Virus record (IMG/VR): IMGVR_UViG_3300045988_157568
Origin: a virus
Strand: one strand, 5' to 3'
Length of the DNA stretch: 64,000 nucleotides
Shown: positions 1 through 64,000 of the stretch, piece after piece
Layout: each line of letters starts with the position of its first letter
Numbering within the stretch: position 1 is the first letter of the stretch
Notes under the pieces: generated by a model
Told to the model about the DNA's origin: nothing
What the model saw: the letters and a program-made list of their open reading frames with translations, nothing else
Database searches by the model: none
Position numbers and translations under genes: made by a program

Positions 1-164
1 CCAAAGCCAAACTCTGTATGTAAAACATAAGCAGGTATTACAGTAAGCATTTCTAAAGCATTTGCTGATACCTTTAAACGTAAATCATCTGTCGCTTTAG
101 CTATCTCACGTTGTAATACTGCATTATTGTTTGGACGCTTACCCCTTTTCTTTCTCTTTGCCAT
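1..164 (-). CDS. hypothetical protein, 5' portion only (runs off left edge)
   Basis: ATG at 164 (MAKRKKRGKRPNNNAVLQREIAK...) stays open to position 1. A GGGGTGA Shine-Dalgarno-like motif lies just upstream. Same strand as all neighbours. Confidence 0.4.
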   Translation of the reverse strand, partial: MAKRKKRGKRPNNNAVLQREIAKATDDLRLKVSANALEMLTVIPAYVLHTEFGF

Positions 165-185
165 TGTACTTCACCCCACATAAGA

Positions 186-758
186 TTATTCTGATAAACT
201 TATTATAGCAAAATTGTTCCGTTTAGGCAAATGGCACTTTACCTCGTCCAGTCGTTGCAGATAGCTTTTATAATACCACTTAATTTCTGACTCAAAAGTT
301 TTAACCGCCTGCTCACAAAGCTCTTTTGACGTGAAATAAATCGTACCAAAATCACGAACACGAACTGAGTCAAGTACAAGAATTGTATCATTAGAATAAT
401 TGTAAGTAAAGTACCACTTAGACATTGTACTTTCTTTCCAATCTTTACTGGTTATTGCTCTATCGTTGTCTGCCTGAAATTTTCGCAACATATTTTTAAG
501 AGTAGTAGCTCTATTTACACATTGTGCAATTTCCTCGGAAGTAAAATAATTACCGCTATCGAACAATACTACATCATCATAATAACTGTCTTCTGTTAGG
601 TTCATTACCCCATTACTTGATACTACATAATAGGTTTCACCACTTCTTGCTCTCTCATAGCCAGTTAAATTAGACTTTATAAGCCCTAATTTAGTCGCTT
701 TTTCTTTTGAAATATTGATAAAATCTATCTTACCATTCACTTTTATTCTAAATTTCAT
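186..758 (-). CDS. hypothetical protein, tandem paralog of 748-1329
   Basis: 190-aa ORF. It shares with the adjacent ORF an N-terminal I.V(K/N)(A/G)K.G...(I/L).I(S/T).E(K/Q)A..LGL motif and a C-terminal YF(T/S)S.E.C..A...F...I.WY motif. Confidence 0.6.
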   Translation of the reverse strand: MKFRIKVNGKIDFINISKEKATKLGLIKSNLTGYERARSGETYYVVSSNGVMNLTEDSYYDDVVLFDSGNYFTSEEIAQCVNRATTLKNMLRKFQADNDRAITSKDWKESTMSKWYFTYNYSNDTILVLDSVRVRDFGTIYFTSKELCEQAVKTFESEIKWYYKSYLQRLDEVKCHLPKRNNFAIISLSE

Positions 759-1329
759 CTTTCTCTATCCTTTCTGTATAACCGATATGTGTTTTACCTT
801 GAAATTTATTAAAGTACCAATCTATATCTTCCTTAAATTCTTGAATAGCTTCGTTGCATTTTTCTGCTGATGAAAAATAAACTTGACTTATCATATCATA
901 CTCAAAGGATTGTGCTCTTGCTACATAGGTACATCTATCATAGCCTGTTTCCTTTGAAATTACCCACCTAATTTTAGGTTGTTCATTTGGGTTATATGTC
1001 GATATTGGTTTATCATTAAGGGCTTGCCATTGCAATAATTTTAAATATATCATTACTGCTTTTAACACCTTATTGGCAAACTGCTTATTATTAAAATAAT
1101 TTGCGTAGCTGTATAATGTATCAGCGTCAATAGTATGGTTATCTACCGACTTCTTAACAGCTAAATCTATATAAAAATAAGGTTGGTTGTAAGCAACTCT
1201 ACTAAAGCCTGTATCATATAGAGGTTTACCCTCTGCTGACAACCCTAAATAGTTTGCTTGCTCGTCTGTTATGTCTAAGCGTGTTATGCTTCCGTCCTTT
1301 GCCTTTACTGATATTTCCATTGAAATCAC
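748..1329 (-). CDS. hypothetical protein, tandem paralog of 186-758
   Basis: 193-aa ORF with the same architecture as 186-758. The start is uncertain because it overlaps the tail of the methyltransferase frame. Confidence 0.55.
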   Translation of the reverse strand: MISMEISVKAKDGSITRLDITDEQANYLGLSAEGKPLYDTGFSRVAYNQPYFYIDLAVKKSVDNHTIDADTLYSYANYFNNKQFANKVLKAVMIYLKLLQWQALNDKPISTYNPNEQPKIRWVISKETGYDRCTYVARAQSFEYDMISQVYFSSAEKCNEAIQEFKEDIDWYFNKFQGKTHIGYTERIEKDEI

Positions 1330-1999
1330 CTACTCTCTTTATTCCTTTAAAGATGTGCTTTATAACTTCTATTGTCCAACCGTCACCACACATATTGTAT
1401 ATGTGAGAGTCAGCTACATTCATCTTGTACCAATCAGGTATTGTCTGCAACTTCCTATACTCGTTTGGAGTAAGTTTTCTACACCTGTTTCTATCCAAAA
1501 TTTTCTTCTGTGTATTTCCACCCCGACAGCCTGTCAAAGTAGGACTTTTAAAATTGATGTTATTAACTCTTTTCAGAATATCGTGTCCATTAATATGTAA
1601 GGTGGCTATAACTTTCTTACTGTTACCGTGAAAGTCAAAACCCTGCTCATAGAAATATTTTTCAGGCACATCTTTATCCATTATATCCTTTATTACCTGC
1701 TTACTGGCTAAAGGTAATGGAGCGATAGGTATGTTTGTCCAATACAAACGCTTTCTATCTTGTGCCGAAAATATATTGCTGTCAATTAAACGAGGTTTAA
1801 CACCAATCACTTTTGTTATCTTAGCTATATCAGTCTTATTATTACTGTCCACATTCTCAATCATAAAGAGAACGTCAGGGTTATTATTCGCCTTTATCCA
1901 TTGTAGTATAGCATTACAGGGATAGAATAACCACGATACACCTTTTAAGCCATTATTATATTCTTTCGCCCTGCCGTTGCCTTTGAAAGTGAACAGCAA
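1226..1999 (-). CDS. dcm: DNA (cytosine-5)-methyltransferase, C-terminal fragment (motifs VI-X)
   Basis: Contains FMIENV (ENV motif VI), QDRKR, TLTGCRGG and GDGWT (motif X-like GNGW). The frame differs from the N-terminal fragment. Confidence 0.7.
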   Translation of the reverse strand: MLFTFKGNGRAKEYNNGLKGVSWLFYPCNAILQWIKANNNPDVLFMIENVDSNNKTDIAKITKVIGVKPRLIDSNIFSAQDRKRLYWTNIPIAPLPLASKQVIKDIMDKDVPEKYFYEQGFDFHGNSKKVIATLHINGHDILKRVNNINFKSPTLTGCRGGNTQKKILDRNRCRKLTPNEYRKLQTIPDWYKMNVADSHIYNMCGDGWTIEVIKHIFKGIKRVGDFNGNISKGKGRKHNTLRHNRRASKLFRVVSRG

Positions 2000-2262
2000 G
2001 GACTTCCGAATATAACTAAATCAATCTTAGGTAGGTTACTTAGAGCGTCACCTTTGACAATAAGTTCGTCATCAACTTCTTCAACAAAGTTCATAACGTC
2101 ACCTATTTGTATGGTATCAGGGAAGTTATCTTGTGTAACCTTTATTGCGTTCTTATCAATTTCACTTGCAAAATATTTATTGATTTTGTAACCGCTTTCA
2201 ATTAAAGCAATCTGTCCACAACTCATTCCGTCACACAAGCTCAACACATTTAAAGGTTTCAT
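1945..2262 (-). CDS. dcm: DNA (cytosine-5)-methyltransferase, N-terminal fragment (motifs I-IV)
   Basis: Contains LSLCDGMSCGQIAL (motif I-like) and FGSPC (catalytic PC, motif IV). The frame terminates 17 codons after PC, while the rest of the enzyme continues in another frame. Confidence 0.7.
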   Translation of the reverse strand: MKPLNVLSLCDGMSCGQIALIESGYKINKYFASEIDKNAIKVTQDNFPDTIQIGDVMNFVEEVDDELIVKGDALSNLPKIDLVIFGSPCCSLSKATAGRKNIIMA

Positions 2263-2280
2263 ATACTGTTTAGCCCCTTT

Positions 2281-2472
2281 CTAACTTAGTCGAATAAATA
2301 CACCATTCTTAGCACGCTCCCTTGAGGTACTTGTTAAATAGGTTATCTCATCTATGGGTACTCCACCTTCTTCACCATATATGTCATCTGGGTAGATAAC
2401 AGCTACTTCTGTATCGCAAGGAAATGTATTTAAAATATCAACCATTTCTTTAACCGTCATTTTATCCCTCAT
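2281..2472 (-). CDS. hypothetical protein
   Basis: 63-aa ORF in a tightly packed minus-strand gene array. Its start overlaps the upstream stop by 4 nt. Confidence 0.5.
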   Translation of the reverse strand: MRDKMTVKEMVDILNTFPCDTEVAVIYPDDIYGEEGGVPIDEITYLTSTSRERAKNGVFIRLS

Positions 2473-2801
2473 TCTGCAATAACTATTTCTATATCATCTT
2501 TGTCATTACTTTTTCTTAATAGGGACGTGTTATATTCTTTGACTGCTTCAATGTAGCGAGCCAGCGCTTCTTTTGCTCCTTCTACATTACTGTACTCACG
2601 AGGTGCAATACTGTCATCATATTCTTTTGCACGACCTCTTACATATATAATAGCTGGTGTTAGTTCTGGACTACTTATACTTTTAACCTCAATCCCATTA
2701 GACGCACAAAATTTAAAATCCCCTCGTTTAATCCCATCTCCCTGCTCCAGCACTTTCATTAACAATACATTTTCGACTCTCCAAAATTTAATTTTTAACA
2801 T
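2469..2801 (-). CDS. hypothetical protein
   Basis: 110-aa ORF, tightly spaced (2 nt) after the upstream gene (2804-2995) and overlapping the next gene by 4 nt. Confidence 0.5.
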   Translation of the reverse strand: MLKIKFWRVENVLLMKVLEQGDGIKRGDFKFCASNGIEVKSISSPELTPAIIYVRGRAKEYDDSIAPREYSNVEGAKEALARYIEAVKEYNTSLLRKSNDKDDIEIVIAE

Positions 2802-2803
2802 TT

Positions 2804-2995
2804 TTACATCTCCTCCTTACTTCTCAACCTTTTCAATTCTTTTTTACCTTCTGCCGACAAGTCGTTTTCGTCTTTAATATTATTAAGACACGATATTACT
2901 CTGTCATTCATCATAACTTGAAAATTTTCGTTCTTCGGTAATAGGCACTCTGTTTCTCCTTTATGGAATACGCATTTTTTGCAGTTACAAATCAT
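2804..2995 (-). CDS. hypothetical small Cys-containing protein
   Basis: 63-aa ORF beginning MICNCKKCVFHKGETEC (CxC..C....C). Confidence 0.45.
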   Translation of the reverse strand: MICNCKKCVFHKGETECLLPKNENFQVMMNDRVISCLNNIKDENDLSAEGKKELKRLRSKEEM

Positions 2996-3059
2996 TTTAA
3001 TTCCCCTTTCCGTATTCTTTTATAACTATATTAAGTTGTCTCTCCTTAACTTATAGTAT

Positions 3060-3707
3060 TTAGCTCAAATCACTTTTTAACTTTAGTGTTCTCAACAACT
3101 TTCCGTCAGCAATATCGTTTACCTTGTCAGTAGGTATATCAAGTAGATACTGTATTTGTGATAGCATAACAAGAACATCTGAAAATTTCTCTGTTATGCT
3201 ATCCATTACTGTGTAAAATGGCTTTCTTACTGGTTGTCCTTTGCCTTTATAACGCATATACTTTGTTAAAGATTGAGTTAATTCGCTCATTTCTTCAATA
3301 AGTAAAAATACCTGTGCGTCACCGTATGTATCAGCAATTTCTCTCCACCCTTTTGCAGATGTCAAACCAATAAGTCCTAACGGATAAGTGTGTTTAGTTA
3401 AGTCCGAAGAGTAGATAGGGTTATCACCATACTTTGACTTAACACATTCTACTTCTGTTTCAAGCAATTCATATTTCTTATGAAACACGTCTGGCTTACA
3501 AGGGTAGTATTCGCCACGCAATCCTCTTATAATGTAATCACCGACATTTGCTCGCATATCACCTTCAAGTGTTCTTATAACTGGAACACCTTCGACAATA
3601 TAGATATTTGTCTTTTCAGGTGTATTTGCAAACTGAATAATCTCTTGCATATTATCACCTGTCCACTCCATAGCATTTATTTCACAAGGTTTCGTTTTAT
3701 ACTTCAT
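3060..3707 (-). CDS. MazG-like nucleotide pyrophosphohydrolase with N-terminal phage domain
   Basis: The C-terminal half carries the paired acidic helices LIEEMSELTQSL and EKFSDVLVMLSQIQYLLDI typical of MazG/all-alpha NTP-PPases. The N-terminal ~85 aa are an unrelated small domain. Confidence 0.55.
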   Translation of the reverse strand: MKYKTKPCEINAMEWTGDNMQEIIQFANTPEKTNIYIVEGVPVIRTLEGDMRANVGDYIIRGLRGEYYPCKPDVFHKKYELLETEVECVKSKYGDNPIYSSDLTKHTYPLGLIGLTSAKGWREIADTYGDAQVFLLIEEMSELTQSLTKYMRYKGKGQPVRKPFYTVMDSITEKFSDVLVMLSQIQYLLDIPTDKVNDIADGKLLRTLKLKSDLS

Positions 3708-3725
3708 CTATAATCTTCCTTTCTA

Positions 3726-3908
3726 TTAATAATTTCGTTCTTCACAAGCAGATGTTTCTTTAGCTTCCTTTTCCCAAGAATATTCCCAAGTGGAGTTAAA
3801 CACTCTCCTACCACACATTGCATAAAGCCCTGTACAGTAAACCCTTAGATATTTACAACCAAAACAACTCTTATTACTTATACTTTGCATTGCTCTCACT
3901 CTTTTCAA
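3726..3908 (-). CDS. hypothetical small Cys-rich protein
   Basis: 60-aa ORF containing CFGCKYLRVYCTGLYAMC. Confidence 0.4.
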   Translation of the reverse strand: MKRVRAMQSISNKSCFGCKYLRVYCTGLYAMCGRRVFNSTWEYSWEKEAKETSACEERNY

Positions 3909-3946
3909 AAGATAACATTCCTGTTTCGGTTAATGTTATCGTTTCA

Positions 3947-4549
3947 TTAATCTTTATCTATACTGCTCCAATCAAGTCGTTGCCCACAATCAGGGCAGAA
4001 ATTACATTTGTCCGAATAGTCCAACTCAAACATATGTCGACAAGTAGGGCAATAGCCAGTGTCAAATACTATTCCACATTCATCATAGCCGTCACCTTCA
4101 AGGTCAGGAACATCTGGTTTATTCCTTTTAATCATATCAGCAAAATCAACATAATCTTTGTCAGGGATTGCAACAGTAACCACCTTATCATTGCTATTAA
4201 ACATAAGTTGAATTGACCGCAAACTTTCAAGAGGTAATTTATTAAGAGCATTACCATACCTTACACTCTCTTGTAAATCTCTTATCAAAGTAAATCTCTC
4301 AAAGCCTCTTACTGCAAGTGCATAAGTAGAATATAATTCAAATTGAGGAAAAACGTTATTGCAAGGCACAAAAACACCGTTAGTATTTTGTGAAAACTGT
4401 CCCATATGGCTTGTTTCAATATACTTTCTGCCAACTCGTGTAACAGGTATAGTTTCAATTTTACCATACTTTTCTGAATACCTATCCACATTTAAAAGAA
4501 AAGCGTCAGTTCCAGCTTTAAAATTCTTTATTGTTTGCACGTTTCTCAC
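3947..4549 (-). CDS. hypothetical protein with C-terminal zinc ribbon
   Basis: 200-aa ORF. The C-terminus has CPTCRH...CNFCPDCG (two CxxC pairs). Confidence 0.5.
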   Translation of the reverse strand: MRNVQTIKNFKAGTDAFLLNVDRYSEKYGKIETIPVTRVGRKYIETSHMGQFSQNTNGVFVPCNNVFPQFELYSTYALAVRGFERFTLIRDLQESVRYGNALNKLPLESLRSIQLMFNSNDKVVTVAIPDKDYVDFADMIKRNKPDVPDLEGDGYDECGIVFDTGYCPTCRHMFELDYSDKCNFCPDCGQRLDWSSIDKD

Positions 4550-4841
4550 ACTCCCTTCTCAGTGTTTCTGTAAATTCTTCTTGTGACATTTTATCACTAT
4601 CACCCTTATAAGTGATTTTTCTACTGTCATCAAAGCGTTGCTTATTTGGAGAGTTACGCAACTGTCTTTCAAATAATTGTCTTTGTCTACGCATATATTC
4701 GATATTGTTTTCGAGCATATGCTTTTGTATTTCTTTTGAAGTCTTTACATTATGAAACATAACATTTACGCCAATTATAATAACAAATAAAGCGAAAAGA
4801 AATAAAAAGACCCCTAAAGTAATACATAAGATTTTAAGCAT
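4518..4841 (-). CDS. membrane-anchored coiled-coil protein
   Basis: ATG at 4841 overlaps the upstream stop (ATGCTTAA). There is one N-terminal TM helix (ILCITLGVFLFLFALFVIIIGV). The track start at 4910 is probably too early. Confidence 0.5.
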   Translation of the reverse strand: MLKILCITLGVFLFLFALFVIIIGVNVMFHNVKTSKEIQKHMLENNIEYMRRQRQLFERQLRNSPNKQRFDDSRKITYKGDSDKMSQEEFTETLRRECEKRANNKEF

Positions 4842-5232
4842 TGCCACTACCTTCTTTCTGACGTTTGTTCTTGTAACACTCTCTTTTATATGCGGCCTCT
4901 TTTTCAGCACAAGCTATGCACATACGTTGTGTTCTTTCAAGTGGTAGAGGTTCACCACACTTAACACATAAATGATTTTCAATTCTTTCAGCACGAGTTT
5001 TTTTAGCCCATTTACGCTTACCTGCTCTTACGGCATATAACTTTTCAGGCGACTCTTTATAGTTTCGGGCATTATTTGCCTTTCTTCTATCCTTACACTC
5101 TCTGCACGTTAAACTTCCTTCTTCTGCTGGACGCTTATGGCAGTTAGTACAGATACCGTCTTTCTTATTCTTTTCATACCTGTCTTTTCTGTATTTTTTA
5201 TAATAGTCACTGTATTGTTGATAATCTGACAT
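4834..5232 (-). CDS. zinc-ribbon protein (duplicated CxxC...CxxC modules)
   Basis: Contains CTNCHKRP...CRECKDR and CVKCGEPL...CIACAEK repeats in a basic protein. Confidence 0.5.
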   Translation of the reverse strand: MSDYQQYSDYYKKYRKDRYEKNKKDGICTNCHKRPAEEGSLTCRECKDRRKANNARNYKESPEKLYAVRAGKRKWAKKTRAERIENHLCVKCGEPLPLERTQRMCIACAEKEAAYKRECYKNKRQKEGSGNA

Positions 5233-5237
5233 ATTGA

Positions 5238-5897
5238 TTACTCTCCATTCTTTTTAATTCCTGCAACCGTAAAATCGTCCAATGAAGGGTGATTTACCTT
5301 TGTATACATAGCACACACTATATTCCACAAAAATGCAATGTTATGTGGTTCATCTTCCAATCCCACCATTACCTTTGTTAAGTGCCTTAAAGCACTGTCT
5401 ATAAAGCTATGTAAAGGTAAACCTTTTTCCCAGTTTCTTGCTTCATACTTCAATGCCCCATTCTCATAATGTTTTGCCAACTCCCAAAGAGTGTTAAAGA
5501 AAAAGGTAGTGTACTCACTGTTAAGTGCCTGTATGCTATCCAACTTTACACCCGACTTATAAGCGTTTAGAATTACGCCTAAATGAAACGTTGACAGTAG
5601 CGTTTGATAACTACCCAATTTTCTGAACAAATTTAATTGAAAATATATCTGTGCTATAATTCTTACTTCAAGCTCATCTAACTCCCCCTTTTTTGGTGGA
5701 CGTTCTTCAATAAGCAATGTCCTAAAAATCGCATTATAGTCATCAACATTAAGTTGAGTAACTATATTTGATATTTCTGCTAAAGGTAATAAGTCAAACC
5801 TACCTTTACCCTGTACAATTTCTCTCATTGCACCTGTTTCAAAATGTGTTCTTTCACCACTATCTTGAAGTGGTGTTTTAGCTTTTATCTTATTCAT
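5238..5897 (-). CDS. all-alpha NTP pyrophosphohydrolase-like protein (dATP/dGTP diphosphohydrolase-type N- and C-terminal motifs)
   Basis: DSGERTHFETGAMREIVQGKGRFDLLP at the N-terminus and RNWEKGLPLHSFIDSALRHL...EDEPHNIAFLWN near the C-terminus match, from memory, the widespread phage DSGKR..F.TGA.RD...GKGR.DL / RNWEKG...DSA.RH signature. About 95 aa are inserted between them. Confidence 0.5.
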   Translation of the reverse strand: MNKIKAKTPLQDSGERTHFETGAMREIVQGKGRFDLLPLAEISNIVTQLNVDDYNAIFRTLLIEERPPKKGELDELEVRIIAQIYFQLNLFRKLGSYQTLLSTFHLGVILNAYKSGVKLDSIQALNSEYTTFFFNTLWELAKHYENGALKYEARNWEKGLPLHSFIDSALRHLTKVMVGLEDEPHNIAFLWNIVCAMYTKVNHPSLDDFTVAGIKKNGE

Positions 5898-5925
5898 TTT
5901 ATTATCGCTCCTTTACTGTAATTGC

Positions 5926-5954
5926 ATTATACACTCTTTTATCCCTGTTGTCAA
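5926..5954 (-). promoter_or_regulatory. sigma-70-type promoter TTGACA-17-TATAAT
   Basis: Minus strand: TTGACA (5954-5949), a 17-nt spacer, TATAAT (5931-5926). An AAAGGAG RBS and the ATG at 5897 follow. Confidence 0.6.
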
Positions 5955-5976
5955 ATAAGGAAAATCCTCACTCCAA

Positions 5977-6084
5977 CTAATAAGGTAGCCTTGCTAACCA
6001 ATATAAAAAACTAAGCATAATAAAAGTTATAAATATCGCAAGGATTAGCAACCCCAACATATACTCCCTAAACTTCTTACCCAC
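5977..6084 (-). CDS. possible small membrane protein (35 aa)
   Basis: GTG at 6084 sits after AGGTGA. The product is VGKKFREYMLGLLILAIFITFIMLSFLYWLARLPY, with a single hydrophobic helix. It is below the ORF-track cutoff. Confidence 0.3.
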   Translation of the reverse strand: MGKKFREYMLGLLILAIFITFIMLSFLYWLARLPY

Positions 6085-6092
6085 AATATCAC

Positions 6093-6614
6093 CTACATTC
6101 TTCCGACATTATGCAGACGAGTTTCTTCTGAAAAATCATTTGTCCTTCTTGTAACTTCCCTACTTAATAAGAATATTGCGTCATCAATATTCTCAATTTG
6201 CAATCTAAGGATTGACAATTTCTTTGTCAAGTCAATGTATTCTTCATATAAAGGTTTTACTTGTGGCTCTTGTACCACAAGTCTTTCCTTTGCTGACTCT
6301 GCCATTTTAGCAGGTAAGTCTTTATAATATTCTATACTTAATTCAAGGTACTTTCTCTTTGCTTCTTCAACAAAGATTTCCATACGCCCGACTAAAGTAC
6401 GCATATACATCTTTTGTTGAGTGAAAGCATTGAGGTGTTCACCAAGTTGTTTTGCCGTCAACTCTGTTATTTGTGCAGGTAAGCTCAAATTATCTGAATT
6501 TATATGTAATGAATTATTGTCAGGCTCAAAGAGGGTTACACCCTTATCCTTTAGACTGCCTTCCATTCGTTGCATATAACTCTGACGTGCTTTTACAGGG
6601 TTAAATTTTGGCAT
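6093..6614 (-). CDS. hypothetical coiled-coil protein
   Basis: 173-aa ORF immediately downstream of the Cas4-like nuclease gene. Confidence 0.5.
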   Translation of the reverse strand: MPKFNPVKARQSYMQRMEGSLKDKGVTLFEPDNNSLHINSDNLSLPAQITELTAKQLGEHLNAFTQQKMYMRTLVGRMEIFVEEAKRKYLELSIEYYKDLPAKMAESAKERLVVQEPQVKPLYEEYIDLTKKLSILRLQIENIDDAIFLLSREVTRRTNDFSEETRLHNVGRM

Positions 6615-6628
6615 ACGTCATCACTCCT

Positions 6629-7564
6629 TTAATTCCAACAAGCAATTCTATAATTGCACCAACGGCAACAATCATCTGTCTTTTTACTTGCAATACGAGG
6701 TGGTACTTCACCTTTTGCAATATAATCGTTCAGGCTCTTATAATCATTAAGTATCTCTGTCATTAAGCCTTCCGCTTCTTTGCTCTTTGACGAAATAACA
6801 AACTCTTTCAAGTCCTGTGTGTTCTTATTCTCATAAAGAAATACTGCTTCTGTAACTGGCTGTTTCAAGCGATATAGAATATTATCAAACAGATTATGCA
6901 ACTGGCACTGATATTGTATCTTTTCTTCACGAGAATACTTTGAACCACCCTTTAGGTGCTGATACAACTCTGCATATTCGGCAAATCTCTTTGTCTTACT
7001 ACGCTTAAACTGTAAGATATTCTTATACCTTCTGTGCAACTCTTGTCTACGTTGCTCCGCACAATAAACATAAACAAGCCCCTGTCGCTTATGTTCAGGC
7101 TTAGGCTCTTTCAAAGAGCTAAAGCCCCTATCATTTATGGACTTGATTTCAAGAATGGCTATTCTTTCAGTATAACCCTTTTCATTCAAAGGTGTTAATG
7201 CAAGCACACCGTCAGTATGCCCCTGTATATTATACTCCACATTATGTACAGGTAGCTCGTCCATAAGTAGAATACCCATATCCTTTAGATACCCTTGCAA
7301 TCTTTCGTGTACCCCTGTACCATTGTCAAAGATACGTTGTGAACGAGGTGATATACTGTTAGGGTCAGCTTGTACACACTGTGTTCTTGCATAATATCTT
7401 TCACGAGGACATCTGCCGACTTGTGACGGAGCATTTACATCAATCGCTCTGTTTTCGTCTGCTTCATTAGCCTTTTTAGCTAAATACAAGTCCAAGTCTT
7501 TAATCACATACCCTTCATTTTTCATAGCGTCAAATAAATTCTTTAAAGCCATTTCTTGCACCAA
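6629..7564 (-). CDS. PD-(D/E)XK exonuclease, Cas4/RecB-like with Fe-S cysteine cluster
   Basis: One N-terminal Cys (GRCPRERYY) plus C-terminal CCRWCNYRIAC gives the C...CxxCx5C pattern. HTDGV and ILEIKS supply the D...ExK nuclease motifs. Confidence 0.7.
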   Translation of the reverse strand: MVQEMALKNLFDAMKNEGYVIKDLDLYLAKKANEADENRAIDVNAPSQVGRCPRERYYARTQCVQADPNSISPRSQRIFDNGTGVHERLQGYLKDMGILLMDELPVHNVEYNIQGHTDGVLALTPLNEKGYTERIAILEIKSINDRGFSSLKEPKPEHKRQGLVYVYCAEQRRQELHRRYKNILQFKRSKTKRFAEYAELYQHLKGGSKYSREEKIQYQCQLHNLFDNILYRLKQPVTEAVFLYENKNTQDLKEFVISSKSKEAEGLMTEILNDYKSLNDYIAKGEVPPRIASKKTDDCCRWCNYRIACWN

Positions 7565-7779
7565 CCTTCCTTAAATATGTTTATCAATCTTACACTTCTG
7601 TTCAGACTAAAATTGCCTAAAAGAAGTCCGATAACAGACAGCCACTCAAAAGCGGTAAATAGTATGTAACTTTTCTTAAAGCACACTATTGCATAGACTA
7701 TAACTGTTGCTACTGTAAATAATCTAAACAGCACACATAATATATTTGTTACTTTTATGTATCTCGATACATCTTTCAT
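7543..7779 (-). CDS. small membrane protein
   Basis: 78 aa with two predicted TM helices. Confidence 0.45.
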   Translation of the reverse strand: MKDVSRYIKVTNILCVLFRLFTVATVIVYAIVCFKKSYILFTAFEWLSVIGLLLGNFSLNRSVRLINIFKEGWCKKWL

Positions 7780-7780
7780 T

Positions 7781-8041
7781 TTATTTATCCTCCTTTTTCT
7801 TAAAGAAAATTCTTAGAAATACACGCATACCTACTAAGCGTATAATACCTGTGATAGTGCAAATAATTGCATTAATCATTGTCATATTAAAAGATAGCAC
7901 ATCTTTTTCTACAAAGAATATCGCCCCGAAAATAACCATTAGTGCACCTGCAAACATACAAAGTTTTTCACTCACATTGATGATAAGACTTAGGGTATAT
8001 AATTTCGTTGGTTTATCCATTACTCTGTCACCGCCCTGCAC
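7781..8041 (-). CDS. small membrane protein
   Basis: 86 aa with two to three hydrophobic helices. Confidence 0.45.
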   Translation of the reverse strand: MQGGDRVMDKPTKLYTLSLIINVSEKLCMFAGALMVIFGAIFFVEKDVLSFNMTMINAIICTITGIIRLVGMRVFLRIFFKKKEDK

Positions 8042-8277
8042 TTAAACACTGATGTGAATATAAATGTCATCTGTACTATCTGTAATATTATAAATGATAG
8101 TACACTGACAATATTATAGTTTAAACCGAGTGTTTTATTAAGTAGCCACCCCATAAATACACTTATGCCGACAATAACCACTGACATAAGTGCTATGATT
8201 ATAAGTAGAGCAAAAAGTATCTTACTTACATATGCAATATTAAATTCATCTCTGTTCATTATTAATTTCCTCCACAC
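8020..8277 (-). CDS. small membrane protein
   Basis: 85 aa with two TM helices. Overlaps both neighbours. Confidence 0.45.
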   Translation of the reverse strand: MWRKLIMNRDEFNIAYVSKILFALLIIIALMSVVIVGISVFMGWLLNKTLGLNYNIVSVLSFIILQIVQMTFIFTSVFKCRAVTE

Positions 8278-8734
8278 ATTCTAAGAAGTCAGACCATTTA
8301 AGAACCGCCAACTTGTCACCTGACAAAGCCCACTCAACAATCATAGGTTGATTATGTATCATAAACTGCTTCTTATCAACATACAGACTTTCAAGTTGTT
8401 GATATATTTTCTTAGATAGCTTACTTTCAGCCAAATCATAATAAGCTACAACCGCCATTTTATCCTTACCATTGCATAAATCAACAGACATTACAGGTAA
8501 GCGGAAATTCTCTTTAAGAGCTTCTTTACTTATCTTTGTCCACGTTTTTAGTGTCAAAGGGTAAGCTGGCTTTTCTGTTACCTTACACTCTACGAGGAAC
8601 AGGTCACTTTTAACGTCCCCTTTTGCCCCCCATAAAGCCCCTGACGCTGGTGTAACCTTACCGCCAAGTTCATTTGCTACTCTTTTTTCTTGTATTTGAC
8701 TCTTTTTTCTTACGTCCATTAATTTCGCTCCCAT
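8246..8734 (-). CDS. PD-(D/E)XK-type nuclease, possible Holliday-junction resolvase
   Basis: GAKGDVKSDLFLVECKVTEK gives a D...ExK arrangement preceded by the E..VA..LGG motif common in small phage resolvase-like nucleases. The likely true start is MDVRKK at 8719. Confidence 0.45.
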   Translation of the reverse strand: MGAKLMDVRKKSQIQEKRVANELGGKVTPASGALWGAKGDVKSDLFLVECKVTEKPAYPLTLKTWTKISKEALKENFRLPVMSVDLCNGKDKMAVVAYYDLAESKLSKKIYQQLESLYVDKKQFMIHNQPMIVEWALSGDKLAVLKWSDFLECVEEINNEQR

Positions 8735-8969
8735 TCTTAAAAGATAATATATCTCTGTTTTTCGCTCCTTTTATCACTTCCCAGTAAAGGCAATAGGAAG
8801 TGGTATCAGTGTGTATCATATCATATTCAAGCACATTTGGGTTTTGACAAAGTTCTTCTTCATCACCCACCGCCTGATAAAAGTGTTCACAATTTAAGCA
8901 AGACATAACATAACTGTTGCCTTTGGCTTTATTCTTAAAATCCTTAAAACCACGCCCTGTTATCTTCAT
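8670..8969 (-). CDS. hypothetical Cys-containing protein
   Basis: 99-aa ORF with CLNCEH...C. Its start overlaps the recA stop (ATGA). Confidence 0.45.
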   Translation of the reverse strand: MKITGRGFKDFKNKAKGNSYVMSCLNCEHFYQAVGDEEELCQNPNVLEYDMIHTDTTSYCLYWEVIKGAKNRDILSFKNGSEINGRKKKESNTRKKSSK

Positions 8970-11104
8970 CTGCTAATCACTCTTTCCATTACTTCTGTCT
9001 TTAACTTCTCAAAGAGGTTTTCATCTTCTGATAGAGCCTTTACAAGTGCTGGAATACCTTGATACTTATTATCCGCATAATAGAACCAAGCACCTTTTCT
9101 CTCAATTATACCCCACTCAACACCGAGCATAATGATTGACTTATTATTGTCATTGTAGTTAGGTGTAACTCCTGCTTCGTTCTCTGAATAGTAGAAGTCA
9201 AAACTACCTTCTTGATTACGGCGGTAAGTCTTGTTCTTTTCTATTTTGAATTTAACAACTTGTCCGATAATCTCTTTGTTTGTGCCTGTACCCTGCACAA
9301 TCCAGTCACCACGTCTAAATCTTATAGCCACTGACTGAACAAAGCCGTTAGCCCTTCCTCCGGGGGTATTATGTACAACAACACCATTTATAGTACCACC
9401 TGCAAGGAAATTATGATAACCGTCAACCTTTATATCATATCTATGTCTTTTCTTTAACTGTTTCTTTGAAGCAAGTCTAACACTTATAACTCGTGAATAT
9501 TCCTTCTGCCACTGTGGGTTATTATGTAATTCAAAATCTATATAATAGCCTTTGTACTTATCAGGTAGCTTGTACTGCATACATTCAGGTATATAAGTCT
9601 TTATCTGCTCAAAAATCAACGCTGATGACGAGCTGTTTATGCGTATCAAACCGTCTTTCCTAAAATTTGCAACAATACCTAACTGTCCCAAAGCGTCACA
9701 TATTCTTTGCAATCTGTCAGGGTACTTAGCAAAACGCTTAACACTTATAAGCATTGCAGAGCTATCTGTGTCTAAACAACCGTCGTCCATATACCATACA
9801 GCCATTCCCAAATAGCTAAAGTGTCTTGATATAAAATAGTAAGGGTCACGTTGTGGTAGTGACTTCTTTATCTTCATTAACTGAACAGACGGTTTTGAGT
9901 GCCAAATACTTTTGCCTTCTGTCTTTTTAAAAGGCATTAAAGCATTTAGCTTATTCACTTTCCATTCAGCATATTCAGGGTTTACACTATCTTGCAATCT
10001 CAATAATGCAGTATTTGAGTTTTTATGTGTACTATATAAGGTACTATCACCCGACAAAGTACCATATAGAAAGTCACCTAAAGTGCCGTTTATGTAATTT
10101 TGATATTTTGTTACCAACTTATCTGCCATTGTTATATCCTGTGCTGGTTTCCAACCAGTATCAGTTAAAACTTTATGGTCGTATGTAACTGTTATACCAA
10201 ATCTGCCATTCCTACTGCCGATACCTTTTGACTCAATGTGATAATATTCATCATCTGTATCTATCACACCATTGTCACGCCAGTCAACAATATCTTTGGC
10301 TTCAAATTCACCTGTTTTCTCATTCAAAGCCCAAACTTGCCCTTGTATTTTATTTTCCACAATTTCACCAATAGGTAGACATCTGCCGTCAACCAAAGGT
10401 ATTTTCGTGTCATAATGTAAACAGTATTCGGGATTTCCATAGCTACCTATTTTCTCTCTTAGCTGATTTACACATATAAGAGTAAAAGGCTCATTACCTT
10501 CTCTAACTAACTTGTTATTAAAAGCCTGATACTTACGGAAAAATTCGCCAAGCAGTTTAGGTACTAAGCCCATTTGTACTGACTCCTCCATTTTACTATC
10601 CTGCTCTTTTGTCGGAGATAGTGCAGCAATAGAGTCAATAACGGCTAATTGTACAAGACCACTACTTTCCATATCTATTACTATCTGTGTAGCTTCTTCT
10701 AAGCCAACTGGACGGCTATATAAAAGCTCGTCCGTATCTACACCACAAGCTCTTAAATATTCTTCCGTTGTAGTTGCTTCAACATCAATAAATGCACACT
10801 TATAACCCATTTTTTGAGCGTTTCTTACAATGTGAGCACATTGCGTTGATTTAGTAGTAGATAAGCCACCTGAAATTTCAGTATATCTACCGACTGGTAT
10901 ACCACCACCTAAAGCTACATCTAAAGCCACACTGCCTGTGGGTATTCTTTTTATTACTTCATTATCACCTGACGGAACACCTAAAGTGACTGCATTGTCA
11001 CCAAACTTTTTATTAATACTGTCTAACAGTCTTTGCATTTCTGCACTGTTAGACTTCTTTGACGTTTCTTTCTTTGGTGTTTCCTTCTTTTGCTTTAGTG
11101 CCAT
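8966..11104 (-). CDS. recA: RecA/UvsX-like recombinase interrupted by an intein
   Basis: The exteins align along RecA: KFGDNAV..G, IPTGSVALDVALGGGIPVGR, a P-loop GGLSTTKS, AFIDVE, AVIDSIAAL, VNQLREKIGSYGNPEY | TPGGRANGF. The probable start is MALKQKK at 11104, where TAATG overlaps the upstream stop. Confidence 0.85.
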   Translation of the reverse strand: MALKQKKETPKKETSKKSNSAEMQRLLDSINKKFGDNAVTLGVPSGDNEVIKRIPTGSVALDVALGGGIPVGRYTEISGGLSTTKSTQCAHIVRNAQKMGYKCAFIDVEATTTEEYLRACGVDTDELLYSRPVGLEEATQIVIDMESSGLVQLAVIDSIAALSPTKEQDSKMEESVQMGLVPKLLGEFFRKYQAFNNKLVREGNEPFTLICVNQLREKIGSYGNPEYCLHYDTKIPLVDGRCLPIGEIVENKIQGQVWALNEKTGEFEAKDIVDWRDNGVIDTDDEYYHIESKGIGSRNGRFGITVTYDHKVLTDTGWKPAQDITMADKLVTKYQNYINGTLGDFLYGTLSGDSTLYSTHKNSNTALLRLQDSVNPEYAEWKVNKLNALMPFKKTEGKSIWHSKPSVQLMKIKKSLPQRDPYYFISRHFSYLGMAVWYMDDGCLDTDSSAMLISVKRFAKYPDRLQRICDALGQLGIVANFRKDGLIRINSSSSALIFEQIKTYIPECMQYKLPDKYKGYYIDFELHNNPQWQKEYSRVISVRLASKKQLKKRHRYDIKVDGYHNFLAGGTINGVVVHNTPGGRANGFVQSVAIRFRRGDWIVQGTGTNKEIIGQVVKFKIEKNKTYRRNQEGSFDFYYSENEAGVTPNYNDNNKSIIMLGVEWGIIERKGAWFYYADNKYQGIPALVKALSEDENLFEKLKTEVMERVISR
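9368..10423 (-). mobile_element. intein (352 aa) with LAGLIDADG homing-endonuclease domain in recA
   Basis: Starts with Cys (CLHYDTKIPLVDG) directly after GNPEY and ends VVVHN, followed by Thr. Internal motifs LYGTLSGDS and LGMAVWYMDDGC are LAGLIDADG-like. Confidence 0.8.
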
Positions 11105-11283
11105 TATTCCAAACACTCCCCTTCATACAAATCTCTTATTTCATAATCGCCGTCACTCTCAAGCTGATTTATAAGAGCAGTTATGATATAATCAGTGACA
11201 GAAACATCTGCGTCCACTGCCACCTTACCAACACGCTTATAAATACTTTCGGGTATTTGACAATTTAGTCTGTGTAGTTTCAC
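11104..11283 (-). CDS. ribbon-helix-helix (Arc/CopG-like) DNA-binding protein, 59 aa
   Basis: GTG at 11283, 7 nt after AAAGGAG. The product is VKLHRLNCQIPESIYKRVGKVAVDADVSVTDYIITALINQLE..., matching a beta-strand, helix, helix pattern. It is below the ORF-track cutoff. Confidence 0.55.
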   Translation of the reverse strand: MKLHRLNCQIPESIYKRVGKVAVDADVSVTDYIITALINQLESDGDYEIRDLYEGECLE

Positions 11284-11314
11284 AATATTCGCTCCTTTCT
11301 GCTTTGTAATTACT

Positions 11315-11343
11315 ATTTTACACTATGTTTTCCCTTGTGTCAA
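11315..11343 (-). promoter_or_regulatory. sigma-70-type promoter TTGACA-17-TAAAAT
   Basis: Minus strand: TTGACA (11343-11338), a 17-nt spacer, TAAAAT (11320-11315), upstream of the RHH/recA operon. Confidence 0.6.
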
Positions 11344-11351
11344 GAGAAATT

Positions 11352-11365
11352 TGTGCATATGCACA
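11352..11365. promoter_or_regulatory. perfect 14-bp palindrome TGTGCATATGCACA (operator-like)
   Basis: The sequence is self-complementary and lies 8 bp upstream of the -35 of the RHH gene promoter. Related sites are at 61513-61526 and 61563-61577. Confidence 0.45.
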
Positions 11366-11403
11366 TTTTCATTAAAATACACAAAATTTGCAAATAAAAA
11401 TTA

Positions 11404-12105
11404 TTACTTTTTCTTTAGATTAAATGTATACTCTTTACTGCGTTTCAGCCGATTTTCAAGAGTATTCTTTTGGAATGGTTTTATCCAAACCCTTTTACCA
11501 CTCTTATACGTCCTATAATGACCTTTAACACCAAATGAATAGGTACACTTATTATAATGCCTTTTAACCTGCTTTTTGCCTGTCTTAACGTCACTTACGA
11601 ATTTATTAAGTCTTATTATCTGCGTTTGTATAAGTTTAGACTGGGACTTAGACTTGCCTTTCTTCTTTTTCTTCTTAACTTCCTTTTCAACATACTCTAC
11701 TAATTCAGGCTCAAAATTCGCCATAAAGTAGGTTACATATGTTACATAGTAAATCATACAAAAACCCAACTTTTCTTCAATGTCACTTAAAGGACGGTCA
11801 CACGATATGCCCCAAGAAAAACTCACCATTCCATTGTCAGTTATACTGTCTATCTTATGAAATGAACAATCAGGTAACTTTGTAGATGACTCTTTGCATT
11901 TAAAATTGCTTAAATGTACCACGCCGTCATCTGTGAATTTCATATCAAAAGTCGCCCAAGTGCTATTGCCATATAACCCTGCAAACTCACATTCCATTGT
12001 AAACTCTCTTAATACTACTGGCAATTCATTTATTTTGACATTGTTTTTGTATAGCCAATTAGCTATAAACTCGTATGAGTCTACACTACATAGTATCTTG
12101 TCCAT
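11404..12105 (-). CDS. hypothetical protein with basic C-terminal third
   Basis: 233-aa ORF containing a KKKKKKGKSKSQSK linker and a Lys/Arg-rich tail. Confidence 0.5.
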   Translation of the reverse strand: MDKILCSVDSYEFIANWLYKNNVKINELPVVLREFTMECEFAGLYGNSTWATFDMKFTDDGVVHLSNFKCKESSTKLPDCSFHKIDSITDNGMVSFSWGISCDRPLSDIEEKLGFCMIYYVTYVTYFMANFEPELVEYVEKEVKKKKKKGKSKSQSKLIQTQIIRLNKFVSDVKTGKKQVKRHYNKCTYSFGVKGHYRTYKSGKRVWIKPFQKNTLENRLKRSKEYTFNLKKK

Positions 12106-12140
12106 TTCTTTCTATCCCTTTCTACCGCTAATTTAGGTAT

Positions 12141-12169
12141 ATTATACATCATATTTAAACATAGTGCAA
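12141..12169 (-). promoter_or_regulatory. sigma-70-type promoter TTGCAC-17-TATAAT
   Basis: Minus strand: TTGCAC (12169-12164), a 17-nt spacer, TATAAT (12146-12141). Confidence 0.5.
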
Positions 12170-12171
12170 AT

Positions 12172-12206
12172 AAAGGATATTCCTCGTTTCGTGAGGAATA
12201 TCCTTT
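12172..12206 (-). terminator. 14-bp GC-containing hairpin after polA
   Basis: AAAGGATATTCCTC / GAGGAATATCCTTT arms with a 7-nt loop, 5 nt after the polA stop. The U-tract on the minus strand is only weak (AUUUG). Confidence 0.5.
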
Positions 12207-12210
12207 TGGA

Positions 12211-15200
12211 CTACTTTGCTTCTTGATAACTGTCACCGCTATCCCACGCTGTTAGCATAGGGAGGTTTAACTCTACATTATCACCGAATGGGTGTTCCAT
12301 ATAAGCCTTTGCTTTAGCTATACAGTCATCAACATACTTTTCGGGGCACTCAAACACAACTTCGTCGTGAATTTGCAAAATCATATCTGCACCAACACTC
12401 TTAAACCAAGGGTCAGCATTTATACGATTTTGTGCCGACATTGTAATATCCGCTGCACTACCTTGAATACAGCTGTTTACCGACAATCTTTCACAATATG
12501 CTTTAGCCTTAAAATCGTGACTGTTTATATCAGGTAGTCTACGTTTTCTTCTTAGCAATGTTTGTACATAACCATTCTTATGTGCAAATCGTTTCTGTTT
12601 CTGCATAAAAGTTGTAATACCGCTGTACGCTTCAAAGTATTTGTCAATGTATGCCTGTGCCACTTCTTCACCAGTCTTAACGTGGTACTTTTCAAGGTAC
12701 TCTTTACCACTTAAATCAATCGGGCTGTATGGGTCATCTTTCAAGTTATTATACAAGGTGTATGCTCCACCGCCGTACATCAACAAGAAATTAATTACTT
12801 TCGCTGCTTGTCTTAGGTGAGGGTACTTCTTTTTCACATCTTCAATAGGACAATCCAATTCAAACATATTGACCGCCGTTGACGAGTGAGTATCAGAACC
12901 GCTTAAAAACATATTCATAAGGTTTGTGTCTTTACTATTTGATACAAGTATATTATTTGCAAAATAATTGTGATTAACAGGTACTTCTAAGTCATATCCC
13001 GATTGTGTCAAAGATTTTGAGAATAGTCTATCCCCTTCTTTAACCTGCTCTATGGATATTATCTTTACTTCTGTTACATCTTTATGTTCGACATTCCACT
13101 GATATGTTTCCAAACTATTTTGCAAGAATTTTGGGAATTTGTAAGCCATACACTTTGGTGTATAAGGTGCTATTGCATTAAGAAAGTTTAAAGCATTATC
13201 ACCACTACAAGATATGCCACCCTTAATTCTATTGAATTTTAAGTTGTATTCATTAAATTTATCACTTAGCACTTTAAAGGCTTCATCAGATAAATTCTCT
13301 CTTGCTATGGTTACATAATAACCTTTTGTATCTGAACATCTATTGTCGTGACCTAAACAACCGTCATCTAAATACCATATAGCTAAGGACTTTAAATTAA
13401 GACTACTAAGTAATTCAGCATTTATCTGCTTATGTTTTTTACCGTCCGAATTAGTAAAGTATCTCTTTAGCTTGCGTATAAATGGGTTTGCTCCTATAAT
13501 TGCCTTGTGCATTTTACCTTCTTCTTGTATAGTCCCAGTTACAAAATCTTTTAATAACCTATACTTCCACATCAAATAATCGTATTGTTTTTGAGAATGA
13601 TAGAATGTTAAGTTATCACTTCTTTTTACAAAATTACTATCACCTAAAGACATTCCTATTACAAGGTCTTTTAGGTCATTTTCTATGCAAGGTGCATTAA
13701 AGTAAATGGTATCACCAACTTTTAAATCACGAGCTAACTTTTTACCTTCCGTAGTAAATATGCTATGATTATGGGTTACAATAAGTCTGCTATCATCACC
13801 GTCATTTGTTATCCTTAACCAATCCTTAAACTCTCCCCTGTATTGTGGTTTATCATATAATGCTGATTTACCATTTTTCCAAAAATCTGAAACAGGCATA
13901 TTTTGTATCTTACCTGTTTCAAAATTATACGACTTAACATATACAGGCTCACACTTTTGTACTAAAGTGCCTATTTCTGTTGAACCGCCGTCAGCTAAAG
14001 CTATTGGCATATTTCTTTGAATACAATAATGTGTTAGCACTCGCATTTCAAGGTTGTTATAGTCACCTGCTATTATCTTCTTTCTCTTTACTGTACAACC
14101 CTTTTCAACTGCACCGCCTGTATAATCTCTTACCCAGTCACCATTTTTATCCGCAACATATTCACTGCCGATAAACAAGCTACGAATTTGATACTTGTCA
14201 TCATCTTCCGCTTTAGGTAGCTGTTGTAGGTTTGGAGAAGAACAATTATGAACGCATATCTCATTAGCAATGAAATTATGGTAGTCCCTCACTTCCAAGT
14301 CATAAACGTGCTTAACTCCAACTGGCACTATTTTTATGATTTTATAGTTAGGACTTTCTGCTTCTGACAGTACCTTATGTGGTACTCTTAACTGCTCTGT
14401 TTTAACTTTACCCTCTGCTGCTAATTTCTTTCCGTGATACCTTGCGTGTTCTGCTTTAGTCATTAGCATTAGATTAGATATTCTGTTATCTTGCTTATCA
14501 CCATTCTTATGGTGTATGTGAATATCAGAATTATCACATTTAAAGAAGTCTCTTTTAATTATAAGTTGTTCTTGCTCCATATATTTATTTGCACCATATA
14601 TATGAGGTCTGTTATCTACAATAGAACGTCTTAAATGAAATACCTTACGGCTATCTGTATCTTTAAGTAAATCTATGGCACTACACCAACCATTATGCGT
14701 TAGTATTTTATGTTCAGGTGTACATATCAAGCTACCTGTGTTATGTGTTCCGTCACTTTTCCAAGTGGCCTCCACACACTCTCTGTAACCGTTATCATAT
14801 ACATTAGTTACTTCTGATATTCGCACTCTACCATTATCATCATAGCAATATACTAAATCACCTGCAACTATATCCTTTATAGGTTTTCTACCACCTACAC
14901 AAGTAATTAAAGTGTTTTCTTCAATACACGAGATACGTCCACTATCTGTACCGAGTATGTTAAATGAAGGGTGTGCCTTTCCGTCACTATAAAGCTGTTC
15001 GCTCAACCCTTCCATAAAAGCACTGCTTAACTTTTCCAACTTCTTATATGCAAGAAGTTTTCTACATAGCTCCACACCCTCCTGCTTTCTCTTGACCTTG
15101 AATGTTTGCTTACAAAGTTTTAGCAAGACTGCTGTGTTTGCTTGTGGTGCTCCTGAAGGTGTCTTGCTTATAACCTTGAAATTAAAGCTAAGGTGCTTTA

Positions 15201-16206
15201 GTCGGCTGTGCTCCTGTTCTGATACTGCCTTATCATAAGTCTGCATTAGCTTTTGACGTTTCTTGTCATCACTTGACTTCCACACATTTGTTTCCGTAGG
15301 GTGTGTTATAGGTTTTTGATAACCGAATAATAACTCTTGTATTTGAGCATTACTGTTGACATTAAACTCACAACCTGCAAGCTCATAAATATCATAAAGC
15401 AAATCCTCCTTATCTGCCTTAACGTCAACTTTCATCTGCTCAAGTCGCTCTGTGTCCACTTGTGTACCGTGTTCTTCCATTACAAACAAAGTTCTCAAAA
15501 ATCTCTTATAAGTCTTATTAAAGATTTTATCCATACCTTCCTTAGCCATTTCGTCCATAGTACCTAAATACAAGCACCAAGTGTAAAAAGCGTCCGCTAA
15601 AGCATATGGAGCACCTTCATCAATAAGTACCATATTAAAGGTTGCTTTTTGTGAGGCCTTTAGTCCAAAACTCTTTTTAACTTCTTTCGGCACATTATTT
15701 ATGACTTCTGCAAAGTGTTCTTGCTTGATACCTAACTTCAACATTGAGTTTTCTTTCAAGCCCTTTGGTATATTCTCATTACACAACCAACAAGCTATCA
15801 TTGTATCATATAAGTCTTTAGTTTTTATATCTATGCCTAAACGAGCCATAACGTGCATATCAAACTTTAGGTTATGCCCAATTATTCTGACATCTTCACG
15901 TTCAAAAACAGGTCGGAGATACTGTCTTAAAACCTTTAGAGGTATATTTCTCTCCCAATCTTCTTCTCTCTCGTGACATAGTGGTATGTAATAATTATTG
16001 TAGAAACCCCAAGATATTGAGATACCTACACCCTTAAAATCTTTGTTATAACCATAAACTCTCAAAGTATTTGTTTCCGTATCGAACGCAAATTCGTCAA
16101 GTTTACTCATTTTTTGAGCAAGTGTTTTCAACTTACCTGCCGTATCTATTATATCATATCGCTCCATTACTGGACTTTTGTAATACTCCTCGTACACTAC
16201 TTTCAC
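12211..16206 (-). CDS. polA: family A DNA polymerase (Pol I-like, 3'-5' exonuclease plus polymerase) carrying two inteins
   Basis: Exo motifs FDTETN and NLKFD. Polymerase motifs TDSGRIS|CSSPNLQQLP, DYNNLEMRVLTHY|SKDTNLM, RQAAKVINFLLMYGGG and QIHDEVVFE. The start could be the GTG at 16197 rather than 16206. Confidence 0.9.
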   Translation of the reverse strand: MKVVYEEYYKSPVMERYDIIDTAGKLKTLAQKMSKLDEFAFDTETNTLRVYGYNKDFKGVGISISWGFYNNYYIPLCHEREEDWERNIPLKVLRQYLRPVFEREDVRIIGHNLKFDMHVMARLGIDIKTKDLYDTMIACWLCNENIPKGLKENSMLKLGIKQEHFAEVINNVPKEVKKSFGLKASQKATFNMVLIDEGAPYALADAFYTWCLYLGTMDEMAKEGMDKIFNKTYKRFLRTLFVMEEHGTQVDTERLEQMKVDVKADKEDLLYDIYELAGCEFNVNSNAQIQELLFGYQKPITHPTETNVWKSSDDKKRQKLMQTYDKAVSEQEHSRLKHLSFNFKVISKTPSGAPQANTAVLLKLCKQTFKVKRKQEGVELCRKLLAYKKLEKLSSAFMEGLSEQLYSDGKAHPSFNILGTDSGRISCIEENTLITCVGGRKPIKDIVAGDLVYCYDDNGRVRISEVTNVYDNGYRECVEATWKSDGTHNTGSLICTPEHKILTHNGWCSAIDLLKDTDSRKVFHLRRSIVDNRPHIYGANKYMEQEQLIIKRDFFKCDNSDIHIHHKNGDKQDNRISNLMLMTKAEHARYHGKKLAAEGKVKTEQLRVPHKVLSEAESPNYKIIKIVPVGVKHVYDLEVRDYHNFIANEICVHNCSSPNLQQLPKAEDDDKYQIRSLFIGSEYVADKNGDWVRDYTGGAVEKGCTVKRKKIIAGDYNNLEMRVLTHYCIQRNMPIALADGGSTEIGTLVQKCEPVYVKSYNFETGKIQNMPVSDFWKNGKSALYDKPQYRGEFKDWLRITNDGDDSRLIVTHNHSIFTTEGKKLARDLKVGDTIYFNAPCIENDLKDLVIGMSLGDSNFVKRSDNLTFYHSQKQYDYLMWKYRLLKDFVTGTIQEEGKMHKAIIGANPFIRKLKRYFTNSDGKKHKQINAELLSSLNLKSLAIWYLDDGCLGHDNRCSDTKGYYVTIARENLSDEAFKVLSDKFNEYNLKFNRIKGGISCSGDNALNFLNAIAPYTPKCMAYKFPKFLQNSLETYQWNVEHKDVTEVKIISIEQVKEGDRLFSKSLTQSGYDLEVPVNHNYFANNILVSNSKDTNLMNMFLSGSDTHSSTAVNMFELDCPIEDVKKKYPHLRQAAKVINFLLMYGGGAYTLYNNLKDDPYSPIDLSGKEYLEKYHVKTGEEVAQAYIDKYFEAYSGITTFMQKQKRFAHKNGYVQTLLRRKRRLPDINSHDFKAKAYCERLSVNSCIQGSAADITMSAQNRINADPWFKSVGADMILQIHDEVVFECPEKYVDDCIAKAKAYMEHPFGDNVELNLPMLTAWDSGDSYQEAK
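12937..14025 (-). mobile_element. polA intein 2 (363 aa) with LAGLIDADG endonuclease
   Basis: Begins CIQRNMPIALADG right after motif A (DYNNLEMRVLTHY) and ends ILVSN, followed by Ser. Internal motifs are VIGMSLGDSNF and LAIWYLDDGC. Confidence 0.8.
14245..14928 (-). mobile_element. polA intein 1 (228 aa) with HNH endonuclease
   Basis: Begins CIEENTLITCVGG after GRIS and ends ICVHN, followed by Cys. The internal HNH motif is HIHHKNGDKQDNRISNLMLMTKAEHARYH. Confidence 0.85.
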
Positions 16207-16213
16207 TCCTTAT

Positions 16214-16255
16214 ATAAAAAAATAAGTGCTATCTCAAAAGAGAGTAGCACTTATT
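16214..16255 (-). terminator. rho-independent terminator
   Basis: An 11-bp stem, AATAAGTGCTA / TAGCACTTATT, is followed on the minus strand by UUUUU. It lies just downstream of the HU-like gene. Confidence 0.7.
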
Positions 16256-16260
16256 ACAGA

Positions 16261-16542
16261 TTAAGAATTTATACGTTTCTTTAGTCCTTTACCTATCTTA
16301 AAACGGAGATAGTTTTGTTTAGGAACATTTCTACGTCCACCCTTTTTATCAGGCATAGTAAAAGCGTCCCTACTATACTTCGTTAAGGTAAAATGATTAA
16401 TTATTTGTAATACCCCACCTGTAATAACACTACTCTCAATAGCGTCTATTACTGCATAAATAGTCTTTTTGGCTTCTTCAACAGATACGTCATTTTTCTT
16501 TGCGTACTGTTTTGCTAAATCTTGAATACCAAAGACTGCCAC
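16261..16542 (-). CDS. HU/IHF-like DNA-binding protein (divergent)
   Basis: 93 aa. The N-terminal helices (DLAKQYAKKNDVSVEEAKKTIYAVIDAIE), the GG turn, and the beta-arm with R..P and a FK.GK.LK tail follow the HU layout. Confidence 0.55.
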   Translation of the reverse strand: MAVFGIQDLAKQYAKKNDVSVEEAKKTIYAVIDAIESSVITGGVLQIINHFTLTKYSRDAFTMPDKKGGRRNVPKQNYLRFKIGKGLKKRINS

Positions 16543-16545
16543 ACG

Positions 16546-17361
16546 TTACACCCCCTTTCGAGAAAGTTTGTGTTTATGAACAGACTTTACAGATGACTTC
16601 TTTGTGAAAGACTTTTTAGCAGGTTTAACATCTACTTCCTCATCTTCTTCATCTTCTTCATCTATATAGTCATTGTCATCTAATGGCTCATCATCTTCTT
16701 CGCTATCGTCATAGATTTCTTCATCATAATCTTCTTCTGACTTTGATGTATCTTTTTCTGACTTTACAAGACTTGCACTTATTTCAAGCGAATTTTCAAT
16801 AATTGCATAAAGACTTTCCATAGTGCCGTCATATTGGTCTGCAAGATTATCAGGCAACATTGCAGCAATTTCTTTTTTCGTCAACTTATCTTCATCTTGA
16901 CGGTCAAAAGTGTAAGTTGTGCTTGTACCCTTGCCGTTTCTCACGATTGTATAGTCACGATTAGTTAGCCCATATCTTTCGTGTAAGCGGTCAAGCTGTG
17001 TAATAACTCTTGTACCTGCAACGTACATCTTTAATGAGCCATTAACTTTCTTGCCGTCCTTGTTCTTGTAGCTACGTCTATCAAATACAAGAAACGCTCC
17101 CTTAAATGAAGGGTTATCGCCACCGTCACAAATAGAGCAATCGTCCCCTGTGCAAATAACACTGTCGTATCTATTACCCTTTTTAATGTTATGCTCCCAA
17201 AAGGTGACAGGTTCTTCTGTCAAAAACCTTACGTCAGCTTCATCACCGTCATCTTGTAAAAAGAAACGGAACAACTGACCTTTCATAGCTTCTCTGCGTT
17301 CTTCCTGACGCTTTGCTTCTTTTCGTGACTCTTTATAGCCACGCTTAAATAATTTACCCAT
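16546..17361 (-). CDS. gp32-like single-stranded DNA-binding protein with acidic tail
   Basis: VRFLTEEPVTFWEHNIKK...ICTGDDCSICDG resembles the T4 gp32 RFLP...H...C..C zinc/OB core. The C-terminal ~50 aa are poly-acidic (DDSEEDDEPLDDNDYIDEEDEEDEE), as in SSBs. Confidence 0.55.
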   Translation of the reverse strand: MGKLFKRGYKESRKEAKRQEERREAMKGQLFRFFLQDDGDEADVRFLTEEPVTFWEHNIKKGNRYDSVICTGDDCSICDGGDNPSFKGAFLVFDRRSYKNKDGKKVNGSLKMYVAGTRVITQLDRLHERYGLTNRDYTIVRNGKGTSTTYTFDRQDEDKLTKKEIAAMLPDNLADQYDGTMESLYAIIENSLEISASLVKSEKDTSKSEEDYDEEIYDDSEEDDEPLDDNDYIDEEDEEDEEVDVKPAKKSFTKKSSVKSVHKHKLSRKGV

Positions 17362-17416
17362 CTCAAATCACTCCTTTTCTCTTGTTATTATGTATTCTAT
17401 TTAATGGGTTAAACAT

Positions 17417-17445
17417 ATTATAGCACATTGTTTAGTGCTTGTCAA
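17417..17445 (-). promoter_or_regulatory. sigma-70-type promoter TTGACA-17-TATAAT with TGn extension
   Basis: Minus strand: TTGACA (17445-17440), a 17-nt spacer ending TGC, TATAAT (17422-17417). Confidence 0.65.
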
Positions 17446-17467
17446 GTATGGAATTTCAATTCCTCGA

Positions 17468-18491
17468 TTATATTTTCTGTAAAGTATGTTTGACTAAAGA
17501 AGCTGTACTGATTAGCTTATTTGTCAATAGCTCTCCCCATTCAGAGGGGTCTTTACCTTTACCGTCTACAATAGAATAATCACACGTTAAAATATCCACT
17601 CTATCTCTTAATCTTTTTCTCGCTATTTGTTCGGCGGTCTTACCGCCTGTATCATTATCAAATAACAGTATGACCTTATCACAATTATCAGCAATAAAGT
17701 CTGCTTGTGCCACCGTCATCTTCGCTCCCATAAGAGCACCTGTGTTTATTCTGCCCCACTTATGTAACATCATACAGTCAAGCATACCTTCAACAACTAT
17801 GAGTGTTCTCTTAACAGGTTTTATCTTATCGGCTGGGAACACAATAGAGCCTTTTTGAAAACCATATATCTTATAACGGCTATTCTTAGGTCTGTTAGGG
17901 TCTATGTATCTTCCTATAACTCCGACAAGTTGATTATCTTGACTAAAGACTGGTATAGTTACTGTTTTATTCTCAATATCCCTACCCACTTTCCAATATC
18001 TCATATCTTCTTTATCAAAGCCACGTTTAAAGAAATAGGTATAGGTTGCCTTACCGCTCTTAAATGGTGCTAATTTGGTCTTAGGCATTACTTTTAGTTC
18101 AGCCTTAGTGTTTATACTACTAACTTCAAACTGGTGTAATTTACGCTGTTTTATACCACTTAAAGCCTTTGAGTAATCTACACCGTATCTTTCAGCCATA
18201 AACTGCTCTGCCTGTCGTATGCTTTTAAATTCATCAGGCAAAGATTTATACAAAAACCACACTAATGAGCCACTGGCATTGCAACTAAAGCAGTTAAATA
18301 GTTGTAGATGTTGCCCTATTTCATCAGGTGGTTGATAGTCAGCGTTTATTCCGCAGGACGGATGACTTTCGCTAACCGTGAATAGGACAACAAAATTGTA
18401 TCTTTGAGCCTTTCCACTGTTGTACTTTTTCTACTCCAATGTAATCAAGTAAATCTTCAATTTGCTCTTTAGATAAAAGTGTACTATTCAT
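17468..18491 (-). CDS. dnaG: DNA primase (zinc ribbon plus TOPRIM), frame interrupted: a +1 shift is needed at 18372-18377
   Basis: ATG at 18491 gives MNSTLL...KIQFCCPIHG, then TAG. The +1 frame continues SESHPSCGIN...FNCFSCNASGSLVWFLYK into the 17468-18262 ORF, which carries TOPRIM motifs VVEGMLD and LFDNDTGG. The zinc ribbon (CxxH...CxxC) is split by the shift. Confidence 0.75.
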
Positions 18492-18612
18492 AACTTACAT
18501 CACCACCTTTGTACTTACATAGCCACAATATATTATTCCACTTATCTCTGTCACATTCAGATAAAACAAGCAATCTACCAAACTTCTTGCCAACAATACT
18601 GGTATTAATCAT
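18484..18612 (-). CDS. possible 42-aa ORF, remnant-like
   Basis: The product MINTSIVGKKFGRLLVLSECDRDKWNNILWLCKYKGGDVSYE resembles the N-terminus (GxxFGRLTV...WxCxC) of a common phage zinc-finger protein family but stops early. It overlaps both neighbouring genes. Confidence 0.25.
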   Translation of the reverse strand: MINTSIVGKKFGRLLVLSECDRDKWNNILWLCKYKGGDVSYE

Positions 18613-19063
18613 CTTGTTTCACTTCCTTAACTTGTTCTTTAGGGATAAGTCTATTGTAGTTATTCCTTTCATATTGTCTGCACTTTGAATAAAGCTCTGT
18701 GGACTTCAGCCACTTATTGCCGTCTGAAAAATCAGCGTATACACCAATATTATTTGGGTTAAGCCCCACATTCAAAGAAGATAATTTCTCTTTGAATAAC
18801 TTAGCTACCACACCTAAATGGATACTATTTAACCCTTGTCTCACCTTTGCATAAGTCTTTATAAGAACAGTCGCTTGCACCCTATTGTCGTGTTCTTTGT
18901 CAACTTTTTCCTTAACAATTTCCCACTCAATAAGATTATCAAGTTGTTTAGAACATTTTGTCCCAACACACCTATCCTTTAAAATACAAAATGTGCAGGG
19001 AATATATTGCTCACATAAAGACTTTATTGCTTTCTGCTCATTCAATGTACAAGTTATTTTCAT
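18605..19063 (-). CDS. hypothetical protein
   Basis: 152-aa ORF in the replication module. Confidence 0.5.
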   Translation of the reverse strand: MKITCTLNEQKAIKSLCEQYIPCTFCILKDRCVGTKCSKQLDNLIEWEIVKEKVDKEHDNRVQATVLIKTYAKVRQGLNSIHLGVVAKLFKEKLSSLNVGLNPNNIGVYADFSDGNKWLKSTELYSKCRQYERNNYNRLIPKEQVKEVKQDD

Positions 19064-19242
19064 TCTGATTGCCTCTCTTTACTTTTACAGGCTATTATAC
19101 ACAAACGACTATGTGGGAAACTAACACTTACCACATCTTCATCTGAATAGCCATTCATACCGAGTTCGGCATTTATAACTGTTTCAAGATGTTCATAATA
19201 ACCGTCATAGTTCAATGGTAAAACAATTCTAAAAAGTTTCAT
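19060..19242 (-). CDS. hypothetical small protein
   Basis: 60-aa ORF whose stop overlaps the start of the downstream ORF 18605-19063 by 4 nt. Confidence 0.4.
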   Translation of the reverse strand: MKLFRIVLPLNYDGYYEHLETVINAELGMNGYSDEDVVSVSFPHSRLCIIACKSKERQSE

Positions 19243-19253
19243 AATATGTACCC

Positions 19254-20588
19254 CTATTCCACGTCATCAACTGATAATGTATCATTGTCTGTTGAGTCAT
19301 CTGCACCTTCACTATCTGACGGCAATTCAGCATATATCTCTGAAAAGTCCATACAAGTGAAGTCCCAGTTAAGTGTTATCCTACCACCCTCACCTTCTCT
19401 GTTCTTTATAACAGACACTTGCATTTCTCTGTCATTTATCATTACTTCATCTCTGAATAAAGATATAACTACGTCAGAGTCCTGTGCGATTGCTTGTGAA
19501 TATTTAATATCACTTAACTTAGGTGCTGCTTTTGTGTTAGACTTCTTCTCGTCCAACTGTGTATTGATAACAATAGGCTTGTTTACTCTCTTAGCGAGCT
19601 TTTTCAAGTCACGAGTAATATGTGCTACTCTCAACCAATCATCTCTTGCATTTTGGTCGTCCTCCATAAGATACACACCGTCAATAAACACTATGTCAGG
19701 GTTTACTTCTTTAATTCTCTGCTCTAAAGCCATAACCCCTGTCGCTGTATCTATATACAATGGTTCTAAAGAGGGCAATTCTTCTTCCAAAAATTCAAAG
19801 TATTCCTTTTCTACTTTCGGTGGTAGCTTACCACGTTTAAATTGTGAATAATTCATACCGTCCTTATGTAATTTGGAAAACATAATTGCGTCATATCTAT
19901 CCTGCATTAAGGCGGTTGACATCTCTGTCACCATTTGCAATACACTACACCCCTGCAACACGCAACTCGTACCTAAGATACATTCAAAGAATGTTTTACC
20001 TGTACCAGTTCGTCCTGCAATAGTGATTAAGCAACCGTCTATCAAGCCTTTAGTTATCATATCAAGAGCGTTCCACCCTGTGCCGATACCCAACATACCT
20101 TGGTTCTTTTTACGCTCTAAATACTGATTTTTTCTTTCGTCAGTGTTGTCATTTATTTTTACTGAATTAGAGATTGTAACTTCTTGGTCTAACTCTGCAA
20201 CACCACTCTTTAAAATCTCATAGGCTTCTTCTGTATTAAGACTTTCAAGATTGTCAGCGGTGGACTGTATCAAGTCAATCAAATTATTATGCTTTGTTTT
20301 CAATATAAGCTCATTACACCAAAAAGACAATAACTCATTTGTGCCGACAACTTTTTTTCCTTTATCATTTGTATATGTATATACTTTTATGTTAGGAAAT
20401 TTTGCCTTTAGCACCCTATGTGTTGGTGGCTCACCAAATTGATGTATATGCTTTAACATATAACTTACAATTCGCTTGTTTTCACCTGTAAAGAAAGAAG
20501 TTTTAATTTGATAGTCACTTACCACTTTTATATCTTTTGTTTCTATCAACTTCGATATAAACCCTATCTCTGCATTTAGTTTTGACAC
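19254..20588 (-). CDS. dnaB: replicative DNA helicase (DnaB family)
   Basis: Walker A IAGRTGTGKTFF, Walker B-like VFIDGVYLM, and SDVVISLFRDE. Size (444 aa) and N-terminal helical domain fit DnaB. Confidence 0.85.
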   Translation of the reverse strand: MSKLNAEIGFISKLIETKDIKVVSDYQIKTSFFTGENKRIVSYMLKHIHQFGEPPTHRVLKAKFPNIKVYTYTNDKGKKVVGTNELLSFWCNELILKTKHNNLIDLIQSTADNLESLNTEEAYEILKSGVAELDQEVTISNSVKINDNTDERKNQYLERKKNQGMLGIGTGWNALDMITKGLIDGCLITIAGRTGTGKTFFECILGTSCVLQGCSVLQMVTEMSTALMQDRYDAIMFSKLHKDGMNYSQFKRGKLPPKVEKEYFEFLEEELPSLEPLYIDTATGVMALEQRIKEVNPDIVFIDGVYLMEDDQNARDDWLRVAHITRDLKKLAKRVNKPIVINTQLDEKKSNTKAAPKLSDIKYSQAIAQDSDVVISLFRDEVMINDREMQVSVIKNREGEGGRITLNWDFTCMDFSEIYAELPSDSEGADDSTDNDTLSVDDVE

Positions 20589-20592
20589 TCTG

Positions 20593-21033
20593 TCACCTTC
20601 TTCCCTTTATTCTTAATATCCTGCCAATCTTATTGACAGGCATAGTCCACTGGCTATTTACTAAACTGCGTGTTTTGTCATCATTATCAACGTAGTAAGA
20701 TATTACCCCAGTGTTCAATTTTGAGCTAATAAAAGAGGGTCTTTTAACCCTCGCTATCTCGCTATATGGTACATCTTTTATAGCGTCCATTAAGTAGTCC
20801 GAATATTCATCTTCAAATATTACAAGCACTACTCGCATATCTGTTGACATATAAATATACTCAACCAGTGACTTTACATCTTCATTGACTACTACCCTTT
20901 TATGCCCTGACAAAGCATTTAAAACCTTGTCCTTAAATGAGGTATCTAAATATGTTGTTAGTGTTCCTACACACCTTAGAGCCACCGTTTCAGCACCCCT
21001 ATTGGATATATCACCGTGTAACACTCTTATCAC
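20593..21033 (-). CDS. hypothetical protein
   Basis: 146-aa ORF between the loader and the helicase. Confidence 0.5.
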   Translation of the reverse strand: MIRVLHGDISNRGAETVALRCVGTLTTYLDTSFKDKVLNALSGHKRVVVNEDVKSLVEYIYMSTDMRVVLVIFEDEYSDYLMDAIKDVPYSEIARVKRPSFISSKLNTGVISYYVDNDDKTRSLVNSQWTMPVNKIGRILRIKGRR

Positions 21034-21672
21034 CTAACCCTCAAAATACTCGTCACGCCTGTCCCTTTCGTCAATCAAGACAGGGTAAGAGTTACCCTTT
21101 ATGAGTGAAAAGATACTTGCTCCGTATATCTCTTTCACTTTTACAGGTGACAAATTTGTACAGAATATAGTCACCATTCCATTATCTTCTCTGTATCTTA
21201 ACAAATCCTCAAGAATAGGTCTTACAACTTTAGTATCAAGTTCCTTGCCTATTTCTTCAAGGACTAAAAAGTCAACCGCCTTAAATCTGTTATAAAATTC
21301 TTCTTCAAGAGCAACCTTTTCTTCGGGGTCTTTTGCACCCCACATAGCAGTATATTTCTGCACATACTCTGATAAAGTCACTCTCTTAGAAGTATAGCGG
21401 TGGCGGTATGCTTCTTTAGCAATTATACAAGATAACATTGTTTTGCCTACCCCATTACTGCCATAGAAGTAGATACCACTATTCTTCATATATTTGTCAT
21501 CTATATTTGCAATATAATCGGCAACATAATCTCTGACTTTGACTAATTCTTCTTCATCAGCTTTAAAATCGTCAATAGATATGTCATAAAACTTCTTAGG
21601 TATGCCGATTATACTTAGATTTTTGTTGGATAATGATTGTCTTACTGGTCTTTTCATTGTTACTCTCCCCAT
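21034..21672 (-). CDS. DnaC/IstB-like AAA+ helicase loader
   Basis: Walker A YGSNGVGKTM and Walker B DFLVLEEIG. 212 aa, positioned upstream of dnaB. Confidence 0.7.
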   Translation of the reverse strand: MGRVTMKRPVRQSLSNKNLSIIGIPKKFYDISIDDFKADEEELVKVRDYVADYIANIDDKYMKNSGIYFYGSNGVGKTMLSCIIAKEAYRHRYTSKRVTLSEYVQKYTAMWGAKDPEEKVALEEEFYNRFKAVDFLVLEEIGKELDTKVVRPILEDLLRYREDNGMVTIFCTNLSPVKVKEIYGASIFSLIKGNSYPVLIDERDRRDEYFEG

Positions 21673-22208
21673 TCACCCATTTTAACTTGTTTCTTGCCTT
21701 TCTGCCACTCTCTTTCTTGATTACGAGAAACAGGCTTTCTCTTTATCTTCTCTGACTTTTTATTAGGGTTAAACTTATCATCTAACCATAGCATTGTATC
21801 ATTAAAGATAGTATTTCGCCAGTTACTGCTTAAAACGGTCGGTTGCAAGGTTGGTATCTTTAAATACTTCTGACCGCTTGTAAACAAAAACTCTATCATT
21901 GAACATATCTCAAAAGAGCTATACTCTTGTAATAGAGCCTTAAAAATACCCATATCTCTTTTCATATTGGATATTGAGTACCTACTCCCATTCTCGTGAG
22001 CCTTTTCACGAAAGAAATAAGTTAAATCAGAGGTAGTGAAACTGTTAATATACTTTTCTAAGTCATCATACTTTCTTAGAAAAGCATTGTACTTTTCAGA
22101 CTTTATTTGTCTGTTCTTTCTGTAACCTTTTGTCGTAGAGGTAATATTCATTACTCTCTCTTGTCCATATGCTTTATCAAACAAATCTGATAAGTCCGTC
22201 ATTGTCAC
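21660..22208 (-). CDS. hypothetical protein (possible replication organiser by position)
   Basis: 182-aa ORF overlapping the loader gene start. No motif recognised. Confidence 0.4.
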   Translation of the reverse strand: MTMTDLSDLFDKAYGQERVMNITSTTKGYRKNRQIKSEKYNAFLRKYDDLEKYINSFTTSDLTYFFREKAHENGSRYSISNMKRDMGIFKALLQEYSSFEICSMIEFLFTSGQKYLKIPTLQPTVLSSNWRNTIFNDTMLWLDDKFNPNKKSEKIKRKPVSRNQEREWQKGKKQVKMGEWGE

Positions 22209-22216
22209 TTCCCCCT

Positions 22217-22543
22217 TTATTCATACTCACTTAATGTTTCTTCAAGAATATCATCAATTACTGTTTCAATGTCTTTTACAATATCAGTCGCTTGACTTAT
22301 ATTATCACAAGGTGCAGACAGCCAAACATCAACTCTTAAACTCTCAAAGTCGCCCATATTTTTTGTTACACCTTTTGACATACCAATCAAAGGTACTCCT
22401 GTTTTGTGAGCTTTTATAGAGCTGTCAGCTTTCGAGCCTTTTTTAAGCTCCGACTCACTGCCGTCATTATTTCTTTTTCTTACTGCCACTTCTGCTTTAT
22501 TCTTCAACGATTTCTTCACTTTCATCTTCCTTAGCCTCCGCAT
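22217..22543 (-). CDS. hypothetical protein
   Basis: 108-aa ORF with a basic N-terminus. Confidence 0.45.
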   Translation of the reverse strand: MRRLRKMKVKKSLKNKAEVAVRKRNNDGSESELKKGSKADSSIKAHKTGVPLIGMSKGVTKNMGDFESLRVDVWLSAPCDNISQATDIVKDIETVIDDILEETLSEYE

Positions 22544-22859
22544 ATGTCATATACTTTTCGTTCAACTTGTTAAACTCTTTCTCACACTTACGTCCAAAAT
22601 CGGACTTGTGCATATCCTTTCCCTGTCCTATTTTCACTGTTTCGGCAACCGCCACAACAGCGTCAATTTGCTCTTGTGTATATAAGCGTCTACCTGCACT
22701 ACTCTTAAAAGGTGTTTTAGGTAAAATACCGCTTATTTCCCACTTTCTTACCGTTGCACTTGACCTACCAAGGGCACTGGCAAGAGAGCCGATTGTGTAT
22801 AGCTTCATCTTAATTCCGTTTGGGAAAGTGTACGGAACAGATTTTTGTTGTATAGCCAT
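22497..22859 (-). CDS. MerR-family helix-turn-helix protein
   Basis: YTIGSLASALGRSSATVRKWEISGILP...GRRLYTQEQID matches the MerR/excisionase-type HTH signature. Confidence 0.55.
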   Translation of the reverse strand: MAIQQKSVPYTFPNGIKMKLYTIGSLASALGRSSATVRKWEISGILPKTPFKSSAGRRLYTQEQIDAVVAVAETVKIGQGKDMHKSDFGRKCEKEFNKLNEKYMTYAEAKEDESEEIVEE

Positions 22860-23314
22860 TACTTTGCACCCTTTCTTCTCAATTTCGGCTTTTTAGACAC
22901 ACTTGCAGTAGCCTGTTGCACTTCGGGCATATCTTCATCATTAGCCACATAAATAGCGTATGTGACCTTTTCTTCGGTTAAATCTTGAAGCTCGTCCGTT
23001 GTGATGTCACCTGTGCTTACAAGTTCTTCAAGTGCTTCTTCATTTACTTCTTCCTTAACAGTTACACACTGATTAAAGCCTTTAGCCTTAACAAAGTCAA
23101 GAGTTTTCTCTTGATTTAGCTTGATACTCTTACGGCACTGCTTACCAAAGACAAAACCGCTGTCTTTAGCATAGTAATTACCTTTAGTATCTCTCTCTGC
23201 GTGTTCTTCTGCATACTTTTTAATTTCTTCGCCAAGTGCTTTCATATTCTTTTCAAGCAAACCCTTTTGTTCTTTCATTTTTTGATACTGTCTTACCTTT
23301 TCAACAATACTCAT
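22859..23314 (-). CDS. hypothetical coiled-coil protein
   Basis: 151-aa ORF with an N-terminal coiled coil, in a position typical of Gp157-like phage proteins. That assignment is not verified. Confidence 0.45.
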   Translation of the reverse strand: MSIVEKVRQYQKMKEQKGLLEKNMKALGEEIKKYAEEHAERDTKGNYYAKDSGFVFGKQCRKSIKLNQEKTLDFVKAKGFNQCVTVKEEVNEEALEELVSTGDITTDELQDLTEEKVTYAIYVANDEDMPEVQQATASVSKKPKLRRKGAK

Positions 23315-23376
23315 TTTAAATCATTCCTTTCACTTGTTGTTACTACAAGTTTACCATACTTGTCCACATTTGTCAA

Positions 23377-24963
23377 CTACAAATATCCCCTACCAAACAA
23401 CTTTTGGCTATTTTGTGAATTATTCATAAAACGAAAACCAAGTTTTTGGTATCTTTTTATTCTTGTCTTTATATGTCCTGACAATATAGCCACATCACTT
23501 AAATTATAATCGTATACAGTTGCTCTTTGTGCTTTACCGTCTGCAATACGCCTTACTCTGCCTACCGCCTGTTCAACAGACTTACCATTATTTAAACTAC
23601 CGACTAAAAAGGCTACTTCCCACGCCTTTACATTAGTGCCTTCTGTTGACTTTGAATATGTAGTTAATGTAACAAGAGCGTCTTTATTTTCGGCTCGTGT
23701 TAAAGCCGTTTCAAGCTCACTCTTTGTGCAGTCACCATTATATATCTGTAAAGTATCTTCATCAATGCCATTTCGTTTTAAAATGTTTAAATAAGCTACA
23801 CAATGTTCCTTTTGTCTAAAGAACATAATACAACTCTTACCTTTGTCGACACATTCCTTGACATCTTGAACCACTGTTTTAACAAAATCTTTTTGAAATA
23901 GCACTTGTGTTTCAATATCCATATAAGATATTTTAGGTCGGCTTTTATAAGGTATGCTTGTAAAGCGTATTTCACCGTCATTTAGCTTATAATTCCTGTC
24001 AGCATTATAATTAACCACTGAATATACTTTTTGATTTCTTGCCCCCTTTCTGACTGAATAAACAGGGTTAAAATAGGCGTCAGGTTTTCGTATGTTCACA
24101 TCAACAGGCAATATGTCACCGTCTTGTGCGTCTGCACTACATTCAAAGCAAAAGTCACCTAAAAATAAAGTCATTAGTGCAGCAAGTCCGTCACTACGTT
24201 CGGGTGTAGCTGTCAAACCGAGTTTATATCTACTTTTAAACTCATTTATGAGGTCATAGCTACTTGACGGACAATGATGACATTCATCTATAATAACAAA
24301 CCCAAATTCATCTGTAAGAGCCTTTAAATCCTGCTCCAAATATCTATTCAACGTTTGTACTGTTGCAAGAGTTATTTGTTCTCCAACTTCTTTCTTACCG
24401 TTACCTATAATGCCACATTTTACTTTGCCGTCAAAACACAATTCAATGTCTTTCTTCCAACCCCTTATCAAGTCAGTCTTGTGCATTATTACAAGAGTTT
24501 TTTGCTTTAATGCTTGTGCAAGATAAATACCTACAATAGACTTGCCTTTACCTGTCGGCATTTTTATCATACCCTTTGCACTGCCCTTTTCCTTATTCAA
24601 TTTCAAGTAAGCGTCAGTCGCTTCAACCTGCGTATCTCGTAAGGTCAGCATAAATTTAGGATATGTAACGGCATTTGTTATTCGGTTATCTAAAACAATG
24701 TCGTCATCATTTATAAAACGTACATAATCAAAACCGACTGGGACACTTATACCACCTTTACTTACTTCATAGTATGTGAGATAACGTGGTATTGATATAC
24801 TTGCATATCGTGAAAATCTCTTTGCATTAACATACGCTGGATTGTCGAAAGTAAGCATATCTTTTATTTTAATCTGTTCTTCTCCCGAAGTCTTTAATAA
24901 AATTCTATTAGATACTATTACCTTTGCTTCCTTTGTATATTTCGCTTTTTTCTTTAACTTCAA
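23377..24963 (-). CDS. superfamily-2 DNA helicase (DEAD/DEAH box, type III restriction res-like)
   Basis: Motif I MPTGKGKS, motif II IIDECHH, motif III GLTATPER, and C-terminal helicase motifs including VGRVRR. Confidence 0.8.
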   Translation of the reverse strand: MKLKKKAKYTKEAKVIVSNRILLKTSGEEQIKIKDMLTFDNPAYVNAKRFSRYASISIPRYLTYYEVSKGGISVPVGFDYVRFINDDDIVLDNRITNAVTYPKFMLTLRDTQVEATDAYLKLNKEKGSAKGMIKMPTGKGKSIVGIYLAQALKQKTLVIMHKTDLIRGWKKDIELCFDGKVKCGIIGNGKKEVGEQITLATVQTLNRYLEQDLKALTDEFGFVIIDECHHCPSSSYDLINEFKSRYKLGLTATPERSDGLAALMTLFLGDFCFECSADAQDGDILPVDVNIRKPDAYFNPVYSVRKGARNQKVYSVVNYNADRNYKLNDGEIRFTSIPYKSRPKISYMDIETQVLFQKDFVKTVVQDVKECVDKGKSCIMFFRQKEHCVAYLNILKRNGIDEDTLQIYNGDCTKSELETALTRAENKDALVTLTTYSKSTEGTNVKAWEVAFLVGSLNNGKSVEQAVGRVRRIADGKAQRATVYDYNLSDVAILSGHIKTRIKRYQKLGFRFMNNSQNSQKLFGRGYL

Positions 24964-24989
24964 ACTTCCACTCCCTTTCAGTAAATACT

Positions 24990-25018
24990 ATTGTAGCACA
25001 ACTTATAAGTCTTGTCAA
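24990..25018 (-). promoter_or_regulatory. sigma-70-type promoter TTGACA-17-TACAAT
   Basis: Minus strand: TTGACA (25018-25013), a 17-nt spacer ending TGC, TACAAT (24995-24990). Confidence 0.6.
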
Positions 25019-25020
25019 CA

Positions 25021-25052
25021 AAAGAAAATCCTCACTTCAAAAGAAATGAGGA
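25021..25052 (-). terminator. hairpin plus U-tract after holin gene
   Basis: A TCCTCA / TGAGGA stem with a 12-nt loop, followed on the minus strand by UUUUCUUU. Confidence 0.5.
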
Positions 25053-25076
25053 CTTTACTTTAAATGTATGTATAAA

Positions 25077-25343
25077 TTATGAGTTTGGCTTTGTGTAAGT
25101 CTTAGCCTGTTCACTATCGCCAATACCCTTTGTCGTTGGGTCATTCAAAACGCCCCAAACGGCTACCACGATTGTCCATAGTACATATGGATTGCTGAAA
25201 GTCTTAACTATAAGCTCACCAAGCATACTCCAAGAAGTAATGTCAGACGCTTGTAAACTAAAAGCACTTCCAACTACCGAAAGGATAACAACAATAAGCT
25301 GTACCCAAAATACAGGGTTCTTCATTCTTACCTTTAAGTTCAT
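25077..25343 (-). CDS. holin (phi LC3-type)
   Basis: 88 aa. Contains RMKNPVFWVQLIVVILSV, a second TM helix, and the C-terminal LNDPTTKGIGDSEQAKTY signature typical of this holin family. Confidence 0.75.
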   Translation of the reverse strand: MNLKVRMKNPVFWVQLIVVILSVVGSAFSLQASDITSWSMLGELIVKTFSNPYVLWTIVVAVWGVLNDPTTKGIGDSEQAKTYTKPNS

Positions 25344-25366
25344 AACATCTCACCACCTTTCACCGA

Positions 25367-26179
25367 CTATTTTATTAGACCTAAGCGGTCAAGATAACAA
25401 ATAGTCTTTAATAGGTCATTAGTTAGACCTAAGCCTTCCCCTTCACCTGAAATTACACCCTTGTCCATAAGTTTTTGTACAGACGGTTTAGCCCAATCAG
25501 GCATATTGCCGTCAACATAATTATAAACAAAGTTTTGGTTCATAAGCCACTCAACTTGTTTTTCAAGGCTCTCAACCTTACCAGTAAGAGTAGCTACTTG
25601 TTTTTCAAGCTCTGCTATTTTTGCCATATCTTCTTCACTCTCCTTATTTGTATTTGCAGGGTGTTCCCCTACAACACCTTTGTATATTGCTCTCGCAAAT
25701 GTTTCAGCACCTAAATTTCGGTACATTTCAACATCAGCTTGACTGTCCACAAAACAACACTCTACAAGCATTGCCTTAGCATTGCTTCTATGTACAACGT
25801 ATAAATGTGAGCCGTCTTTTATTCCCCTATTTTTATAACCGAGGTCGGCTATTGCTTGTGCTGTATCTTCTGCTGCGTCAAAAACTTCCCCTTTATATGT
25901 CCACACTTCAACACCTGTTCCACCACCTGAATTAAAGTGAATTGAGATAAACAAATCAAGGGTTTGTGCATTAGCTTTCGCACATATCTTTCGTAGATTT
26001 TCAGAAACTGACTTAGAATAATCATCTGTACAATCTACAACTATATGTCCATTCTCTCTAAAAATCTTTTCAAGGGCATATCCTACTTCTCTTGTTTCAA
26101 CACTTTCGTCAAGAAAACCGACAACGCCACAACCAGTAGTACCTGATACTGTATGTCCACAGTTTATTCCTACTCTCAT
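25367..26179 (-). CDS. N-acetylmuramoyl-L-alanine amidase (Amidase_3-type endolysin) with coiled coil and SLH-like C-terminus
   Basis: MRVGINCGHT...E, SIHFNSGGGTGVEVW and ECCFVD fit the zinc amidase fold. The C-terminal MPDWAKPSVQKLMDKGVISG resembles an S-layer-homology repeat. The ATG at 26179 follows GAGGAG. Confidence 0.85.
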   Translation of the reverse strand: MRVGINCGHTVSGTTGCGVVGFLDESVETREVGYALEKIFRENGHIVVDCTDDYSKSVSENLRKICAKANAQTLDLFISIHFNSGGGTGVEVWTYKGEVFDAAEDTAQAIADLGYKNRGIKDGSHLYVVHRSNAKAMLVECCFVDSQADVEMYRNLGAETFARAIYKGVVGEHPANTNKESEEDMAKIAELEKQVATLTGKVESLEKQVEWLMNQNFVYNYVDGNMPDWAKPSVQKLMDKGVISGEGEGLGLTNDLLKTICYLDRLGLIK

Positions 26180-26190
26180 AAAATCACTCC

Positions 26191-26619
26191 TCAATACTCA
26201 AAATCTTTCATAATCAATATATGAGTAAAATCAGTATCTTCAACAGACACCTTTATCACACCATTTTTTTCATCAGCGTAAATGCAAGTATCGTTTCCTA
26301 TGTACACGCCCACTTCTCCAAATTTATACAATAATGCACCTATAGGTGCGTCCTTTAGCTTGCTCATAGGAAGAACACTACCTGCACTGTAATAAAGCAT
26401 TTCAGCACTTAACGGCTTATTAGTATACCATTGTACTAAACCGTCATTATCTACGCAAACTTTGTTTGTAAACTCTGATAAATCACTATCGTAATCTTTT
26501 GGAAATATATCTAAAAGACTTTTAGCTATTTCAGGCTTTAACATTGCACCCTTCATATGCTTTACATACGGAGTGCCAATTTTTGTTTCAACAAATTCTT
26601 TTAGTCCCTGCCCTGTCAT
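26191..26619 (-). CDS. NlpC/P60-like protein, apparently lacking the catalytic Cys and His
   Basis: IGTPYV, VDNDGLVQWY (where DCSGLV is expected) and GEVGVYIGNDTCIYA (where GHVGIYIG is expected). Confidence 0.5.
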   Translation of the reverse strand: MTGQGLKEFVETKIGTPYVKHMKGAMLKPEIAKSLLDIFPKDYDSDLSEFTNKVCVDNDGLVQWYTNKPLSAEMLYYSAGSVLPMSKLKDAPIGALLYKFGEVGVYIGNDTCIYADEKNGVIKVSVEDTDFTHILIMKDFEY

Positions 26620-26663
26620 TACTACCACCTCATTCCAAGATATATTCTGCTTAATGGGAGTGC

Positions 26664-26981
26664 TTAATTACTGCATAAATGGAGTGCCTGATGAAGTTCT
26701 TTAACTTCTTCACTTAGTCCGTCAATACGGTGATGTGCTGACTTTACGCTTTCGTCCATTCTACCAAATTTTTCAGTAAGTTCACGCTGAAAAACATCAT
26801 AGTCGGACTGCTTTTTCTTTATATCATCAATACCTGATTTTATATAGCCGATTTCATTGAGAATAATACCTTCTTCTCTATTGTCTTGACGTGAGTTACG
26901 TCTTACCGTAGATATTCCAAAAAGTATTGAAAATAATGTGCCTGCTATACTGATGATAACAGCTATTGTTGATAAAGGCAT
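26664..26981 (-). CDS. membrane-anchored coiled-coil protein (XhlA-like lysis accessory)
   Basis: ATG at 26981 after AAAGGAG. It has an N-terminal TM helix (IAVIISIAGTLFSILFGI) followed by a coiled coil, and is the first gene of the lysis cassette. Confidence 0.4.
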   Translation of the reverse strand: MPLSTIAVIISIAGTLFSILFGISTVRRNSRQDNREEGIILNEIGYIKSGIDDIKKKQSDYDVFQRELTEKFGRMDESVKSAHHRIDGLSEEVKELHQALHLCSN

Positions 26982-27015
26982 AAAGATACACTCCTTTCTT
27001 TGCTTATTCACCTAA

Positions 27016-27044
27016 ATTATAACATTAGAGAACCTAATTGTAAA
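27016..27044 (-). promoter_or_regulatory. sigma-70-type promoter TTTACA-17-TATAAT with TGn extension
   Basis: Minus strand: TTTACA (27044-27039), a 17-nt spacer ending TGT, TATAAT (27021-27016). Confidence 0.55.
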
Positions 27045-27108
27045 GTAGTTTAGCATAAATACTTTAAATCAAGTTCTCTAATTCGTTCGACTTTATTTTC
27101 TTAGTAAG

Positions 27109-27273
27109 CTATTCAGATAAATTATTAATTTGTGCAACTAACTCTTTGTAGTCATCATCTGTTAAACCGCCTGACAAAACAAGCACATCAAATTTTTCAA
27201 GCATTTTTTCTTTGCTCATTTTTCCGACGGCTACAATTTTCTTGCACAATCCATATGAACGTCCGTGTTCCAT
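27109..27273 (-). CDS. XkdX-family small protein (54 aa)
   Basis: ATG at 27273 after GGAGGTG. The product is MEHGRSYGLCKKIVAVGKMSKEKMLEKFDVLVLSGGLTDDDYKELVAQINNLSE. The length, the position after the fibre genes and the G.(I/L)T.(E/D)(E/D)Y.E(I/L) ending match XkdX. Confidence 0.5.
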   Translation of the reverse strand: MEHGRSYGLCKKIVAVGKMSKEKMLEKFDVLVLSGGLTDDDYKELVAQINNLSE

Positions 27274-27285
27274 ATTTAGCACCTC

Positions 27286-27711
27286 CTATTCCGTTATCCC
27301 CATTTCCAACATTGCTACCCTTACATCTATGTCAAGCATAAACTCATCTGTATATTCGGGCAAAGACGCTTCGTATGCCTCTTTACTGCCATACTTGACT
27401 ATTTCAGCTATTTCCGTGCAAGGGTCATTAGTTCTAAGTTTTATACCTTCTAACCAAGTATAAGGGTTATTTAACCTTTCAGTACTTTGTATGGACATAA
27501 GCATATGCTTATCCACAAAGTGGGACTTGAACAATCTTACCTCAGTTTCATTTCGGAAGCTATGTTCCTCTATAAAATAGTTTTCGGGGTCGTCACAAAG
27601 AGGTTTATTCAAAAAATCTCTTGATTTAAGTACCTTTAGAAATACTAAATACTCCTGACATTTTACAGTGTTTCCGTCAACCTTAAAGTATTTATAAATT
27701 GTATCACTCAT
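27286..27711 (-). CDS. hypothetical protein (tail-fibre-associated by position)
   Basis: 141-aa ORF overlapping the fibre gene stop. Confidence 0.45.
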   Translation of the reverse strand: MSDTIYKYFKVDGNTVKCQEYLVFLKVLKSRDFLNKPLCDDPENYFIEEHSFRNETEVRLFKSHFVDKHMLMSIQSTERLNNPYTWLEGIKLRTNDPCTEIAEIVKYGSKEAYEASLPEYTDEFMLDIDVRVAMLEMGITE

Positions 27712-30700
27712 TATTTGTTCCCTCCGTATCTATAAATTCAGGTTTTACCATAGAAGTTACAGTACTTGTATCTATGGTTTTTGCAGAAGAAGATGACCCT
27801 GAACCTTTATAGTTTATCCTATTTACATAACAGGCTTCCAAAAAGGCATAATCACGTAATTCAAGTTGGTGGTCGGAAGTAAGGAATAGCTTACTATTAG
27901 AAATTAGTGCACAAGTTGGTATAATTGATGTCTTAGAACTGCTACTCAAAACCAAGTCAATATGACCTGCGTGAGAACAACTAAAACTTCCTCCGTCTAA
28001 TATCTCAATTTTACAACTGTCAAGGCTCGGTCTAAATCCATTAGGTGTATTATCATACCATTCTTGTGCAAATTCTCGGCAACGTATCTGCGTACCTAAG
28101 AATGTAATAGGTGAACTATGCAGTATGTAGGACTTACCGTGATTACTTGTATCTTTTTTAGTGTTAGTTATCCAACCTCCTGTCATAGTACCTTTACTGT
28201 CATAGAACACACCGTTATTTACTGGGTTTTTACCTGTAAACCAAATATGTGTATTTAGCAGTTCAACTGTACTTTCACCAAATACCCAAAAACAGTCATA
28301 AAGTTCACCCCACCCCGAATTTGGCATATCAATGCTTACATCTGTATTAATCATTTTAACCTTACATTTAAAAAATAATCTCCAAATACTCTGATACGCT
28401 GTGCGTTTTGTAATAGTGCAGTTTTCAAAAGTAAGATTAAAATTCTCAAATGCACCAACATATCCCTCTGTGTCTTTATTTGGACTGGCAAAATCGACAG
28501 CTATATCTCTAAAGATTGCTTTATTCGAAACTCCAATAGAAGTGGTATCATATCTTAATAGCCCCTGTGACCTAACATATAGAGATACATTTCCTGCTCC
28601 CTCAAATACTATTGAAGAAAATAAGGTTAATTCTCCGTCTATAAAGTAATCTCCGTCTAAAAAACGAATTTTGGCACTTGCACCTTGTGAGGCTAAATTG
28701 ATTGCTCGTTGTATGATAGTTGTGTCGTTTGTTCCGTCACAAAGAAAATCGCATATAGTATCATTTGGATAAGTTATTGCCCCACCCATTAGTGTAGTTC
28801 CGATTGTTATATAAGAGTTATTCCTGTGACTATATTGAGGATAACCTGATGTACCAACACATACCCAATAAGTTCCGTCATATACAAACTCTAATATATC
28901 TCCTGCACACCAAGTATTCACTGCTTTTTGTATGCGAGTTCCTGATGAAGATGAAACGTTGTAAAAACTATTAGGTAGAAATGTCACCATACTTTTTGCT
29001 CCTGTACCTGATATATTTAAAGTTGGAGCCGAATTGGCACAAGTATTATTAAACTTAATAAACACTCTTACTCCTGTAATTAGTTTAAAGTTTGTTATAC
29101 TTACTGTCTTAGCTTGTGTACCACTTGCTGTACTGCAAGTAGCATATAATGGTCCTTGCCATACAGGAGCACCACTACCATTACTAATCAGATTATACCC
29201 TGCTGTGCCTGCACTCGTTGGAGCATACCAAGTTTCACCAGCAGCCGCAGAACCATCATACCTTACAGTTCCGCCATTTAGATATAGCTCTAAGTAATAA
29301 GGGTTTTTTAATGACGTTGGCTTGTTTAATAGGTCAGTATATGAACCTGTAAACGCTATCGTTTTTAAGTCGGAAAACCACTTTTTAATCTTTCCGAAAA
29401 TTGTGGCAAGTGTTTCACCACTATTTATGTTTGTACGACTTGAAGCGGCCGTAAAAGTAGGTGTTTGGTTATTTGTGGTTACGTTAGGTACATTCCCTAA
29501 ATCTATGTCTGCTTTAGTGACTGTCACATCACCTGTTCTACCTTGTACAGAAGTCACTTTATTTACTTCTGCACCTTCCTCAATGCCGTTTAATCTTGCA
29601 GTTACTTCATCAATACCTGTATAGCCATTAGATATAAAACCCTTGTCTAATTTACTGTCTGCCGTTTCTTGTGCTTTTTCAGCAGCATTTACACCTTCAA
29701 CCGCTTTTTCATAAGCGGTTTTTACTGCGTTAGGTGTAGCAGCAAAGCCTGACCGTGTATCAGCAGTGCTATTTATACCGTTAAACAATTTGAGGTGCCC
29801 ATACACTTCTCTATCTCCTATACCATAATCCTCAGATGAGCTTGCGTGAGTTTTTGGGGCTTTACCGTCTAAAGCTTTTCTGGTGGCGGTTGAGATAGGC
29901 TTATCTGCGTCAGAAGTATCATCAACATTACCTAAACCTACTTGACTTTTTGTCACACTATGTGGGTTGTTTGTATTTGCTAAATGACTGATTAAATCAA
30001 CTATCGCCTTTTTTATCTTGCCAAATAGAGTTGATAATTTCTCACCGCTATTTATTTCACTTAAAGTAGAACTTTGAGTAAATGTAGGGGTTTGATTATC
30101 TGTTGTCACATTTGGTACATTTCCTAACCCAACTTGCTGTGCAGTCACCTTATGTGGATTTTCTGTATTTTTGGTGTGTTCATTAAGAGTATTTAGGGTT
30201 TCATCTGTAACAAGTTTATAATCATCAAACTGTTTAGCTGTCACAATACCTGTAAATTCCATTTCTATTGAAATAGTTTCGGTTGTTGCTATTGCAATAT
30301 AAAAGCCAAAATTAAGTAAGGTTGGCGTTACAGGTGCGGGTATCACTGGCAGTGTATCACCTGCATACTGAACAATAGTAAACAATATTTCTTCTGTACT
30401 ACCCTCAAGTCTTGCAAACACACCTAACTGACCTAAAGGATATTCTTCTTTTATATTTCTATCTTCTCTTTGGTTATCAAGTTGTACTTGTATAAGAGCC
30501 TGACCGTACTGGTCTGAATTACTTGAAGTAATAGGCTTTAAACCTGTAATGTTCAAATTCTCAACAAAACCTGATGTACCGCCTGTCGCTCCGTCTGATG
30601 TAGCAAGGTCAGTACGTTCTTTAAGATACTCAACAGAAGTATTTGTATATCTGTATCTACCTGTTGATACTCTTGTTATGACAATACCTTTTGTATCGCT

Positions 30701-30808
30701 GTCAGGGTCATTACTTTGGTTTAAATTGTAATGACCGCTCATTCCCAGACATTGGTTTAGCAGTGCTTCACCTTGTTTGGTTAAAATCACTTTACCCCAC
30801 GTTGACAT
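27704..30808 (-). CDS. tail fibre / receptor-binding protein with internal repeats and C-terminal beta-helix-like domain
   Basis: 1034 aa. It has a duplicated block (LGNVPNVTT(D/N)NQTPTFT...INSGE.L(S/A)T(L/I)FGKIKK) and NPH(K/S)VT..QVGLGNV repeats. The C-terminal 400 aa carry parallel beta-helix-style repeats (IRFLDGDYFIDGELTL...). Confidence 0.75.
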   Translation of the reverse strand: MSTWGKVILTKQGEALLNQCLGMSGHYNLNQSNDPDSDTKGIVITRVSTGRYRYTNTSVEYLKERTDLATSDGATGGTSGFVENLNITGLKPITSSNSDQYGQALIQVQLDNQREDRNIKEEYPLGQLGVFARLEGSTEEILFTIVQYAGDTLPVIPAPVTPTLLNFGFYIAIATTETISIEMEFTGIVTAKQFDDYKLVTDETLNTLNEHTKNTENPHKVTAQQVGLGNVPNVTTDNQTPTFTQSSTLSEINSGEKLSTLFGKIKKAIVDLISHLANTNNPHSVTKSQVGLGNVDDTSDADKPISTATRKALDGKAPKTHASSSEDYGIGDREVYGHLKLFNGINSTADTRSGFAATPNAVKTAYEKAVEGVNAAEKAQETADSKLDKGFISNGYTGIDEVTARLNGIEEGAEVNKVTSVQGRTGDVTVTKADIDLGNVPNVTTNNQTPTFTAASSRTNINSGETLATIFGKIKKWFSDLKTIAFTGSYTDLLNKPTSLKNPYYLELYLNGGTVRYDGSAAAGETWYAPTSAGTAGYNLISNGSGAPVWQGPLYATCSTASGTQAKTVSITNFKLITGVRVFIKFNNTCANSAPTLNISGTGAKSMVTFLPNSFYNVSSSSGTRIQKAVNTWCAGDILEFVYDGTYWVCVGTSGYPQYSHRNNSYITIGTTLMGGAITYPNDTICDFLCDGTNDTTIIQRAINLASQGASAKIRFLDGDYFIDGELTLFSSIVFEGAGNVSLYVRSQGLLRYDTTSIGVSNKAIFRDIAVDFASPNKDTEGYVGAFENFNLTFENCTITKRTAYQSIWRLFFKCKVKMINTDVSIDMPNSGWGELYDCFWVFGESTVELLNTHIWFTGKNPVNNGVFYDSKGTMTGGWITNTKKDTSNHGKSYILHSSPITFLGTQIRCREFAQEWYDNTPNGFRPSLDSCKIEILDGGSFSCSHAGHIDLVLSSSSKTSIIPTCALISNSKLFLTSDHQLELRDYAFLEACYVNRINYKGSGSSSSAKTIDTSTVTSMVKPEFIDTEGTNNE

Positions 30809-31543
30809 TTAGCTTTCGCTCCTTTCATTTGGTGTGGACGGTATATCTGTTTCATAGGTATATGTTCCTGCTGCACCAATATGTGGCTTAACATCATTAT
30901 CCATTTCAAATATAATTCCGTCTGTTTTGTATTTCACTTCAATATTTATATAAAAAGGTAGAATGATGTGTATAAACTCCTCTATTACCTTTGTACTATG
31001 AGGTTGGTTTAATATCTGCTCAATAGTATTCGCCTTTAGATACACAATTAAATGCCTTGCATATACATTAGGCTTATCTTCAATTTCACCACGTTTATAC
31101 TCAAAATCTTCTACGTCTAAACCTGTTAAGGTTCGTGCCATAAACTTTACTGCTGACATTGTTCCACGTCTTTTGTAAAGCTCACCTATGTTCATAAGGA
31201 GCTTTCTTTGGTAATAGATATTGCTACCTTTAAATGTCTGTGTTTCAATGAGTTCATCATAGTCATATCCAAAACTTTTTAACAAATAAGGAAATACATT
31301 GTCTGGACAATTTTCAGGGTCAATTATAGATGTAAACTTATTTGCTACGTCTAAAATCTGCTCCCCTGCCCCCTTTTGATACTTTGTTGCCTTAGTTATA
31401 CCACCACTTCCTAAAAACATTGCCTTTAGAAAGTTTAATAATGGTGGTCTTTCTTCATCAATTTCAAAATCCCTTACTTTGTATATATCAGGTAATCTCT
31501 GATAAGCAAAATCAGATAACTGCTCTGCACTTATTTCAGCCAT
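30809..31543 (-). CDS. baseplate/tail protein (P2 gpI / DUF2313-like)
   Basis: 244 aa, located immediately after the baseplate J gene. The N-terminal YQRLPDIYKVRD motif is typical of this family. Confidence 0.5.
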   Translation of the reverse strand: MAEISAEQLSDFAYQRLPDIYKVRDFEIDEERPPLLNFLKAMFLGSGGITKATKYQKGAGEQILDVANKFTSIIDPENCPDNVFPYLLKSFGYDYDELIETQTFKGSNIYYQRKLLMNIGELYKRRGTMSAVKFMARTLTGLDVEDFEYKRGEIEDKPNVYARHLIVYLKANTIEQILNQPHSTKVIEEFIHIILPFYINIEVKYKTDGIIFEMDNDVKPHIGAAGTYTYETDIPSTPNERSES

Positions 31544-31548
31544 AACCC

Positions 31549-33237
31549 TTACCCCCTGTTATCAGTAATTACAGTATTTTCTGCGTCAAATTCGATAATT
31601 TCCCACTTATTTGATGTAATATCAAGAGAGGTATCATTTACACCTTTTACAGAAAATGAGTTTATTCTGAACGCTCTTATGCCTGTAATGGCAGCAAATA
31701 CATCAGCTTCAACATCATTTATTGCAACAGTTTGACCTGCTTGTATTTCACCTAAAAGAAAATAGTCTTTTAGCTTATCAATAACCTGCCCCTTAACTGT
31801 ATTAAAGTCATATCCAGCTAAAGGCAAAAGAGTACAATTAAAGGCTACATCTTTTGAAGTGAAAGGTGTTATCTCAACAAAAGTGCCTATCAAGCCCCTT
31901 GCTTCATACATCTCTTTTAATTCAGCGACAATATCTGAATTTTCAAGTTTAGGATAATCTGCCAACTTTAAGATATTACCTAAGTCATCTCTTATCTTTG
32001 AATTTTTCAAAAGAACACATACTTGAACAGTATCAAGTAATTTATTCTTCTTTTCAGTTTCATCTGTTATTCCCTGCAAGACTTCCAAAGTAGACAAGTC
32101 TATATCTGTATTCTCGCTGATAGGGAATGATGATGACATCATTATTTGGTTAAACAATTCCATAGCTTTATCTGCGTAATCTTCTGCCGACAGACAACCC
32201 CATTTTGTTCTATAAGCGTTTGGGGCATTTAAAACTATTGAGCTGTTTGACTCTTTATCTACACCTAAAGAGTAAGCCGTATCTATATTGTATGTTTGGC
32301 TCAAGCCTTTAGTAGAAGTGTTTATCACTGTTATAGTTTCTGCACCTACATTTCCGACTGTGCCACCGCCATTACGGTAGTTTGCCACAATCTCCCCCTT
32401 AGGTATTGCACCATTAACTCCGTCACCAAAGATAATAGTTACTGTGTTGTCTTGATTTACTTCAACAGTGTAATGCTTATCTTTGCTCATAGAGTCAATA
32501 AAACTACTTTTCATCACCCATTCTTCACCGCCTACGGTCAAAGAAAAGTGACGAGCTTTATCATAATTGTCAGGATATTCTATCACATTTGTTAATTCAT
32601 TAACTCTTGGTAGCAAAGCAAAGCCATTTTCATCATAATCAGGTAATGAAACAGGATTGTTTCTTAAAGTGTATCTCAATCCCATAGTTATGCCGTCACC
32701 TACACCTACTTCTTCACCCGATATTAAGTTGCCTTGTGCTACATCTACTTCAAATATATACTGCTCACTTGACGTGTCGGAGATAGTTTTCACATAGCCC
32801 TTTTGTGTAGTATCAAGTGGACTTGTTGTGTCTACTTTCAGTTCTTCAAGTGTTGTAAAATAAACTGCGTTACTTATAATAGGCTCACTTGTTCGTACAA
32901 TGAAGCCTTCGGGTAGTGTCACAACTCCTTGATTAGCGTCAAAGACAAAATACTGCTTAAATTTAGCTGGTGTACTCGGTTTAGGTGTATAACCCAACAT
33001 TTTGCACCATTTAAGTAAATTTGGTCTTAACTGTGCTGTTGTCAAAAAGCACTCATTTGCCTGTGCATTTTGGTAATAGCTAAGTACGTCCAATGCTTTA
33101 GCCACTGTTTCAAGTATAACCATACCTGCGTCCGTTTCGGACGTATCTGTATAATCAGGCAATCTCTCCTGTAAAGCGTCTATCATCAATAGTTTAAAAC
33201 CCTTATAATCACCTGTTGTATAATCTATCCTACTCAA
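31549..33237 (-). CDS. baseplate J-like protein
   Basis: 562 aa. The N-terminal DYTTGDYKGFKLLMIDALQERLPDYTDTSETDAGMVILE pattern matches the gpJ/gp6-type baseplate wedge, and synteny with gp25-like and gpV-like genes supports the call. Confidence 0.75.
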   Translation of the reverse strand: MSRIDYTTGDYKGFKLLMIDALQERLPDYTDTSETDAGMVILETVAKALDVLSYYQNAQANECFLTTAQLRPNLLKWCKMLGYTPKPSTPAKFKQYFVFDANQGVVTLPEGFIVRTSEPIISNAVYFTTLEELKVDTTSPLDTTQKGYVKTISDTSSEQYIFEVDVAQGNLISGEEVGVGDGITMGLRYTLRNNPVSLPDYDENGFALLPRVNELTNVIEYPDNYDKARHFSLTVGGEEWVMKSSFIDSMSKDKHYTVEVNQDNTVTIIFGDGVNGAIPKGEIVANYRNGGGTVGNVGAETITVINTSTKGLSQTYNIDTAYSLGVDKESNSSIVLNAPNAYRTKWGCLSAEDYADKAMELFNQIMMSSSFPISENTDIDLSTLEVLQGITDETEKKNKLLDTVQVCVLLKNSKIRDDLGNILKLADYPKLENSDIVAELKEMYEARGLIGTFVEITPFTSKDVAFNCTLLPLAGYDFNTVKGQVIDKLKDYFLLGEIQAGQTVAINDVEADVFAAITGIRAFRINSFSVKGVNDTSLDITSNKWEIIEFDAENTVITDNRG

Positions 33238-33617
33238 CTTGCGTCACCTACTTTCACTTGTGTTGTCGTTGTTGTATCAAAAGCCTTAACCGTATAGGTT
33301 ATTGTAGCCACTATTGCTCTTTTTACACTCCGCACGTCTACTGATGTTACAACTATATCAGGAATATGCTTAGCTATGGCTTGCTTTATTTCATATTCCA
33401 AAAGTGTCCTCGTACTTGCGTCATTTGACGAGAATACAAAAGTATCTAATTCAGCAAAAACGTCACATTCCATTGTCCTTTCACCTTGATTGGTATTGAG
33501 TAGTTGCTCAATCTTTCCGTCATAAAGGGACGTGTCATTCTTAGTCAAGGTGTTTAAACTTACTCCCCCTTTTGTATTAACGCAAAAAGGGAATTTCAAA
33601 CCCACTAAACTGCTCAT
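33234..33617 (-). CDS. baseplate wedge protein (gp25 / gpW-like)
   Basis: 127 aa. GLKFPFCVN...LLNTNQGER fits the GPW/gp25 family pattern. Its stop overlaps the baseplate J gene start. Confidence 0.6.
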   Translation of the reverse strand: MSSLVGLKFPFCVNTKGGVSLNTLTKNDTSLYDGKIEQLLNTNQGERTMECDVFAELDTFVFSSNDASTRTLLEYEIKQAIAKHIPDIVVTSVDVRSVKRAIVATITYTVKAFDTTTTTQVKVGDAS

Positions 33618-33628
33618 AGTAATATCAC

Positions 33629-33727
33629 CTATCCTTTATAAATGTGTATTAGCTCGTAAAGTTTTATTACACAAGGGCTTAATGCACCTATAAGGAAAAA
33701 TATCATAATCATAAATTTATATTGCAT
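33629..33727 (-). CDS. possible 32-aa membrane peptide
   Basis: ATG at 33727 after AAGGGGAG. The product is MQYKFMIMIFFLIGALSPCVIKLYELIHIYKG. It is below the ORF-track cutoff. Confidence 0.3.
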   Translation of the reverse strand: MQYKFMIMIFFLIGALSPCVIKLYELIHIYKG

Positions 33728-33746
33728 AGTGCTTACACTCCCCTTA

Positions 33747-34130
33747 TTAGCCCTTTAAAGCGTCTATTTTCTTTTCTAAGATACTTAGTTGGTTTAGCAC
33801 ATCTACACCGTTTATAAGCACCCTACCGCCTGTCAGAAGTATACTTGCTCCACCATAGGTTATTGCCTTTGTTCCTTTTGAACAAGGTGCATTTCCCTGT
33901 GAATACCAAGTACCTACCCAAACAGGCTTACCTAAATCCCCCTGTTGAAATTCTACCCAAACACACTCTCCCACGTTTGGTGTGCTAAACTCACCATAAG
34001 GGAAACAAGGCTCGCACCAAGTAGTATGGTACTCCATTGTTACTGCTGGTACACTTACCTTTATTCTCCCCCTATTTTCAGGGTCATTTACATCAACAAC
34101 ATATGCTCTGTATTTTCCGTTAAAATTCAT
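33747..34130 (-). CDS. baseplate spike/hub protein (gpV / gp5 OB-fold)
   Basis: YRAYVVDVNDPENRGRIKVSVPAV...WCEPCFPYG...PNVGECVWVEFQQGDLGKPVWVG matches the Phage_base_V signature. Confidence 0.7.
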   Translation of the reverse strand: MNFNGKYRAYVVDVNDPENRGRIKVSVPAVTMEYHTTWCEPCFPYGEFSTPNVGECVWVEFQQGDLGKPVWVGTWYSQGNAPCSKGTKAITYGGASILLTGGRVLINGVDVLNQLSILEKKIDALKG

Positions 34131-34131
34131 A

Positions 34132-35466
34132 TTACACCTTCTCTACTTCGTTCATATGTACCCACGACTCAATATCTGTAAGTAATAAACACTTACCGTC
34201 AGTGTCTACACTTCCTACTTTCCACGTTTCAGCTCTTACCCAGTTAGGTACTTTCACACCTTCCGAAGCGTGAGCGTAAGTAGCTGTATCTGAAATGAAA
34301 CGTACTGTATCACCTTTAGAATAATCTGTTGAAGAATTAGATGATACTTCATCACTTAATTCGGCAGGTTTCATTGTCTTACCAAAACCTGTTTTTATAA
34401 GTGTGAGTGTTTCAGACAAGCCATTGCTACTATCAATGGTTAGTTTTATCCCCTCAACATAGTATAAACCACTTAAATATTTACCTAACCCACTAAAATT
34501 TATGGTCTGCATATAGGTTAAAGCAAGTAATTCAGGTGTAGGGAGAACATCACAATCGCCACGCAAGGTGTTATACTCTTGCTCTCTGTATGTTCTCTCT
34601 GTTTTATCTGTATCAGTATTATCCTTCTTATTCTTTTGTGCTTCTGTGTCATCATATGGTACACTACCATAACCAACACTCGATACTTGTACTGGATAAC
34701 CCTGTGTTTGCAAAGCTACTGTTTTCTCATTAGCGAAAAAGCTATCAGTATCTTGTGTAGAGGGGTTTATATCAGCATATCTTGTATCAATTTTTCTCGT
34801 TTCCTTATCTATGGACGGCGAAAACTTCAATACATTATTTTTCAAAGCGTCCACTCTGTAATAAAGATTACTTGACGGCTCTGCAAGAAGTCCTAAACGG
34901 ACATAAAAGAATGTGTCACCTATTAATTTAGCTACAAACAATTCTCTTTCGTCATTTGCCAAACCTTCCATAAACTCTATATCTGTCTGTCCACTTTGTG
35001 TTATACTGTCCTGTTGAATATACTCATAATCTTCGGGATAGACTAACTTCCAACCGTAGCCATTACACTTTTCTTTGATAACATCAATGCTCCTCACCTT
35101 ATTCCACGTTTGAGTATTCTTAACTCTCTGCATAAGGTGAGTTTTATCCAAACAATATAACTCTATGTAAGGGTTTCCGTCATCAGGAAACACTGGATTT
35201 ATCTCTGATATATACCCATAAAAACAATGCTTTTCTGCACTTCCTTGAAACATAATATCAAGTGACATAGGAACATCTTTTAGGTAAATATCATCTTGTA
35301 TAAACTCCATATTTGGGTCATCAATTTTAATGGTGACACTGTCTGCACCTTTTACCGTTTCAGTAAGCTCAATAGATAAAATCATTTGCTTACGGTCAAA
35401 AGGAATACTCTCGCCATTAAAACTCAAGTCCCAATATGTAGTGGAAATATCCATTACATCATTCAT
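34132..35466 (-). CDS. baseplate hub protein (late control D / XkdQ-like)
   Basis: 444 aa. Called by position between the LysM tail protein and the gpV-like spike. Confidence 0.5.
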   Translation of the reverse strand: MNDVMDISTTYWDLSFNGESIPFDRKQMILSIELTETVKGADSVTIKIDDPNMEFIQDDIYLKDVPMSLDIMFQGSAEKHCFYGYISEINPVFPDDGNPYIELYCLDKTHLMQRVKNTQTWNKVRSIDVIKEKCNGYGWKLVYPEDYEYIQQDSITQSGQTDIEFMEGLANDERELFVAKLIGDTFFYVRLGLLAEPSSNLYYRVDALKNNVLKFSPSIDKETRKIDTRYADINPSTQDTDSFFANEKTVALQTQGYPVQVSSVGYGSVPYDDTEAQKNKKDNTDTDKTERTYREQEYNTLRGDCDVLPTPELLALTYMQTINFSGLGKYLSGLYYVEGIKLTIDSSNGLSETLTLIKTGFGKTMKPAELSDEVSSNSSTDYSKGDTVRFISDTATYAHASEGVKVPNWVRAETWKVGSVDTDGKCLLLTDIESWVHMNEVEKV

Positions 35467-35756
35467 AATTTACTCACCACTTCCGTAAAAGTAGGTATTG
35501 TTACAATGTCACCTACTTTTATATCAAGTTCAGACTGATACTGTGGGTTAGCGTCCAATATCGCCCACCACAATTCAGAATTATTATATATTTTATAAGC
35601 CAAAAAGTCAAGGGTATCACCCGAAGTCCAAGTGTGATATGTTGCCCCTGTTGTATTAAACTGAAATCTCTGTCTTATATCAAAGATTTTCTTGTCACTT
35701 CCGTCAGGATAATAGGTAGGTGTAGAAGTATATCTTGAACCTTTATATATAGCCAT
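35463..35756 (-). CDS. LysM-like tail protein (P2 gpX / XkdP-like)
   Basis: GDTLDFLAYKIYNNSELWWAILDANP...IKVGDIVTIP is a LysM-type motif. 97 aa. Confidence 0.6.
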   Translation of the reverse strand: MAIYKGSRYTSTPTYYPDGSDKKIFDIRQRFQFNTTGATYHTWTSGDTLDFLAYKIYNNSELWWAILDANPQYQSELDIKVGDIVTIPTFTEVVSKL

Positions 35757-36415
35757 TATAAAACACCTACCTGTCTTAGAGTTAATTTGAAATGTGCCAC
35801 TGTTGGCGTACCACTTTCGTCCATAGAGTCAATTTTAATATTAAAATTCGTAAGAACACATTTTCTTACGAAATAGCCATAAAAAAATATCATTTCAGGC
35901 GGTCGTTTCCAATCAGCCACATTTTCCTCTGGTGTCAAAAAAGCTCCAATAAACTTCATATAGTCTTTTATTATACCACAAGGCTCTATAAGCCTATCAA
36001 CTAAATAAAGCTCTACGTCAAACTCTCTTGCCTTACCTGCAACAAACTGTGTATGTGGATAAGCCATAGCAGGAGCTATATTATCCACATACTCAACTCC
36101 CCTGTCATATTCAAGAGTTTCAGGGTTAAATTGAAAACGCATTATTTCCCCTGTGTCCAAATTCTTTATGTAACCTTTAGTCTTAGCCTTACTTAACGCT
36201 AAAACTCTTTGTGTCACTTCTTGTTCAGATTTTACAGAGTCAAGAGCTTCTTTTAAGGTATTGCCCCAGTAATCATCACCTTTATTTACAGTGCTTGCGA
36301 TTACTGCCGCCGAGTCCGTACCAATAGCCCTATCCCAAAGACTTCTGACTCCTGTATTAACAGTGTTTACAGGGTTAGTATAAACACCAACCCTGTCTTT
36401 TGAATAAATAGGCAT
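35756..36415 (-). CDS. tail protein of unknown function
   Basis: 219-aa ORF directly after the tape measure gene. Confidence 0.45.
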   Translation of the reverse strand: MPIYSKDRVGVYTNPVNTVNTGVRSLWDRAIGTDSAAVIASTVNKGDDYWGNTLKEALDSVKSEQEVTQRVLALSKAKTKGYIKNLDTGEIMRFQFNPETLEYDRGVEYVDNIAPAMAYPHTQFVAGKAREFDVELYLVDRLIEPCGIIKDYMKFIGAFLTPEENVADWKRPPEMIFFYGYFVRKCVLTNFNIKIDSMDESGTPTVAHFKLTLRQVGVL

Positions 36416-36417
36416 TG

Positions 36418-39400
36418 TTAAGCCCTCCTTGCCATACCATTTCTTCTTTGCTCTTTTTCAATGTACTTCATCAAAGTTCTCGCCACTTTTTCATAATCGG
36501 CTTCACCCTTTGCATTATCAACTCTTACAACAATGCTACCTGCTCCAAAATTAACACTATAATCATTATGTTCAGTCTTAGTAGGTGTAGATGTATGTGA
36601 TACATTTGATGAGGTACTCTGTGCAAGAGTTTCAATACTACTTGATAACTTATTGCTTGCAAGTTTATATCCTGTGTTAAAACTTTCTTCAACACTTTGG
36701 TCGTGAGGTATTATCCTTGTGCCACGAGGTAAGTCAACAATTTCTCCACCCTTTTCATTAATAAGAGCTGTACCGCCTTCAAAGTAATCTGTACCACTCG
36801 CAAATATACCTCCAAAACCCTTAAACAAACCCTTTGCCTTTTCTGCTATTGTACTCACTGATTTCTTAGAGGCTTGTTCATTTGGAACTGAGCCACTTGT
36901 TGTGTAACTAGCTGTAATTTTTACTGTTTTATCTTGTAATACTCCAATAGACTCTGCAAGTTTATCAACATTAGTCTTACCCGAAACAAGAGCTAATACA
37001 AGCACTGTCTTACTTTTTACGTTACCAATAGACTCTTTCAAACCGTCCACTAATTTTGTACTCTCGTCAGCACCAGTCACACTTATTGATACACTTGCAG
37101 GTGTTTCAGTAAAGGAAGCCAAACTTGCGTCTAACCCCATTAAACTCTCTTTAAAATTAAAATTTACACCAATGGTTAATGACTCTGTTGGTAAATTTTT
37201 ATATGCTTTATTAAAAGCCTTCATATTTGAAGCCATTGTTTCAGAGTCCGATACAATATTGCCCGAAGCATTTAGTGTTATTGTTTTAGTGTCCCAGCTA
37301 ATCATACTTATTGCACCAGTAAATTTAGAGAGATTATTAACTACTCTATCATTTAGATTATATATATTAGCTGTTACAGATATAGTTTTTGTAGAAACAT
37401 CAGGTAAACTATTTATTGCTTCAGTAAAAGATTTTAACTTATCTACATCTAAGGTCGCTGCATTAACTGTATTTAGGGCGGCAGCATATGTATTCCACGA
37501 GTTGACTGTTTCCTCATTTACAGGTTTTAACTGACTGAAAACAGCATTGTTATAAAACTTAGTATCTAAGCCTTCCATAGATGTCCTTGCTGCTTCAATA
37601 GCTTTACCTAAACCAGAATATTGCTCTGTCATTGCGTCAACTCTTTGTGAGTCTGTTGTATTAGTTGTATTATATGAAGGTGTAACAGTCACTTTACTGC
37701 TATCGGCTGCTTTTTGTTCTTCTTCAACGATTTCGTGAACACCTTTATTGTCCTTTTTAACAACATCTACTTCAATATTTATTCCATTATCCGAGCAATA
37801 CTGTTTAGCTTCATCTACTGTCAGTTTAGTGTCAGTTAAAGCCTGTGTAGCACTACCATTGTCATCTACCTCATATGTAACAAGGTGGTACTCACTACCC
37901 CATTGCTCAAGCTGGTTCATTGCATTTTCAACAGTATGTCCATTGACTACATAGTCAACATTAACAGTATGTTGCTTACCACCTTCTTCTGTAACTGTTT
38001 TTAATTGTTGTAAAACAGTTTCATAGGATTGTGTATCGTTGTTCCATTGTACCCTGTATACAAGTGTGTGGCTATTTTGAGCTTGCTCTAAAGAATTTAT
38101 ATCTTGAATATATCCGTCATAACCGTGATTTGTTACAAGATTATTGTTATTCTCTAACGCTGACTTTAACTGCCCTTGTGTAACATTTTTAAAGTTTTCA
38201 GCTTGCTCTGCCGTTGCCCATTCAAGACGTTTCTGCTTATTAGCGTCAAGTGCAGCACTATTTTCGGCTAAAGCCCCATTCATATCTGCAAGACCACCTG
38301 TTAAGGTATTTTTAGCTTTTGCAACATCATACTCTGTTTTTGCACCCCAAGCACGTAAAGCTAAACCAGCAACCATTAAAGCACCAGTAACAGGGGCAAC
38401 AGCTTCCCTCACACCTGGGATTAACAATAGAGCTGATGATACAGCGAATACTGCTCCAACTATATCTGCCAATCCGTTAATTACCTCATTTTTTATTGCA
38501 AGTATAGCATATTGAAATATAGCTTTTAATTGTGGTAGTAATGTACTTGCAAGAGATTTTAAATTATCAATTAAGCTAAATAACAATGTTCCTATGGCAG
38601 TGTTTAAGTCACCTGTGTTTAAAGCACTAAATACATTACTTATAAGGTTTTTGACTCCACCAATTATATCAGGTGCATATTTTGTAATGGAATTAGCAAG
38701 CCCACTTACAAACTGACTAACACCTGCTGCAATCCTATCAGAATTTGCGAGCAAACCGTCTACAAACGAGTTAATAATGGTAAAAGCAGTTTCAAAAAAT
38801 GTGTTTGAATTTTCACCTACAAAATCTATAACATTTGTCATTATTGTTGCAAGATTTTGACCGATTGTAGGAGCATAAGTCTTAATTGCAGATGTAACCG
38901 AGTTAAATATTCTTTGTACTGCGTTTCCTATGTTAGATGAACCATTTGCAAGGCTATCAATAAGTTTATCAATTAAACTTCCTGCTACGTCTGCGATACC
39001 ATTTGTGCCGTTTTCACCACCAATAACTGCAACAAAAGCGTCACCAACACCACTAAGTAACCCCATAAATTTTGATACAAGTGATTGTACGTCCAATCCG
39101 TCTATGAAGTTCCTTACCTTTGTGGTAACACCTGATAAGTTATCTGTAAACCACTCATAACCCACTTTTATTTTACCTAAAAGTGTTTGCTGTTCACCTA
39201 ATTTGACATTCAAATTTTGCCACTCTGATGTAGAAATAGTACCAAAAGCAAGTGCTCCCATAGTTACAGCAGCTAAACCTAAAGCTACACCGTGTAAACC
39301 TATAACCATTTTAGAAGCACCTAAAACGGCAGAGCCAAACATTTTTAAACCTGTCATTACTCCATTATAGAGTGATTGCCATTCAAACACCTGTACTGCT

Positions 39401-42378
39401 GTGGCTATTTGTGCTGTGACTGCTAATATAGAACCTGCACTTGCAGTCATACCTTCCCCTATGTTTCTAAAAGCGTCATTCCAAGTTTCACCTATAACTT
39501 GTGCTGCACTCTCGCCATAATTAAGACCCATTTCTATAAAATCAAGAGTATCATTAAGAGCTGACCTTATTTCCCTCAAGCCATTCCGAGCGGCAGAAAG
39601 AAGATTACCAAAGAGATTGCCACCTCCACCTCTACCACTTGCATTAGCCCAAAAGTCCTTTATAGTATCCCTTGCAAAAGTAAAGAAACTTACTGCAAAA
39701 TTTCTCGCTCCCACAAAGGCATTTTTTATGCCTACTGCGGTTGTTTTTGCTCCGTTCAATACAAGACTAAAGCCACTCTTAATCAAGTTTAAACCGCCTG
39801 TTATAGGGCTTACATCAAAGCCTATCAATTTACTTGCCATACCCAAACCTGCAATAAGTGGTACAGCTAAAGTTGCCTTAGAGGTAATACCACCAAGCAC
39901 TTCCATAAGGCTCTTACCAAAAATAGTTGTATTGCTTAGCCAATTTGTTGCCTTTTCAGATAATTCCCCAAATTTATTTAAAATACCGTTCACGCTTAAA
40001 TCTAAATCTTCTCCGAAAAGTTTACGCATTGTGTCAGCTACAACAGGGTTTGCTGATAGAAAACCTTGTGTAAAAGACGACCACATATTTTCTATGTTTC
40101 TCTTAGCGTTGACAATTCCCTCTGCAAAAGGTGTTAAGCCAAACTTATCTGCAAGTTTTACTGATTTTTGTCCATAGCCTGTTGACATTTCCAAAAGTAA
40201 ATCTTTAGCATTAATTAACTGTGGTACAAACTTCTGCACACCTTCTTGTAAATTTCCTATATTGAATGAGTAGCCAAACATTATTGCTCCAATAGCTTTT
40301 TGAATAGGGCCTCCAAATAAGAGTAACCCTGCCGATATACCCTGACCGAGTGCTTCACCCATAGATATACCGTGGGACATAACATCACTTACCATTGAAG
40401 TGCCGTCAGACATAAATTGAGTAATAGGTTGTTGGAAAGATTTATCCTTAGATTTTTTATTAAAATCTTGAATTTTCTTTGATATAACATCAATAATGTT
40501 ATTCTTTCCCTCTGAATTTTTAGCTCCGAATGACTCTTTAAGAGTTTTCATTTGTGACCTAATATTATCCACCATAGGTGATACTACATCTTTTAAACCC
40601 AAAAAGTCACTCTTATATCCTGCCACTATTGTGCCCAAACCTAAACCCATAAGTCCAGTTGGTGACATAAGTGTTGTAGCTATTACTTTAAAATTGGTAA
40701 GTAAACTTGCACCAGCACCACCAAGTAGTTTTAAACCACCTGCGAGTAAGGTGCTACCACCATATGCAACAATGAAAGCACCTGCCATTCTACCAAAGGT
40801 ATCAATAGTACCGCCCCATTTGTCTTGAAAGTCCTTACCAAATTTATTAGACACTGCTTCACCTAAATGGTTAAGCATAGTCTTTAGATTAAAGTCTGTT
40901 TCTTTAATCTCCTCTGAATGTATGCCAAAAACACCAAGTGCTTCGGCTATACCATTATATACACCTGAACCAATAGACTTTAATGTAGTCTTTATGGTGT
41001 TCAAACCGTCAACTAAAGGTTGTAGTCCTACATCAATTAAAGATTGTGTTAAGGTCTTACCTTGTGATAGATTATTTGAAATTTCACCAAATAAACTTTT
41101 AGCTTGCTTACTTAATGTTCCGAAAAGTCCACTGATATTGCCATAATTTCTTGTAAGAACGACTGCAAGTAAGCCTAATGCAGAGGCCCAACCAATACTT
41201 CTAAACGTAAGAGCCTGTATTGAATTACCAAGCATACTAAATATACCTACAAAACCACCAAGTCTTTGTACGTTTAACATATAGTTGATAACAGCACCAC
41301 TCAAACGTAGTACACTACCCATTGCTACTAAGGCTGCACCACCTACAACAGTAAGGTTTGTACCAAACTTAATTACCTGTGGGTTATTTTTTAGCCAAGT
41401 AGTCATAGCTGGTGCTATATTTTTTATTGCTCCTGTAAACTTTTCTACTGGGTGTACCAACCCATACAGAGCTTCTGATGTTGAGTTTATGATAGTCTTA
41501 TCACTAAACACGGATTTTTCTACTTCAAAAAGATTTCTCACGGCATTTGTAGCTGACCGATACATATTGTTCTCTTTGTTTCCAAATCCTATCCTATATG
41601 TAAAAATAGTCCAAGCGTCAGACATATTTGAAAGTACAATAGACCAAGTATTTGACAAAGTATCTTGCATACCTGCCATACCTGTCTTTTCTACTATTTC
41701 AATAAGGTCTTGCATACGCCCCTCAACAGTCTTATGCAAATCGTGACCTAAATAATTAGACAAATCACCAACGTCAAGAATATTTCTAAGCATTTTTGCC
41801 GAAACATTATCATCACCACTCAAAAAGTTTTGGATAGCCTGTTTCCATTTTAGTGCAGTTGTATTGGGTCTAAATGCCTGTAAATCACCTATCCAAGCCA
41901 TTGTTTCTTGTCTAAGTCCTGTTGTCTTACCAATCATTTGGTCGAAGGCTTCAAGTCCTTGTGACTTTAGAGTAACAACCATACCCTGCAAATCTTCTAC
42001 CTTAAAAGGTGACTTGTTAGCATAGGCAAACAAATCATCTGTTATTTTGCTTGCTTTGTCAGCGTCCCCATATAATGCTTTCAAGGTTAATTGGAAGTTC
42101 TCAAAAGAGGATGAAGTATCAACTACTTTAGACCCTATATTTTTCATTACTCCCAATACACTTTGACCCATATTCTGAAATTGAGAGCCAAGAACGCTCA
42201 TACCAACAACAGATGTATTCATATCAAGTAGGCTGCTTGCAGTACCACCTATACCCATAGAGAGTTTATCAGCACTTCCTGACAAACTACTAAATGCACT
42301 TGAAGCTGATTGCATACCAGCCGTTGCGTTGTCCTGAAAGTCCAAGACAATGCTTAAACCATATTCACTCGCCGCCAT
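36418..42378 (-). CDS. tail tape measure protein (1986 aa)
   Basis: Largest ORF in the window. It is Gly/Ala/Ser-rich with hydrophobic helical stretches, follows the frameshifting chaperone gene, and has a C-terminal GGEIVDLPRGTRIIP motif common in Firmicutes phage tape measure proteins. Confidence 0.85.
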   Translation of the reverse strand: MAASEYGLSIVLDFQDNATAGMQSASSAFSSLSGSADKLSMGIGGTASSLLDMNTSVVGMSVLGSQFQNMGQSVLGVMKNIGSKVVDTSSSFENFQLTLKALYGDADKASKITDDLFAYANKSPFKVEDLQGMVVTLKSQGLEAFDQMIGKTTGLRQETMAWIGDLQAFRPNTTALKWKQAIQNFLSGDDNVSAKMLRNILDVGDLSNYLGHDLHKTVEGRMQDLIEIVEKTGMAGMQDTLSNTWSIVLSNMSDAWTIFTYRIGFGNKENNMYRSATNAVRNLFEVEKSVFSDKTIINSTSEALYGLVHPVEKFTGAIKNIAPAMTTWLKNNPQVIKFGTNLTVVGGAALVAMGSVLRLSGAVINYMLNVQRLGGFVGIFSMLGNSIQALTFRSIGWASALGLLAVVLTRNYGNISGLFGTLSKQAKSLFGEISNNLSQGKTLTQSLIDVGLQPLVDGLNTIKTTLKSIGSGVYNGIAEALGVFGIHSEEIKETDFNLKTMLNHLGEAVSNKFGKDFQDKWGGTIDTFGRMAGAFIVAYGGSTLLAGGLKLLGGAGASLLTNFKVIATTLMSPTGLMGLGLGTIVAGYKSDFLGLKDVVSPMVDNIRSQMKTLKESFGAKNSEGKNNIIDVISKKIQDFNKKSKDKSFQQPITQFMSDGTSMVSDVMSHGISMGEALGQGISAGLLLFGGPIQKAIGAIMFGYSFNIGNLQEGVQKFVPQLINAKDLLLEMSTGYGQKSVKLADKFGLTPFAEGIVNAKRNIENMWSSFTQGFLSANPVVADTMRKLFGEDLDLSVNGILNKFGELSEKATNWLSNTTIFGKSLMEVLGGITSKATLAVPLIAGLGMASKLIGFDVSPITGGLNLIKSGFSLVLNGAKTTAVGIKNAFVGARNFAVSFFTFARDTIKDFWANASGRGGGGNLFGNLLSAARNGLREIRSALNDTLDFIEMGLNYGESAAQVIGETWNDAFRNIGEGMTASAGSILAVTAQIATAVQVFEWQSLYNGVMTGLKMFGSAVLGASKMVIGLHGVALGLAAVTMGALAFGTISTSEWQNLNVKLGEQQTLLGKIKVGYEWFTDNLSGVTTKVRNFIDGLDVQSLVSKFMGLLSGVGDAFVAVIGGENGTNGIADVAGSLIDKLIDSLANGSSNIGNAVQRIFNSVTSAIKTYAPTIGQNLATIMTNVIDFVGENSNTFFETAFTIINSFVDGLLANSDRIAAGVSQFVSGLANSITKYAPDIIGGVKNLISNVFSALNTGDLNTAIGTLLFSLIDNLKSLASTLLPQLKAIFQYAILAIKNEVINGLADIVGAVFAVSSALLLIPGVREAVAPVTGALMVAGLALRAWGAKTEYDVAKAKNTLTGGLADMNGALAENSAALDANKQKRLEWATAEQAENFKNVTQGQLKSALENNNNLVTNHGYDGYIQDINSLEQAQNSHTLVYRVQWNNDTQSYETVLQQLKTVTEEGGKQHTVNVDYVVNGHTVENAMNQLEQWGSEYHLVTYEVDDNGSATQALTDTKLTVDEAKQYCSDNGINIEVDVVKKDNKGVHEIVEEEQKAADSSKVTVTPSYNTTNTTDSQRVDAMTEQYSGLGKAIEAARTSMEGLDTKFYNNAVFSQLKPVNEETVNSWNTYAAALNTVNAATLDVDKLKSFTEAINSLPDVSTKTISVTANIYNLNDRVVNNLSKFTGAISMISWDTKTITLNASGNIVSDSETMASNMKAFNKAYKNLPTESLTIGVNFNFKESLMGLDASLASFTETPASVSISVTGADESTKLVDGLKESIGNVKSKTVLVLALVSGKTNVDKLAESIGVLQDKTVKITASYTTSGSVPNEQASKKSVSTIAEKAKGLFKGFGGIFASGTDYFEGGTALINEKGGEIVDLPRGTRIIPHDQSVEESFNTGYKLASNKLSSSIETLAQSTSSNVSHTSTPTKTEHNDYSVNFGAGSIVVRVDNAKGEADYEKVARTLMKYIEKEQRRNGMARRA

Positions 42379-42423
42379 ATTAAGCGTTCTCCTCTCCTAT
42401 TATTTTGAGAGGTATTTTAAAGA

Positions 42424-42630
42424 TTAACTACTGCTTCTATTTTCTGCCTTCTTCTGCTTCATTATTAAATCATACCACATTCTGCGTTCACCTCTTGAAA
42501 GTTTCAGAATAGTATTTCTATCCCAATGGTATACATAAGCAATGACGTGGGCTTCTACCCACACTTCATCAATGCTTATGTAACCAATAATTAATTCCAA
42601 CCAGTAGGTAGGGTGGTTTAAATAAAATTT
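42424..42630 (-). CDS. -1 frameshift extension of the tail assembly chaperone (GT/E'-type product)
   Basis: The slippery heptamer A_AAT_TTT (42630-42624) lies 2 codons before the 0-frame stop. The -1 frame stays open for 67 more codons (YLNHPTYWLELIIGY...AENRSSS), has no start codon of its own, and stops at 42424-42426. Confidence 0.6.
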   Translation of the reverse strand, partial: KFYLNHPTYWLELIIGYISIDEVWVEAHVIAYVYHWDRNTILKLSRGERRMWYDLIMKQKKAENRSSS

Positions 42631-43445
42631 GTTATGTTCAAACCGCCTTCAAATTCGTTGCCACATTCAGGGCACTCTACTGGAATTTTTAAATCCAAAC
42701 CGAATTGATTTTCAGCCGACAACTTGATTAGGTATTCTCTATCTCTCATTGTCATCTTACGAACAATTTGCTCTGTCAACTCAAAATCGTCATCAAATTC
42801 AGTCAAATTCAATATCATAATTGTCTTGCCCTTAGCAAAATCTCTTTGAGCGATTGGAGCAAATCTGTTTCTGTCACCGTTAGTTGAATAACGAATTATA
42901 CCTGTCTTATGTACATTACCTTGTTCATCTCTGATACCAACAGGCAACTCAAAAGGAATACCCCTTTCGCCGTCCCAAGGTACAACCTTTACTTCATCAA
43001 CCGACAATCTTGTTGTAATGCTCTGTCCACACTTAGGGCATTTATGTATTAGTTCCAATTCTTCACCAACTGATACCTCTCTTAGTCGGAGAATGATTAC
43101 ATCAATATCAGCTGTGTACATAGAGTTAAGAATTTCTTCTCTGTTGCTCTTTGACAAACTCTGAAAATCAATATCCCCAAGTGTAAGCAAACATCTGCTC
43201 AAAAGTAGATTATACAGCTTTACCATAGGGCTGTTTTTGTGTCTGCTGATAACTTCCTCATCTTCACCGTTAAGAGGACGGATTGAGAAAGTCTTGTGTA
43301 GCTTACCTTTTTCGTCAGTGTAACCTGCAATCAAATCATATTCGTCCTGCAAGTCACTCATTTTCGGGGCAGCGTTACGTTCTTCTGCCACCTGTGCAAT
43401 TACTTCATTTGCGTTCATTACGTCTTTTTTCTTTAATGTAGCCAT
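42618..43445 (-). CDS. tail assembly chaperone (0-frame product)
   Basis: Lies between the tube and tape measure genes. ATG at 43445 (MATLKKKD) follows AAGGAGG. It contains two CPxCG zinc-ribbon motifs. Confidence 0.6.
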   Translation of the reverse strand: MATLKKKDVMNANEVIAQVAEERNAAPKMSDLQDEYDLIAGYTDEKGKLHKTFSIRPLNGEDEEVISRHKNSPMVKLYNLLLSRCLLTLGDIDFQSLSKSNREEILNSMYTADIDVIILRLREVSVGEELELIHKCPKCGQSITTRLSVDEVKVVPWDGERGIPFELPVGIRDEQGNVHKTGIIRYSTNGDRNRFAPIAQRDFAKGKTIMILNLTEFDDDFELTEQIVRKMTMRDREYLIKLSAENQFGLDLKIPVECPECGNEFEGGLNITNFI

Positions 43446-43490
43446 TACTACATACCTCCTTAATTTTATTACAAATTCATTATACAACAA

Positions 43491-43523
43491 AACTCTGCAA
43501 AAGGCAATACCTAAAGCAGAGTT
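43491..43523 (-). terminator. hairpin with U-rich tail between tube and chaperone genes
   Basis: 8-bp stem AACTCTGC / GCAGAGTT with a 17-nt loop. On the minus strand it is followed by UUGUUGUAU. Confidence 0.4.
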
Positions 43524-43543
43524 TTGTTGGTTATTAATGTTGT

Positions 43544-44146
43544 TTATTCAGACTTAATCAATCCTGAAGGACTCCAGTTCTCAAATGAACCAGTTTCATC
43601 TTTAGGAATTTCATATGTAAGATAATCATATTGCAATGTAATTTTTTCTATTGCCACGTCATCACTGGAAGCGTCAAGGTCAGGTGCTTCCCATTTTGAC
43701 ATAAAGGCATTATTCAAAATATATTTGATACGAACCTTACCGTCACGACCAAGTACATTAACGTCAACGTCCATTCGTGATGTTGAGTCGCTACAAGTTT
43801 CTGCAAGCAAGTCAAGAACATTCTTTGTTGTACTCAAACTTGAGCTTGTTGAAGGAACAACACCCTTTTCCATTGTTACCTCACCGAATGAAGCCTTACC
43901 TGCAAGTTTTACAGGGTAGTTTGTACAACCTTCGTGATATTCTACGCCGTTTAAGTCAGCTGAAAGTCCTGAAACCTTTTGGAAACCGATTTTAGTGTTT
44001 TCAGCCTTTGAAGATGAAATTTTACCGTCTTTAGAAAAATTGTAAAATTTAACACTGAACATAAACTGTTGTAGTGGGTCAGTTGCTGTGCTATGCACAT
44101 ATGCTTCTGACTTTGGAAGTGCTTTTAAAAGAGCTGTGATGTTCAT
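43544..44146 (-). CDS. tail tube protein
   Basis: ATG at 44146 (MNITALLKAL) follows AAAGGAG. It lies directly after the sheath gene, and the QQFMFSVKF motif is typical of contractile-tail tube proteins. Confidence 0.7.
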   Translation of the reverse strand: MNITALLKALPKSEAYVHSTATDPLQQFMFSVKFYNFSKDGKISSSKAENTKIGFQKVSGLSADLNGVEYHEGCTNYPVKLAGKASFGEVTMEKGVVPSTSSSLSTTKNVLDLLAETCSDSTSRMDVDVNVLGRDGKVRIKYILNNAFMSKWEAPDLDASSDDVAIEKITLQYDYLTYEIPKDETGSFENWSPSGLIKSE

Positions 44147-44163
44147 AAGTTCAAATCTCCTTT

Positions 44164-45579
44164 CTACTGCATTGAACGAGAAAGGTTGATTATAATAAAT
44201 TCTGCACAATCTTTCTCTCTGTATTTAACAGTTGCATTTAATTCTTTCTTTGCAATGCTATTAGCCGTATTGGTTGTAGCGTCACAAATTACTGAAAAGG
44301 CTTCTGCCTCTGTTGAGCCTTCAAAACTGTTTGCTTCCCATAGACTCTTTAGGTAAGATGAAATGCTACGTCTTACGCTACTCCAAGTAGTTGGGTTATT
44401 TGGCTCAAAGATGTACTGTTGTAGCAAATCTTCAAGGTCACGAGTGATAAGTGTTTCAAGCAAAATACTTGAAATATATCTGCCATTCTCAAATAGAGAA
44501 CGTCCACCCCAAATACAAATGCCATATTGTTTCTTATCCATTAGGCAAGAAACATTTAAGTCATTTAGCTTACCTGCGGTTGTCTTATCAAGAATAGTTG
44601 AAAGTCCGATTGCTCCTGTAAGTGTTGCGTTTGTACCTGCTGGTACTTTAGCATAGCCATATTCAAGAGTCATACGAATAATCGTACCTTGTACCTTACC
44701 TACGTTTGGTACAGTCTTTGCTTCATAAGTGATAGGGTCAGTAATTGTTACCCAAGGGTAATAGTAGTTACCTCTACCCTTATCTAAGAAAGCAATTTCT
44801 TCAACAACTGTATCACTTGTAGCCGTTTCAGACTCTGTACACAAGATTGCGTGTATTCTTGTGTTTTCTGTACAGTATTCCAAAAGGTGCTTACTATCTG
44901 TCTTTGTAGCGTCAACAATAGACAGCATTGTTACATCATCAATTACATCAAAATTCTTTAAAATTGTCTTGTAATCAGCGATATTACCACTATCTTTACC
45001 ACCTGATAAAGCTGTGGCTGCTGTCACTTCAAGAGTTACCTCACCTGTTGATGTAACCTTGATATACTCACTGCTATTGTTTATAGCAGCGATAACAGTA
45101 TCGTTTGTAACTGATGTGAATGTTTCAACAAGAGAGTCACTATTAGCCTGTTCACCGAAATAAACCTTTACGTCAAAAGTACTACCTACTGTTGAAGTAG
45201 CAACTTCAACGAATACCTTTCCGTCACTCCAAGCACCTGTGTCAACAGTTGTCACTGTCATACCACTTATAGTGTTTGTAGAAACTGTATCTTTTCCGTC
45301 TGACGCACTCAAAACGTAACAGTCGCTACCGCCGTTCTGAAAGAAATCATAAACTGCATAAGCAAGATAGCTTGAAGATGTAAAAGGACTTGTTAGTCCG
45401 TTTGCAAATGCTTCAATGTACTCTTGCCAAGATGTAATAAGCACTGGCGTGTTTTTTACACCACGTTCAGCCTTACCAATAAAGCCACCAATATACGAAG
45501 ATGACTCTGTTGCTGGAGCTGTAACGACAGTCTGACGATTTACATACACGTCAGGATATGAATACTTTGCATTAGCCAT
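44164..45579 (-). CDS. tail sheath protein
   Basis: MANAKYSYPDVYVNRQT... is the canonical sheath N-terminus (PGVY-type). About 470 aa. ATG at 45579 follows GGAGGT. Confidence 0.85.
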   Translation of the reverse strand: MANAKYSYPDVYVNRQTVVTAPATESSSYIGGFIGKAERGVKNTPVLITSWQEYIEAFANGLTSPFTSSSYLAYAVYDFFQNGGSDCYVLSASDGKDTVSTNTISGMTVTTVDTGAWSDGKVFVEVATSTVGSTFDVKVYFGEQANSDSLVETFTSVTNDTVIAAINNSSEYIKVTSTGEVTLEVTAATALSGGKDSGNIADYKTILKNFDVIDDVTMLSIVDATKTDSKHLLEYCTENTRIHAILCTESETATSDTVVEEIAFLDKGRGNYYYPWVTITDPITYEAKTVPNVGKVQGTIIRMTLEYGYAKVPAGTNATLTGAIGLSTILDKTTAGKLNDLNVSCLMDKKQYGICIWGGRSLFENGRYISSILLETLITRDLEDLLQQYIFEPNNPTTWSSVRRSISSYLKSLWEANSFEGSTEAEAFSVICDATTNTANSIAKKELNATVKYREKDCAEFIIINLSRSMQ

Positions 45580-45880
45580 TTTTATTACCTCCATTATTAT
45601 TTTTCTGTGACTTAGTGTTATTCTTCTTAGTCGTCACTTTTTCAGAAGAAGAATTATCAGCAGCCTGCTGTGTTTCGACAGTTACCGAAACAGGTACAGG
45701 CTTTGCTTTTGGTTTAATGATTAAAAGCCTTCCAGCTTTTACTTCATTGTATATCACCTTTGTAATAAGGTGTTCTTCAACCTCAACCTTTTCATAGGCA
45801 CTTATGCGAAGTGCTGTGTAATCTTTCAATGATAGATTATGAGGTTTATTTGCAATATCCTTAATAAAAACTTTAGACAT
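45572..45880 (-). CDS. hypothetical structural-module protein
   Basis: 102-aa ORF with a basic low-complexity tail. Confidence 0.45.
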   Translation of the reverse strand: MSKVFIKDIANKPHNLSLKDYTALRISAYEKVEVEEHLITKVIYNEVKAGRLLIIKPKAKPVPVSVTVETQQAADNSSSEKVTTKKNNTKSQKNNNGGNKNG

Positions 45881-46468
45881 TTAGAAGCCCTCCTTACTTA
45901 GTATTACTGTTTCAATCAAACCACTATGCTCATTATAAGTCCTGCCTAAATAGCCTTGTATTGAGTAAGTAATGGTTGAGTGTATATCTTTGTCACCTTG
46001 TGTCAAAGTATCTCTACGCCTTAAAATATCCTTTTGAATACATAAAACGCTTGTAAGATTGCCTATTGAATTTCTTACAGGTAAATTAAAGAATTTACCC
46101 CTACTATAAGGTGGTAAACTCTGTAACCACTTCTTAGACATATTATCCACATCTGTCCAAGTTTTACCCCAAAAGTCAATTTGGTAATACATATCAAAAG
46201 GTATAGGCAAGTAGTAATTTATTGCTTCCTTTGTTTCCTTATTGACATATGTATATTCGACATTATCTGTCCTGTCGGTGTTTGACAAGTCCATAAGATT
46301 ATACCAAGTAATACAAGGATATGCTTCTAATTTAAGAGTTTCATCAGGCTTTCTCATCTGAACAGGCACTTTATAGAGGCTACCATTGCGGTCAAGAACG
46401 ACAGCTTTTTGAGTATAAACCATAAGTGCTCTGTTTATTTCATCTTTCCAAACCGAAGCTACTTCCAT
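45881..46468 (-). CDS. hypothetical tail-completion/terminator-region protein
   Basis: 195-aa ORF between the gp10-like gene and the sheath gene. Confidence 0.45.
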   Translation of the reverse strand: MEVASVWKDEINRALMVYTQKAVVLDRNGSLYKVPVQMRKPDETLKLEAYPCITWYNLMDLSNTDRTDNVEYTYVNKETKEAINYYLPIPFDMYYQIDFWGKTWTDVDNMSKKWLQSLPPYSRGKFFNLPVRNSIGNLTSVLCIQKDILRRRDTLTQGDKDIHSTITYSIQGYLGRTYNEHSGLIETVILSKEGF

Positions 46469-46470
46469 TA

Positions 46471-46947
46471 TTACTCACCCACTGCCCTTTCCAAAATCTC
46501 ATTGGCTCTTGCCTTTACGTCAGCCTCACACCGCTCCCAAGCCTTTTGAAATAAAGGTCGTGCTGGTGCTTTACTTGTGCCACCGTCTACCCAACTTACA
46601 ACCTGTTGGTCGCCACTAAGCATTATGATATAACCGCCACGTCCTGCTGACATAGCAACTGCTTCACCTGTTGTCCTATCTTGTGTACCGTCAACCCAAG
46701 GTGTTGAGCTACCTTTTAATCTTACTGTAATCGGAGAGTTTGCTACAAAGTCACCACTCTCTTTAGTAGCATTTACAGCGTCAACAACTATTTGTGCAAG
46801 CTCGTCCATAGCGTCAGCTATTTCAGCTCCTGCACCTGCCAACTGGTTTAAAGCAATACCACAAGCGTCCCATTCACCTGCCTTATGAAACACAAAACCT
46901 GCTTTAGCAAACTGTCCTGTGTTTCCCCAAGCACGTCTAAAACTCAT
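46471..46947 (-). CDS. HK97 gp10-like head-tail joining protein
   Basis: 158 aa. SKAPARPLFQKAWE resembles the conserved ARPF/ARPL motif of the HK97 gp10 family. Confidence 0.5.
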   Translation of the reverse strand: MSFRRAWGNTGQFAKAGFVFHKAGEWDACGIALNQLAGAGAEIADAMDELAQIVVDAVNATKESGDFVANSPITVRLKGSSTPWVDGTQDRTTGEAVAMSAGRGGYIIMLSGDQQVVSWVDGGTSKAPARPLFQKAWERCEADVKARANEILERAVGE

Positions 46948-47444
46948 AACTCGTCACCCCAGTCAGTGCCGTCATAATTAACTTCACAATCACGTCCGTA
47001 ATCTGTTTCGTCAAATATTTCACGGCAATAAAACTTGTAAACAATGTATGTGTTATTTATTTGTGTTCGTGGTTGTACACGAACAATCTCAAAGTCCATA
47101 TTGTTAAATACAAACTTTCCTTTTCTCATTTCTGCTATATCCTTAGCTGTAACAGCAATATTATTGTCCCAAAAACTTTGAGTAGGAACAGTTATCTTAG
47201 CTGTGAGGTAGGTACGATTTACCGCCTTTTCACCCTCTTTAGCTTCCAACTGAACCCTTGCCGTTAAGTAAACAGGCTCTTTGTAGATTTTCTGTGTTGT
47301 TTCGCCGTAAGGGTTTATATCAGTCTTTTCTCTGTCCAAAAAGTAAAAGGGTACTTCTTGAGAGAAAATCTCTTGGTAAACTTCAAGCACACCGTCCAAA
47401 AAGGCTCTTTCATTCAAGTCAGTTATTTCAGGTATTTTACCCAT
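46944..47444 (-). CDS. head-tail adaptor-region protein
   Basis: 166-aa ORF. Its stop overlaps the start of the next gene. Confidence 0.45.
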   Translation of the reverse strand: MGKIPEITDLNERAFLDGVLEVYQEIFSQEVPFYFLDREKTDINPYGETTQKIYKEPVYLTARVQLEAKEGEKAVNRTYLTAKITVPTQSFWDNNIAVTAKDIAEMRKGKFVFNNMDFEIVRVQPRTQINNTYIVYKFYCREIFDETDYGRDCEVNYDGTDWGDEL

Positions 47445-47458
47445 AACTTCTCACCCCC

Positions 47459-48253
47459 CTATAATGATACTTCTTCTACATCATCAGGTGTATCTGTATC
47501 ATCAGGTATGATTGCAGTCAACTCTGAATAAGCAGAACGTCCTGTCCAATCAAGTAAGCGTACAAGTATATAATAAGTTGCACCTTTTTCACAATTCACT
47601 ATTCTACAACGCTTCTTATGAGGGTCAGTAATGGTTGATACCTTTTTAGCTAAAGGTGATATTTCACCAGTTAAAGCATAATTGTCAGCTATCGGAGATG
47701 TTGATACATAAATCTCATAGCATAAGTGCCTATCATATGTTGCTTTCCAAGATATTTCTACTGAACTATCTTCCACCGAGTCAATTTTAGCTTTTAATGT
47801 AGGCATTTTTGCCTTTTCATAGTTATAAGGTGTATAGTATCTATTAGATAAATAGGTACTTGCGGAGCAGAGAGTATTACTCCCTGCACCACCTTCATCT
47901 AAATATTTGTCCCAATCTCCGTCCATAGCATTTACTAAGGTCATATAATGGTTAAACCATTGAGATTTTTTCAAATAGTTATTGTCATCTGCACCTATAT
48001 CTACGTAGTTAGCGTGACGTATAGCTAAAGCTAAGTACAACTCACGCCTTGCCAAAATTGACAGAGGGTACATATATTCTTCGGGAAAGTCACTTAAATC
48101 TTCATCTGCAAAGGCTCTTGTCCTTGCAAGGTTAAGGTATAGTGTTAAATCTTCATCAGACAGTTTTAGATACAATTCGTCACGTTCAGTGCTATCTTCT
48201 AACTGAACATTAACACTCAAACGCAAATATCTTATCAAATCTGCTGTTGTCAT
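47459..48253 (-). CDS. head-tail connector (gp6-like N-terminus) with FN3-like C-terminal domain
   Basis: DLIRYLRL...DELYLKLSDEDLTLYLNLA resembles gp6-type connector N-termini. The C-terminal VEISWKATYDRHLCYEIYVS looks FN3/Ig-like. Confidence 0.45.
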   Translation of the reverse strand: MTTADLIRYLRLSVNVQLEDSTERDELYLKLSDEDLTLYLNLARTRAFADEDLSDFPEEYMYPLSILARRELYLALAIRHANYVDIGADDNNYLKKSQWFNHYMTLVNAMDGDWDKYLDEGGAGSNTLCSASTYLSNRYYTPYNYEKAKMPTLKAKIDSVEDSSVEISWKATYDRHLCYEIYVSTSPIADNYALTGEISPLAKKVSTITDPHKKRCRIVNCEKGATYYILVRLLDWTGRSAYSELTAIIPDDTDTPDDVEEVSL

Positions 48254-48274
48254 AACATATCACCCCTACCTTAA

Positions 48275-48598
48275 TTAGAATGGTCTAAGCATATCTCCTC
48301 TTTGAAGTATATCCTTAACATTTTGTGGCACTTCAACAATTACACCCTTCTTTAGATGATAATATGTGCCACCGATACAACAGTCATAATCAGTAGCTGG
48401 ACACACCTTTACAGGTTTAGTGCCTGCTACAATGCCTGTATTTTCTTCCTTAGCCTTTTGTTCCACCTTTGTAGGAACATTAAACTCTGCATTACCTTTT
48501 GTTTCTTCTGCTTTTGTAGTTTCAGCTACTTCTGCATTTTCAACAACTTCTGTATTTTCAGCGTCTGCCTTAGGCTTTTTAACGATTTTACCTGCCAT
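48275..48598 (-). CDS. hypothetical head-module protein
   Basis: 107-aa ORF immediately after the capsid gene. Confidence 0.45.
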   Translation of the reverse strand: MAGKIVKKPKADAENTEVVENAEVAETTKAEETKGNAEFNVPTKVEQKAKEENTGIVAGTKPVKVCPATDYDCCIGGTYYHLKKGVIVEVPQNVKDILQRGDMLRPF

Positions 48599-48646
48599 TT
48601 TTATTTCCTCCTAAACAACAATTATAACACGATTAAATCCGAAATT

Positions 48647-49693
48647 TTAGGCTGTTTCAATAACTACGCCATACTTATCGTGGAGCAAACCTGTACCAAA
48701 GATTGAGTACCAGCCAAGACTTCTCTTTCTTCCGAAGTCCTCAACACCGTTATCTCTTAGTTCAACAGATAGTGCTGTTGCAATACCATAGTAAGCGTCA
48801 CCAAATAGTAGAGCTTGATATACAGGAACAGCGTTCTGTGAACCTTCTTCACCTGCACCTTTAACAAGGTCAGCATTGTATGACTCCTCTGTTTCTGCTG
48901 CTGCACCATTGCACATAAGAGTTGTTTCAATAAATCTTACATCATCAATTCTGCCGATTTCACCTGTAAATAGTTGCATAGGTGCACCATAATTTGAAGC
49001 ATTTACCCAAGCTGGGTCATCTCTTAGAGTACGGCTCTGATGTGGGTGTACAAAACAAATCCAGTTTGTACCTTGATACTTTGGAGCGTCTGCTGTTGAA
49101 AGAATTTCAACTGCGTCCTTAATTGTTGCAACATTCAAAGTATCTGTTGCTGTAAGACTTGCTCTTGTAGTTTTCTTACCGCCGTAAACAACATTCTTTG
49201 TGTTTGAAAGAGCTGTATCTCTCAATTCACAATCAACTGTAATCGCATAGTCACGAGAAAGTAGAGTTGTCATTTCAGCCATAATATCATCAAAAGATGA
49301 CTGAATTAGCTTTTCAGTCGTACTTACTGCATTACCGTATTCTGTTACAGTAATTTGCTTTGTTGAACCTGACATTGCTTGTGTTGTCATATTCTGCATT
49401 TCTTTCAATGCACCGCCACGCTTTAGGTTATCATATGTAAGCATAGTGATTGTAAGACCTGCATTTACACCAAGTTCTGTTTTCTTTGTAGCAAACTGCA
49501 AGAAACGCATTACAGGTAGTGCCTTAAATTCAATTTCCTTTGAATAAACTGTTCTGATAGCGTCACTGAAAACAACACCGCCGTTTTCAGTAGCACCTGC
49601 TGTTGTTACTTTTGAGTCTGCATATGCCTTCATTGCGTTTTTTGCCAACGCCTTAGACATAAAACTCTTAAAAATAGATTTCTTGTTAAACAT
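48647..49693 (-). CDS. major capsid protein (HK97-fold by position and size)
   Basis: 348 aa, directly downstream of the scaffold gene. Preceded by AAGGAGG. Confidence 0.75.
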   Translation of the reverse strand: MFNKKSIFKSFMSKALAKNAMKAYADSKVTTAGATENGGVVFSDAIRTVYSKEIEFKALPVMRFLQFATKKTELGVNAGLTITMLTYDNLKRGGALKEMQNMTTQAMSGSTKQITVTEYGNAVSTTEKLIQSSFDDIMAEMTTLLSRDYAITVDCELRDTALSNTKNVVYGGKKTTRASLTATDTLNVATIKDAVEILSTADAPKYQGTNWICFVHPHQSRTLRDDPAWVNASNYGAPMQLFTGEIGRIDDVRFIETTLMCNGAAAETEESYNADLVKGAGEEGSQNAVPVYQALLFGDAYYGIATALSVELRDNGVEDFGRKRSLGWYSIFGTGLLHDKYGVVIETA

Positions 49694-49716
49694 TTTAAGA
49701 TTTCCTCCTTTAATTT

Positions 49717-50529
49717 TTATCTCAATCCCATTTTCTTACGCCATTCAGCATATTCTGGTGACGCTGGGTCAAGATTTCTCACATCTTCTAAACTTGTGTC
49801 CCCAAACGTATTCATTGGATTTTGTGGGTTTACACTTGGTACTGACGGCTTTGTGTCACCCGAAGGATTTTTTTTCGGAGTTGGGGTGCTTACTACACCC
49901 ATTTGCTCTTTAGCCTTTTGAGTTAGCTCTTTAGCCTTTTCAATCGAAGCGTCAATCTCCTCTTTCGTAGCACCTGTAACTGTTTCCATAAACATAGGTA
50001 AGATAGCGTCTTTGACTTCATCTTTAACAAGTTGTTCAGTTCTGTAAAGTTTAACTTCATATTCTTGCTCAACTTGTTGCCTGATTGTTTCTTCATCAGT
50101 TGACTGCTGCTTTAATGTTTCAATAGTGCCTTCAAGTTCCTTAATCTTATTCTTCAAGGTTGTAACTTCTTCACTATCGCCGCCATTTTTCAAATTGTCA
50201 ATTTCAGCCTTTAAAGTACCTGCTTCTAACAAATTCTTGTTGTTCTGCTTAGTCATTTCTTTCAAATCGTCCTTTAAAGTCTTAATTTGAATGTAAAGTT
50301 TATCCTTTTCTTCCTTTCTTGCTCTCGCAATTAGCTCCTCATAATTTATTTGAGAAGGTTCTGTCGGTTGCGGAGTTGGAGAGGGGTTTGGTGCAGGTGT
50401 TTGTGGTGCTGGTGGTGCTGGTGGTTCTTGTCCACCGTTGCCGTCACCTTCATCTGCAAAGGATTTGTGTAGTAGTCCAGTAATGATACGACTAAATTTT
50501 TCTGCGTTCTTTCTGCTTTTTGTAAACAT
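49717..50529 (-). CDS. head scaffolding protein
   Basis: 270 aa with a Pro-rich N-terminal stretch (PPAPPAPQTPAPNPSPTPQPTEP) followed by a long coiled coil. It lies between the portal and capsid genes. Confidence 0.65.
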   Translation of the reverse strand: MFTKSRKNAEKFSRIITGLLHKSFADEGDGNGGQEPPAPPAPQTPAPNPSPTPQPTEPSQINYEELIARARKEEKDKLYIQIKTLKDDLKEMTKQNNKNLLEAGTLKAEIDNLKNGGDSEEVTTLKNKIKELEGTIETLKQQSTDEETIRQQVEQEYEVKLYRTEQLVKDEVKDAILPMFMETVTGATKEEIDASIEKAKELTQKAKEQMGVVSTPTPKKNPSGDTKPSVPSVNPQNPMNTFGDTSLEDVRNLDPASPEYAEWRKKMGLR

Positions 50530-50669
50530 AAATTTTTACCTCCAATATTAAGTTTCATAATAAAAATAACACACATTGTAGATTTTGTAAAGTAGTTTAC
50601 AAAAAATTTTTCTAAAATATGTGTTATTTTTATCTATAAGCGATTTAATTGCTTAGGTATGTAGTTGTA

Positions 50670-52202
50670 TTAGTCATTACCATTCTTGCCGTTTAAGGCT
50701 ATTCTCATATGTTCTGCGGCGGTTTCGCCATTCATTATGCCACTGTTCAATGACGGATTGCCATTTTCACTCTTATTTTTTGAAGCAGAGCTATAAATAT
50801 CAGGGTGTTCTTCCCTATCCTTGTCCACACGCTTAATGTATTCTTCAATGTTTTCACGTCCCATACGTTTCATTGCTCCGTATCTATCTTCAATACCCAT
50901 AGACATCTCCATTTGAATTTGTTGTAATTCAATAAGAGTATCTTTCGGGAGTGTATCGGCAAGCTCAACTTCCGTATGGAAAAAATCTCTGTTGGTAATT
51001 CCTTCGGGTTTTTTCACGATACCTTCACACAAAGCTACTAAAATAATCATTTTATTAACTCTTTCAAGTCCTGTTTCGGTGTTCATTTTCTTAATTCGGG
51101 TTTTTTCAATCAATGGTAAGTTGATATATTGAAGTGCTACACCACTTGTATTGCTTATTGCTTGTGCTCCACCTAAAACTGTTTCAGGTACGCCGCCAAT
51201 TTCACACATTGCAAGTTTTAAGTTAGTGATATAATCTTTTGCAGTACCACCGTCACCTTTTTGTTCAAGGTTTTCTACCTTAGCGTCTTTCGGCAGTCCA
51301 CCCCATACCTTATTAGCTCCCTTTTCAATATTACTTATCTTTGCACCATAAACAACTGTAATAGGAGCTGAATGATAACTGATAATTTCTGAAACATTTG
51401 ACTGCTTTAAATTATATTCCACATTCAAAGGAATAATATCATCAAGGTCGCCAACACCTTCAACCTTACCTGCAATACTCAAATTCTTGATTTGTACAAA
51501 AGGTATAACACCATACTTATTCTTATCTGTACGTTTCACATCACCGTCAAAAGTTTCAATGGTATCTTTTGTCCAAACCTGTCTGAATAGTGTTTCCTGT
51601 TCCTGTGTCTTAAAACCTACGCCGACTTTTACCTGCTTTTTATACACATACATAATAGTCAGCTTATCAAGTTGCTTTGTATTATGTGGGTTAAATTCAG
51701 GGAACACTATGTTAGTCGGAATAACTGATACACTTATTCTTCCGTCAGGGTATTCACCAAACGGGTCATCTAAATCTTCCGCTTTATCATAGTTTACTCT
51801 TATCCACGCTTCACCTGTTACAGACTTTGTTTGTCCCATTTCAATGCTTAGTCCATATTGGTCGTTATCTTCCCAAACATCTTCCAAAAACTCAAACAAA
51901 GTTCTTCCGTCATCTGTAATTATCTTATCAGACATATTACTATGAGTTGTAAAGCTCCACGCTTTACCAAGTTCAAACGATACAAACTTGTTTACAAAAG
52001 CACGACAATAATTGACTGAAAGTTCTACGTCATCTGTACAGGGTATATCTTCCCAGTGATAGCCTTCATAAAAGTTCCACGCTGTTCTTATTCGTGAAAG
52101 TCTATTAGACCACTTTGTATCAATATCCCCCTTTAAGTTCAAAAGGGTATTGTAGTAAGCGTCACCATTCAAGACGCTTCTTATTCTCTCAAAACCTAAC
52201 AT
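50670..52202 (-). CDS. portal protein
   Basis: 510 aa, directly after the large terminase gene. The N-terminal RIRTAWNFYEGYHWED motif is typical of SPP1 gp6-like portals. Confidence 0.8.
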   Translation of the reverse strand: MLGFERIRSVLNGDAYYNTLLNLKGDIDTKWSNRLSRIRTAWNFYEGYHWEDIPCTDDVELSVNYCRAFVNKFVSFELGKAWSFTTHSNMSDKIITDDGRTLFEFLEDVWEDNDQYGLSIEMGQTKSVTGEAWIRVNYDKAEDLDDPFGEYPDGRISVSVIPTNIVFPEFNPHNTKQLDKLTIMYVYKKQVKVGVGFKTQEQETLFRQVWTKDTIETFDGDVKRTDKNKYGVIPFVQIKNLSIAGKVEGVGDLDDIIPLNVEYNLKQSNVSEIISYHSAPITVVYGAKISNIEKGANKVWGGLPKDAKVENLEQKGDGGTAKDYITNLKLAMCEIGGVPETVLGGAQAISNTSGVALQYINLPLIEKTRIKKMNTETGLERVNKMIILVALCEGIVKKPEGITNRDFFHTEVELADTLPKDTLIELQQIQMEMSMGIEDRYGAMKRMGRENIEEYIKRVDKDREEHPDIYSSASKNKSENGNPSLNSGIMNGETAAEHMRIALNGKNGND

Positions 52203-52204
52203 AA

Positions 52205-54844
52205 TTATCTTCTCCTTCTCGCTGTAAAGCCTGAAATAGCTCTATAAAAAGATTGCTCATTTCTTGACTTACCCATTAAACTATCTCTGTTTACTGTTTC
52301 CGTTTCATTTACTACACCTTCGTCCATACAACCCCACACTGCCAAACCCCAACTGTCACAATTACCTGTTACAGCTATTTTGTCATTTCTACGAGTAACT
52401 ATATAACCATTGTCTACATTTACGCACCAAACTTTTCCGTTATAGTCTGTTACATTTACCTCTTTTATTCGTGTGCAATCACCTTGCATTAAATAGCAAT
52501 TATACATTTCGCCACTTTTGCGTATAGAGGTTTTTATTCCGCATTTGTGTGCTAACTCTTGAAAATCACGAGCTAAATCATAGCTGGCTGTATGATAAGT
52601 GTTCCTTGTAATTGTACCGTCACCATACATAAGAGTATCTAAGAGCAATCTTAACTGACGTAATGAAAAATCATTTAACCATTTTCGAGGTATTCTGTGT
52701 ATTCCGTCAGCAAGTAAACTGTCAAATAAGGCATTATCTTTCTTGTGGTACACCCAGTAAGTTAGTCCGTCTTTACGAGTATAAATGTATGGGTTTAAGC
52801 CTAATTTTTTAACCATAGCTTGTATTTCACTATATTTTAAACTTTTTATTGATTGACCGAAACAGTATCTTTTTGAATTATATCTCTTATCAAAATTTAT
52901 CCAACCCTCTGTTATAAACCAGCCACACTGCTTAATCAACTCGTCACTTATTGGGTAATCAGCCTTATCTTGAATAGGTGCAACTGGTATCTGCAAAGTA
53001 TTGTATCTTTGTTCATTAGGCATTGCAAAAAGTGACTGTGATAACATATCTTTATAGCAACCACTGTTTCTATGCTTAACTAACATCTTATGATTTTCTG
53101 TTACCTTTAGAGCTAAATCCTTTGACTTAAATTCGTACATTTTGCCACAATAATCTTTGTGTATTATTTTAGTTGGTTTCCTATATACAATTTTTCCGTC
53201 AACAACACTTGCCACTAAAGTATCAGAGGTCATTTTATCATAAGTTATAAAGCCTTTATCAGTAAGTATTTCTGTATCAAGAGATAAACAAAAATCGTCG
53301 TGAGCGTTCTTCTCGTCAGGGTGAGATACCACAAGTTGTGAGCCCCTGTAATCTTTCTGCAACTCACCTAATTGCTCAATAAATTTATGATATTCTTCTG
53401 ACTTCAATACTTCTTCGGACGCTGGCACTCTTGCTCTACCACTTGAAATCTCCGTTTCAAGATTTTTGTACATTTCAGACTTACTCTTTGTAGTAAAAAT
53501 ATAAGGTATAACCTCACAATTTAAGTTAGCTCTAAGCCTATGTGATATACTTGCTTCTCTTGTAGCGTCACATACAACCTTAGCTAACTTAAAGTGTGAT
53601 AAAAAGTCCATAATCATATAATATTGTTCTTCATAGTCAGGCATATTTGATATTTTTAGCCAACTCTTTATATAAGTATTATATGTCTTATAAACCATAG
53701 TCTCACCAGTTTCAGGGTCAACCCTTTCATCAAATTGCAAAGGTTGTGTCCAATCAACTTCTACGATTGTGATAACGGTATCATCACCCTTACCACCTAA
53801 GTCTATACCTGCAACGTGCGTTCTTGACTTGTCATAAAGAGATACGTCCAAAAGCGGTTCAAGATTATTTTGTTCAAACTGCTCTATATCAATAAACATA
53901 CCTCTTTCCAATATCCACTTTAGCTTATAAGACATTTGGTACTCGTCTGACTTCTCACCCAAACTTCTCTTTTCACCTTCAATGTACTTTGCATACCAAG
54001 GGTTATATTTTGCGGCTACATCACAATCGTACTCAAAATGGTTTCGCACTCTTGTTTCACCATTATCATATTCAAGTTTGTTACGCTGAATTGCGTCATA
54101 GAAATTACCTTTAAAGGTTGTCGCTGTTCCGATTTTAACCTTTGTAGCATTATAAGCAGCACCCATAGGGTGGATAGACTTAGTAATCTTGTAATTACTA
54201 ATATCTTGACACTCCTCGCAGATAATTAATTTAAAGGACTCACCTTCGATTGATGAACCGTCACTGGCTGAAATAGCCGTAACGAATGAGCCATTACTTA
54301 GAGAACACGTCTGTCCATTTGACGTGGTAAACTGTAAATTAAAATCAGGGTCATTTAAGACTGCTTCTGCTGACGGACTTAGAAGTCTACTACGAATACG
54401 GTTGTATGTAATTTGTGCCTGTCTTTGTGACGGAGCAAATATACCAATCCATAAACCGTCCCTAAACGGTTGCAGTCGCTTATCATTTGCAAACATAGGC
54501 ATATTTGCAAGTTGTGGTAGCAAAATCATCATACCACCTGATGTATCTGAAATTGTTTCTGACTTACCACTCTGTCTTGCAAATAAAGCTGTTATTTCTG
54601 CACCGTCATTTGTTAAAACGGAGCGAATAACTCTTTTTGAAAATTGTTCCTGATAGGGATATAGTGTTCTTCCCGAATATACTTCAATGAAATTAAACAC
54701 TAAGTTCACCAATTCAGATGTTGTAACACTGCCTGCTAATGTGTATTTCAGATTATCAGTCACTTCTAAGTAAGTGAGGAATAACCAGTAAAATATACAC
54801 TTTATATCAATCCATAAGCTATGCAAAACCTTTCTCCATTTCAT
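52205..54844 (-). CDS. terL: terminase large subunit interrupted by an intein
   Basis: Walker A-like FARQSGKSE, Walker B-like KLIICEECQ, and nuclease-domain acidic motifs AGIDLGGKGDDT and NAHDDF|CDSWGLAVW. Confidence 0.85.
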   Translation of the reverse strand: MKWRKVLHSLWIDIKCIFYWLFLTYLEVTDNLKYTLAGSVTTSELVNLVFNFIEVYSGRTLYPYQEQFSKRVIRSVLTNDGAEITALFARQSGKSETISDTSGGMMILLPQLANMPMFANDKRLQPFRDGLWIGIFAPSQRQAQITYNRIRSRLLSPSAEAVLNDPDFNLQFTTSNGQTCSLSNGSFVTAISASDGSSIEGESFKLIICEECQDISNYKITKSIHPMGAAYNATKVKIGTATTFKGNFYDAIQRNKLEYDNGETRVRNHFEYDCDVAAKYNPWYAKYIEGEKRSLGEKSDEYQMSYKLKWILERGMFIDIEQFEQNNLEPLLDVSLYDKSRTHVAGIDLGGKGDDTVITIVEVDWTQPLQFDERVDPETGETMVYKTYNTYIKSWLKISNMPDYEEQYYMIMDFLSHFKLAKVVCDATREASISHRLRANLNCEVIPYIFTTKSKSEMYKNLETEISSGRARVPASEEVLKSEEYHKFIEQLGELQKDYRGSQLVVSHPDEKNAHDDFCLSLDTEILTDKGFITYDKMTSDTLVASVVDGKIVYRKPTKIIHKDYCGKMYEFKSKDLALKVTENHKMLVKHRNSGCYKDMLSQSLFAMPNEQRYNTLQIPVAPIQDKADYPISDELIKQCGWFITEGWINFDKRYNSKRYCFGQSIKSLKYSEIQAMVKKLGLNPYIYTRKDGLTYWVYHKKDNALFDSLLADGIHRIPRKWLNDFSLRQLRLLLDTLMYGDGTITRNTYHTASYDLARDFQELAHKCGIKTSIRKSGEMYNCYLMQGDCTRIKEVNVTDYNGKVWCVNVDNGYIVTRRNDKIAVTGNCDSWGLAVWGCMDEGVVNETETVNRDSLMGKSRNEQSFYRAISGFTARRRR
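52361..53290 (-). mobile_element. terL intein (310 aa) with LAGLIDADG endonuclease
   Basis: Begins CLSLDTEILTDKG directly after HDDF and ends IAVTGN, followed by Cys. Internal motifs are CGWFITEGWI and LLDTLMYGDGT. Confidence 0.8.
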
Positions 54845-54870
54845 TTAATCACCGCCTTTTACATTCTACA

Positions 54871-54899
54871 ATAAAAAATAGAGGGTTTTCACCCTCTAT
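54871..54899 (-). terminator. rho-independent terminator
   Basis: 8-bp stem ATAGAGGG / CCCTCTAT with a 6-nt loop, followed on the minus strand by UUUUUAU. It lies between the 54909 gene and terL. Confidence 0.65.
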
Positions 54900-54908
54900 A
54901 TTCTCATA

Positions 54909-55208
54909 TTATTCTGTTTTTGTCAAGGCTTTTGTAAGTGTAAAATCATCTAAATAAAGCAATTCTGCTGACTTTGCAGATAATATTTTAGGTAGTCTAC
55001 GTTTTATATAAAACATTCCTTTTCTCGTCCTATATAACTTATTTTTGACTACATTACCTGCCTTTTTGTAACCGTTATCTTCTCGTTCAAATAAACAAGT
55101 TTTCGCTTTAATCTTGTCATCTACCTTTATAAGTTTCAAACAAAGCACAAACTTATCACTTAACTTCAAAGAATAACGAAAATCGTTGTAATTACGTTCT
55201 TTACCCAA
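54909..55208 (-). CDS. hypothetical basic protein
   Basis: 99-aa ORF upstream of terL. No small-terminase motif recognised. Confidence 0.45.
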   Translation of the reverse strand: MGKERNYNDFRYSLKLSDKFVLCLKLIKVDDKIKAKTCLFEREDNGYKKAGNVVKNKLYRTRKGMFYIKRRLPKILSAKSAELLYLDDFTLTKALTKTE

Positions 55209-56565
55209 AATGGTCTGTCCAAGTACAAGCTAAATTATCCTTGTCATCTCTCATTCTTAGGAAACGAGGGTGTCTTAGCTTGCCTGTGTCCTTGTATTGT
55301 TCATTCGCTTTAACTTCAATGACTTTACCTATCATACTACCCCGATTATCTGTGAAATACTTTCGCATTTCATCATCAAAACCACCGCAATCACCGACTT
55401 CAACAACCTTATACTCTTTACCGTCAGAAAGTTTCATTTTCTGTGTGGTAAACTTTTTACTCTTTGATAACTTCGCAAATTCTTCTTCTGTAATGATTAC
55501 CCCATATCGGATATTACCTACCCAATTCTCAAAATAGTACCTTGTTACAGGCATAAAGGACTTTTTAAGCTCTTTTGCTGGTGTAGCAAGACATCTATTA
55601 GGGTCTTGTTTTTCGTTAGTTTTAGGGTCAATCCAATAGCCCCAACTGTCATCAGGGAATTTACCTGTGTATTCTTCTGTCGGCTCTGTAAAGCCCATTA
55701 TTATAACGTCACGAGTTAAAAACTTCTTAATTTTCTGATATTCTCTGCCACGCTTATGATAATACTTTCCGTCAATGGGTTTTAGCATTATTCCTTCACC
55801 GCCGTGCATTACTATCCACTCGTAATACTCTTTAGGTGTAAGTCTTACCCAAAAATCACTTTCATTCCCTGCATTTTTATATAACTTGACTTTATTAAAC
55901 AAGTTCGGATATACACTGTAAGTAGCATTTAGCAACTTTAAATCTTTGTCACCTACAAAAACTGGGGTGTTATTTTTGAAGTAAGGCACTCTCCGAATAT
56001 AAGGAAAGCCTGACGGATACTCTTCTTCGTAGAAGTTATTTATTTTACGAATTATCCTATCAAGAAAACTCTTTCGCTTATATAAAGGCATTTTCTCAAT
56101 CTTGATACCCTTGTAATAAAGAATATCAAACACATTTAAGCATAAAAAGCCTTTTTCCTGTTGACGTTCAATAGCCGTATCATAGGTACAATTTAAGATA
56201 CCTGATATATCATTGAAAGGCACATCAGGGATATACATTTCACCGTCTAAAATAGTGCCATTAAGTTCAGGGATATGTATATCTCTTAGTTGAGGAACAC
56301 TATCAGTGTTTTCTGTCAACCAACCTGATTTTTTACTCTCTCTACGGCTAAATACTCGTGCATAGTCAGAGTAAAAATGTATTGTACCACGAGTGCCGTC
56401 AAGTTTTTCTTCTACAAAATAGTTAGGGCTGTTAAGTAGTTCTTCTTGCTTACTCTCGTCCACTTCTTTAGCGGTCATAGGCACTGTGTATAGAACATTG
56501 TTCTTTATGTAATCTTCTCTATTCCAGTTAAGGAATTTGGGTTTATCCGACCAATATTTATCCAT
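55201..56565 (-). CDS. ATP-dependent DNA ligase
   Basis: Nucleotidyltransferase motifs: I VEEKLDGTRG (KxDG), III ILDGEMY, IV LNVFDILY, V GGEGIMLKP, VI KLRHPRFLRMRDDK. Confidence 0.9.
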   Translation of the reverse strand: MDKYWSDKPKFLNWNREDYIKNNVLYTVPMTAKEVDESKQEELLNSPNYFVEEKLDGTRGTIHFYSDYARVFSRRESKKSGWLTENTDSVPQLRDIHIPELNGTILDGEMYIPDVPFNDISGILNCTYDTAIERQQEKGFLCLNVFDILYYKGIKIEKMPLYKRKSFLDRIIRKINNFYEEEYPSGFPYIRRVPYFKNNTPVFVGDKDLKLLNATYSVYPNLFNKVKLYKNAGNESDFWVRLTPKEYYEWIVMHGGEGIMLKPIDGKYYHKRGREYQKIKKFLTRDVIIMGFTEPTEEYTGKFPDDSWGYWIDPKTNEKQDPNRCLATPAKELKKSFMPVTRYYFENWVGNIRYGVIITEEEFAKLSKSKKFTTQKMKLSDGKEYKVVEVGDCGGFDDEMRKYFTDNRGSMIGKVIEVKANEQYKDTGKLRHPRFLRMRDDKDNLACTWTDHFG

Positions 56566-56851
56566 TGCTTACACCCTTACCTTTTTGCGTTTTTAGTGTT
56601 CTTAGCTCTTTCAGCCATTCAGAAGTGGCATAAAACAGCTTTTTGTTTTCACCTGTGGCATTTTTAGAGAAATAATCTATCGCTGACTCAATAGTTACGC
56701 TTTGCGGAATAAAATTCTGCAAATTTATATCACCTTCGGCTACCTCATCACTATCCATTTCTTTCAGAATATCACTCTGATAGCGTTTAGGTTTATGCGT
56801 AATATCTTTATTTGGGAATTTCCCTGTTGTAGTAATGTGCATTTTATTCAC
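56558..56851 (-). CDS. hypothetical protein
   Basis: 97-aa ORF overlapping the ligase gene start. Confidence 0.45.
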   Translation of the reverse strand: MNKMHITTTGKFPNKDITHKPKRYQSDILKEMDSDEVAEGDINLQNFIPQSVTIESAIDYFSKNATGENKKLFYATSEWLKELRTLKTQKGKGVSNG

Positions 56852-56867
56852 TCCTTTAAAGATAAAG

Positions 56868-56892
56868 AGGGAGCATTTATAAAGTGCTCCCT
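56868..56892 (-). terminator. hairpin plus U-rich tract
   Basis: 8-bp stem AGGGAGCA / TGCTCCCT, followed on the minus strand by CUUUAUCUUU. Confidence 0.55.
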
Positions 56893-56908
56893 ATTAACGT
56901 GTATTTAA

Positions 56909-58072
56909 TTATTCTTCTTCACTTTCATACTCGCCGCCGCAAATTTCGCAGATAAATGTATCATCTTCTTCATTGTATTGGAGTGGCTGACCGCAGCAGT
57001 AAGGCTCACCGTTTAGTGTATAAGGTGCACCTTCTTCAACTTCGTCACCTTCATCATCAATGAATAGCATTTTTAGTTGAAGATATGCGTCAAACAATTC
57101 ATCATTATCCATATCGTCAATCTCATCTGCTGACTCATCATAGTATGCCTTTAGAGCCTTTTTCATTGTGACTGCCTTTAGCTTACCGTCATCATATTTC
57201 TTTTCAAGCATAGATTTTAGAGCTTTTAGTGCCTTTTTACGAGCTGGTTTGATGTTAGGGTTACTTAGGTCATTTACATCTTCTTCGTCACCTTCATCTT
57301 CAACATCTTCATCTTCGTAATCATCATCTTCATAATCGTCATCTTCAGGTTCTTCTTTATTTTCACCTTCGCCATTGATTGCAATAGCACCGTCTTGTAC
57401 TGCCTTGATTAGCTTGTTGATTAAAGCCTGACGCTTACCCTTTGCGGAGATACCTGCTTCAACAAGTAAGTCTGCAATTTCTTCCGTTTCCATTTCGGAT
57501 ACTCTATCTTCAATTTCTTCCGCAAGACTTTCTTCATCATCAATAGGCTCTGCTTCAACATCTTCTTCGCCGTCATCTTCGTCTGTATCATCTTCATCTT
57601 CAACATCTTCAAGTGTTGTTTCTTCTTCGTCATCTTCGTCAAAATCTTCTTCAATCTGTTCTGACGCACCTAAAATGTTGTCAATTAAAGTTTCTCTGTC
57701 ACCCTTTGCTGATACACCGACTTCTTTGGCAATCTTTTTTAGCTCATTATACTTTTTGCCGTCAAGAGCTTCTTTTGTATAAATATCGTCTGTTTCATCA
57801 GATGTTTCGTCAACTTCGTCAACTTCGTCAACTTCTTGCTTTTCAACCTTTGACTTCTTAGTTGTCGACTTCTTAACAGGTACAACCTTTTCAGATGTTT
57901 TTGGTGTTTCCAATGTACCAGCTGTTTCCAATGTACCAACTGTTTCAGCCAACTCTGTCATTTCAAATACAGGTAGTGCCATAAGCATATCTGTATATGC
58001 GTCAAAGAAGTCTGCCATTGCCTTCTTCATATCCAACACCGATTTAATTAATTGTTCCTTATTGTTTGCCAT
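56909..58072 (-). CDS. highly acidic protein with two SAP/Rho-N-like helix motifs and a C-terminal zinc ribbon
   Basis: ATG at 58072 after AAGGAGG. It has long D/E runs, YNELKKIAKEVGVSAKGDRETLIDNIL and IADLLVEAGISAKGKRQALINKLI, and a C-terminal CCGQPL...CEICGG. Confidence 0.6.
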   Translation of the reverse strand: MANNKEQLIKSVLDMKKAMADFFDAYTDMLMALPVFEMTELAETVGTLETAGTLETPKTSEKVVPVKKSTTKKSKVEKQEVDEVDEVDETSDETDDIYTKEALDGKKYNELKKIAKEVGVSAKGDRETLIDNILGASEQIEEDFDEDDEEETTLEDVEDEDDTDEDDGEEDVEAEPIDDEESLAEEIEDRVSEMETEEIADLLVEAGISAKGKRQALINKLIKAVQDGAIAINGEGENKEEPEDDDYEDDDYEDEDVEDEGDEEDVNDLSNPNIKPARKKALKALKSMLEKKYDDGKLKAVTMKKALKAYYDESADEIDDMDNDELFDAYLQLKMLFIDDEGDEVEEGAPYTLNGEPYCCGQPLQYNEEDDTFICEICGGEYESEEE

Positions 58073-58143
58073 AATAAACAACCTCCTTGATTTTTTATAT
58101 TTTTATTTTCTTTGATAACGTATTTCGTTATCACTATGACTAC

Positions 58144-58172
58144 ATTATAGCACACCAATTTTTATTTGTCAA
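58144..58172 (-). promoter_or_regulatory. sigma-70-type promoter TTGACA-17-TATAAT with TGn extension
   Basis: Minus strand: TTGACA (58172-58167), a 17-nt spacer ending TGC, TATAAT (58149-58144). A GATAACG/CGTTATC inverted repeat (58114-58132) lies in the leader. Confidence 0.65.
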
Positions 58173-58185
58173 GTAAGGAAAATCC

Positions 58186-58530
58186 TCATTCCATAGACAA
58201 TGCGTGTTTTTTCAACCAATCATTCAAAAACAATGATTTATGCTCAATTTTCATCATCTCTGCATAAACCTTATCAAGAGCCTTAATCAACTTTTCTCTT
58301 GTTTCTTCGTTCGTTTCAGGTAAGTCTATCTTAACTAAATAAGCGTCCTTTACCTTTTGCAGACTTAAATATGTATTCTCCAATAAAACATCAAGTGACT
58401 TAACATAACCATAATCGGCTTTCTCTAAATGCTTTTCAAAATCAAGCATATTGCCGTCTATAAGCTGACTTAGTTCACTTATAAAGCCTTTTTCAAAGGC
58501 ACTCGCTTTTTTACTTCCTGATATTATCAT
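58186..58530 (-). CDS. hypothetical protein
   Basis: 114-aa ORF. Confidence 0.5.
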   Translation of the reverse strand: MIISGSKKASAFEKGFISELSQLIDGNMLDFEKHLEKADYGYVKSLDVLLENTYLSLQKVKDAYLVKIDLPETNEETREKLIKALDKVYAEMMKIEHKSLFLNDWLKKHALSME

Positions 58531-58532
58531 AC

Positions 58533-58817
58533 TTAAAACTCCTTACTCAATTTTAATAATACAAAAGCTGATACTCCACACATCAAAGAGCTAAAATAGT
58601 CGCCCCTTATAAGTGTTATAAACACTGTCGCCACCAAAAGCAATGATATAATGAGGGAAGCCATTGACCCTATTACCATTAATACTTCAAGCACTTTTTT
58701 CAAAATAGCATTGAATTTTTCTTTAAAACCGTCAGGCTTGCTCTTGTTATTTTCACCCGAAAGTGCTTTACCCAAATTATTTACTGCGTCTGTTATACCA
58801 TTCATTAACTCATTCAT
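58533..58817 (-). CDS. membrane protein
   Basis: 94 aa with two C-terminal TM helices. Confidence 0.5.
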   Translation of the reverse strand: MNELMNGITDAVNNLGKALSGENNKSKPDGFKEKFNAILKKVLEVLMVIGSMASLIISLLLVATVFITLIRGDYFSSLMCGVSAFVLLKLSKEF

Positions 58818-58819
58818 CT

Positions 58820-59422
58820 TTAATACTCCTTATAAAACACCCTTGTCATTATTATAAAACAATTTTCTCTCCACTTATTCTTGCGTACATTCTTTTTCAA
58901 GTTCTCTGTTGCTTCTTCATAAGTGTTAAAAGTGTTCACTACTTCGTAATGCTCACCGTCTGACATATTATATTTCCTTGCCAAAACATAGTCCTTTTGC
59001 TTGATATTTTTCTTATCCACACATAAAATGTCCGTATCACGCTCTGAAATCGCCAAAATCAAGTCTTTTGTACTTACAAGGTCTAATTGTAAGCTAAAGT
59101 CTTTTACTTTCTCAAATCGGCGTTTTTGCCCGAATACATTAAGCTCCTGCTTGTCCTTAGGTACTGGTGATAGAAATTCTAAAAGGTCACGAGTCCAAAC
59201 ATAACTCTTGCCATTTAAACTCTTATACACGACAACAGGGTTTTCAGTGGTACTGTCCATACCAATACTCATTACACGATAGTAGCCACCTTTAAAATGC
59301 CGTACTATTGGCTCGGATTGTAAGTCTACTATCAATTCCACAACCGACTTGCCATAGTAAGCTTCAATCTCATCAATCAATTCTTGTGTTTTACTGTCCT
59401 TTTTCTTAGTTAATTCGTCCAT
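58820..59422 (-). CDS. DUF1653-like domain protein
   Basis: ATG at 59422 after AAGGAGG. RHFKGGYYRVMSIG...VVVYKSLNGKSYVWTRDLLEF matches the DUF1653 signature (HYKGG.Y...VvY..l....W.RP...F) as I remember it. Confidence 0.55.
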   Translation of the reverse strand: MDELTKKKDSKTQELIDEIEAYYGKSVVELIVDLQSEPIVRHFKGGYYRVMSIGMDSTTENPVVVYKSLNGKSYVWTRDLLEFLSPVPKDKQELNVFGQKRRFEKVKDFSLQLDLVSTKDLILAISERDTDILCVDKKNIKQKDYVLARKYNMSDGEHYEVVNTFNTYEEATENLKKNVRKNKWRENCFIIMTRVFYKEY

Positions 59423-59581
59423 AATTTCCTCCTTATAGCATAAATAGCTTACCAGCATTGTGCCGATAAGCTATCTATGAAACGACTATTCATACTTTTA
59501 GTGGGGGAAGTACAAATATTAAATCTGTATAGCTCCCTGCAAGGTGTGACCTTGTTAAACAGACTCTCTGTCAGAAAGCAT

Positions 59582-60622
59582 ATACAAGCTATGGTTAGAT
59601 AGCTTGTATTGTGTCGAAAGGATTGTGAATAAATCACAAATAATGATAAAGCCAGTAGATTACATCAACCACTTAATCAATTCCATATGTAACTCTAAAC
59701 GAGGTGTAGGAATTCTCGGGTCTACTTAGGAGAGTACTCTTGGGAATTACTCTCCCATAAACCTATTAAATTCAAAGGAGGTGCAATTACCATATGGAGT
59801 AACCGCACATTGTCAAAATGACAAACTGAACCTTGCTATGTTAATATGTATAGAGGACTTATTGAAAAACAAGCAAGTAATATACCAAACCATTTAATCA
59901 AAAGTTATTAAACTTAGCAAAGTTCAGCGTTTTCATAAGCTCTATGAAAACTATTTAACAATTACTCATTGTGAAATGAGGAGTTGTTTGTTCTGCACTG
60001 TTTCACGAACAGTGCAAGTGGAAATCAGTGACTTGAGTAGTTCTATTGTAAGTACCGTTTAATACAATACTCATCTACTCTGCCGCCCCAAACGGTTTTA
60101 AGGGACATATATGCTGTCACTGAATTGGTGGGTATTGCAGGTGTCGAACCTGCTCCAAAACAAAAGCTATTCTTCTGAAATGTAGTGCCACCACGAATAC
60201 CCATATGGTGGTGAATAACCGCCAAACTCACCACCATATTAAAATAATATAACGAAAAACAAACATTTTGCCATACAATCGGAATTAAACAAAATGCTTA
60301 CGTTCAAGCGTGGTTACACAAGAAGTCAAAGCAACCACGCAAGAAACTTGTGCCCCCATTCGGCTATAATGGGTATACGATTTTATTGTTGACCGAACGG
60401 GGACTGGCTACACGATTGAGAATTGCACTCAATTACACTTTGAGAGGTCATTGCGTTCAGTGGTATTACTATCCCACTCAATGAATGATGTGCTTGTGTA
60501 CTCTAAGCGTGTAATATGTGAAAATCTATGAGAAAGTGTTTAGGTGTGAAACCGCAACGAACACCACGGAAGAAATATTCGAGCTACAACACCTGAAACA
60601 AGGAACGTCATCTCTCAATGAC
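59582..60622 (-). ncRNA. candidate large structured non-coding RNA or giant structured leader (about 1 kb, boundaries approximate)
   Basis: It has no SD-preceded ORF. A consensus promoter at 60629-60657 fires into it. There are more than 12 helices, several with G-U pairs only in the minus sense. A tRNA-like module is embedded. A possible 3' hairpin lies at 59582-59609. Confidence 0.5.
60126..60202 (-). tRNA. tRNA-like element with encoded CCA and non-canonical anticodon and D regions
   Basis: Minus strand: GGGTATT...AATACCC 7-bp acceptor stem, T arm GCAGG-TTCGACA-CCTGC, discriminator A, CCA. A 17-nt anticodon-arm equivalent, CAGAA-GAATAGC-TTTTG, lacks U33. Confidence 0.5.
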
Positions 60623-60628
60623 AAGCTC

Positions 60629-60657
60629 ATTATAACATCACTTAACACACTTGTCAA
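60629..60657 (-). promoter_or_regulatory. sigma-70-type promoter TTGACA-17-TATAAT with TGn extension, directed into the ORF-free region
   Basis: Minus strand: TTGACA (60657-60652), a 17-nt spacer ending TGT, TATAAT (60634-60629). It overlaps the last codons of the 60638-60856 ORF. Confidence 0.65.
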
Positions 60658-60856
60658 TACTTTTTTTAATTTTTTTCAAAATTTTTTTCTTTGGAGGGGC
60701 TGAAACCCCTTTTTCCACGCTTAAATCAGTGCCTTTATGTATCATATCCCTTAAAATCAAAGGTATCTCACTTAAAGGCTTGTCTTTCAGTTCAGGATAG
60801 TCAATCAAAAGATTATCTACACAATCCTTAACAAGCGTCAATGCTTTACTTTCCAC
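60638..60856 (-). CDS. hypothetical small protein
   Basis: 72-aa ORF with a Lys-rich C-terminus. The start is uncertain (GTG). Confidence 0.45.
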   Translation of the reverse strand: MESKALTLVKDCVDNLLIDYPELKDKPLSEIPLILRDMIHKGTDLSVEKGVSAPPKKKILKKIKKSIDKCVK

Positions 60857-61188
60857 CGTATCTCACCCCCTATTCTGTCTATATCTTTCAAGTAGCATAT
60901 GACAACTTTGATTAAATCGTCAAGCAACTCGTAATGATTATTCAAGTTCGTAATTGTCGTTGTGTTATTTTCAGGTGAGTCCAACTCTCTGACTTTTAAA
61001 CAATAACACTCATCAAAATCGTTATACATTGCCATAATTGCAATGCTTAGATACTTCTTCAACGTCTTGTTATTTGCAACAAGCACTAAAAGGTCATCTT
61101 CACGATTACTCGTCCAACTTAAATCGTTATGATTACTCTGAATTGCAGTCACTCGGCTCTTTGCAATTTCCAGTATGTCATACTTCAT
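60838..61188 (-). CDS. hypothetical protein
   Basis: ATG at 61188 (MKYDILEIAK) lies about 10 nt after AAAGGAG. The track start at 61242 falls inside the promoter. Confidence 0.5.
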   Translation of the reverse strand: MKYDILEIAKSRVTAIQSNHNDLSWTSNREDDLLVLVANNKTLKKYLSIAIMAMYNDFDECYCLKVRELDSPENNTTTITNLNNHYELLDDLIKVVICYLKDIDRIGGEIRWKVKH

Positions 61189-61213
61189 CTTCCACATCTC
61201 CTTTCGTGAAACT

Positions 61214-61242
61214 ATGATAACACAAACAATGAAATTCGTCAA
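61214..61242 (-). promoter_or_regulatory. sigma-70-type promoter TTGACG-17-TATCAT with TGn extension
   Basis: Minus strand: TTGACG (61242-61237), a 17-nt spacer ending TGT, TATCAT (61219-61214). Confidence 0.5.
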
Positions 61243-61288
61243 GTGGTAATTCTCCTCATTACAAAATTTTTAGCTTCTCATATCACTT

Positions 61289-61351
61289 CACGCACACGCC
61301 CACGCACATACAGGCGTACACACGCCTACACACGCACACACGCACGTGCGT
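61289..61351. repeat. GC-rich (CA/CG)n purine-pyrimidine alternating tract ending in the 12-bp palindrome ACGCACGTGCGT
   Basis: The sequence is CACGCACACGCCCACGCACATACAGGCGTACACACGCCTACACACGCACACACGCACGTGCGTA. It contains a 23-nt perfect R/Y alternation, a palindrome at 61340-61351, and an AGGCGT/ACGCCT hairpin. Confidence 0.6.
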
Positions 61352-61358
61352 AACTACG

Positions 61359-61442
61359 TTATATTGTATTATATATTAATATATTATAATATATAATTAT
61401 ATATAATTAATTATATATAATTATAATATTTATAATTATATA
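61359..61442. repeat. 84-nt almost pure A/T tract (one G) with tandem 14-bp palindromes AATTATATATAATT x2
   Basis: The palindromes lie at 61395-61408 and 61409-61422. The tract is candidate DNA-unwinding-element-like sequence. Confidence 0.55.
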
Positions 61443-61512
61443 CAGCTATTAATTGTTCACTTAATTAATACATAAATGTATTAATAAAGTTCACCGAGTA
61501 TTTTTGCATTTT

Positions 61513-61577
61513 TGTGCAAATGCACATCATTGGTTATTATATACACTTTTGCTCTCTGTTTTTGTGCAATATGTACA
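61513..61577. promoter_or_regulatory. two operator-like near-palindromes related to the RHH-promoter palindrome
   Basis: TGTGCAAATGCACA (61513-61526) and TGTGCAATATGTACA (61563-61577) are each preceded by TTT, as is TGTGCATATGCACA at 11352. A TATAAT on the minus strand (61536-61541) lies between them. Confidence 0.4.
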
Positions 61578-61619
61578 AGCTAAATTCCTTCGGAATTGGG
61601 GTTCTTATTTGGGTTAGTT

Positions 61620-61694
61620 TCGCTCCGCTCAACAACCCAAAACGACTCGTGCGTTCCGCTTCGCTCCACTTCGAGAATTACACTCGCTCCGCTC
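61620..61694. repeat. direct repeats of TCGCTCCGCTC in a GC-richer island
   Basis: Exact 11-mers at 61620-61630 and 61684-61694, with a permuted copy (TCCGCTTCGCTCC) at 61655-61667. The first copy sits in the loop of the TTTGGGTT/AACCCAAA inverted repeat (61608-61641). Confidence 0.5.
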
Positions 61695-61882
61695 GTTTAC
61701 CACCTAAAATCACTCTTTTTAACTGGTAATTTAATCGTGGTTTTTAACTGCTATTTAAGGTCTTTAGGGAGGTATTTTAGTTGCATTTTCTTAATAAAAC
61801 TACTACACTAAATTTCCATATTTTGTGTCATTTTTAAATTCTACATCACTCCCTCAATATTTATTTTGGCGATATTTTTGAA

Positions 61883-61997
61883 AGTGACTTTTAGCCATAA
61901 AATAGTGACTTTTTGTACGCTATTGTGACTACATCAATGTGACATTTATTGTGACTTATGTGACTACATCTCTGTCATTGTGACTACATCTCTGTCA
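61883..61997. repeat. seven GTGAC-core iteron-like repeats including a 19-nt unit repeated in tandem at a 20-bp period
   Basis: GTGAC at 61883, 61904, 61924, 61938, 61950, 61959 and 61979. GTGACTACATCTCTGTCAT is repeated at 61959-61977 and 61979-61997. TTGTGACTACATC occurs at 61922 and 61977 (TATGTGACTACATC at 61956). Confidence 0.6.
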
Positions 61998-62109
61998 TAC
62001 TAATTAGCTGGTCGTTGGGAGGGTGAAAACCATATCACTCCCTCAATTTTATTCCGCAACTGTAAGATACCACACACACGACAGGTGGGAAGTGACTGTA
62101 AATTAATGG

Positions 62110-62395
62110 TGGGGGTGGTATTATATGTTATGTTACAAGTTCATTACATTTTTGTTACGCTTTTGTTATGTATTTGTTAAGAAAAAGTTACATTTCAATA
62201 TTACATTTTTATTAATAATTTGCTGCAATTATATTACAATTCAAAAGAAAATTTTTTGTAAGAATTTTACAAGAAAAAAATTGTAAAATAAAATCATTTC
62301 ATTATTTTAAAAATCAAATTGAAATACATTTCAAATTTAAAATTGAAATATCAAACAATATTTAATATTCCATTTCAAAAAAATCAAAAAGAAGC
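62110..62395. repeat. AT-rich region with several short repeat families
   Basis: TTTGTTA(C/T/A)G x3, TTACATTT x3, and AAATTGAAATA x2 with a TTGAAAT/ATTTCAA inverted repeat, plus TTGTAA/TTACAA pairs. Boundaries are approximate. Confidence 0.4.
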
Positions 62396-62535
62396 AGCAA
62401 AGCAGGCGGTAATATAAGCGGTTAAATAGGTGTATAAGGCAATAAATACAATTAAATATATAAGTTATATACCTATTGTAATTATTGATGTTTTAAAGGC
62501 GATTACAAGCCGTTCACAAGATACAGATTAAGCAA

Positions 62536-62565
62536 TAAAAAACGGCTATTATATAGCCGTTTTTA
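62536..62565 (-). terminator. rho-independent terminator (bidirectional shape)
   Basis: ACGGCTAT / ATAGCCGT stem with a 3-nt loop, flanked by an A-run and a T-run. It overlaps the stop of the 62549-62857 gene and closes the early operon. Confidence 0.65.
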
Positions 62566-62857
62566 CTAACCTATCTATACATTCCATAGCAGATTGGAAA
62601 TCAGTAGTTGATATTTTTTTATATTTCTGTTTGGCTAAGTAGTGCCGTTTATATCGTTTGCAAAAATGAAATCTATTTTTTTGTATTGTCATTCCACAAA
62701 TTATTTTTGTGGAATTATTAATATTATAGCTAAAATCCTTTTTCGGGTATGGTATATCCCGAATTAATGAATAATATTCACATAGCAGGTCAACATCAAT
62801 AGCATTGGCAACTATTAGAATGTTACCGTTATTACTGTAAATTAAAATTTTATCCAT
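62549..62857 (-). CDS. hypothetical early protein
   Basis: 102-aa ORF preceded by AGGAG. Confidence 0.5.
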   Translation of the reverse strand: MDKILIYSNNGNILIVANAIDVDLLCEYYSLIRDIPYPKKDFSYNINNSTKIICGMTIQKNRFHFCKRYKRHYLAKQKYKKISTTDFQSAMECIDRLVKTAI

Positions 62858-62880
62858 ATTTTAATCTCCTATTCTTTTTA

Positions 62881-62905
62881 TATCGGCGGTATTAAACCGC
62901 CGATA
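62881..62905. other. GC-rich intergenic hairpin, core CGGTATTAAACCG
   Basis: 10-bp stem TATCGGCGGT / ACCGCCGATA with loop ATTAA. A T-run follows only on the plus strand. Confidence 0.5.
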
Positions 62906-62911
62906 TTGTTT

Positions 62912-63214
62912 TTAGTCGTTGTATTCAGCGAATGATTGAATTTTTTGTCTAACATCATCTGTCAAACCTAAACTATTCAGATTTTCTGATATAGTTTTTT
63001 TCGTTCCATATAATTGTACTGTTGGTTGGCTGTCAACCAACAAAAATATTAACCCAAGATATCCACAACGTACAACACAAATATTATGCGTTATTCCGTC
63101 AATAGTATCTGTGTTACTATATAGTATGGGTTGTTTATCCCAAATAGTGGGATTTATTTTTACGTCAATATTTTTTATATTGACATTAATATTTTTAAAA
63201 CGTTTAAAATCCAT
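62912..63214 (-). CDS. hypothetical early protein
   Basis: 100-aa ORF preceded by AAAAGGGG. Confidence 0.5.
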   Translation of the reverse strand: MDFKRFKNINVNIKNIDVKINPTIWDKQPILYSNTDTIDGITHNICVVRCGYLGLIFLLVDSQPTVQLYGTKKTISENLNSLGLTDDVRQKIQSFAEYND

Positions 63215-63234
63215 TTAAAATTCCCCTTTTCTTT

Positions 63235-63259
63235 TGGGACGGTATTAATACCGTCCCAT
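63235..63259. other. GC-rich intergenic hairpin, core CGGTATTAATACCG
   Basis: 11-bp stem TGGGACGGTAT / ATACCGTCCCA with loop TAA. The loop-proximal sequence matches that of the 62881 hairpin. Confidence 0.5.
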
Positions 63260-63333
63260 ATTATTTTAAAACCACCTAAACCATTTAAAATGATTTTTTC
63301 TTTTTCGTCTGTAATAACTAAATATTATTCTCA

Positions 63334-63873
63334 TTATTTAGCTTCCACCTTTTTACTTTTTTCTGTTGTATTTGTTGATGTTTTCGTTGATGTTTTCGTT
63401 GGTGTTGATTTTTGCGTTGTTGTAGATTTTTTTGTAGTACGTTTTCGTGTACCGTTTATATATTTAAAACTGAATGGAATATATTGAATTATTCCATCAA
63501 TCGGCAACAAAATTGTACCACGTTTTAATATTTCACTGTCCAGATAGACTATTCTATTTAACAGTCTATTCTCAAATTTTAAATAAACCATTTCCACTGT
63601 GCCCCCTGTGATACTGTCATAGGCTGTGCCTATGTGATATATTTCGGTGACATCTGATAGGTCTATACACCAACCACCAGCCACAATACCGTAGGTATCA
63701 GTGTATTTTCTACTATTGAATGATGTCTTCAACCATTCAATAAATGCCACCGTTGCTTTTTCCGTTAACTCTGTGTTTTCGTCATTGTTTATGACGAACT
63801 CAACTTTTTTACCGACGATTTTAATACTGTCGGTTATTGTGTTTGTGTTTGTTACTGTGTTTGTCTTTTTCAT
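63334..63873 (-). CDS. hypothetical early protein with Thr/Lys-rich low-complexity tail
   Basis: 179-aa ORF. The C-terminus is TRKRTTKKSTTTQKSTPTKTSTKTSTNTTEKSKK. Confidence 0.5.
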   Translation of the reverse strand: MKKTNTVTNTNTITDSIKIVGKKVEFVINNDENTELTEKATVAFIEWLKTSFNSRKYTDTYGIVAGGWCIDLSDVTEIYHIGTAYDSITGGTVEMVYLKFENRLLNRIVYLDSEILKRGTILLPIDGIIQYIPFSFKYINGTRKRTTKKSTTTQKSTPTKTSTKTSTNTTEKSKKVEAK

Positions 63874-63957
63874 AATCTTTTCTTCCTTTCTTTTTTCGAC
63901 CGTTTTTTTTTTATTTGTTTATAGTTTATATACAGTCTGTTTATTGACTGTATCTAT

Positions 63958-63986
63958 ACTATACTACTATTATTCGCGAATGTCAA
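63958..63986 (-). promoter_or_regulatory. sigma-70-type promoter TTGACA-17-TATAGT
   Basis: Minus strand: TTGACA (63986-63981), a 17-nt spacer, TATAGT (63963-63958). The ATACAGTC/GACTGTAT inverted repeat (63929-63955) lies in the leader. Confidence 0.6.
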
Positions 63987-64000
63987 TAGTTTTTATACAA

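What the first reader, a model, noticed from the sequence alone, without database searches (positions are those of the whole stretch)
59423..60637. 1.2-kb ORF-free, promoter-driven, helix-dense locus: candidate large structured ncRNA (ROOL/GOLLD-class or new)
Seen in sequence: the genome is otherwise packed with overlapping genes, yet 1,215 nt between the DUF1653-like gene start (59422) and the stop of ORF 60638-60856 contain no ORF preceded by a Shine-Dalgarno motif. The three 61-64 aa track ORFs there lack one. A consensus TTGACA-17-TGnTATAAT promoter (60629-60657) points into the region on the minus strand. The region is unusually rich in helices. In at least four of them the non-Watson-Crick positions are G-U only when read in the minus sense, and A-C in the plus sense: 59781-59790/59799-59808 (10 bp, 2 G-U), 59826-59838/59915-59927 (13 bp, 1 G-U, encloses about 76 nt), 60085-60089/60102-60106 (1 G-U), and 60352-60363/60393-60404 (12 bp, 2 G-U). 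Perfect hairpins lie at 59582-59609, 59729-59755, 59929-59951, 59994-60016, 60203-60239 and 60308-60340. The loop of the 60308-60340 hairpin (CTTGTGT) can pair with its 5' flank (GCACAAG) as a pseudoknot. CATATG-containing self-complementary motifs recur (59684, 59791, 60202). Established knowledge: the large ornate RNAs GOLLD and ROOL were described in Firmicutes phages and prophages, frequently next to or containing tRNAs. Inference: this is either a member of one of those classes or an undescribed large phage RNA. The alternative is a giant structured 5' leader of the 59422 operon.
Basis: partly seen in the sequence, partly recalled or inferred. Interest (0 to 1): 0.85.

Follow-up and report, generated by a model that had tools for sequence, protein, structure and literature searches.

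The report
Phage noncoding RNA island with tRNA-like module
A 1.2-kb gene-free, promoter-driven, strongly folded stretch of an uncultured human-gut phage sits where sister phages carry a tRNA array, Y RNAs and a Ro60 gene. It contains a conserved tRNA look-alike ending in CCA and matches no described RNA family, so it is a plausible new phage noncoding RNA locus rather than a GOLLD or ROOL RNA.

Summary
Positions 59423-60637 have no ORF under any stop-codon reassignment. A perfect TTGACA-17-TGnTATAAT promoter points into the region on the minus strand. Every listed helix exists. All four sub-segments fold far better than shuffles (z -5.1 to -7.2).

The GOLLD/ROOL reading fails: Rfam 15 gives no hit even at E<=10. 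The only hit is a sub-threshold tRNA-like element at 60202..60126. It has a 7-bp acceptor stem, a canonical T arm and an encoded ACCA, but an aberrant, strain-variable "anticodon" loop.

Sister phages (terminase 58-77% identical) carry at this slot a consensus promoter, 5-10 tRNAs, YrlA-like Y RNAs and Ro60. This lineage has none of those genes.

All 19 homologues found are 96.6-99.4% identical, so covariation is thin: 4 compensatory pairs, 22 wobble-compatible changes and 4 disruptive ones. The tRNA-like body (1/69 variable sites against 38/223 in its flanks) and the 3' 580 nt (2.1% against 7.9% at third codon positions) are conserved.

Most likely this is a noncoding transcript, probably cut by RNase P at the tRNA-like module. 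Its function is unknown.

The parts
60629..60657 (-). Consensus extended -10 sigma-70 promoter (TTGACA-17-TGnTATAAT), embedded in the 3' end of orf72. The inferred transcription start is near 60622.
   Evidence: 12 of 12 matches, TG present. One spacer polymorphism only in 17 homologues. Sister phages have the same type of promoter in front of their tRNA islands.
60607..60622 (-). 5'-terminal 6-bp hairpin (GUCAUU-GAGA-GAUGAC) at the inferred start of the transcript.
   Evidence: fold. A stabilising role is inferred from established knowledge of 5' stem-loops.
60203..60622 (-). 5' structured domain of about 420 nt. Its 3' end would be created by cleavage at the tRNA-like module.
   Evidence: z = -5.09. 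5.0% segregating sites against 7.9% at third codon positions.
60352..60404 (-). 13-bp helix enclosing a 27-nt loop, with a C-G to U-A compensatory change.
   Evidence: pair 60399/60356: CG in 12 sequences, UA in 5.
60259..60299 (-). A/U-rich 13-bp hairpin followed by a U tract of variable length (5, 6 or 9 U). A weak terminator-like element.
   Evidence: Not called by the terminator scan.
60203..60239 (-). 12-bp perfect hairpin that ends exactly one base before the tRNA-like module. Its loop is hypervariable (12-nt tandem duplication, substitutions).
60126..60202 (-). tRNA-like module: 7-bp acceptor stem GGGUAUU/AAUACCC, short D arm, long 'anticodon' arm with a variable apical loop, T arm GCAGG-UUCGACA-CCUGC, discriminator A and encoded CCA. 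U at position -1.
   Evidence: Rfam tRNA 17.6 bits and mascRNA 23 bits, both below threshold. Cloverleaf in the minimum-energy fold. ARAGORN calls it only at a lowered threshold. Body has 1/69 variable sites against 38/223 in the flanks, p = 0.0004.
60022..60120 (-). Three-way-junction domain closed by an 8-bp helix. It contains a U-A to C-G compensatory pair.
   Evidence: pair 60067/60046: UA in 16 sequences, CG in 4.
59994..60016 (-). 9-10-bp perfect hairpin whose 5-nt loop is found in both orientations among strains (CGUGA or UCACG).
59846..60001 (-). Nearly invariant 156-nt core: two hairpins and the 5' strand and interior of the 59825-59928 domain.
   Evidence: pi 0.002; 1/156 segregating sites against 7.9% at third codon positions, p = 0.0002. 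Fold z = -6.4.
59825..59928 (-). 13-14-bp helix (one G.U in the minus sense) enclosing an irregular stem of about 76 nt.
59810..59824 (-). 6-bp hairpin with a U-A to C-G compensatory change. The change destroys a TTGACA promoter-like hexamer, so the hairpin rather than a promoter is conserved.
   Evidence: pair 59821/59813: UA in 13 sequences, CG in 7.
59781..59808 (-). 10-11-bp hairpin with two G.U pairs in the minus sense and a CAUAUG loop.
59774..59783 (-). Single-stranded CACCUCCUUU (anti-Shine-Dalgarno-like) that pairs with the DUF1653 ribosome-binding site in the minimum-energy fold.
   Evidence: Invariant in 19 of 20 sequences. Chance occurrence of the 7-mer is about 0.07, so this is a lead only.
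59439..59479 (-). 19-bp hairpin ending 6 nt before the DUF1653 Shine-Dalgarno sequence. Candidate double-strand-specific RNase site or 5' stabiliser of the mRNA.
   Evidence: (I19).
59420..59433 (-). Shine-Dalgarno sequence AAGGAGG and the ATG of the DUF1653 gene: the downstream boundary.

Best explanation
The region is the noncoding RNA island of this phage lineage.

Shown: a constitutive-looking consensus sigma-70 promoter faces a 1.2-kb stretch that cannot encode protein. That stretch folds far better than chance and keeps its helices through the little variation available. It contains a tRNA-like module whose body is conserved while its surroundings vary. It lies at the exact syntenic position where sister phages have a promoter-driven tRNA array, YrlA-like Y RNAs and Ro60.

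Inferred: the transcript starts near 60622 with a 5' hairpin. The tRNA-like module has a 7-bp acceptor stem stacked on a canonical T arm, U at -1, a G1-C72 pair and A73-CCA. Host RNase P recognises it and cuts at 60203/60202. This would release three products:
- a 5' RNA of about 420 nt, capped by hairpins at both ends;
- a tRNA-like RNA of about 77 nt with a CCA end that does not decode, because its 'anticodon' loop differs between strains;
- a highly conserved, structured 3' part of about 700 nt that runs into the DUF1653 mRNA, either as a leader or, after cleavage at the 19-bp hairpin, as a separate RNA.

What the products do is not known. Replacing or mimicking the tRNA and Y-RNA functions of the sister phages is a guess.
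For: - No coding potential and no relic of Ro60, hydrolase or DUF932 genes.
- Promoter present and conserved.
- Fold z-scores of -5.1 to -7.2; the most structured 1.2 kb of the window.
- Synteny: in the sister phages, small ORFs, then a consensus promoter, then the RNA island (followed by Ro60 and a hydrolase), then DUF1653, SAP, ligase and terminase.
- tRNA-like module. Its body varies at 1/69 sites against 38/223 in the flanks, p = 0.0004, and 6 of its 7 variable sites lie in the apical loop.
- Helix maintenance in 19-20 sequences: 4 compensatory pairs, 22 wobble-compatible and 4 broken in the minus sense, against 3, 13 and 10 in the plus sense.
- About 0.4 double hits on paired sites are expected by chance between the two clades, and 3 are seen (Poisson p = 0.008).
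- The 3' 579 nt has 2.1% segregating sites against 7.9% at third codon positions, p = 6e-7.
- The 12-bp hairpin ends exactly at position -1 of the tRNA-like module.
Against: - No expression data of any kind.
- All 19 homologues are 96.6-99.4% identical, so covariation is weak and largely reflects two clades.
- With structures predicted from one sequence, variants keep or break pairs equally in both strands: 20 kept and 13 broken against 21 and 14.
- The minus-against-plus contrast is only marginal (Fisher p = 0.06).
- The middle part, 60002-60300, evolves at a neutral-like rate (9.0%) with indels, loop inversions and, in one low-coverage contig, loss of half a hairpin.
- Low diversity in the 3' part could partly reflect a recombination block shared with the equally conserved DUF1653 gene.
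- RNase P cleavage is inferred only from sequence features.
- Sister phages show no sequence or profile similarity to the region.
Confidence: 0.45

Rival explanations
1. It is a purely cis-acting giant leader of the DUF1653, ligase and terminase operon. The strong promoter is the operon promoter, and the hairpins act as pause, attenuation, antitermination or translation-control elements, including anti-SD/SD sequestration. The tRNA-like element is a processing or stabilising signal for the mRNA.
For: - No convincing intrinsic terminator lies between the promoter and the DUF1653 start.
- The best-conserved 580 nt adjoin the gene.
- CACCUCCUUU at 59783-59774 pairs with the ribosome-binding site in the minimum-energy fold.
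- A 19-bp hairpin sits 6 nt upstream of the Shine-Dalgarno sequence.
- The only internal promoter-like site is not conserved.
Against: - 1.2 kb is far longer than known bacterial or phage leaders.
- No riboswitch, T-box, put-like or other cis-regulatory family matches.
- In sister phages the slot holds stand-alone RNA genes, and DUF1653 follows other genes with only a short spacer of about 170 nt.
- The anti-SD match has a chance probability of about 0.07.
- orf134 and orf72 give no hint of an antiterminator.
Confidence: 0.22
2. It is one large ornate RNA, a divergent GOLLD/ROOL-class member or a new class. It would fold as a single unit of 0.6-1.2 kb and act in trans, possibly as a multimeric assembly.
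For: - The size, the phage origin and the tRNA-associated position fit what is written about GOLLD and ROOL (PMC5737381, read).
- Strong overall structure.
- A 156-nt invariant core.
Against: - No hit to any large-RNA model at E<=10.
- The predicted structure is a string of local, often perfect hairpins. The few long-range helices are weak.
- The middle 300 nt is hypervariable and tolerates duplications and loop inversions.
- A tRNA-like module with CCA in the middle argues for processing into parts.
Confidence: 0.12
3. It is a DNA-level element or a decaying remnant. The palindromes would serve replication, recombination or protein binding, or the stretch would be what is left of a former tRNA, Y-RNA and Ro60 island and no longer matter.
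For: - Compensatory Watson-Crick changes and perfect palindromes are strand-symmetric.
- Loops are inverted between strains, a signature of recombination at DNA inverted repeats.
- 60002-60300 evolves neutrally.
- The single-sequence structure test shows no strand preference.
- The slot is dispensable in at least one relative, L168.
Against: - Iterons, AT-rich palindromes and CACACG repeats lie in the neighbouring 61243-62548 block, not here. There are no direct repeats in the region.
- No trace of Ro60, hydrolase or DUF932 coding sequence.
- Only one tRNA-like element, and its body is under constraint.
- The 3' 580 nt is more conserved than first and second codon positions of the neighbouring genes.
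- The consensus promoter is retained.
- Wobble-type changes favour minus-sense RNA pairing.
Confidence: 0.13

Closest known systems
Phage tRNA-gene islands with co-transcribed stable RNAs. The sister phages found here have 5-10 tRNAs, YrlA-like Y RNAs and Ro60. From my own knowledge, the T4 tRNA region carries the species 1 and 2 stable RNAs.
   Same: Same genomic slot and the same type of consensus promoter as the tRNA, Y-RNA and Ro60 islands of sister phages. ORF-free, about 1.2-2 kb. It contains a cloverleaf element with a T arm nearly identical (16 of 17 bases) to one in relative L140.
   Different: No genuine tRNA, no Y RNA, no Ro60, and no sequence or profile similarity to the relatives' islands. 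About 1.1 kb is unclassified structured RNA.
GOLLD (RF01998) and ROOL (RF03087) large ornate RNAs
   Same: Large, structured, found in phages and associated with tRNA genes (PMC5737381; PMC12286853 listed).
   Different: No covariance-model match at E<=10. The predicted architecture is tandem hairpins rather than conserved multistem junctions and pseudoknots. The central part is hypervariable.
Bacterial Y RNAs of the YrlA type, with Ro60/Rsr
   Same: tRNA mimicry inside a noncoding RNA. M. smegmatis YrlA is cut by RNase P and receives CCA (PMC4201824). YrlA-like RNAs sit at the homologous slot in sister phages.
   Different: YrlA's tRNA-like domain is circularly permuted, has a closed acceptor stem and is joined to a Ro60-binding stem. 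Here the order is that of a normal tRNA, with a free encoded CCA, no Ro60 gene and no RF02553 match.
MALAT1-mascRNA and MEN-beta tRNA-like 3'-end processing (eukaryotic; RF01684)
   Same: A tRNA-like element with a reduced D arm embedded in a long noncoding transcript, where RNase P cleavage would create the 3' end of the upstream RNA. It is the best, though sub-threshold, Rfam hit (23 bits, E = 0.08). The upstream RNA ends in a protective structure.
   Different: A eukaryotic family, so this is an analogy of mechanism only. Here CCA is encoded, and the upstream 3' end would be a plain 12-bp hairpin, not a triple helix. Cleavage is untested.
Lambdoid late-operon leader (pR' - 6S RNA - tR', from my own knowledge)
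   Same: A strong constitutive-type promoter in front of an untranslated leader that precedes the packaging and structural genes.
   Different: That leader is about 200 nt long with a strong terminator and a Q antiterminator. Here the leader would be 1.2 kb, only weak terminator-like hairpins are present, and no recognisable antiterminator gene is found.

Membership tests
GOLLD / ROOL (also HEARO, OLE, raiA) | Significant match to the family covariance model | tested here: not met
   No hit at gathering score in the window. No hit at E<=10 with permissive filters on 59300-60800.
GOLLD / ROOL | Conserved multistem junctions and pseudoknots supported by covariation | tested here: inconclusive
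   Homologues are at least 96.6% identical. Predicted folds are mostly tandem local hairpins. The proposed pseudoknot shows 2 compatible changes and 1 disruptive change.
GOLLD / ROOL | Located in phages or prophages next to tRNA genes | tested here: inconclusive
   Phage context is confirmed. There is no tRNA gene in 64 kb, but there is an embedded tRNA-like element and the slot holds tRNA arrays in relatives.
GOLLD / ROOL | Homo-oligomeric RNA-only assembly | not testable with these tools
   Needs cryo-EM or native gels (PMC12286853 listed).
YrlA-type Y RNA | Match to RF02553 | tested here: not met
   None at E<=10, whereas relatives score 32-38 bits.
YrlA-type Y RNA | Encoded within a few kb of a Ro60/TROVE gene on the same strand | tested here: not met
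   No TROVE match in the window by tblastn or by profile search of the six-frame translation. The near-identical 91.5-kb contig was not recovered with a Ro60 query.
YrlA-type Y RNA | Permuted tRNA-like domain with a closed acceptor stem joined to a Ro60-binding stem (GNCGAAN0-1G motif) | tested here: not met
   The element has normal tRNA order with a free ACCA. The single motif-like site at 60364-60357 loses its first G in 15 of 18 homologues.
tRNA | Detected by tRNA finders or the covariance model at curated thresholds | tested here: not met
   ARAGORN finds 0 genes and calls the element only at -ps80. RF00005 scores 17.6 bits against a gathering score of 29.
tRNA | 7-bp acceptor stem, 5-bp T stem with a UUCRANY loop, discriminator base and CCA | tested here: met
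   The T-loop polymorphism G/A keeps the purine.
tRNA | 7-nt anticodon loop with U33 and a conserved anticodon | tested here: not met
   A 12-nt apical region with no U33. Four different versions, with indels, occur among strains that are at least 96.6% identical.
mascRNA-type processing module | Match to RF01684 and RNase P cleavage that defines the 3' end of the upstream RNA | tested here: inconclusive
   23 bits against a gathering score of 42.5. Cleavage is not testable here. The resemblance is one of mechanism, not membership.
Replication origin | Iterons, AT-rich unwinding element, direct repeats | tested here: not met
   None in 59423-60637. All such features lie in 61243-62548.
Terminator/antiterminator-controlled late leader | Strong intrinsic terminator(s) in the leader and an antiterminator gene | tested here: inconclusive
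   Only one weak terminator-like hairpin was scored, plus an A/U-rich hairpin with a U tract. orf134 and orf72 match no family.

The most novel reading that the evidence does not exclude
This is a previously undescribed kind of phage noncoding RNA locus. A long structured transcript is punctuated by a built-in, non-decoding tRNA-like module with CCA, which host RNase P uses to carve out a hairpin-capped RNA of about 420 nt, a free tRNA mimic, and a conserved structured RNA of about 600-700 nt. That would be a bacterial counterpart of MALAT1-mascRNA processing. The module has taken over the genomic slot, and perhaps the host-manipulating role, of the tRNA, Y-RNA and Ro60 module of sister phages.
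Probability: 0.3. Interest if true: 0.75.

Novelty: new variant of a known kind. Interest (0 to 1): 0.5.

Why it matters
Phage tRNA islands are increasingly seen as tools for host takeover and for evading defence systems, and the large RNAs that travel with them (GOLLD, ROOL) still have no known function. Here one natural phage family swaps three kinds of content at a single promoter-driven slot. Most members carry tRNAs, Y RNAs and Ro60. One member carries nothing (L168). This lineage carries an unclassified 1.2-kb structured RNA with a tRNA mimic.

If the RNA is expressed and processed as proposed, the family becomes a comparative system for asking what non-decoding tRNA-like RNAs and long structured RNAs do for a phage. 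The sister phages also contain two further unannotated, covarying RNA elements that deserve description.

Tried and rejected
- **Stop-codon recoding.** Rejected: all three stop codons occur in every frame.
- **Known RNA families.** Rejected: no hits.
- **Decayed Ro60, hydrolase or DUF932 genes.** Rejected: only noise in tblastn and profile searches.
- **Decayed tRNA array.** Only one tRNA-like element is found, even at E<=10.
- **Similarity to INPHARED phage records.** None by blastn or megablast.
- **Similarity to distant DUF1653 loci.** None by nhmmer or blastn in 78 loci, and none has a comparable gap directly upstream of the gene.
- **Similarity to 45 terminase-defined relatives.** None.
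- **Similarity to 12 Ro60 islands.** Only T-arm micro-matches.
- **Profile of the relatives' 'element A'.** No hit in the window.
- **Covariance model of the relatives' non-canonical tRNA-like element (R1).** It hits our element at 18.6 bits, but ordinary tRNAs score the same, so no specific orthology is shown.
- **Degenerate D-arm/T-loop pattern in IMG/VR.** Only unrelated tRNAs were found.
- **Exact core pattern in genome contigs.** No match.
- **Look-ups of P0007 and P0009.** Not on record.
- **Origin of replication.** Those features lie next door, not in the region.
- **Internal promoter at 59816..59789.** Rejected: the compensatory hairpin change destroys its -35 hexamer in 7 of 20 strains.
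- **Strand asymmetry in folding energy as evidence.** Rejected: it equals the genome-wide bias.
- **DUF1653 function.** No solved relative and no literature.
- **Literature searches on phage tRNA-like processing and large structured phage RNAs.** Nothing directly relevant.
Full report
**What is there**

The window is a stretch of an uncultured phage of about 91.5 kb from the human gut. Nearly all long ORFs lie on the minus strand. It has no DNA similarity to deposited phage genomes.

Between the start of a DUF1653-domain gene (58820-59422, Pfam E = 1.6e-16) and the stop of a 72-aa ORF (60638-60856) lie 1,215 nt without credible coding potential. All six frames carry TAA, TAG and TGA stops, so no recoding scheme helps. 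The short ORFs there are broken by indels, a duplication and loop inversions in close homologues.

A 12-of-12 consensus promoter with the extended -10 TG (60657..60629, minus strand) is the best promoter-like site in the neighbourhood. It is conserved in all full-length homologues.

The non-Watson-Crick positions of the four imperfect helices are G.U only in the minus sense.

**Is the structure more than chance?**

Yes. The four minus-sense sub-segments fold with z = -5.1, -6.0, -6.4 and -7.2, and no shuffle folds as well. In a sliding scan the region is the most stable and lowest-z 1.2 kb of the 64 kb.

The difference between strands (-387 against -328 kcal/mol) is not specific to the region. 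The whole genome folds better in the minus sense.

**Known families**

Rfam 15 gives nothing at gathering thresholds for the whole window. At E<=10 on 59300-60800 it gives only noise, apart from overlapping sub-threshold hits of the tRNA model (17.6 bits) and the mascRNA model (23 bits, E = 0.08) at 60129-60202 on the minus strand. GOLLD, ROOL, HEARO, OLE and raiA do not appear. ARAGORN finds no tRNA or tmRNA in the window.

**The tRNA-like module**

Read in the minus sense, 60202..60126 forms a cloverleaf:
- a 7-bp acceptor stem, GGGUAUU/AAUACCC;
- a short D arm with a GG loop;
- a 7+2-bp "anticodon" arm;
- no variable loop;
- a canonical T arm, GCAGG-UUCGACA-CCUGC;
- the discriminator A and an encoded CCA.

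The base before G1 is U. By established knowledge these are the determinants for bacterial RNase P: a 12-bp acceptor/T stack, U at -1, a G1-C72 pair and RCCA.

ARAGORN calls the element only at a lowered threshold, as "tRNA-Tyr(AUA)" with no U33.

Among 19 sequences (L154 set aside), 6 of its 7 variable positions lie in the apical loop, which exists in four versions with indels. The seventh is a G/A change at the T-loop purine. The rest of the body varies at 1/69 positions, against 38/223 in the flanking 60002-60300 zone (p = 0.0004).

The body is therefore under selection but the anticodon is not. This is a tRNA mimic, not a decoding tRNA. A perfect 12-bp hairpin (60239-60203) ends exactly at position -1.

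**Relatives and the genomic slot**

The DUF1653 protein has only near-identical relatives, then a gap to 37% identity. That 37% relative (L084) proved syntenic, with terminase 70%, ligase 49% and the SAP protein 36% identical.

Upstream of its DUF1653 gene it carries a Hydrolase_2 gene, a 547-aa TROVE/Ro60 gene, a YrlA-like Y RNA (RF02553, 32.8 bits, below threshold) and several tRNAs.

A terminase-based scan of IMG/VR returned 45 family members. In most of those whose fetched DNA reaches the slot, the order is Ro60, Hydrolase_2 (in most), DUF1653, DUF932, SAP, ligase, terminase. Ro60-centred loci show 5-10 tRNAs in 1.6-2.1 kb of ORF-free DNA, followed by YrlA-like RNAs with 32-38-bit matches. 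T-arm scans of several of these islands show two such candidates each.

These islands start with the same type of consensus extended -10 promoter, directly after two small ORFs.

Our lineage has orf134, orf72, the promoter, then the 1.2-kb region, then DUF1653. It has no tRNA, no Ro60, no hydrolase and no DUF932, and no relic of them. One relative (L168) has no island at all. Another, in a Mogibacterium MAG (L171), has an origin-like block followed by a promoter and a structured noncoding stretch of about 370 nt that ends in a terminator (z = -4.0).

The slot is thus a hot spot for promoter-driven RNA genes, and its content is exchanged between lineages. No sequence or profile similarity links our region to the relatives' islands, except the T arm. 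The model of their non-canonical tRNA-like element scores ours no better than it scores ordinary tRNAs.

**Homologues of the region itself**

A spurious 64-aa ORF was used as a protein query. Together with an exact core motif searched in metagenomes, this raised the set to 19 homologues from human-gut assemblies. All are 96.6-99.4% identical.

RNAalifold on the 19-20 sequences predicts about 380 pairs. Four pairs show compensatory double changes: 60399/60356, 60172/60166, 60067/60046 and 59821/59813. Twenty-two show one-sided changes that keep pairing through G.U, and 4 are disrupted.

The same procedure on the opposite strand gives 3 compensatory, 13 kept and 10 disrupted pairs (Fisher p = 0.06).

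About 0.4 double hits on paired sites are expected by chance between the two clades, and three are seen (p = 0.008).

One compensatory change (59821/59813) destroys the only internal promoter-like -35 hexamer while keeping the hairpin.

Against this, structures predicted from the window sequence alone do not discriminate the strands: 20 kept and 13 broken against 21 and 14. Two hairpin loops are found in both orientations, which is a DNA-level recombination signature.

**Constraint along the region**

Across six full-length sequences, third codon positions of the six flanking genes have 7.9% segregating sites, and first and second positions have 3.7%. The region compares as follows:

| Segment | Segregating sites | p against third positions |
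|---|---|---|
| Whole region, 59423-60622 | 4.6% | 0.002 |
| 59423-60001 | 2.1% | 6e-7 |
| Core, 59846-60001 | 0.6% | 0.0002 |
| 60301-60622 | 5.0% | 0.1 |
| 60002-60300 | 9.0% | 0.54 (neutral-like) |

The neutral-like middle segment has a variable U tract, a 12-nt tandem duplication and, in one low-coverage contig, an 18-nt deletion.

A caveat applies. Diversity varies block-wise in these phages, and the adjacent DUF1653 gene is also low, so part of the contrast may reflect recombination history.

**Most likely mechanism**

Shown: the promoter, the absence of coding potential, strong and partly maintained structure, a constrained tRNA-like body, and positional equivalence to RNA-gene islands.

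Inferred: transcription starts near 60622, where the first 16 nt form a hairpin. RNase P cuts at 60203/60202. This leaves a 5' RNA of about 420 nt capped by hairpins at both ends, and a tRNA mimic of about 77 nt ending in CCA.

The conserved 3' part of about 700 nt continues into the DUF1653 mRNA. There, a 19-bp hairpin abuts the ribosome-binding site, and an anti-SD-like CACCUCCUUU can pair with the Shine-Dalgarno sequence (chance about 0.07). I put 0.45 on this processed, multi-part noncoding RNA reading.

Rivals:
- a purely cis-acting giant leader (0.22);
- a single large ornate RNA (0.12);
- a DNA-level element or remnant (0.13).

An origin function is unlikely for the region itself, because iterons, AT-rich palindromes and CACACG repeats lie in the neighbouring 61243-62548 block.

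**Comparison with what is known**

By location and promoter the locus works most like a phage tRNA or stable-RNA island. By layout it resembles the MALAT1-mascRNA arrangement, and the RNase P-cleaved, CCA-tailed M. smegmatis YrlA described in PMC4201824. It is not a member of any of these families by the tests available (see the membership table). GOLLD and ROOL share only the broad properties stated in PMC5737381.

**Verdict**

The specific GOLLD/ROOL assignment is not supported. An undescribed phage noncoding RNA locus is plausible but unproven, because only near-identical homologues exist and no expression data are available. Interest is moderate (0.5). I rate it a new variant of a known kind: a phage RNA-gene island whose content is an unclassified structured RNA with a non-decoding tRNA-like module.

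Noticed in passing
window 61243-62548: An ORF-poor, low-GC block (27-33% GC) that looks like a replication origin. It has CACACG-type repeats at 61289-61346, dense AT-rich palindromes at 61360-61454, three copies of TGTGACTACATC..., two of them exact 20-mers, at 61924-61998, and further tandem repeats at 61708-61758 and 62304-62350. GC skew changes sign near 62 kb. Relative L171 has an analogous repeat and AT-rich block upstream of its noncoding RNA candidate.
   Followed up: partly
window 52205-54844 (minus strand): The large terminase is 879 aa and carries an intein with a LAGLIDADG homing-endonuclease domain (Pfam PF14528, PF14890). The intein-less relative is 560 aa and aligns on both sides of the insertion.
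   Followed up: partly
L084:283-398, L137:4630-4746, L140:4766-4880; further T-arm candidates in L138, L140, L141, L144, L145, L147, L148: Sister gut phages encode Ro60/TROVE preceded by YrlA-like Y RNAs, apparently two per island in several. These have a permuted tRNA-like domain: T arm, closed acceptor hairpin, canonical D arm. They score only 32-38 bits on RF02553 (gathering score 69), so they form a divergent phage Y-RNA subgroup that curated thresholds miss.
   Followed up: partly
L147:3428-3505, L148:1182-1259, L145:1650-1727, L140:3236-3313, L138:3028-3103 (alignment A6, model R1): A non-canonical tRNA-like RNA inside the relatives' tRNA arrays: cloverleaf, long anticodon arm, conserved palindromic UUGCAA in the apical loop, no encoded CCA. 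It is missed by ARAGORN and, in the loci scanned, by Rfam. 14 of its 25 pairs show compensatory changes.
   Followed up: partly
L147:3248-3440, L145:1457-1661, L144:3108-3311, L137:3687-3942, L085:239-498 (alignment A7): A conserved unannotated RNA of about 190-260 nt ('element A') between tRNA genes of the relatives' islands. It has long invariant blocks (for example CAAUAGUCAGUGGAAACAAAUCCGUAAGGUUG and GGUGGAAAGCC), GNRA-like loops and 8 covarying pairs. Three of these loci gave no Rfam hit there at E<0.05. It may be a new RNA family linked to phage tRNA and Ro60 islands.
   Followed up: partly
window 60003-60007 and 59816-59818; 60215-60227: Among strains that are at least 96.6% identical, two hairpin loops occur as exact reverse complements of each other (flip-flop inversion at perfect inverted repeats). 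Another hairpin loop carries a 12-nt tandem duplication.
   Followed up: yes
L171:2460-2862 (Mogibacterium MAG contig CAKAFX010000012.1): A relative without tRNAs or Ro60 has, at the same slot, a TTGACA-17-TGnTATCTT promoter followed by a structured noncoding stretch of about 370 nt (z = -4.0). The stretch ends in a 10-bp GC-rich terminator hairpin. It matches no Rfam family and has no similarity to our region.
   Followed up: partly
L169-L175 (genome contigs): Family members are binned in MAGs of Eubacteriales, Mogibacterium and, oddly, Thermosipho. This hints at Clostridia-type hosts, but binning of phage contigs is unreliable.
   Followed up: no
window 56909-58081 (minus strand): A 390-aa, extremely acidic protein rich in D/E runs, with a SAP domain. 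It is conserved in position across the family but is among the most variable genes between close strains: 91-96% aa identity while the ligase is 99.6%.
   Followed up: no

What the first reader, a model, noticed from the sequence alone, without database searches (positions are those of the whole stretch)
60126..60202. tRNA-like module with perfect acceptor stem, T arm and CCA but no usable anticodon loop, embedded in the ncRNA locus
Seen in sequence (minus strand): GGGTATT-C-GTGG-TGGCA-CTAC-ATTT-CAGAA-GAATAGC-TTTTG-TTTTGGA-GCAGG-TTCGACA-CCTGC-AATACCC-A-CCA. The 7-bp acceptor stem, the T arm (G53, T54, T55, C56, A58, C61 equivalents), discriminator A and an encoded CCA are textbook tRNA, and the total length of 77 nt is right. 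The anticodon-arm equivalent has A where U33 should be, and G32 and C38 can pair to leave a 5-nt AAUAG loop. The D arm is compact (4 bp with a 5-nt loop containing GG), with abnormal linkers of 1 nt and 4 nt. An 11-bp hairpin (60203-60239) abuts the 5' end with no spacer. Inference: this is unlikely to be a decoding tRNA. It could be an RNase P/RNase Z processing handle that cuts the long transcript into about 420-nt and about 550-nt pieces, a tRNA mimic or decoy (for example for CCA-adding or tRNA-targeting host factors), or a degenerate tRNA gene.
Basis: partly seen in the sequence, partly recalled or inferred. Interest (0 to 1): 0.65.

Follow-up and report, generated by a model that had tools for sequence, protein, structure and literature searches.

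The report
Anticodon-less tRNA mimic in gut phage
The 77-base element is a real gene for a tRNA-shaped RNA that cannot read codons; it sits in a strongly promoted non-coding operon of a human-gut phage, and only its upper half (acceptor stem, T arm, elbow) is conserved, so it probably works as a processed tRNA mimic.

Summary
Window 60202-60126 (minus strand) folds as a cloverleaf with a perfect 7-bp acceptor stem, a canonical T arm, A73 and an encoded CCA. The D arm is compact and there is no usable anticodon loop.

ARAGORN calls nothing. Rfam tRNA scores 17.6 bits against a threshold of 29. Taken alone, the element is not statistically secure; comparison with relatives makes it secure.

It lies in a roughly 1.2-kb non-coding operon with a consensus promoter (60657-60629) and a terminal hairpin before a DUF1653 gene. 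In related gut phages the same slot holds a real tRNA-Met(CAU) plus one to five aberrant tRNA-like modules.

A covariance model built only from this phage's copies finds a syntenic homologue in a relative whose neighbouring protein is about 45% identical (32.8 bits, E about 1e-7). Acceptor and T stems covary, with 97.5% of cells paired.

Among 12 population variants the stems never change. The "anticodon" loop has three alleles of different length and sequence (one 7 nt, two 6 nt; predicted apical loop 4-6 nt).

A second, 109-nt tRNA-like module (60513-60405) occupies the tRNA-Met position. Nearly all modules follow an AUAU leader.

Best reading: an RNase P-processed, non-decoding tRNA "top-half" mimic. 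Decoy or sequestration is the favoured function, but that is inference. Rivals are a pure processing signal and a decaying pseudogene. No GOLLD or ROOL match was found.

The parts
60629..60657 (-). Promoter of the non-coding operon: TTGACA, 17-nt spacer with TG, TATAAT (12 of 12 matches), preceded by an A-rich UP-like tract. The transcript is expected to start near 60622.
   Evidence: The same promoter context (GAAAAAAATTAAAAAAAGTxTTGACAA) heads the syntenic operon in L086, L088, L091, L092 and L123. blastn finds 86% identity over 59 nt to L086.
60514..60622 (-). Structured leader. It carries the conserved motif GUGUUGUA-hairpin-GGUUUC(A/G)CA (about 60593-60545), followed by ACACUUU...GAUUUUCACAUAU just before the first module.
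   Evidence: Read from the sequences and from alignment A5. In L092, L094 and L122 the same motif lies 30-60 nt upstream of tRNA-Met.
60405..60513 (-). W1, the second tRNA-like module (109 nt): AUAU|UACACGC, a 75-nt irregular core, T arm UUGAG-UGCAAUU-CUCAA, acceptor 3' strand UCGUGUA, discriminator G (A in some variants), CCA. It is the positional counterpart of tRNA-Met(CAU) in the relatives.
   Evidence: Acceptor pairing is 6 of 7. In 12 variants the stems are invariant, and changes fall only in the core and the discriminator. Rfam and ARAGORN do not detect it.
60203..60404 (-). Spacer made of hairpins. It ends in the 12-14-bp hairpin 60239-60203, whose 3' strand (...CCAUAU) abuts the tRNA-like module. 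It is the most variable part of the locus within the species, including a 12-nt insertion.
   Evidence: About 15% of columns vary, against 8.6% for the whole locus.
60126..60202 (-). W2, the finding: a 77-nt non-decoding tRNA-like RNA.
- Acceptor 5' strand: 60202-60196
- C8: 60195
- D arm GUG-GUGG-CAC: 60194-60185
- Variable 'anticodon' domain: 60184-60154
- T arm GCAGG-UUCGACA-CCUGC: 60153-60137
- Acceptor 3' strand: 60136-60130
- A73: 60129
- CCA: 60128-60126
59423..60125 (-). Highly structured trailer. It includes a terminator-like hairpin at 59609-59582 and a final hairpin at 59474-59444 directly before the ribosome-binding site (59434-59428).
   Evidence: z = -7.6. (hairpin 59609-59582). 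A compensatory U-A to C-G change at 59821/59813 and a hairpin-loop inversion at 60007-60003 occur among variants. Terminator-like hairpins sit just before the DUF1653 ribosome-binding site in the relatives.
58820..59422 (-). Downstream DUF1653 gene (200 aa; true start ATG at 59422). It was used as the synteny anchor.

Best explanation
**What it is.** The element is a tRNA-derived gene for a non-decoding tRNA-like RNA. It is one of two such modules (W1 at 60513-60405, W2 at 60202-60126) in a roughly 1.2-kb non-coding operon of a BCD7-like phage from the human gut.

**Shown:**
- The operon is the positional equivalent of a tRNA operon in related phages.
- W2 belongs to a family conserved across lineages whose neighbouring protein is only about 45% identical.
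- Selection keeps the acceptor stem, T arm, GG-containing D loop and, in most members, the CCA. The anticodon domain is free to change in length and sequence.

**Inferred mechanism:**
- The strong promoter makes one long precursor.
- RNase P cuts after the conserved (A)UAU leader, between U60203 and G60202. This leaves the upstream piece capped by the abutting hairpin.
- The 3' end is trimmed back to the encoded CCA.
- The released L-shaped RNA acts through its 'top half' (acceptor/T-arm minihelix plus elbow) as a tRNA mimic. It would engage proteins that recognise tRNA ends and elbows rather than anticodons.
- My preferred reading is a decoy or sponge for host enzymes or defence toxins that act on tRNA acceptor ends or elbows. 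That functional step is untested.
For: **Synteny**
- Every relative with upstream DNA has a 0.55-1.9-kb gap with no called gene between the same promoter and the DUF1653 gene.
- In most of them that gap holds tRNA-Met(CAU) plus aberrant tRNA-likes.
- L091 and the window lineage have no canonical tRNA at all, yet keep the promoter and the array.

**Homology and covariation**
- Model R1, built from this lineage only, finds L092 3486-3548 (32.8 bits, E = 8.7e-8), L086 5725-5771 (E = 0.006) and L094 785-857 (E = 0.007).
- 97.5% of cells pair, 8 pairs change on both sides, and slid controls give 38-52% pairing.
- The GUGGUGGC D-arm motif sits right after the acceptor strand in the window, L092 and L094 977-1116. 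The D stem changes from GUG/CAC to GCC/GGC.

**Population data**
- Of 109 variable columns in the locus, the six inside W2 fall at the loop apex (five) and at T-loop purine 57 (G to A).
- No stem position varies, while the adjoining hairpin is hypervariable.
- All three alleles keep the cloverleaf.

**Processing signal**
- AUAU precedes 15 of about 23 modules, and about 20 end in AU. The chance expectation for ATAT is about 1%, my arithmetic from about 35% GC.

**Not protein-coding**
- The overlapping 64-aa ORF is broken by 1-, 2- and 4-nt indels among the variants.
Against:
- Only three to four independent lineages carry recognisable W2 homologues. The alignment used for the pair counts was fitted to the model, which favours the structure.
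- Some family members lack an encoded CCA (L094 785-857, L086 5725-5771). A mature CCA end is therefore not universally hard-wired.
- The leader AUAU of W2 is base-paired in the abutting hairpin, which could hinder RNase P.
- Nothing identifies a binding partner. No tRNA-related enzyme or Ro60 gene was found among the roughly 30 window proteins scanned.
- Within the species, total divergence is only 1-3%, so invariance of the stems is modest evidence (1 change seen against about 5 expected from the locus average).
Confidence: 0.55

Rival explanations
1. Pure processing punctuation. The tRNA-like modules have no role as free RNAs. They exist only as RNase P recognition handles that cut the long precursor. 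The cuts would define and stabilise the flanking hairpin-rich RNAs or the 5' end of the downstream mRNA, as in MALAT1/mascRNA or mitochondrial tRNA punctuation.
For: - AUAU leaders are conserved before the modules.
- A stable hairpin lies 0-5 nt upstream of W2, of L092 3486 and of L094 785. After cleavage it would cap the upstream fragment.
- Only the top half, which is what RNase P recognises, is conserved.
- Some members lack CCA.
- The trailer is very structured (z = -7.6).
- Trailers of the relatives share a UCACAGAUG motif.
Against: - The spacers that would be the 'products' are the fastest-changing parts of the locus and differ completely in length and sequence between lineages.
- An encoded CCA blocks RNase Z in Firmicutes (established knowledge), so the modules would not define the 5' end of the trailer.
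- Arrays of up to five modules (L091) are more than punctuation needs.
Confidence: 0.25
2. Decaying pseudogene. W2 and W1 are remnants of phage tRNA genes that lost their anticodon arms. They are on the way to deletion and have no function.
For: - W1 sits exactly where the relatives have tRNA-Met and looks like a disrupted copy: a 75-nt irregular core and 6 of 7 acceptor pairs.
- The T stem of W2 (GCAGG/CCUGC) is identical to that of the L094 tRNA-Met.
- Phages gain and lose tRNAs quickly (general knowledge).
- Single-sequence tRNA scores are sub-threshold.
Against: - Decay should hit all stems equally. Instead, acceptor, T and D stems stay paired through compensatory changes across lineages and are invariant in the population, while the loop varies.
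- A perfect promoter and 1.2-1.9 kb of non-coding DNA are kept in compact phage genomes, even in the two lineages with no real tRNA left.
Confidence: 0.13
3. An unusual but functional decoding tRNA, for example anticodon AUA in the 7-nt loop GAAUAGC, or a frameshift or suppressor tRNA.
For: - In the window allele a 5-bp stem with a 7-nt loop can be drawn.
- Relatives carry tRNAs with expanded anticodon loops that still score 41-47 bits on the tRNA model.
Against: - Position 33 is A.
- In four other variants of the same species the loop is one base shorter with different letters, and the predicted apical loop is 4-6 nt.
- Homologues have a UUCG tetraloop or a 4-nt loop there.
- ARAGORN finds nothing, and RF00005 gives 17.6 bits against a threshold of 29.
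Confidence: 0.03
4. A tRNA-gene fragment that marks a phage attachment site (attP), copied from a host tRNA gene.
For: - Temperate phages often carry the 3' part of a host tRNA gene (general knowledge).
- tRNA fragments are common annotation artefacts (PMC9897764, title and abstract only).
Against: - The element is full length with both acceptor strands, not a 3' fragment.
- It lies in a promoter-driven array of similar modules.
- The nearest cultured relative is the myovirus BCD7.
- No integrase turned up among the roughly 30 window proteins scanned.
- Its 28-nt 3' end has exact matches only in this phage in IMG/VR.
Confidence: 0.02

Closest known systems
Ordinary phage tRNA operons
   Same: - Promoter-driven clusters of cloverleaf RNAs with RNase P-type leaders and encoded CCA.
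- In related phages the same operon holds a genuine tRNA-Met(CAU), plus Gly in one of them.
- The T stem of W2 equals that of the L094 tRNA-Met.
   Different: - There is no anticodon loop.
- The D arm is compact, with a 1-nt linker and C8 in place of U8.
- Scores fall below the tRNA-model threshold.
- This phage's operon contains no decoding tRNA at all.
mascRNA / MEN-beta tRNA-like RNAs (Rfam RF01684), and by analogy the tRNA-like parts of murine gammaherpesvirus 68 TMERs
   Same: - A tRNA-like RNA with an intact acceptor/T-arm top half, a GG-containing mini D arm and a reduced anticodon arm, embedded in a long non-coding transcript.
- It is the best Rfam hit, sharing the string GUGGUGGCAC.
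- In those systems RNase P cleavage at the 5' side defines a protected 3' end of the upstream RNA, and the tRNA-like RNA receives CCA but is not charged. This is established knowledge and was not tested here.
   Different: - Those are eukaryotic nuclear or herpesviral RNAs with no shared ancestry.
- The score of 23 bits is far below the gathering score of 42.5.
- Here the CCA is encoded, and the modules occur in arrays next to real tRNAs.
Phage T4 stable RNAs C and D (species 1 and 2 RNAs of the T4 tRNA cluster)
   Same: From memory of the 1970s literature: small stable RNAs co-transcribed with phage tRNAs, matured by the tRNA-processing machinery, partly tRNA-like, function still unknown.
   Different: No sequence was available here for comparison. 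A literature search in the held library found nothing usable. Treat this as a lead, not a test.
GOLLD and ROOL large phage RNAs
   Same: - They are large structured non-coding RNAs of phages and prophages, often beside tRNA islands.
- tRNAs sometimes sit in the GOLLD linker.
- One GOLLD lies downstream of a Met-tRNA (PMC12286853).
   Different: - Neither Rfam model matches the window (gathering threshold over the whole window; E <= 10 over 59300-60900), nor the largest related array at E <= 5.
- Neither reached the gathering threshold in 12 loci of the distant DUF1653 phage group.
- Neither matched at E <= 1 in the closer relatives.
- Leader and trailer differ completely in length and sequence between relatives, unlike a conserved ornate RNA.
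tRNA-like domain of tmRNA
   Same: An acceptor/T-arm top half with a reduced D region and no anticodon.
   Different: - ARAGORN finds no tmRNA.
- The pair at position 3:70 is G3-C70, not the G3-U70 needed for alanine charging.
- The two acceptor strands are 60 nt apart, with no mRNA-like domain or tag reading frame.
Bacterial Y RNA (YrlA), the tRNA-mimicking partner of Ro60
   Same: - It is a tRNA mimic with T-arm, D-arm and acceptor-like stems (PMC4201824, title and abstract).
- One distant DUF1653-carrying phage contig encodes a TROVE/Ro60 protein.
   Different: - In YrlA the RNA ends lie at the Ro-binding stem, in the anticodon-arm position, and the acceptor-like stem is closed (from memory). 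Here the ends are at the acceptor stem with CCA.
- There is no Rfam hit.
- No TROVE protein was found among the window proteins scanned.

Membership tests
Canonical tRNA (Rfam RF00005) | 7-bp acceptor stem, discriminator base, 3' CCA (encoded or added) | tested here: met
   GGGUAUU/AAUACCC pair at all 7 positions, followed by A73 and an encoded CCA.
Canonical tRNA (Rfam RF00005) | 5-bp T stem with G53-C61 and a 7-nt loop U54-U55-C56-R57-A58 | tested here: met
   GCAGG-UUCGACA-CCUGC. The only population change in the arm is R57 G to A.
Canonical tRNA (Rfam RF00005) | D arm with U8, a 2-nt linker, a 3-4-bp stem and a 7-11-nt loop carrying A14 and G18-G19 | tested here: not met
   C8 with a 1-nt linker. 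The arm is a 3-bp stem with a 4-nt GUGG loop, or a 5-bp stem with a 3-nt loop. Only the GG is kept.
Canonical tRNA (Rfam RF00005) | 5-bp anticodon stem with a 7-nt loop, U33 and purine 37, constant within a species | tested here: not met
   A at position 33. The loop has three alleles (7, 6 and 6 nt) among 12 variants, and the predicted apical loops are 4-6 nt.
Canonical tRNA (Rfam RF00005) | Detected by tRNA finders or reaches the family's gathering score | tested here: not met
   ARAGORN finds 0 genes. RF00005 gives 17.6 bits against 29. tRNAscan-SE itself was not available.
tmRNA | tRNA-like domain with G3-U70, plus an mRNA-like domain with a tag peptide | tested here: not met
   ARAGORN's tmRNA search is negative. 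The pair is G3-C70, and no internal reading frame or large insert is present.
GOLLD / ROOL | Match to the conserved ornate core (Rfam models) | tested here: not met
   There is no hit at the gathering score over the window. There is no hit at E <= 10 over 59300-60900 or at E <= 5 over the 1.9-kb array of L091.
mascRNA/menRNA-type tRNA-like RNA (RF01684) | Reaches the family's gathering score; vertebrate nuclear lncRNA context | tested here: not met
   23 bits against 42.5, E = 0.085, in a phage context. The resemblance is one of shape and likely processing, not of membership.
YrlA / bacterial Y RNA | RNA ends in a Ro60-binding stem; encoded next to a Ro60 (TROVE) gene | tested here: not met
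   The ends are at the acceptor stem. No Rfam hit. No TROVE domain among about 30 window proteins scanned; the window's proteins were not all scanned.
Proposed family: anticodon-less tRNA-like RNAs of BCD7-like gut phage tRNA operons | Located between the conserved promoter and the DUF1653 gene, on the same strand | tested here: met
   True of the window, L086, L088, L091, L092, L094/95/96, L122 and L123.
Proposed family: anticodon-less tRNA-like RNAs of BCD7-like gut phage tRNA operons | Covarying acceptor and T stems, a GG-bearing mini D arm, and a variable domain in place of the anticodon arm | tested here: met
Proposed family: anticodon-less tRNA-like RNAs of BCD7-like gut phage tRNA operons | Expressed, cut by RNase P at the predicted site, stable, CCA-ended, not aminoacylated | not testable with these tools

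The most novel reading that the evidence does not exclude
These phages carry a dedicated, highly expressed operon of anticodon-less tRNA 'top-half' mimics. The mimics would act as RNA decoys against host factors that attack or use tRNA acceptor ends and elbows, for example toxins that modify the CCA end, or tRNA-processing and quality-control nucleases. That would be an RNA-based counter-defence class distinct from nuclease-resistant decoding tRNAs. The hypervariable loop and the changing number of modules would then reflect an arms race.
Probability: 0.2. Interest if true: 0.85.

Novelty: new variant of a known kind. Interest (0 to 1): 0.55.

Why it matters
Why phages carry tRNA genes has been debated for decades. 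Recent work ties them to escape from tRNA-cleaving defences (PMC10264068).

This locus offers a cleaner case. A phage lineage has lost every decoding tRNA from its tRNA operon, yet it keeps the strong promoter and tRNA-shaped RNAs in which only the non-decoding half is conserved. That separates "tRNA as shape" from "tRNA as decoder" in a natural system, and the idea can be tested directly by end mapping, RNase P assays, pull-downs and deletion in a cultured relative.

There is also a practical point. Standard tRNA finders miss the whole family, so 1-2-kb "empty" gaps in gut-phage genomes may hide such arrays.

Tried and rejected
- ARAGORN and Rfam (gathering and E-value modes) on the window and on the relatives found no tRNA, tmRNA, GOLLD, ROOL or other family for the element.
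- blastn/megablast of the locus and of 20 kb around it against 50,697 phage records gave no match. The nearest cultured phage, BCD7, is syntenic but has no such locus.
- The exact 28-mer and the promoter 28-mer in IMG/VR matched only the same phage, plus one unrelated GC-rich phage that shares the promoter string.
- The degenerate pattern GTGGTGGCAC..CAGGTTYGAC in IMG/VR gave 12 extra hits. All were chance matches in coding DNA.
- The first DUF1653 scan of IMG/VR returned 78 distant loci, a group of mostly 45-90-kb phage contigs. ARAGORN found no tRNA in the 60 loci scanned, and a locus-wide blastn found no homology to the non-coding locus.
- Scans with the protein alignment found only the same species in JGI/ENA metagenomes, only distant Clostridia MAG hits in bacterial genomes, and nothing new in IMG/VR.
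- blastn of the L092 operon against phages matched only through its ordinary tRNA-Met. Two fecal contigs that I followed up were unrelated.
- Partner-protein search: the conserved 390-aa SAP-domain protein has only a sub-threshold S4-like TyrRS C-terminal hit and no solved relative. I dropped it.
- I considered and rejected selenocysteine- or pyrrolysine-type tRNA. The compact D arm and 1-nt linker are reminiscent, but there is no UCA or CUA anticodon, no 8-bp acceptor stem and no long variable arm.
Full report
**1. The observation**

RNAfold returns a cloverleaf: a 7-bp acceptor stem, a compact D arm, a long arm in the anticodon position and a T arm. Energy is -25.9 kcal/mol, z = -2.88, and 2 of 200 shuffles fold as well. 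The same fold appears when the whole 1048-nt non-coding RNA is folded. The hairpin that abuts the 5' end is strong (z = -5.7).

Standard detectors do not accept the element. ARAGORN finds no tRNA or tmRNA anywhere in the 64 kb. Nothing in the window reaches an Rfam gathering score. In a sensitive scan of 59300-60900 the best hits are mascRNA/menRNA (23 bits, threshold 42.5, E = 0.085) and tRNA (17.6 bits, threshold 29, E = 2). A loose acceptor-plus-T-arm pattern occurs 7 times in the window against about 4.6 in shuffles.

On its own sequence the element is therefore suggestive, not proven.

**2. Context**

All genes in the window run on the minus strand. The window is a tailed phage with a terminase, an ATP-dependent ligase and a 1986-aa ORF in the tape-measure position by synteny with BCD7. 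Its terminase is 53% identical to that of Bacillus phage BCD7, and gene order around it matches. There is no nucleotide match to any of 50,697 phage records.

The element lies in a 1.4-kb stretch without credible ORFs. The stretch begins with a perfect TTGACA-17-TGnTATAAT promoter at 60657-60629. It ends at the DUF1653 gene, whose true start is the ATG at 59422.

The RNA is far more structured than shuffled controls: z = -5.1 for the 5' 420 nt and z = -7.6 for the 3' 551 nt. The 64-aa ORF that overlaps the element is interrupted by 1-, 2- and 4-nt indels in natural variants.

**3. Relatives**

Near-identical copies occur in two IMG/VR contigs and in about a dozen human-gut metagenome contigs. 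One IMG/VR contig is a 91.5-kb assembly whose two ends overlap, so it is circular. The copies are 96.6-99.4% identical over the locus.

More distant relatives were reached through the DUF1653 protein, at 38-54% identity to the window's protein. Their DNA was then fetched. Every relative that has upstream DNA shows the same architecture:
- the same A-rich promoter context;
- a gap of 0.55-1.9 kb with no called gene;
- a terminator-like hairpin just before the DUF1653 ribosome-binding site.

In five lineages the gap holds a genuine tRNA-Met(CAU) scoring 58-62 bits. It also holds cloverleaf-like modules that the detectors miss or score poorly:
- Two tRNAs with expanded anticodon loops in L088.
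- A "tRNA-Stop" with an oversized loop in L092.
- Minihelix-like modules in L086 and L122.
- At least five modules in the 1.86-kb gap of L091, which has no canonical tRNA and no Rfam hit.

The "ncRNA locus" is thus the positional equivalent of a phage tRNA operon.

**4. Homologues of the finding itself**

Three lineages have the string (C)GUGGUGGC directly after the 5' acceptor strand of a module that ends in A-CCA:
- the window;
- L092 3486-3548: GCAGAAC GUGGUGGCAC GAGCUAUUUCGAUAGUAG UCAGG UUUGACU CCUGA GUUCUGC A CCA;
- L094 977-1116, with a roughly 95-nt branched insert.

To test homology without circularity, I built a covariance model from four variants of the window lineage only. I searched 264 kb of related and unrelated loci with it. 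It finds L092 3486-3548 at 32.8 bits (E = 8.7e-8). It then finds the L086 minihelix (E = 0.006) and L094 785-857 (E = 0.007). The last of these has an acceptor stem like W2's (GGGUAAU/GUUGCCC), a 5-bp D arm with a CGG loop, and a 5-bp arm with a 4-nt loop, but no CCA.

On the resulting alignment 97.5% of cells pair against 81.4% in shuffles (0 of 500 shuffles reach it). Eight pairs change on both sides (1 of 500). Sliding the partners drops pairing to 38-52%.

One caveat applies: the alignment is fitted to the model. The D stem also changes from GUG/CAC to GCC/GGC in L094 977-1116, while the GUGG loop stays.

**5. Population variation**

Across 12 variants the locus has 109 variable columns of 1262. 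Six lie inside the 77-nt element. Five are at the apex of the "anticodon" arm, and one is a G to A change at T-loop purine 57. No stem position varies.

The loop has three alleles: GAAUAGC, AAUAAU and AAAUAU. All three still give the cloverleaf, with apical loops of 4-6 nt.

The adjoining hairpin and spacer are the most variable part of the locus, at about 15% of columns, including a 12-nt insertion. Elsewhere in the trailer a U-A pair becomes C-G (59821/59813) and a hairpin loop is inverted (60007-60003).

A loop whose length and letters change within a species cannot be an anticodon loop.

**6. A second module**

MAFFT aligned window 60450-60401 with the 3' halves of the relatives' tRNA-Met genes. 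A relaxed scan then showed a 109-nt module, W1, at 60513-60405. Its layout is AUAU|UACACGC, a 75-nt irregular core, UUGAG-UGCAAUU-CUCAA, UCGUGUA, G (or A), CCA.

W1 follows the same conserved leader motif (GUGUUGUA...GGUUUCxCA...ACACUUU...AUAU) that precedes tRNA-Met in L092, L094 and L122. It is therefore the positional counterpart of tRNA-Met, now without a proper anticodon arm. Its stems are invariant in the population, and its core is variable.

The expected pieces are roughly:
- a 109-nt leader;
- W1, 109 nt;
- a 202-nt spacer;
- W2, 77 nt;
- a trailer of about 680 nt.

**7. Processing signal**

Of about 23 modules in these loci, real tRNAs included, 15 are preceded by AUAU and about 20 by xxAU. 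Chance expectation for ATAT at this base composition is about 1% (my arithmetic). From established work on bacterial RNase P, a U at -1 and an A-rich single-stranded leader are favoured. This is background knowledge and was not tested here.

A stable hairpin lies 0-5 nt upstream of W2, of L092 3486 and of L094 785. After cleavage the upstream fragment would end in a hairpin. The parallel is the MALAT1/mascRNA arrangement.

Because the CCA is encoded, RNase Z is an unlikely 3' nuclease here, given the established CCA anti-determinant. Exonucleolytic trimming is more likely.

**8. What it most likely does**

The following points are shown:
- The element has a tRNA origin.
- It is not a decoder.
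- It belongs to a conserved family.
- Selection acts on the top half only.
- The promoter and the array are retained in two lineages that have no real tRNA.

RNase P maturation to a stable, CCA-ended, L-shaped RNA is inferred.

The function is the weakest step. I favour a mimic or decoy that engages proteins recognising the acceptor/T-arm minihelix and the elbow. The modules carry the full set of tRNA maturation signals, occur in arrays, and outlast the decoding tRNAs. The spacers they would "release" evolve fastest, which argues against them being the products.

The main rival is pure RNase P punctuation. A decaying pseudogene, an odd decoding tRNA and an attP fragment are less likely, for the reasons given under each rival.

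**9. Comparison with known systems**

The element is not a member of tRNA (RF00005), tmRNA, GOLLD, ROOL, mascRNA or YrlA by the tests listed in the membership table. In shape and likely processing it resembles mascRNA-type tRNA-like RNAs. In genomic setting it resembles the stable non-tRNA RNAs of the T4 tRNA cluster, a comparison I make from memory only.

GOLLD and ROOL share the "large phage RNA beside tRNAs" setting (PMC12286853), but no similarity was found.

I rate it a new variant of a known kind: a phage-encoded, anticodon-less tRNA mimic family in a tRNA operon.

**10. Limits**

- No expression data could be obtained.
- Only a handful of lineages carry the family.
- The host is unknown; the only bacterial hits are distant DUF1653 genes in Clostridia MAGs.
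- tRNAscan-SE was not available.
- About 27 kb of the phage genome lies outside the window and was not searched for tRNA-related enzymes.

Noticed in passing
window 60405-60513 (-): A second, 109-nt tRNA-like module (W1). It has an AUAU leader, 6 of 7 acceptor pairs, the T loop UGCAAUU, discriminator G or A, and CCA. It sits where the relatives have tRNA-Met(CAU). It shares the 10-mer CUCAAAGUGU with the odd tRNA at L088 2435-2510.
   Followed up: partly
window 61243-62548: A second gap of about 1.3 kb with no minus-strand ORF of 40 aa or more. It is very AT-rich, with direct repeats: ATGACAGAGATGTAGTCACA twice, further GTAGTCACA copies, long (ATATAATTAT)-like runs and GTGCGTGTG repeats. It looks like an origin of replication or a regulatory or terminal region.
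   Followed up: no
L088 2356-2434, L091 2528-2599 / 2680-2745 / 2793-2915, L094 977-1116, L122 598-668 / 806-857, window 60421-60427: Many of the aberrant modules share an unusual T loop, UGCAAnU, with G where position 55 is normally U. Several of these have UAG rather than GG in the D region. This may be a compensating change in the elbow contact.
   Followed up: no
L091 ~3590-3670, L092 ~3640-3720, L094 ~1120-1180, L122 ~875-930, L124 ~1-50: The trailers of five relatives share a motif: UACAGAxAU on one side and UCACAGAUG on the other side of a stem. The 8-mer CACAGATG occurs in 5 of 10 loci and in none of 20 shuffles. The window's trailer has only a simple hairpin with UACAGAU (about 59528).
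   Followed up: partly
window 60003-60007 and 59813/59821: Among natural variants one hairpin loop is exactly inverted (CGUGA to UCACG) with the stem kept. Another hairpin has a compensatory U-A to C-G change. This is direct evidence that the trailer's hairpins matter, or that template switching occurs at palindromes.
   Followed up: partly
L090 10589-10616 (IMGVR_UViG_3300035191_000030): An unrelated, GC-rich phage contig carries the identical 28-nt A-rich tract plus -35 box (TTGAAAAAAATTAAAAAAAGTcTTGACA) in front of a protein-coding gene.
   Followed up: no
L125 1-1283: A distant phage contig that carries DUF1653 encodes a TROVE (Ro60-like) protein about 2 kb upstream. Ro60 partners are tRNA-mimicking Y RNAs. 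No tRNA or Y RNA was detected there.
   Followed up: partly
window 5238-5897 (-), 1226-2262 (-): One ORF has the N-terminal domain of dATP/dGTP diphosphohydrolase (E = 7e-15). A C5 cytosine DNA methylase is split over two overlapping ORFs. Together with DUF1653, which is fused to dCTP deaminase in Clostridia, this points to a nucleotide-pool or DNA-modification module.
   Followed up: no
window 52205-54844 (-): The terminase ORF is 879 aa, but only residues 36-531 align to the BCD7 terminase. The homologue in L086 carries intein and LAGLIDADG domains, so an intein or fused extra domain is likely here too.
   Followed up: no
window 56909-58081 (-): A conserved 390-aa SAP-domain protein lies a few genes downstream of the operon in all relatives. 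It has a sub-threshold hit to the S4-like C-terminal tRNA-binding domain of tyrosyl-tRNA synthetase (E = 2.8e-4). It could be an RNA-binding partner, but this is unproven.
   Followed up: partly
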